Below are positions 1 through 12,607 of a stretch of 12,607 nucleotides of DNA, in pieces; position 1 is the first letter of the stretch, and every line of letters begins with the position of its first letter. Both the position numbers and the translations under genes were made by a program. Source of the stretch: Candidatus Thorarchaeota archaeon (GTDB taxonomy: Archaea; Asgardarchaeota; Thorarchaeia; Thorarchaeales; Thorarchaeaceae); NCBI GenBank assembly GCA_048882485.1, contig JBHLRP010000072.1:1-12607 (forward strand), read 5' to 3'. A model generated the notes under the pieces. It ran no database searches and had not been told where the DNA came from. It saw only the letters and a program-made list of their open reading frames with translations.

Positions 1-1827
1 TGGGTCCGGTATTCAACCGTCTTCGACACAGTTTCACCATCGATTGCCAAGTACAACAGCACCTACCACTCAGAAACGGGGTACTACATGAAATCAATAT
101 ATTCGATGAACATGACAGAGTACTGGTCCTTCACAGAGTGGCTAAACGAGAAGACTGTCTGGGTCTACAACTACATGCATGACTATGTCAAATCTCAGGT
201 CCCACACGCGCTCGTTTTTCAATACATGATGATGCCTCCAATCTGGGGCCTGCCTGACCATCTGGTCGCCCCTTATGAATTGAAGGCAGACGGATATGCG
301 ATGGATTGCTATTATGCAGTGAATAATCCCTGGTATATGCATGAGGGTGTCCGTCTGTACAAGACCTCACTTCCGGGCAAACTTCTCCACTGGGACATCT
401 GGGGCACCATCTGGGACTTCCTGAACGTGGCAGGTGATGGCCTCTACTACAGAGAGGGCAGCTACGAGCAGATTAGACGAGAAACCTGGATCTCATATGT
501 ATCAGGAGTCGATGTCCTGGGCTACTTCGACTGGGCACCTCAGAACAACGACAGCTTTGACTGGGTGTCTGGTCATGAGCGAACTGACATCATGGGACGA
601 AGACTATGGAGATATGTTGATAATCTAGCAGGTCAACTTGCCAATCTCCCTGTGATGAGTCCCAAGCCAGAGGTGCTTGTTGTAGGGAGTAGCCATTCAC
701 CAGCGGTCCCTGAAACTGGACTGTTCACAGAGTTTGATGTAGTCAACCAGCGGTGCTTTGCCACGACTGATATTGACCTCTCTCAATACTCCCTGATTGT
801 TGTATCAGATGATTGGTACCTAGACAATACGGTCACGAAGCTGAATGACTATGTTTCATTGGGAGGGAATCTCGCATTCCTGGGAGGAATCGGAGATAGG
901 GAGGGTCCAGAGGGAGACCTCCCCTTCTCTGTTGAAGTTGGTCAGACTGAGCAATTTTATAATTATCCAGTTGATATGAACATAACTGAACCGAACATAC
1001 TTGGACTCCATCTCGAGTATGAGGCCCCCTTCCATCAGACCTTTGCTCTGCTGGTGGAAAATCTTACTGCAGACCATCATCAGATAGGGGATTTCACCTT
1101 CTATGATGAGTTGGGAAATGTCACGAATATCGGAGCAAGTCCATTTCTCTTGTATCACAACAAATCACAGCCAGAGAGCGGATGGATGCTCTATTTTGGT
1201 GCACTGCACTCCTCAACAATTCCGGGCACAATTTGGGAGACCTATGACGCAGACAATGAGACTGACCTCTGGTATCTGTTCAGAGAAGTAACACGTGCAT
1301 TTGCAGACTTCCTGAACATCACTAATTCGATCGCGACACCAGAAACCAAGGATGCACTCATAACACAGAGTCTGATTGATGCAAACACACTAATGGCTGG
1401 AGTAATCAACTTCCAGAACGCTGACCGTATGATACCATATATGGTTGATCTGAGTCAGTTCGGTCTATCAGATGGCAACTACTGGGTACATTCCTTGGAC
1501 GAGGATTCCCTCTTGGGACAGTTTGAGTCGAGTCAGCAGATCCTGAGTTTGATGCTAGATGTAGTAGCAAATGGGACCAGACTCCTCCTGATCTCTGAAG
1601 AACAACCCACTCCAGACTATAGCATTGACATATTCCCCCGCATCCCCAGTGTTGCTGATGTCAATATGGCGACAACAACTCCTATTTCGACTTCAGCACC
1701 CACAACCACACCAACAGCGACTCCTCCTCCTACACCATGGAGTTTGTATGGTCTTTACATATTTGGAGTAGGAATTACAATAGTGGTTGTTACCGTCTTC
1801 ATCTGGAGAAGAAAAGAGCCAAACTGA
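1..1827 (+). CDS. Membrane-anchored extracellular glycoside-hydrolase-like protein (GH42/beta-galactosidase-like architecture), 5'-truncated by the window edge
   Basis: Frame is open from base 1 (WVRYSTVFDTVSPSIAKYNSTYHSETGYY before the M at 88), so the real start lies upstream. The aromatic-rich N-part resembles the end of a TIM barrel (IRRETWISYVSGVDVLGYFDW). It is followed by a class-I-GATase-like trimerisation segment (DLSQYSLIVVSDDWYLDNTVTKLNDYVSLGGNLAFLG), a beta-rich domain, a Thr/Pro linker, one TM helix and a basic tail (WRRKEPN). The CDS is certain; the family call is tentative. Confidence 0.6.
   Translation, partial: WVRYSTVFDTVSPSIAKYNSTYHSETGYYMKSIYSMNMTEYWSFTEWLNEKTVWVYNYMHDYVKSQVPHALVFQYMMMPPIWGLPDHLVAPYELKADGYAMDCYYAVNNPWYMHEGVRLYKTSLPGKLLHWDIWGTIWDFLNVAGDGLYYREGSYEQIRRETWISYVSGVDVLGYFDWAPQNNDSFDWVSGHERTDIMGRRLWRYVDNLAGQLANLPVMSPKPEVLVVGSSHSPAVPETGLFTEFDVVNQRCFATTDIDLSQYSLIVVSDDWYLDNTVTKLNDYVSLGGNLAFLGGIGDREGPEGDLPFSVEVGQTEQFYNYPVDMNITEPNILGLHLEYEAPFHQTFALLVENLTADHHQIGDFTFYDELGNVTNIGASPFLLYHNKSQPESGWMLYFGALHSSTIPGTIWETYDADNETDLWYLFREVTRAFADFLNITNSIATPETKDALITQSLIDANTLMAGVINFQNADRMIPYMVDLSQFGLSDGNYWVHSLDEDSLLGQFESSQQILSLMLDVVANGTRLLLISEEQPTPDYSIDIFPRIPSVADVNMATTTPISTSAPTTTPTATPPPTPWSLYGLYIFGVGITIVVVTVFIWRRKEPN
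1666..1737 (+). repeat. Low-complexity Thr/Pro/Ser linker (MATTTPISTSAPTTTPTATPPPTP)
   Basis: Directly visible in the translation, immediately before the C-terminal TM helix. Confidence 0.8.
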
Positions 1828-1842
1828 TGTTTCAAAACATCA
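1825..1842. repeat. Perfect inverted repeat TGATGTTT-CA-AAACATCA (terminator-like hairpin or operator)
   Basis: 8-bp arms at 1825-1832 and 1835-1842 are exact reverse complements. The left arm begins at the stop codon of the first CDS. Confidence 0.6.
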
Positions 1843-1917
1843 TGGTTTATTCAAAAGGAAGATACTCCACCAAGATACGCCCTAATTAGAATTATGAGTT
1901 TCAAATTGGCGCAGTTA

Positions 1918-1966
1918 GAAAGATATTAAGTAAAAGGGAGTAGGCTTCTGTCCTGCGTGAGGAGGT
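1918..1966 (+). promoter_or_regulatory. Putative BRE/TATA (GAAAG-ATATTAAG) and RBS (GAGGAGGT) of the GNAT gene
   Basis: AT-rich box at 1923-1930 preceded by purines. GAGGAGGT at 1959-1966 lies 6 nt before ATG 1973. Confidence 0.55.
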
Positions 1967-1972
1967 CTTCAA

Positions 1973-2869
1973 ATGGGTGAATCAAATCGACATGCAGTTG
2001 TTAGCGACTCGACTGATGAAGAGACGAAGAAGTTCCAGCAGGGAATGGAATCTTACAACCTGGAGAAGACCAATGGGGAGTTCAACAGCCCACAACCCTG
2101 GCACAATCTGATCTTGAAAGATGAAAAGGGTCAAGTCATTGGTGGCATCCTTACGAGTACACTCTACTGGACTCAATATCTTGAGGTGCTCTGGGTCGAT
2201 GAAAAGCATCGAGGACTTGGATATGGACGAGACCTCGTCATAGAAGCGCAGAGATTGGCAAAGGAGATTGGATGCATATCATCCCATGTATACACATTCT
2301 CTTGGCAAGCGCCTGAGTTCTATCAGGCAGTTGGTTACGACCTTCTTGTGACCTACGATGGCTATCATAGCGGGATCAAAGAACATGTCTTGATGACCCG
2401 CCTCGACTCTTTGGATGACAGGCCATCTTCAAGGGTTGACCCAAATCGGTTTGCAATAGCATCAGATCCCACAGAAGAAGAGCTCAAAACGGTTCGTTCG
2501 GGGCTTACTCGGAACTTTGACAAGCATGTTCAGAATGTTATGAAAGAACATCCGCATACCGACTATTGTTCAGTGATAAAGTATGATGATAGAGAAGTGG
2601 TTGGAGGAATAAGTGGTTATACAACCCTTGGGATATTGAACATAGCTGAATTCTGGGTTGATGAGAAACATCGTGGTCTGGGATACGGAAAGGACCTATT
2701 GATGCATGCCGAAAATCTTGCCAAAGGAAAGGGATGCATAGCTGGACAGATTGCATGTTTCTCATTTCAGAATCTGGAGTTCATAAAGAGTCAGGGGTAC
2801 GAGATTCTTGGTTTTTCGGATGCGTATCCGAACGATGTTAAGGAGTACTACCTAACCAAGATATTCTGA
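1973..2869 (+). CDS. Tandem (two-domain) GNAT family N-acetyltransferase
   Basis: Two copies of acetyl-CoA-binding motif A (WVDEKHRGLGYG) 154 aa apart, each followed by A..GC and F...GY segments. Strong RBS. Confidence 0.92.
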   Translation: MGESNRHAVVSDSTDEETKKFQQGMESYNLEKTNGEFNSPQPWHNLILKDEKGQVIGGILTSTLYWTQYLEVLWVDEKHRGLGYGRDLVIEAQRLAKEIGCISSHVYTFSWQAPEFYQAVGYDLLVTYDGYHSGIKEHVLMTRLDSLDDRPSSRVDPNRFAIASDPTEEELKTVRSGLTRNFDKHVQNVMKEHPHTDYCSVIKYDDREVVGGISGYTTLGILNIAEFWVDEKHRGLGYGKDLLMHAENLAKGKGCIAGQIACFSFQNLEFIKSQGYEILGFSDAYPNDVKEYYLTKIF

Positions 2870-2953
2870 TTCCTGGTTACGGTTTCTATGAGGGTTCATA
2901 TTCTTAATAGCATGATTCATTTTGATAGAAACGCCAGAATTCAAAGTCCAGAT

Positions 2954-3544
2954 TTAGACCCTGAGCAAGCCACGGAACGCCCTAACACTATAGAAGGAAG
3001 GCGCACTGTTATGATACACGAAGACATGGTCATATCGGCGATCGGCAAAAATCGCGCCGCCGAGTTTTCTAATCTCAGCAGGTGTTTTCACCCAACTCGA
3101 CGTCTTTGTATCGAACTCTCCAAGTTCCTGCAACTCTCGATATTGCTCTTCCGTTAGAAGCTCAATGCCCATGGCTGTTGCCATGTCAATAGCGTTGCCC
3201 GCTGGACCACCATCTCCCTTCTTTCCCCCACTTCGCTTTTTCCTCGCCTCCTGCCCTTCGTGGTCGTAGCAAACATACCTTCGGCCTTCAGGGCTTTCTG
3301 CTGAGCAATCATAGAAGATGTATTCGCCCGTCTTCTTATCATGGCCAACAACATCCGGTTCGCCACCAGTTCTTTCCATTTCATTGAGTGACCACAGTTT
3401 TCCAGTATCAGCTTCCAGCCTTGCTCTAACTTTGGCCCATTCAAGACCCTTATGTCGGTTCATGTTCTCTTCAAAACGAGCTTTCAATTTTCTGAGTAGC
3501 TCTTCACGTTGTTTTGGTGACAACTCCCGCTTTGGACTTTCCAT
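2954..3544 (-). CDS. DUF4256 family protein
   Basis: Characteristic family segments: LKARFEENMNRH, LWSLNEMERTGGEPDVV, FYDCSAESP, MGIELLTEEQYRELQ, FDTKTSSWVKTP, LGGAIFADRRY, FRGLLRV. ATG at 3544 is preferred over TTG at 3550. Confidence 0.85.
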   Translation of the reverse strand: MESPKRELSPKQREELLRKLKARFEENMNRHKGLEWAKVRARLEADTGKLWSLNEMERTGGEPDVVGHDKKTGEYIFYDCSAESPEGRRYVCYDHEGQEARKKRSGGKKGDGGPAGNAIDMATAMGIELLTEEQYRELQELGEFDTKTSSWVKTPAEIRKLGGAIFADRRYDHVFVYHNSAPSFYSVRAFRGLLRV

Positions 3545-3653
3545 TCTCAAGTTTTGGGCCGCTCCCTTTTCTTGACAATTATTACGATGACCTGATCACA
3601 GTGGGCGTGTTAACTATTTTTAAGTATTGATTTGTGGTACGAAACAACTATAG

Positions 3654-4034
3654 CTAAAGCGGAGCCACAAAGATCCAATTCCAAGCATACCAAACAATGA
3701 CCATGTTGAACAGAAGGCTAACAACTATGAGAAATCTATCATAAAGCCCTGGGTACGAACGCACTCCTGCGAGGTTGAATAGGAAGAGGAATATCGAAAG
3801 AATGATGTTTAGCCATCCAATGATTGGCATTGGTACCACTAAGGTCAGGAAGACCATGACAATTGGAATCAGCATTACTACTGCAGCCATCATCCACATA
3901 CTCTGAGTCGCTTTCTGGCCTGCGATTTCTCCCGGCACAAAGTCACCACTAAAAATGCGGAGACTATCTCCTAGGAGATAAGTCAACATTAGAGATACCC
4001 ATAATGCTGCTAGGATTATCTGCACATCTTCCAT
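3654..4034 (-). CDS. Small integral membrane protein with about 4 TM helices (DUF6326-like)
   Basis: Four hydrophobic segments with motifs LAALW..LMLTYLLGD, MLIPIVMVFLTL, WLNII and IVWYAW. RBS AGGTGAT upstream. Confidence 0.75.
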   Translation of the reverse strand: MEDVQIILAALWVSLMLTYLLGDSLRIFSGDFVPGEIAGQKATQSMWMMAAVVMLIPIVMVFLTLVVPMPIIGWLNIILSIFLFLFNLAGVRSYPGLYDRFLIVVSLLFNMVIVWYAWNWIFVAPL

Positions 4035-4040
4035 TATTCA

Positions 4041-4076
4041 ATCACCTTCTCGAGTTTATTTCGTACTGAGATATAA
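4041..4076 (-). promoter_or_regulatory. Putative TATA (TTATAT, 4076-4071) and RBS (AGGTGAT, 4047-4041) of the DUF6326-like gene
   Basis: Archaeal-type RBS 6 nt before ATG 4034. The TATA spacing puts a start site just upstream of the RBS. Confidence 0.55.
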
Positions 4077-4205
4077 CATCTGCTGAATACAACATTCACA
4101 ATATTGGACCTTGAGAGAGGAAGAATAACAGATATCATATGGATAAGTCGTTCTTCTTTTTGTCCTAGAAATGTCGACTTGTGGTGTGAAGCTGTGTCAC
4201 GAATC

Positions 4206-5918
4206 ATGAAATTGGGCTATCTGTTCTCCCCTTTTATCAGGTTGATTAATTCTCTAAGAAGGATTGCTTCTACACCTATCAGACGCTATTTCGAACCGGA
4301 ACCATCAGACCACATTTACGAAATTGGCACGTGGAAAAATGAACCAACTGTTCAAACCAAATACGGCTTGGTCGTTGGTTTCTCTGACAAAGGCACTTGG
4401 TGCTGGAAAGGAATTCCGTACGCCACTCCTCCAGTAGGGCCGCTACGGTGGAAGGCACCACTTGATCCTATTCCATGGCTTGGTGCGCGTAAGGCAAAGA
4501 AGTTTGGCAGTTCAGCAGCACAAATAATGATGTTTCTTGGTCCAGGTGGGTCGGAAGACTGTCTCTACCTCAACATCTGGCGTCCAAAGAGCTCAGAACG
4601 CGATTTGCCGGTTTACCTGTATATTCATGGAGGAGGTAATTCCATAGGTTCCTCTGCCACTTCATCCTACTACGGAAATGCCGTGGCTGAAAAATCAAAC
4701 TTGCTCTACATCTCTGTCAATTATCGTCTCAGCGCAATGGGCTGGTTTATCCATCCAGCAGTGACAAGCACTGGCTCTCCGGAAGACCAGAGCGGGAATT
4801 ATGGGACTCTTGACCTTATGAAGGCCCTGGAATGGGTGCGTGACAACATCAAGGCTTTTGGCGGAGATCCAAGCAACGTGACAATCGCAGGTGAATCTGG
4901 AGGAGCTTTCAATGCCCTCTCACTTCTAGCTTCTCCCTCTGCAAAGGGGCTTTTTCACCAAGCTGTAGTTGAGAGTGGTCTGTCATTAATATGGAATCCT
5001 GATGTAGGGGAAAGTCAGAGCAACAAACTACTTGCTGCCCTCTTGGTGAAGGATCGAAAGGCCAAGAATGAGGATCAAGCCCAAGAGGTCATCAGCAAGA
5101 TGCATGATGATGAGATAAACACATACCTCAGGTCGAAATCTGCGTTCACAATCATGAAGAACATCCCAGCCAGAGATTTCGGAATGGCGGAGTGGCGCAC
5201 TATCTTTACTGACGGAACTGTGATACCCAAGGAGGGGTATGATATCTTTTCCTCCGTAGATTGGACAAACAAAGTTCCAATAATTATTGGATGTACAAAG
5301 GATGAGATGAAACTCTTTGGATGGTTCAGAAGGAATCCACCATTGAACACACGAGAATACGATCTTGTCTGGAGTTATTCTTCCATGCTATGGCGTGCAA
5401 ATGGTGTTGATGAATTGGCCATAAAGATGACCTCTGGAGGTGAAGCGCCTGTCTACGTGTATAGGTTCGATTGGGGAAGTGTAGATGAACATGGTGAGAG
5501 CGTTCTTCCAGGAAAGAAGGGTCGAGAATTGGGAGCACATCATGCGGCTGAGGTACCTTTCTTCCTGGGAATGGGAGGAGGTGAAATAGCACTGCTGACA
5601 GGAAGGACACACAACAAACGCAACAAACCTGGCCGTGAGAAACTGACTGACCTATGCATGCAATACCTGGCCAATTTCGCTAGGACCGGGAATCCCAACA
5701 ATGATGACTTGCCTGTTTGGTCAGTCTGGGACAGCGCAGACGGTGTCGATAAGGGCCTCGTACTTGATGCGGGATTTGACGATTTGAGAATATCTTACTT
5801 GAAAGAGAAGGTAACCCCTCAAGTTGTATTCAATCTGGTAAAGACTGAACTTGAGGGGTCCGAACGAGATTTAGTTCTGGCTATGATTAACGATGATTTC
5901 TTGTCTTTTGGACAATAG
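4206..5918 (+). CDS. Carboxylesterase type B (COesterase / para-nitrobenzyl esterase family)
   Basis: WKGIPYATPPVGPLRWKAP, SEDCLYLNIW, oxyanion HGGG, NYRL, FGGDPSNVTIAGESGG (catalytic Ser codon 4896-4898), acid TKDE, His GAHHAAE, NFARTGNPN. ATG 4206 is chosen over TTG 4104, whose extension crosses the divergent intergenic region. Confidence 0.93.
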   Translation: MKLGYLFSPFIRLINSLRRIASTPIRRYFEPEPSDHIYEIGTWKNEPTVQTKYGLVVGFSDKGTWCWKGIPYATPPVGPLRWKAPLDPIPWLGARKAKKFGSSAAQIMMFLGPGGSEDCLYLNIWRPKSSERDLPVYLYIHGGGNSIGSSATSSYYGNAVAEKSNLLYISVNYRLSAMGWFIHPAVTSTGSPEDQSGNYGTLDLMKALEWVRDNIKAFGGDPSNVTIAGESGGAFNALSLLASPSAKGLFHQAVVESGLSLIWNPDVGESQSNKLLAALLVKDRKAKNEDQAQEVISKMHDDEINTYLRSKSAFTIMKNIPARDFGMAEWRTIFTDGTVIPKEGYDIFSSVDWTNKVPIIIGCTKDEMKLFGWFRRNPPLNTREYDLVWSYSSMLWRANGVDELAIKMTSGGEAPVYVYRFDWGSVDEHGESVLPGKKGRELGAHHAAEVPFFLGMGGGEIALLTGRTHNKRNKPGREKLTDLCMQYLANFARTGNPNNDDLPVWSVWDSADGVDKGLVLDAGFDDLRISYLKEKVTPQVVFNLVKTELEGSERDLVLAMINDDFLSFGQ

Positions 5919-5926
5919 ATGGTGAT

Positions 5927-8317
5927 TCAGGGCCCCTCCACGATTCCAGTGATTAATTCTATTATATTTTCAGCAACACGTTTCGAGATCGCCTTCTGGA
6001 TAGTTTTCTTCGCTAATCTGTAGGCTCCCGAAACCTCCACATCAAGGTCCAAGAAGACTCCAACACCTGACTCCATATCTTCGAAACTTAATGCATAGAT
6101 CGTATTGATCGGAGTGGAGGGATCAAGCTGGAACTTTGTGGAGCGGTCAGTTCTGGGTCCTATCTCAATGGTGGAGATTTCTACTCCCTGCTCAACAGTG
6201 GTTCTTTGTACAATCCTATCCACAAGCTTGTCCATGAAATCTCCGAAATCGGATGGCGCTTTCTTCATCTCAAATATTAATTCCTTGCCATCCTCCGCCT
6301 TCTTTTTGCCTTCCACAACCACCCTCACACGACCAATGTTCTGGACTCGTGCATACGGAGTTTCAGGATCACCGTTCCGATGCAATGTTGCTCGAATCGC
6401 TGGGAAGTATGTACCGCTCCCAGAGAAGGTATAATCTGTCTTCACTTTCACATTGCTCTTCTTGGTGTCCTTTAGCTTCTGGACTACCGGATAATCGCCA
6501 TTACCCTCGAAATCCCATTCCACACCGACTATTGTACCAGCATCTGGCGGTGCATCGATGACCGCTGAGAATTTCACTTTCTTCCCGACTTTGACCTTTG
6601 TTCGTTCTCTCCCATTTGCAGTGACGGTGATTACTGGTTGCACTCCCCTACGATCTGAAGCCTTATGAGGAACTTCCACTTGGCCATCAACAACTTTGTA
6701 TGGTGTGCTAGCAGGAGGCGCTTCCCCTCTTTCAACCCACGCGCTCACATCACGTAACGCTTGCTGCAAGACGCCACCGTAGTTGATGACATGAGTAGTT
6801 ACGACAGGCGGGGAGTCAAGTGGCGTGACTACTGGTGGAGTGTGTAATGCATTGTCGACAAACCAGAGACGGTAGTTATCCTCGAACTGCTCACCCAAAG
6901 CGTCTTTCACCTTCGAGCGATACCAATCAGCCTGCCAAGCATAAGCGATTTCGTCCATCAAATTCTGTACCACGATCATCTTGCCAGTAAACCGACCTGT
7001 TTGAATTGAGCCAGCGCCTGTTTCAGCTTTGAACATCTCGGGTCGCTGTGGATAAAGTAGGTTACCATCAGCATCTCGAAATTGTTCAAAGACATAGTAT
7101 TCAGGTGGAGGAGTTTGGTGACGATGATAGGTTTGAAAAGCGAGATACACAGAGTTGTCAATCTCTACTTTATCACCGGCCTTAATATCAACCATCCGTC
7201 GAAAGTTATCCTCACCGAAGGCGATCATGACCATATTATCGAAAGCTCCAGCAATGTAAAGCACACAACCCTCCGCATCGCCGCTCTTCAAGAAGATTGA
7301 GGCTCCCTGAAGGTCCCCCTCTGGCAGATTCTCCATTATGAACGCTGCAGGGGGTTCTATGTCACCGGCAGCATCTGCCGAATACGCTACTGGAATGCCC
7401 ATTTCCCTGAGTTCGCTAGGCATCATCAGTTTGCTGATGGTTGTCTCATGGTGGATCCGACGGCGTTGGAGTGACTCCGGTGGGTCGGCACCGAGGTAGC
7501 CTGGTTCTTTCCAAAAGTCTTCAACATATGTTGGGTCAGTCTTGATTATTTGATCGAATAGTGTAGTTAAAACCCCTGTGTAACCGAAAGCAATCATCCT
7601 GTAATGGAACCAAGCTCTTGGAGGAAAACCCATCTTAGTCACTTCAGTGAGCGCTGCTCGTTCCTCCTCATTTAGGTCAGCATACATGTCGCCGCTACCA
7701 CCAGGCTCCACCGCATCGACAATAGCGGGCATCTTATCCTCCAACACGCGCATCGCATGAGCCTGTACGGAGAAGTTGTAGGGTATGCTGATTGGTGTAG
7801 CGTGAACAAATGGAATCACACCGTCCCAGACACCGTCTGTGTTCTCTATACAGCTGATGGTCTTGTATGCTCCGCCACTACCACCCCAGGCATAACCGTA
7901 AGTCCGATGGTCGCCATACATTTCAGCAGCCAAAACGCGGGTATATTTCGCCACTGCTGCACTGGTCCGATACCCACCGATGGTGGGATCATCGCCAGTG
8001 AACATATCCTTCCTTCCCAGGTTGGATATCACAAGATAGCCGCCGCTATCTATAGCAAAGCCTATCGAGTAGCTTGATGTTTGAGCCCCTGGTTTTTCCG
8101 CAGTATACTCGTCCCCCGATATTGGTTGGATATATTGGAAGAACCGACCTTCGTATTGCTCCTTTGGGGGGAAGTAGATTGAGAATCGGGCATCTGTGTT
8201 CCTGAATCCGCCATGGATATGCCGATGGCGTACAGGCTCGTCCCTCCATTCATCGACATCCACATATGGTTCGGTGAAAAGTGGATCGCTTGATTCAGTA
8301 GTCACTCTCGAGTTCAT
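5927..8317 (-). CDS. Tannase/feruloyl-esterase-like alpha/beta hydrolase with PKD domain and extra C-terminal domain
   Basis: Nucleophile elbow YAWGGSGG (Ser147, 7877-7879) followed by WDGVIP. Candidate Asp (NLMDE) and His (DNALH). PKD-like segment (VKFSAV...EWDFEGNGDY...YTFSGSGTYFP). No signal peptide. RBS AGGTGA at 8329-8324. The CDS is certain; substrate unknown. Confidence 0.7.
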   Translation of the reverse strand: MNSRVTTESSDPLFTEPYVDVDEWRDEPVRHRHIHGGFRNTDARFSIYFPPKEQYEGRFFQYIQPISGDEYTAEKPGAQTSSYSIGFAIDSGGYLVISNLGRKDMFTGDDPTIGGYRTSAAVAKYTRVLAAEMYGDHRTYGYAWGGSGGAYKTISCIENTDGVWDGVIPFVHATPISIPYNFSVQAHAMRVLEDKMPAIVDAVEPGGSGDMYADLNEEERAALTEVTKMGFPPRAWFHYRMIAFGYTGVLTTLFDQIIKTDPTYVEDFWKEPGYLGADPPESLQRRRIHHETTISKLMMPSELREMGIPVAYSADAAGDIEPPAAFIMENLPEGDLQGASIFLKSGDAEGCVLYIAGAFDNMVMIAFGEDNFRRMVDIKAGDKVEIDNSVYLAFQTYHRHQTPPPEYYVFEQFRDADGNLLYPQRPEMFKAETGAGSIQTGRFTGKMIVVQNLMDEIAYAWQADWYRSKVKDALGEQFEDNYRLWFVDNALHTPPVVTPLDSPPVVTTHVINYGGVLQQALRDVSAWVERGEAPPASTPYKVVDGQVEVPHKASDRRGVQPVITVTANGRERTKVKVGKKVKFSAVIDAPPDAGTIVGVEWDFEGNGDYPVVQKLKDTKKSNVKVKTDYTFSGSGTYFPAIRATLHRNGDPETPYARVQNIGRVRVVVEGKKKAEDGKELIFEMKKAPSDFGDFMDKLVDRIVQRTTVEQGVEISTIEIGPRTDRSTKFQLDPSTPINTIYALSFEDMESGVGVFLDLDVEVSGAYRLAKKTIQKAISKRVAENIIELITGIVEGP

Positions 8318-8323
8318 TATAAT

Positions 8324-8329
8324 TCACCT
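8324..8329 (-). promoter_or_regulatory. Archaeal-type RBS AGGTGA
   Basis: 6 nt before ATG 8317. Confidence 0.6.
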
Positions 8330-8486
8330 ACTCTCCTTCAAATCGAATAATCCGACCTTCTGAAAATTCCGTGACACTAGCGAACAGAAAAGTCTTGCTT
8401 AAGATAATAGTAACTATGAACATTTTGATTGGCAATGCTTTTTTCAATTGTGTGAGGTGTCTGTGGACAGACGTTGCAAATCTTCC

Positions 8487-8508
8487 AGAAATAGATTAGA
8501 TATTTATG
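8487..8508 (+). promoter_or_regulatory. Putative BRE/TATA promoter of the GRE gene (TATTTATG), likely leaderless
   Basis: TATTTATG at 8501-8508 is -32..-25 from ATG 8533 and follows a purine-rich run. No RBS before the ATG. Confidence 0.45.
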
Positions 8509-8532
8509 TGACCGATTTATGTTGTGTCTTTC

Positions 8533-11028
8533 ATGACGATTCAGGATTATAGAGTTGTTCCTCTACATGGAGTTCCTTCTGAGCGGGTTGGAAAAATTAG
8601 AGATAGAATGCTATCTATGCCTAGAGAACTTGATATTGAACGAGCACGATGTTATACAAGAATTTGGAAACAGATGTTAGATTCACCACCCTGCATGCGG
8701 GATGCGAGAGCATTAGAGGAATTCTTACGTTGCATTCCAATTAGGATTGATGATGATGAGCTATTGGTGGGAGTAAAATCCAGTAAAATAAGGGCGGATC
8801 CATTCGAAATAGAACGTGGAATGCGTGTGAACATTCTTAGTGTAGTCCTAGACGATAGACTGAAGACAAGACTTACGAAGGGATTTCTTGGGCTTGTCGG
8901 AAAGGTCAACAAGAGCGCCAGTGCAGCAAGCGATTTGATATTTCACGCACTTGATCGTTATGTTCCTCTTCCGGAAGAGGAACTCAATGAGTTGAAAAAC
9001 GAAATTATCCCCTTCTGGAAGGATAAGACACTATCTAGTCGAAAGTTAGAAGCACTTAGAGAAGCGGGGTTATACACCGACGCTACTGGACCTATGGCTG
9101 AAATGCTGAACAGTTTTCTAGCACAGAATCCGGATACGTATACACTAGCAGCTGATGTCCAAGGACATGTCATTCCAGGTTTTAGACGGGTTTTGAAGAT
9201 AGGCTTTAGGGGAATAGAAGATATGGCTGAAAAAGCCCTCGCGAAACTCAAAGAAACAGATGAAAACTACGAGCAACGTAAAGACTTCTATGAAGCAGTT
9301 TTGGTGAGTTCCAAAGCTGTCTGTGATTATTCCAATCGGTATGCCGATCTCGCACTGGAGATGGCTGAGAGTGCAGCAGAGGAGAGAAAAGCGGAGCTCT
9401 CAGAAATTGCCGAACGCGCAAGGAGAGTGCCAGCTCTCCCGCCCAGATCATTTATGGAAGCAATTCAATCGGTTTGGATGACGAACGTAGTTATGGAAAT
9501 GAGCTATGGTGACGGGAATGTTTTCTCTCAGGGACGAGTAGATCAATATCTCTATCCTTACTATGCCGCTGATTTAGCAGAGGGTCGGATTACCTATGAA
9601 GAGGCTTTGGAAGCCATTGAAGAATATTTAGTCAAACTTGCTTCTGTTGTAATAGCGGGACAGAATAACATCACAATTGGGGGAGTGGATAAGGATGGAA
9701 ATGATGCCACAAATGATGTAACATACATGTTTCTTGAAGCTATTGCAAATGTAAAGAGTCTACTAAACACATTGTCAATACGAATCTCCTCCAAATCCTC
9801 ACATGAGTTTATGAAAAGAGTGATTGAAACGTTTCGATATACTGCGGGAATGGCCATTCACAATGATGATATTCAAATACCACACCTTCAACAAGATGGC
9901 TATTCGCTAGAAGATGCCCGTGATTACTCAGTTGTTGGATGTGTAGAGCTTACAGGCACCGGAAATGATTTTTCTTATACAGGAGGCAACGGAATTTTCC
10001 TGGCAGTCGTTTTCCACATGGCATTGAATGAAGGACGTGTACCTATGTCAAGAGGACGACAAGTTGGTGCGAAAACTCCCGACCCCAGTACTTTCGAATC
10101 CTTTGAGGACGTCAAGCAAGCCTTTGCTGATCAGCTTGCTTATGCAATAGATAGATCCGTGAAAATGGCTGAGCTAAAGGATAAAGTATTTGCAGAACAC
10201 TTTCCTTCACCCTTGATCTCTTCTACCATAGAAGGATGTCTGGAGAGTGGAATGGATATCACCCGGAATGGCGCACGCTACAATAATAGTTGTATGAACG
10301 GTCAGGCATTAGGAACTGTAGCTGACTCACTTGCTGCAATTCGATGGGCTGTTTTTGAGGAAAAAATAGTAACAATGGGCGAATTGGTTGAACATGTTCG
10401 TAATAATTTCAAAGGCGCAGAAGAACTCAGGGAACAACTAGTGAATAAAGCTCCCAAATATGGTAATGGTGATGAAAAAGCAGATGAACTCGCAAAATGG
10501 GTCGCAGATGTGTTTAGTGAGATGCCAAGAAAACACCATGTGAGGGGTGGTACAGGTATATACCGAGCCAGCCTTGTATCTGCCGCAGGATCACAGGTTA
10601 GCGAAGGTCAGATGATAGGAGCTACACCAGACGGAAGATTACGTGGGGAACCTGTATCTAACGGACTTTCTCCTGTAAATGGCACAGAACGGAACGGTCT
10701 TACCATGGTACTCCGGTCAGTCGCTGAAGCCTCACGAGATGCTCTTCTAACTGACGGAGTAGGAGTAAATGTGAGACTTAATCCAAGCTTGATTGAGGAT
10801 GATGAGGGAAGAGACAAAATAGCATCTATAGTAGAAGCCTATTTTGAGCTAGGAGGGAGAGAGCTTCAAATCAATCCAATAAGTTCAGAAACACTGAGAG
10901 ATGCACAGATTCATCCAGAAAAATACCCTGACCTTTCAGTCAAGGTGACAGGTTACTCTGCACGGTTTATTGACTTAACTAAAGCTCTTCAGGATGATAT
11001 TATCGCACGAACCGTCTTCAATGGATGA
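8533..11028 (+). CDS. Glycyl radical enzyme (PFL-like superfamily), unknown substrate
   Basis: IERAR, IRIDDDELLVG, GHVIPGF..VLKIGF.GI, RVPA.PP.SF.EAIQ, GRVDQYLYPYY, Cys loop VVGCVE (Cys 9940-9942), GTVADSLAAI, APKYGN, GATPDGR..GEP...GLSP, Gly loop VKVTGYSARF (Gly 10951-10953), QDDIIART. Start is ATG 8533 or GTG 8524. Confidence 0.95.
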   Translation: MTIQDYRVVPLHGVPSERVGKIRDRMLSMPRELDIERARCYTRIWKQMLDSPPCMRDARALEEFLRCIPIRIDDDELLVGVKSSKIRADPFEIERGMRVNILSVVLDDRLKTRLTKGFLGLVGKVNKSASAASDLIFHALDRYVPLPEEELNELKNEIIPFWKDKTLSSRKLEALREAGLYTDATGPMAEMLNSFLAQNPDTYTLAADVQGHVIPGFRRVLKIGFRGIEDMAEKALAKLKETDENYEQRKDFYEAVLVSSKAVCDYSNRYADLALEMAESAAEERKAELSEIAERARRVPALPPRSFMEAIQSVWMTNVVMEMSYGDGNVFSQGRVDQYLYPYYAADLAEGRITYEEALEAIEEYLVKLASVVIAGQNNITIGGVDKDGNDATNDVTYMFLEAIANVKSLLNTLSIRISSKSSHEFMKRVIETFRYTAGMAIHNDDIQIPHLQQDGYSLEDARDYSVVGCVELTGTGNDFSYTGGNGIFLAVVFHMALNEGRVPMSRGRQVGAKTPDPSTFESFEDVKQAFADQLAYAIDRSVKMAELKDKVFAEHFPSPLISSTIEGCLESGMDITRNGARYNNSCMNGQALGTVADSLAAIRWAVFEEKIVTMGELVEHVRNNFKGAEELREQLVNKAPKYGNGDEKADELAKWVADVFSEMPRKHHVRGGTGIYRASLVSAAGSQVSEGQMIGATPDGRLRGEPVSNGLSPVNGTERNGLTMVLRSVAEASRDALLTDGVGVNVRLNPSLIEDDEGRDKIASIVEAYFELGGRELQINPISSETLRDAQIHPEKYPDLSVKVTGYSARFIDLTKALQDDIIARTVFNG

Positions 11029-11031
11029 CAA

Positions 11032-11988
11032 TCAACGAGTCAGACCCGACCGCTTTACATGTTCCACTCCAGTGGTTTTTGCAATATCCAGAAAATGTTC
11101 CATCTGATCTTTTGTCATCAAAGGCTCGTCTTCCAGAGGCCATGACATCCCTAGCCTTGAGTATTTTATTTCACAGAGTTTATTGAAGGCTAGCAAGTCC
11201 CAGATATCAGGAATATTGTTCAATTCATTTACAATGAATTCTCCAATCCCTTTGACATTCTCTTCAGTAGCAGTATAGTTGGGGATTAGTGGTGTTCGTA
11301 TCCACATCACCTTTCCATTTTCTTTGACGTAACGGGCTATCCATTTGGCATTTTCCAAAATAGTGCTATTTCTAACTCCTGTATATTCCTGGTGTTGTAC
11401 AGAATCGATGACCTTTAGATCTAGAAGAACTATGTCAGTATAGGGAAGCAAATCTTGGTAGACATTCTTGCTTGAGTAACCGCATGTATCTAATGCAGTA
11501 GAGATGTCATTGTCCTTACATAGTTTCAACAATTGCAAAAGAAAGTCTGGCTGTAATGTCGGTTCGCCACCAGAAGCAGTGATACCGCCATTAGTTTTCT
11601 TGAAGAAGATCTTTTCCTTCTCAATCTCGTGAAAAAGCTCTTCTAAGTCCCACCATTTTCCAAACATAGTCAATGCAGTACTAGGACAAGCCTCAACACA
11701 TTCTCCGCAGCTGGTACATCTCTCTCGGTAAATATGCAAAACATCTTTTTCAAATTGCAGCGCCTTTTCTTGACAAGCCTCTATGCAACGTTTGCATCCA
11801 ATACATTTATGGTCTATCCACTGAAGTTGAGGTTCTTTTGGAATTGATTCTGGATTATGACACCAAACGCAATTTAATAGACATCTATTGAAATAAATCG
11901 TCGTACGAAGACCAGGGCCATCGTCCGTGGTCATTCTCTCAATTTTGAAGATCAATCCCCTAGACTTTGATTCTATAACCGGCGCCAC
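11032..11988 (-). CDS. Glycyl-radical enzyme activating protein (radical SAM, long type with 2x[4Fe-4S] ferredoxin-like insert)
   Basis: DGPGLRT, CxxxCxxC (CLLNCVWCHNPES, 11883-11860), two CxxCxxCxxxC motifs, GGITASGGEP, ALDTCG, DLK, IRTPLIP. GTG start. Confidence 0.95.
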   Translation of the reverse strand: MAPVIESKSRGLIFKIERMTTDDGPGLRTTIYFNRCLLNCVWCHNPESIPKEPQLQWIDHKCIGCKRCIEACQEKALQFEKDVLHIYRERCTSCGECVEACPSTALTMFGKWWDLEELFHEIEKEKIFFKKTNGGITASGGEPTLQPDFLLQLLKLCKDNDISTALDTCGYSSKNVYQDLLPYTDIVLLDLKVIDSVQHQEYTGVRNSTILENAKWIARYVKENGKVMWIRTPLIPNYTATEENVKGIGEFIVNELNNIPDIWDLLAFNKLCEIKYSRLGMSWPLEDEPLMTKDQMEHFLDIAKTTGVEHVKRSGLTR

Positions 11989-12012
11989 ATTGATTCTGAC
12001 TTGTACATTGCC

Positions 12013-12019
12013 TAATAAA
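12013..12019 (-). promoter_or_regulatory. Putative TATA box (TTTATTA) of the activase gene, likely leaderless
   Basis: Located -31..-25 from GTG 11988. No RBS directly before the start. Confidence 0.45.
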
Positions 12020-12030
12020 GTTCCTAATCA

Positions 12031-12606
12031 TCATGGATTATTCAGGTGATTATCTTGACTTTCTTTCAAAAGGTTTCCAATCAAAGCGCGGAGGTACTTC
12101 TCCTTTTCTTCTAGCATCGCATAATGTGCTGAGTTTTCGAATATGACTAGTCTCTTTCCTCCTTCAGCCTTTAATTGATTGAAGAACTCTTCCACAACGA
12201 CTGTAGGAGTGATCATATCGTGTTTGCCTTCAAAGAAGAATATAGGAACTTTGATCAAATCTATCTCTGTTGTAAGATTGACTTCTGTCAGTTCCTTCCA
12301 CAAAGCATGCGTAGTGAAATTTCGTCCTTTTCCCATTAGTGTTCTAATTCCTTCCATTAACGAATATTCAGGTGAAGTCAAATAGGGTAGAACGAGTCCA
12401 ATCATTTGTCCAATGGCGAAATCTGCCATCATGCCTCCATATCGAACAATATAGTTGGCTTTTTCCCATAGCTTGTTGGGAGTTTCATAGGGTGGAAGTC
12501 CAATTGCTTCAATCGCAGCTTGATGTTTTGCATTACCTAATCTTTTAGCTTCTTCAATAATGAAATTGTAGTTTATTGTTTCATGCTCACAGTCGTTGAT
12601 AATTTG
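12031..12606 (-). CDS. Alpha/beta hydrolase (Abhydrolase_1, proline-iminopeptidase-like), C-terminal part; 5' end outside the window
   Basis: Frame stays open to the window edge (QIINDCEHETINYNFIIEEAKRLGNAKHQAAIEAIGLPPY...RYGGMM). Catalytic Asp and His segments VPIFFFEGKHDMITP and IFENSAH are present. Confidence 0.85.
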   Translation of the reverse strand, partial: QIINDCEHETINYNFIIEEAKRLGNAKHQAAIEAIGLPPYETPNKLWEKANYIVRYGGMMADFAIGQMIGLVLPYLTSPEYSLMEGIRTLMGKGRNFTTHALWKELTEVNLTTEIDLIKVPIFFFEGKHDMITPTVVVEEFFNQLKAEGGKRLVIFENSAHYAMLEEKEKYLRALIGNLLKESQDNHLNNP

Positions 12607-12607
12607 C

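Follow-up and report, generated by a model that had tools for sequence, protein, structure and literature searches.

Glycyl radical enzymes (GREs) of the pyruvate formate-lyase (PFL)-like type that have assigned functions are all bacterial, and the archaeal clades are an acknowledged gap in a field in which unannotated clades are common and recognized as such (2026 review, PMC13450708). According to the same review, all characterised eliminases and isomerases carry a Cys-x-Glu (CxE) motif, the Glu of which hydrogen-bonds the substrate hydroxyl, and His164 of glycerol dehydratase (GD) is the proton donor to the leaving hydroxyl. BssA has Ser at position two after the Cys, and in PhdB Cys-x-Gln replaces Cys-x-Glu (PMC7079210). 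The sole solved archaeal PFL-like GRE, Archaeoglobus fulgidus PFL2 (PDB 2F3O), has a disputed function that the review leaves unassigned (PMC13450708). In the Asgard literature, pflD has been used for formate production (PMC11291895), and GREs of Hermodarchaeota have been proposed to be alkyl- or benzylsuccinate synthases on the basis of 29–33% identity to AssA/BssA and a single active-site Cys (Zhang et al. 2021, PMC8163825).

Here we describe a GRE encoded in the window, a 12,607-nucleotide (nt) stretch of DNA from a Candidatus Thorarchaeota archaeon. Our comparisons support the view that it fits no characterised GRE class and belongs to an uncharacterised clade that spans Asgard archaea and a small number of bacterial lineages. 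With about even confidence, and by analogy and gene neighbourhood, we propose that it is a functional 1,2-eliminase that cleaves a C–O bond and makes a carbonyl product.

An intact glycyl radical enzyme and its activase

The GRE open reading frame spans 8524/8533–11028 on the forward strand, and translation from the ATG at 8533 gives a protein of 831 residues (P0001). It matches the PFL-like (PF02901, 534 bits) and Gly_radical (PF01228, 82 bits) families in Pfam, and its AF2 model (pLDDT 90.2) is a PFL-like ten-stranded barrel that aligns with GREs in Foldseek at TM-scores of 0.8–0.89. The low-confidence stretch of the model, at approximately residues 105–140 (8845–8952; pLDDT below 50 at residues 115–138), lies in a region in which family members, 809–831 residues long, vary in length. 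The glycyl radical loop, VKVTGYSARF (residues 803–812, 10939–10968), is evident in the translation, the alignment and the Gly_radical match; it contains Gly807 and has Lys where Arg is usual. The features that define the superfamily, namely this C-terminal motif, an active-site Cys loop and the barrel, are thus all present, and each motif quoted in a preliminary description of this DNA was recovered at its place in the translation. Because relatives fall into more than 90 clusters at 64–94% identity with invariant catalytic columns, we regard the gene as real and under selection. It is intact and predicted to encode an oxygen-sensitive radical enzyme. In 66 relatives, and in a set of 47 copies of the family in Asgard genomes, Cys470, Glu472, Gln210-Gly211-His212 and the Gly loop show little or no variation.

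A cognate radical-SAM activase of 318 residues (P0003; 11032–11988, reverse strand) is convergent with the GRE, with 3 nt between the two stop codons. It scores 300.6 bits against TIGR02494 (cut-off 174) and has a CxxxCxxC motif at Cys36/Cys40/Cys43 (11860–11883) and a two-cluster ferredoxin insert, with Fer4 matches at residues 59–108.

The remaining genes of the window considered here are hydrolase-like. P0002 (796 residues; 5927–8317, reverse strand) has no match in Pfam and no sequence match in the PDB; MHETase and feruloyl esterases come closest to its AF2 model, at weak TM-scores of 0.25–0.38, and atlas neighbours carry Tannase and PKD domains. On these grounds, it would be a distant α/β hydrolase of the tannase/feruloyl-esterase/MHETase type with a PKD-like domain. 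In 11 genomes from 5 genera, a P0002-like gene lies approximately 2 kb or less from the GRE. P0004 (4104–5918, forward strand) is a carboxylesterase-family protein (Pfam COesterase, 294 bits) with counterparts in three orthologous loci, L001, L114 and L115. The contig end truncates an α/β hydrolase of which the C-terminal part is present (12031–12606, reverse strand), with weak matches to Hydrolase_4 and the proline-iminopeptidase family; L001 carries a full orthologue of 367 residues, followed by a Zn-dependent alcohol dehydrogenase (Zn-ADH).

Active-site residues and pocket

We compared active-site residues using pairwise alignments to GD, CutC and HypD and a multiple alignment with verified GD numbering; the features described below all lie on the forward strand. 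The Cys loop, Gly469-Cys470-Val471-Glu472 (GCVE, 9937–9948), leads through a hairpin to NDFSYTGGNG (residues 478–487, 9964–9993). Cys470 and Glu472 are invariant in 66 family sequences, which gives the enzyme the CxE motif of eliminases and isomerases, although CxE alone is no proof of elimination because the decarboxylases HPAD and IAD carry it too. His212 of DVQGH (9166–9168), within the invariant Gln210-Gly211-His212, aligns with GD His164, HypD His160, CutC Asp216 and IslA Gln193; in GD, CutC and IslA, the residue at this position makes contact with the leaving group. It is His in GD, propanediol dehydratase (PD), HypD and the YbiW-like reference (C–O), Asp in CutC (C–N) and Gln in IslA and HpsG (C–S); as judged from these alignments, it tracks the leaving group among the references compared.

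Around these catalytic residues the pocket is remodelled. In SYGDGN (residues 324–329, 9502–9519), Asn329 occupies the position of GD His281 and HypD Asp278, and the following Val330 that of GD Ser282; Asn329 is kept in nearly all Asgard copies (Ser in a few) and replaced in the bacterial relatives. At the shortened segment LASVVIAGQNNITIGG (9637–9684), the loop that bears GD Tyr339 and CutC Phe389/Phe395, which we take to be pocket residues, is deleted, leaving approximately 13–16 residues fewer than in GD, CutC and HypD, and the deletion is conserved in 47 family copies. Gly484/485 fall in the region of GD Asp447, and Thr483 aligns with CutC Thr502. On the late strand SLVSAAGSQ (residues 680–688, 10570–10596), Val682 stands at GD Tyr640 and Ser680 at IslA Arg678. 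Alignment to GD, CutC, HypD and IslA, on which our view of the pocket is based, thus puts Asn, Gln, Ser, Thr, Gly and Val at the pocket positions. Together with the loop deletion, these residues point to a larger, polar pocket, and the enzyme probably acts on a polar compound that exceeds glycerol, propanediol and choline in size.

Comparison with characterised classes

P0001 scores below every NCBIfam equivalog cut-off and shares 22–32% identity with all solved GREs found by the fold search. In two trees (FastTree and IQ-TREE) that included GD, PD-like, CutC, HypD, IslA, HpsG and YbiW-like references, the family lies in a well-supported clade of Asgard and a few bacterial sequences with no characterised reference inside it. 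BssA/AssA, PhdB, HPAD, IAD, HplG, HpyG/HpzG, PflD and A. fulgidus PFL2 were compared by bit scores, Foldseek identities and published statements. The specificity residues of GD/PD, CutC, HypD, IslA/HpsG, PFL, the X-succinate synthases and PhdB were looked for in P0001 and are not in place. These results bear out the earlier claim that the enzyme fits no characterised class.

The best Foldseek match is GD (Clostridium butyricum DhaB1, PDB 1R8W; TM-score 0.87). P0001 has in common with GD and the GRE propanediol dehydratases the Gly and Cys loops, the CxE motif and the His at GD His164, and GD is likewise accompanied by its own activase, which carries a ferredoxin insert, and by a neighbouring alcohol dehydrogenase. 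However, the two share 31% identity and lie in different clades, and P0001 falls below the TIGR01774 subfamily cut-off. GD His281, Ser282, Asp447 and Tyr640 are replaced by Asn, Val, Gly and Val, so that the Gly-His-Ser motif reads Gly-Asn-Val, and the Tyr339 loop is gone; of the GD residues, only the His164 equivalent is retained. Of the solved structures, CutC scores highest by sequence (428 bits) and shares CxE and the Thr at Thr502, but its Asp216 is His212 and its Tyr506 is Gly in P0001, its Phe389/Phe395 loop is deleted, and the TIGR04394 score is 454 against a cut-off of 1050.

HypD resembles P0001 in its CxE motif and in the His at its His160 position; its Asp278 is replaced by Asn329, the two fall in separate clades, and P0001 scores 494 against NF043068 (cut-off 1100). 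A separate protein of the source genome, encoded on contig C14, is a true HypD, with a score of 1245 bits where the cut-off is 1100. The C–S lyases (IslA, IseG and HpsG) are represented by IslA and HpsG, which share the CxE eliminase core, almost equal length and similar numbering with P0001; their sulfonate triad Arg189/Gln193/Arg678 is replaced by Asp208/His212/Ser680, they form a separate clade adjoining CutC, and the HpsG score is 489 against 1000. PhdB, compared through its published description, is set apart by Glu472 of P0001. A. fulgidus PFL2 resembles P0001 in being archaeal and having a single Cys (375 bits, TM-score 0.86), with approximately 30% identity; it was left out of the trees. 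The contrasts that the preliminary description had drawn by eye held at residue level: the Cys-Cys pair of PFL, the Asp of CutC at the His position, the Gly-His-Ser, Asp447 and Tyr640 of GD/PD, and the Asp278 of HypD, which aligns with Asn329. Its assignment of a CM-type loop to IslA was mistaken, as the IslA and HpsG loops are CxE (GCIE and GCTE).

Neighbourhood in related loci

We surveyed 34 related loci, which are not independent because they come from few genera, mostly of one family. Their GRE genes stand in tandem runs of one to four copies, accompanied by a single activase and a TetR gene. Directly upstream of the GRE and co-directional with it, approximately 18–19 of the 34 carry an Opp-type ABC importer composed of an SBP_bac_5 binding protein, two permeases and two ATPases; the binding protein has diverged too far for its ligand to be inferred. 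An aldehyde:ferredoxin oxidoreductase (AOR) is part of the cluster in six loci, five of which also have an Fe-dependent alcohol dehydrogenase (Fe-ADH). The best partial NCBIfam matches of the Fe-ADH, none of which reaches its cut-off, are to aldehyde, lactaldehyde and sulfoacetaldehyde reductases. A 21-bp palindrome, TAAATTTAC-NNN-GTAAATTTA, occurs at the transporter, GRE, AOR and TetR promoters as an operator common to these genes. In five Asgard loci and one bacterial locus, a 516-residue FAD_oxidored protein stands next to the GRE, its Asgard and bacterial versions being 59% identical. Neither the PDB nor NCBIfam gave an informative match to this protein, and the source genome lacks it.

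The window's own lineage has esterases instead of the importer cluster, and its close relatives also have a Zn-ADH, which adjoins the activase in L114 and L115 and lies two genes further in L001. This grouping of GRE, activase and alcohol dehydrogenase follows the same logic as dhaB1-dhaB2-dhaT of C. butyricum. The ABC importer, AOR/Fe-ADH, TetR and operator are absent from the window, and the binding protein and operator were not found in the source genome (90.5% complete), so the transfer of this context to the present copy is indirect. Neighbourhoods differ even between orthologues at 77–82% identity. The genomic context of the bacterial relatives shows little besides GRE and activase, and ten more distant Asgard GRE loci (40–50% identity) have neighbourhoods without a common theme.

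Proposed reaction and alternatives

Although AOR and Fe-ADH occur in no more than six and five of the 34 loci, respectively, they and the Zn-ADH of the window's own lineage point to a carbonyl product, and the catalytic residues and conserved neighbours suggest that an O-linked group is removed from a larger substrate. In such a mechanism, P0003 would install the radical on Gly807 and Cys470 would pass it to the substrate by taking a hydrogen from a hydroxyl-bearing carbon. Glu472 would deprotonate the hydroxyl of that carbon, and His212 would protonate the O-linked leaving group, a hydroxyl or alkoxide, on the adjacent carbon. The resulting aldehyde or ketone could then be reduced by the nearby alcohol dehydrogenase or, in the six related loci with AOR, oxidised. 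In relatives of the Lokiarchaeia type, the substrate would probably be imported by the Opp-type ABC transporter under TetR control; in the source genome, the neighbouring esterases may release it instead.

The eliminase-like character noted in the preliminary description is upheld by CxE and the invariant His, and by the ADH and AOR genes beside relatives. Its further proposal, a new reaction on a probably bulky substrate, is still an extrapolation, with which the loop deletion, the small and polar pocket residues and the importer of the relatives are consistent. A bulky substrate is plausible, and the reaction may be known C–O elimination chemistry on a new substrate. We put forward only tentatively, as a doubtful extension, a new GRE reaction in which radical β-elimination would cleave the C–O bond to a large leaving group rather than release water, acting for instance on an ether, glycosidic or acyloxy bond in an imported glycoside or polyol conjugate.

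Several other reactions would also use a CxE core. A 1,2-eliminase whose leaving group is not O-linked, that is, a C–N, C–S or C–P lyase with an amino alcohol, sulfonate, phosphate ester or phosphonate ester as its substrate, would share that core with CutC, IslA and HpsG, and the below-cut-off matches of the Fe-ADH include sulfoacetaldehyde reductase; osmolyte-type substrates are common in marine sediments. We nevertheless consider this rather unlikely, as the His at the CutC Asp216 position pairs with C–O cleavage in the references and the IslA/HpsG triad is replaced. Ranked next, and also improbable, is an isomerase of the YbiW/PflD/HplG type, which would convert a cyclic ether or amine (an anhydro-sugar, for instance) into a keto product by ring opening, with no net elimination. 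GRE isomerases keep CxE, the YbiW-like reference has the same His, and a sugar would be in keeping with a polar pocket and an Opp-type importer able to carry oligosaccharides, but the PflD equivalog score is 384 against 1109, the YbiW-like reference lies in another clade, the AOR in the cluster indicates an aldehyde rather than a ketose phosphate, and no recurrent aldolase or kinase occurs in the 34 loci. For a diverged orthologue of one of the known dehydratases of small diols, whether glycerol, propanediol or ethylene glycol, the structural match to GD, the retained His164 and CxE, the dha/pdu-like ADH neighbours and an MHETase-like neighbour that could release ethylene glycol all speak in favour; the replaced GD residues, the deleted Tyr339 loop, the identity to GD, a score below even the subfamily cut-off and an importer unneeded for small diols make it a distant prospect.

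A radical decarboxylase of the HPAD/IAD type, acting on an arylacetate or related acid, is likewise improbable and ranks just ahead of the small-diol dehydratase. The CxE motif of HPAD and IAD and the full-length, single-stretch alignment of the NCBIfam IAD model are set against scores of 352 against 1100 for IAD and 275 against 1150 for HPAD. Among full-length PFL-like structures, HPAD matches least well, at 22% identity. No gene for a small Fe–S subunit lies near P0001, polar residues instead of aromatic ones align at the pocket positions, and ADH and AOR neighbours would have no role after decarboxylation. Very little probability attaches to an alkyl- or benzylsuccinate synthase. The published Hermodarchaeota assignment covers five proteins, possibly outside the present clade (PMC8163825), and every non-PFL GRE has a single Cys. 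P0001 has Glu472 where BssA has Ser (PMC7079210), a contrast drawn from the published description of BssA; BSS and MASS/ASS are among the weakest matches (232–235 bits, 24–25% identity), no open reading frames for β, γ or δ small subunits flank the gene, and the pocket positions are polar, in contrast to the hydrophobic BSS substrate channel. Least probable of all is a pyruvate or 2-ketoacid formate-lyase, the 'pflD' of Asgard genome annotation. Database names do read 'pyruvate formate lyase family protein', but Gly469-Cys470 stands opposite the Cys-Cys pair of PflB, the PFL equivalog TIGR01255 scores 135 bits against 994, and Escherichia coli PFL is among the most distant solved structures.

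Significance for Asgard metabolism

Asgard archaea carry this clade widely and in amplified form, as many as four tandem copies standing at a single locus, and the metabolism of these organisms informs models of sediment carbon cycling and of eukaryogenesis. PFL and alkyl- or benzylsuccinate synthase labels underpin claims of formate production or hydrocarbon degradation; the active site of this clade supports neither label. The binding protein, the TetR regulator with its defined 21-bp operator and the AOR/ADH pair offer handles for a substrate search. If elimination of a large leaving group proves to be correct, no archaeal PFL-like GRE would have been assigned a function before this one, and a TetR-controlled Asgard pathway would be established that leads from import through radical cleavage to AOR/ADH conversion.

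Gene and active site

The glycyl radical enzyme (GRE; window 8533–11028, + strand) translates into an intact 831-aa protein with PFL-like (534 bits) and Gly_radical (82 bits) Pfam domains. Its translation places His212 at 9166–9168, SYGDGN at 9502–9519, GCVE at 9937–9948, NDFSYTGGNG at 9964–9993, SLVSAAGSQ at 10570–10596 and the Gly loop VKVTGYSARF at 10939–10968 (all +), and every motif position in the preliminary description matches it. The AlphaFold2 model, built from an alignment of 66 relatives, is confident (pLDDT 90.2, pTM 0.91) and poor only at residues 115–138. A radical-SAM activase (11032–11988, − strand), convergent with the GRE, carries both a CxxxCxxC motif and a ferredoxin insert with two clusters; it scores 300.6 bits against NCBIfam TIGR02494 (cut-off 174). 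The two stop codons face each other 3 nt apart (11026–11034), without space for separate terminators.

HMMER alignments and our own alignment, in which the numbering of B12-independent glycerol dehydratase (GD) was verified at H164, H281, S282, Y339, C433, E435, D447, Y640 and G763, agree on the active-site residues. His212 occupies the position of GD His164, His160 in hydroxyproline dehydratase (HypD), Asp216 in choline trimethylamine-lyase (CutC) and Gln193 in the C–S lyase IslA; Asn329 takes that of GD His281 and HypD Asp278, and Val330 that of GD Ser282. The GD Asp447 region corresponds to Gly484/485, GD Tyr640 to Val682, and the sulfonate triad Arg189/Gln193/Arg678 of the C–S lyases IslA/HpsG to Asp208/His212/Ser680. 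The earlier by-eye reading that the His–Ser, Asp and Tyr positions of GD differ here is borne out, as are the Asp of CutC at the His position and the Cys–Cys pair of PFL (Cys–Cys in PflB, Gly–Cys here), but the ‘CM’ loop it ascribed to IslA was mistaken: IslA and HpsG have CxE loops (GCIE and GCTE). The segment from the KLAS helix to the NITIGG strand is about 13–16 residues shorter than in GD, CutC and HypD, and with it is lost the loop bearing GD Tyr339 and CutC Phe389/Phe395, which we take to be pocket residues. At the Glu472 position, the residue is Ser in BssA and PflB and Gln in PhdB (PMC7079210).

Class assignment

Within the limits of the references compared, the enzyme does not fit any known GRE class. 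It falls under every NCBIfam equivalog cut-off (score/cut-off: HypD 494/1100, HpsG 489/1000, HpfG 461/1000, CutC 454/1050, PflD 384/1109, IAD 352/1100, HPAD 275/1150, PFL 135/994) and also misses the TIGR01774 subfamily cut-off (547 versus 678). Its top solved relatives are CutC (428 bits), GD (388) and HypD (378), and identity to each characterised GRE structure returned by Foldseek is 22–32%, in a set that included propanediol dehydratase (PD), HpyG, HpzG, HplG, YbiW, PflD, IseG/IslA, HpsG, BSS, MASS and HPAD. Trees from FastTree (191 rows) and IQ-TREE (58 rows) are concordant: the family, comprising this GRE and its close relatives, is a fully supported clade within a larger fully supported clade (46 or 29 rows), which contains other Asgard GREs and unnamed representatives and none of the tree references (GD, two PD-like enzymes, CutC, HypD, a YbiW-like enzyme, IslA and HpsG). 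Scores, Foldseek identities and both trees thus agree with the preliminary description, which had placed the enzyme in no characterised class. All characterised PFL-like classes are catalogued in a 2026 review (PMC13450708).

Two published labels, given to proteins that may or may not belong to this clade, were weighed for it and rejected. Hermodarchaeota GREs have been named alkyl/benzylsuccinate synthases on 29–33% identity and a single Cys (PMC8163825), but BssA has Ser opposite Glu472, and Foldseek identity to BSS and MASS is low. Other Asgard GREs have been named pflD (PMC11291895), a label at odds with the PFL score (135/994) and with Gly–Cys in place of the PflB Cys–Cys.

Distribution and subtypes

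The nearest protein is 94% identical, followed by roughly 90 clusters at about 64–82%; all of these are encoded in MAGs of Asgard archaea, which bear the labels Hermod-, Thor-, Loki-, Odin-, Hod- or Promethearchaeota. The next relatives (about 50–54%) are from bacterial MAGs, for example Actinomycetota. A search of 1.84 billion representatives from a 50%-identity clustering gave no more than four or five clusters at 47–53%; the scores below these, at 43% and lower, belong to the general GRE continuum. The trees place the Asgard copies in among bacterial relatives. Distribution across the phylum is patchy: of 400 genomes, 41 have a copy at 65% identity or more; most of these belong to one family, and among the 16 other genomes scored from the window’s genus only 3 have one. 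A 93%-identical orthologue in a genome of that genus (G376:C152:398-2839) has one in-frame TGA. The window, a complete contig of 12.6 kb, belongs to a 3.96-Mb genome (90.5% complete) that encodes four GREs and two activases; one further GRE is a true hydroxyproline dehydratase (1245 bits, cut-off 1100), whose gene (G000 contig C14:30321-32264; locus L008:1495-3861) groups with bacterial HypD in both trees.

Q210-G211-H212, S324, G326, G334-R335-D337, T381, G383-G384, C470, E472 and the Gly loop show no or almost no variation among 66 relatives, and three pocket segments, EMSYG(E/D)GN(I/V)FSQG, IAGQNN(I/V)TIGG and GCVEPxGTGNDFSYT(A/G)GN, are nearly fixed across 47 copies of the family taken from Asgard genomes. 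The family comprises three subtypes (A, B and C; the window’s enzyme is type A) that differ mainly at the late strand and the post-Cys hairpin. Tandem arrays share a single activase, with four copies at locus L126, three each at L135 and L142, and two at L116, L122, L127 and L130–L133; the copies of one locus mix subtypes.

Gene neighbourhood

The neighbours of the GRE in the window are a carboxylesterase, a 796-aa protein of no family, the activase and an alpha/beta hydrolase that is truncated. At the 94% orthologue the gene order is the same, with Zn-dependent alcohol dehydrogenases (ADHs) in addition; at orthologues of 77–82% identity it is not retained. In the window’s own lineage the activase has a Zn-ADH as its neighbour; L114 and L115 have a carboxylesterase alongside the GRE, and L114 a GDSL esterase as well. 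An open reading frame at window 1–1827 (+), open at its 5′ end (608 aa, no family match), shows a Thr/Pro-rich stalk at the C terminus, a transmembrane anchor and numerous N-x-S/T sequons, and is probably a glycosylated surface protein.

The 796-aa protein (5927–8317, −) had no match in Pfam or PDB sequence searches. It belongs to a very large family (>3,900 matches at E below 1e-10, all annotated ‘hypothetical’), about 60% identical between Asgard and bacterial members, with a nearly invariant G-G-S-G-G motif. Its language-model neighbours have weak Tannase and PKD matches, and the closest folds to its AF2 model (pLDDT 81) are MHETase, feruloyl esterases and tannase at low TM (0.25–0.38), this part being followed by a PKD-like domain. 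Of the 41 genomes with the GRE family, 22 have such genes, against 39 of the 359 without it; in 11 genomes, from five genera, the distance to the GRE is no more than about 2 kb. Because related genomes are not independent, this co-occurrence is a lead, not a test. In three genomes from a single Asgard genus such genes each have one in-frame TAG codon, and in another family one has two TGA codons (G117:C1:3543254-3545275, G118:C154:3415-5436, G121:C270:3341-5347, G114:C43:7435-9456), which may reflect stop-codon recoding or broken genes.

Across 34 loci with family members of at least 65% identity, in which open reading frames were clustered, about 18–19 share a common cluster, with identities assigned from Pfam and NCBIfam: an SBP_bac_5 substrate-binding protein (SBP) gene transcribed divergently from the rest, then a 179-aa ORF, two permeases, two Opp/Dpp-type ATPases, one to four tandem GREs, a convergent activase and a TetR-family gene. 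Six of them additionally have an aldehyde:ferredoxin oxidoreductase (AOR), five of the six with an Fe-ADH. All come from three genera of one family and so are not independent, and ten Asgard GRE loci of more distant relationship all lack the transporter. A 516-aa PF12831 FAD-dependent oxidoreductase stands beside family GREs at Asgard loci and one bacterial locus (L002:892-2442, L006:12950-14500, L116, L120, L124), its archaeal and bacterial copies 59% identical; the window’s genome lacks it.

Lokiarchaeia-type clusters (L121–L125, L128, L132–L134, L138, L141) carry a 21-bp palindrome, TAAATTTAC-NNN-GTAAATTTA (for example, L122:1372-1392 and 10024-10044). It lies in the SBP/permease divergent promoter, 36–48 nt upstream of GRE start codons, and in the activase/TetR and activase/AOR intergenic regions; 49 of 73 exact half-site matches are intergenic. 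The palindrome is a probable TetR operator, and its shared sites would probably unite transporter, GRE, AOR and regulator in one regulon. The window’s genome (90.5% complete) yielded neither the palindrome nor an orthologue of the binding protein, and a literature search found no paper on this gene cluster.

Reaction and substrate

Eliminases and isomerases retain CxE, its Glu forming a hydrogen bond with the hydroxyl of the substrate, and in GD the leaving hydroxyl is protonated by His164 (PMC13450708). In our alignments the residue at the His212 position tracks the leaving group (His for C–O, Asp for C–N, Gln for C–S), and invariant His212 and Glu472 favour a C–O-cleaving elimination for the family. 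The ADH and AOR neighbours, comparable to the dhaB1-dhaB2-dhaT locus, favour an aldehyde or ketone product. Three features favour a polar substrate that is bigger than C3 diols: the missing loop, pocket residues that are polar or small, and the Opp-type importer. In archaea, importers of the Opp type carry oligosaccharides in addition to peptides.

Whole GRE clades lack validation, archaeal ones above all, and all characterised PFL-like GREs are bacterial (PMC13450708). The family described here forms a distinct subfamily, amplified and centred on Asgard archaea, whose core is that of an eliminase and whose regulon is definable.
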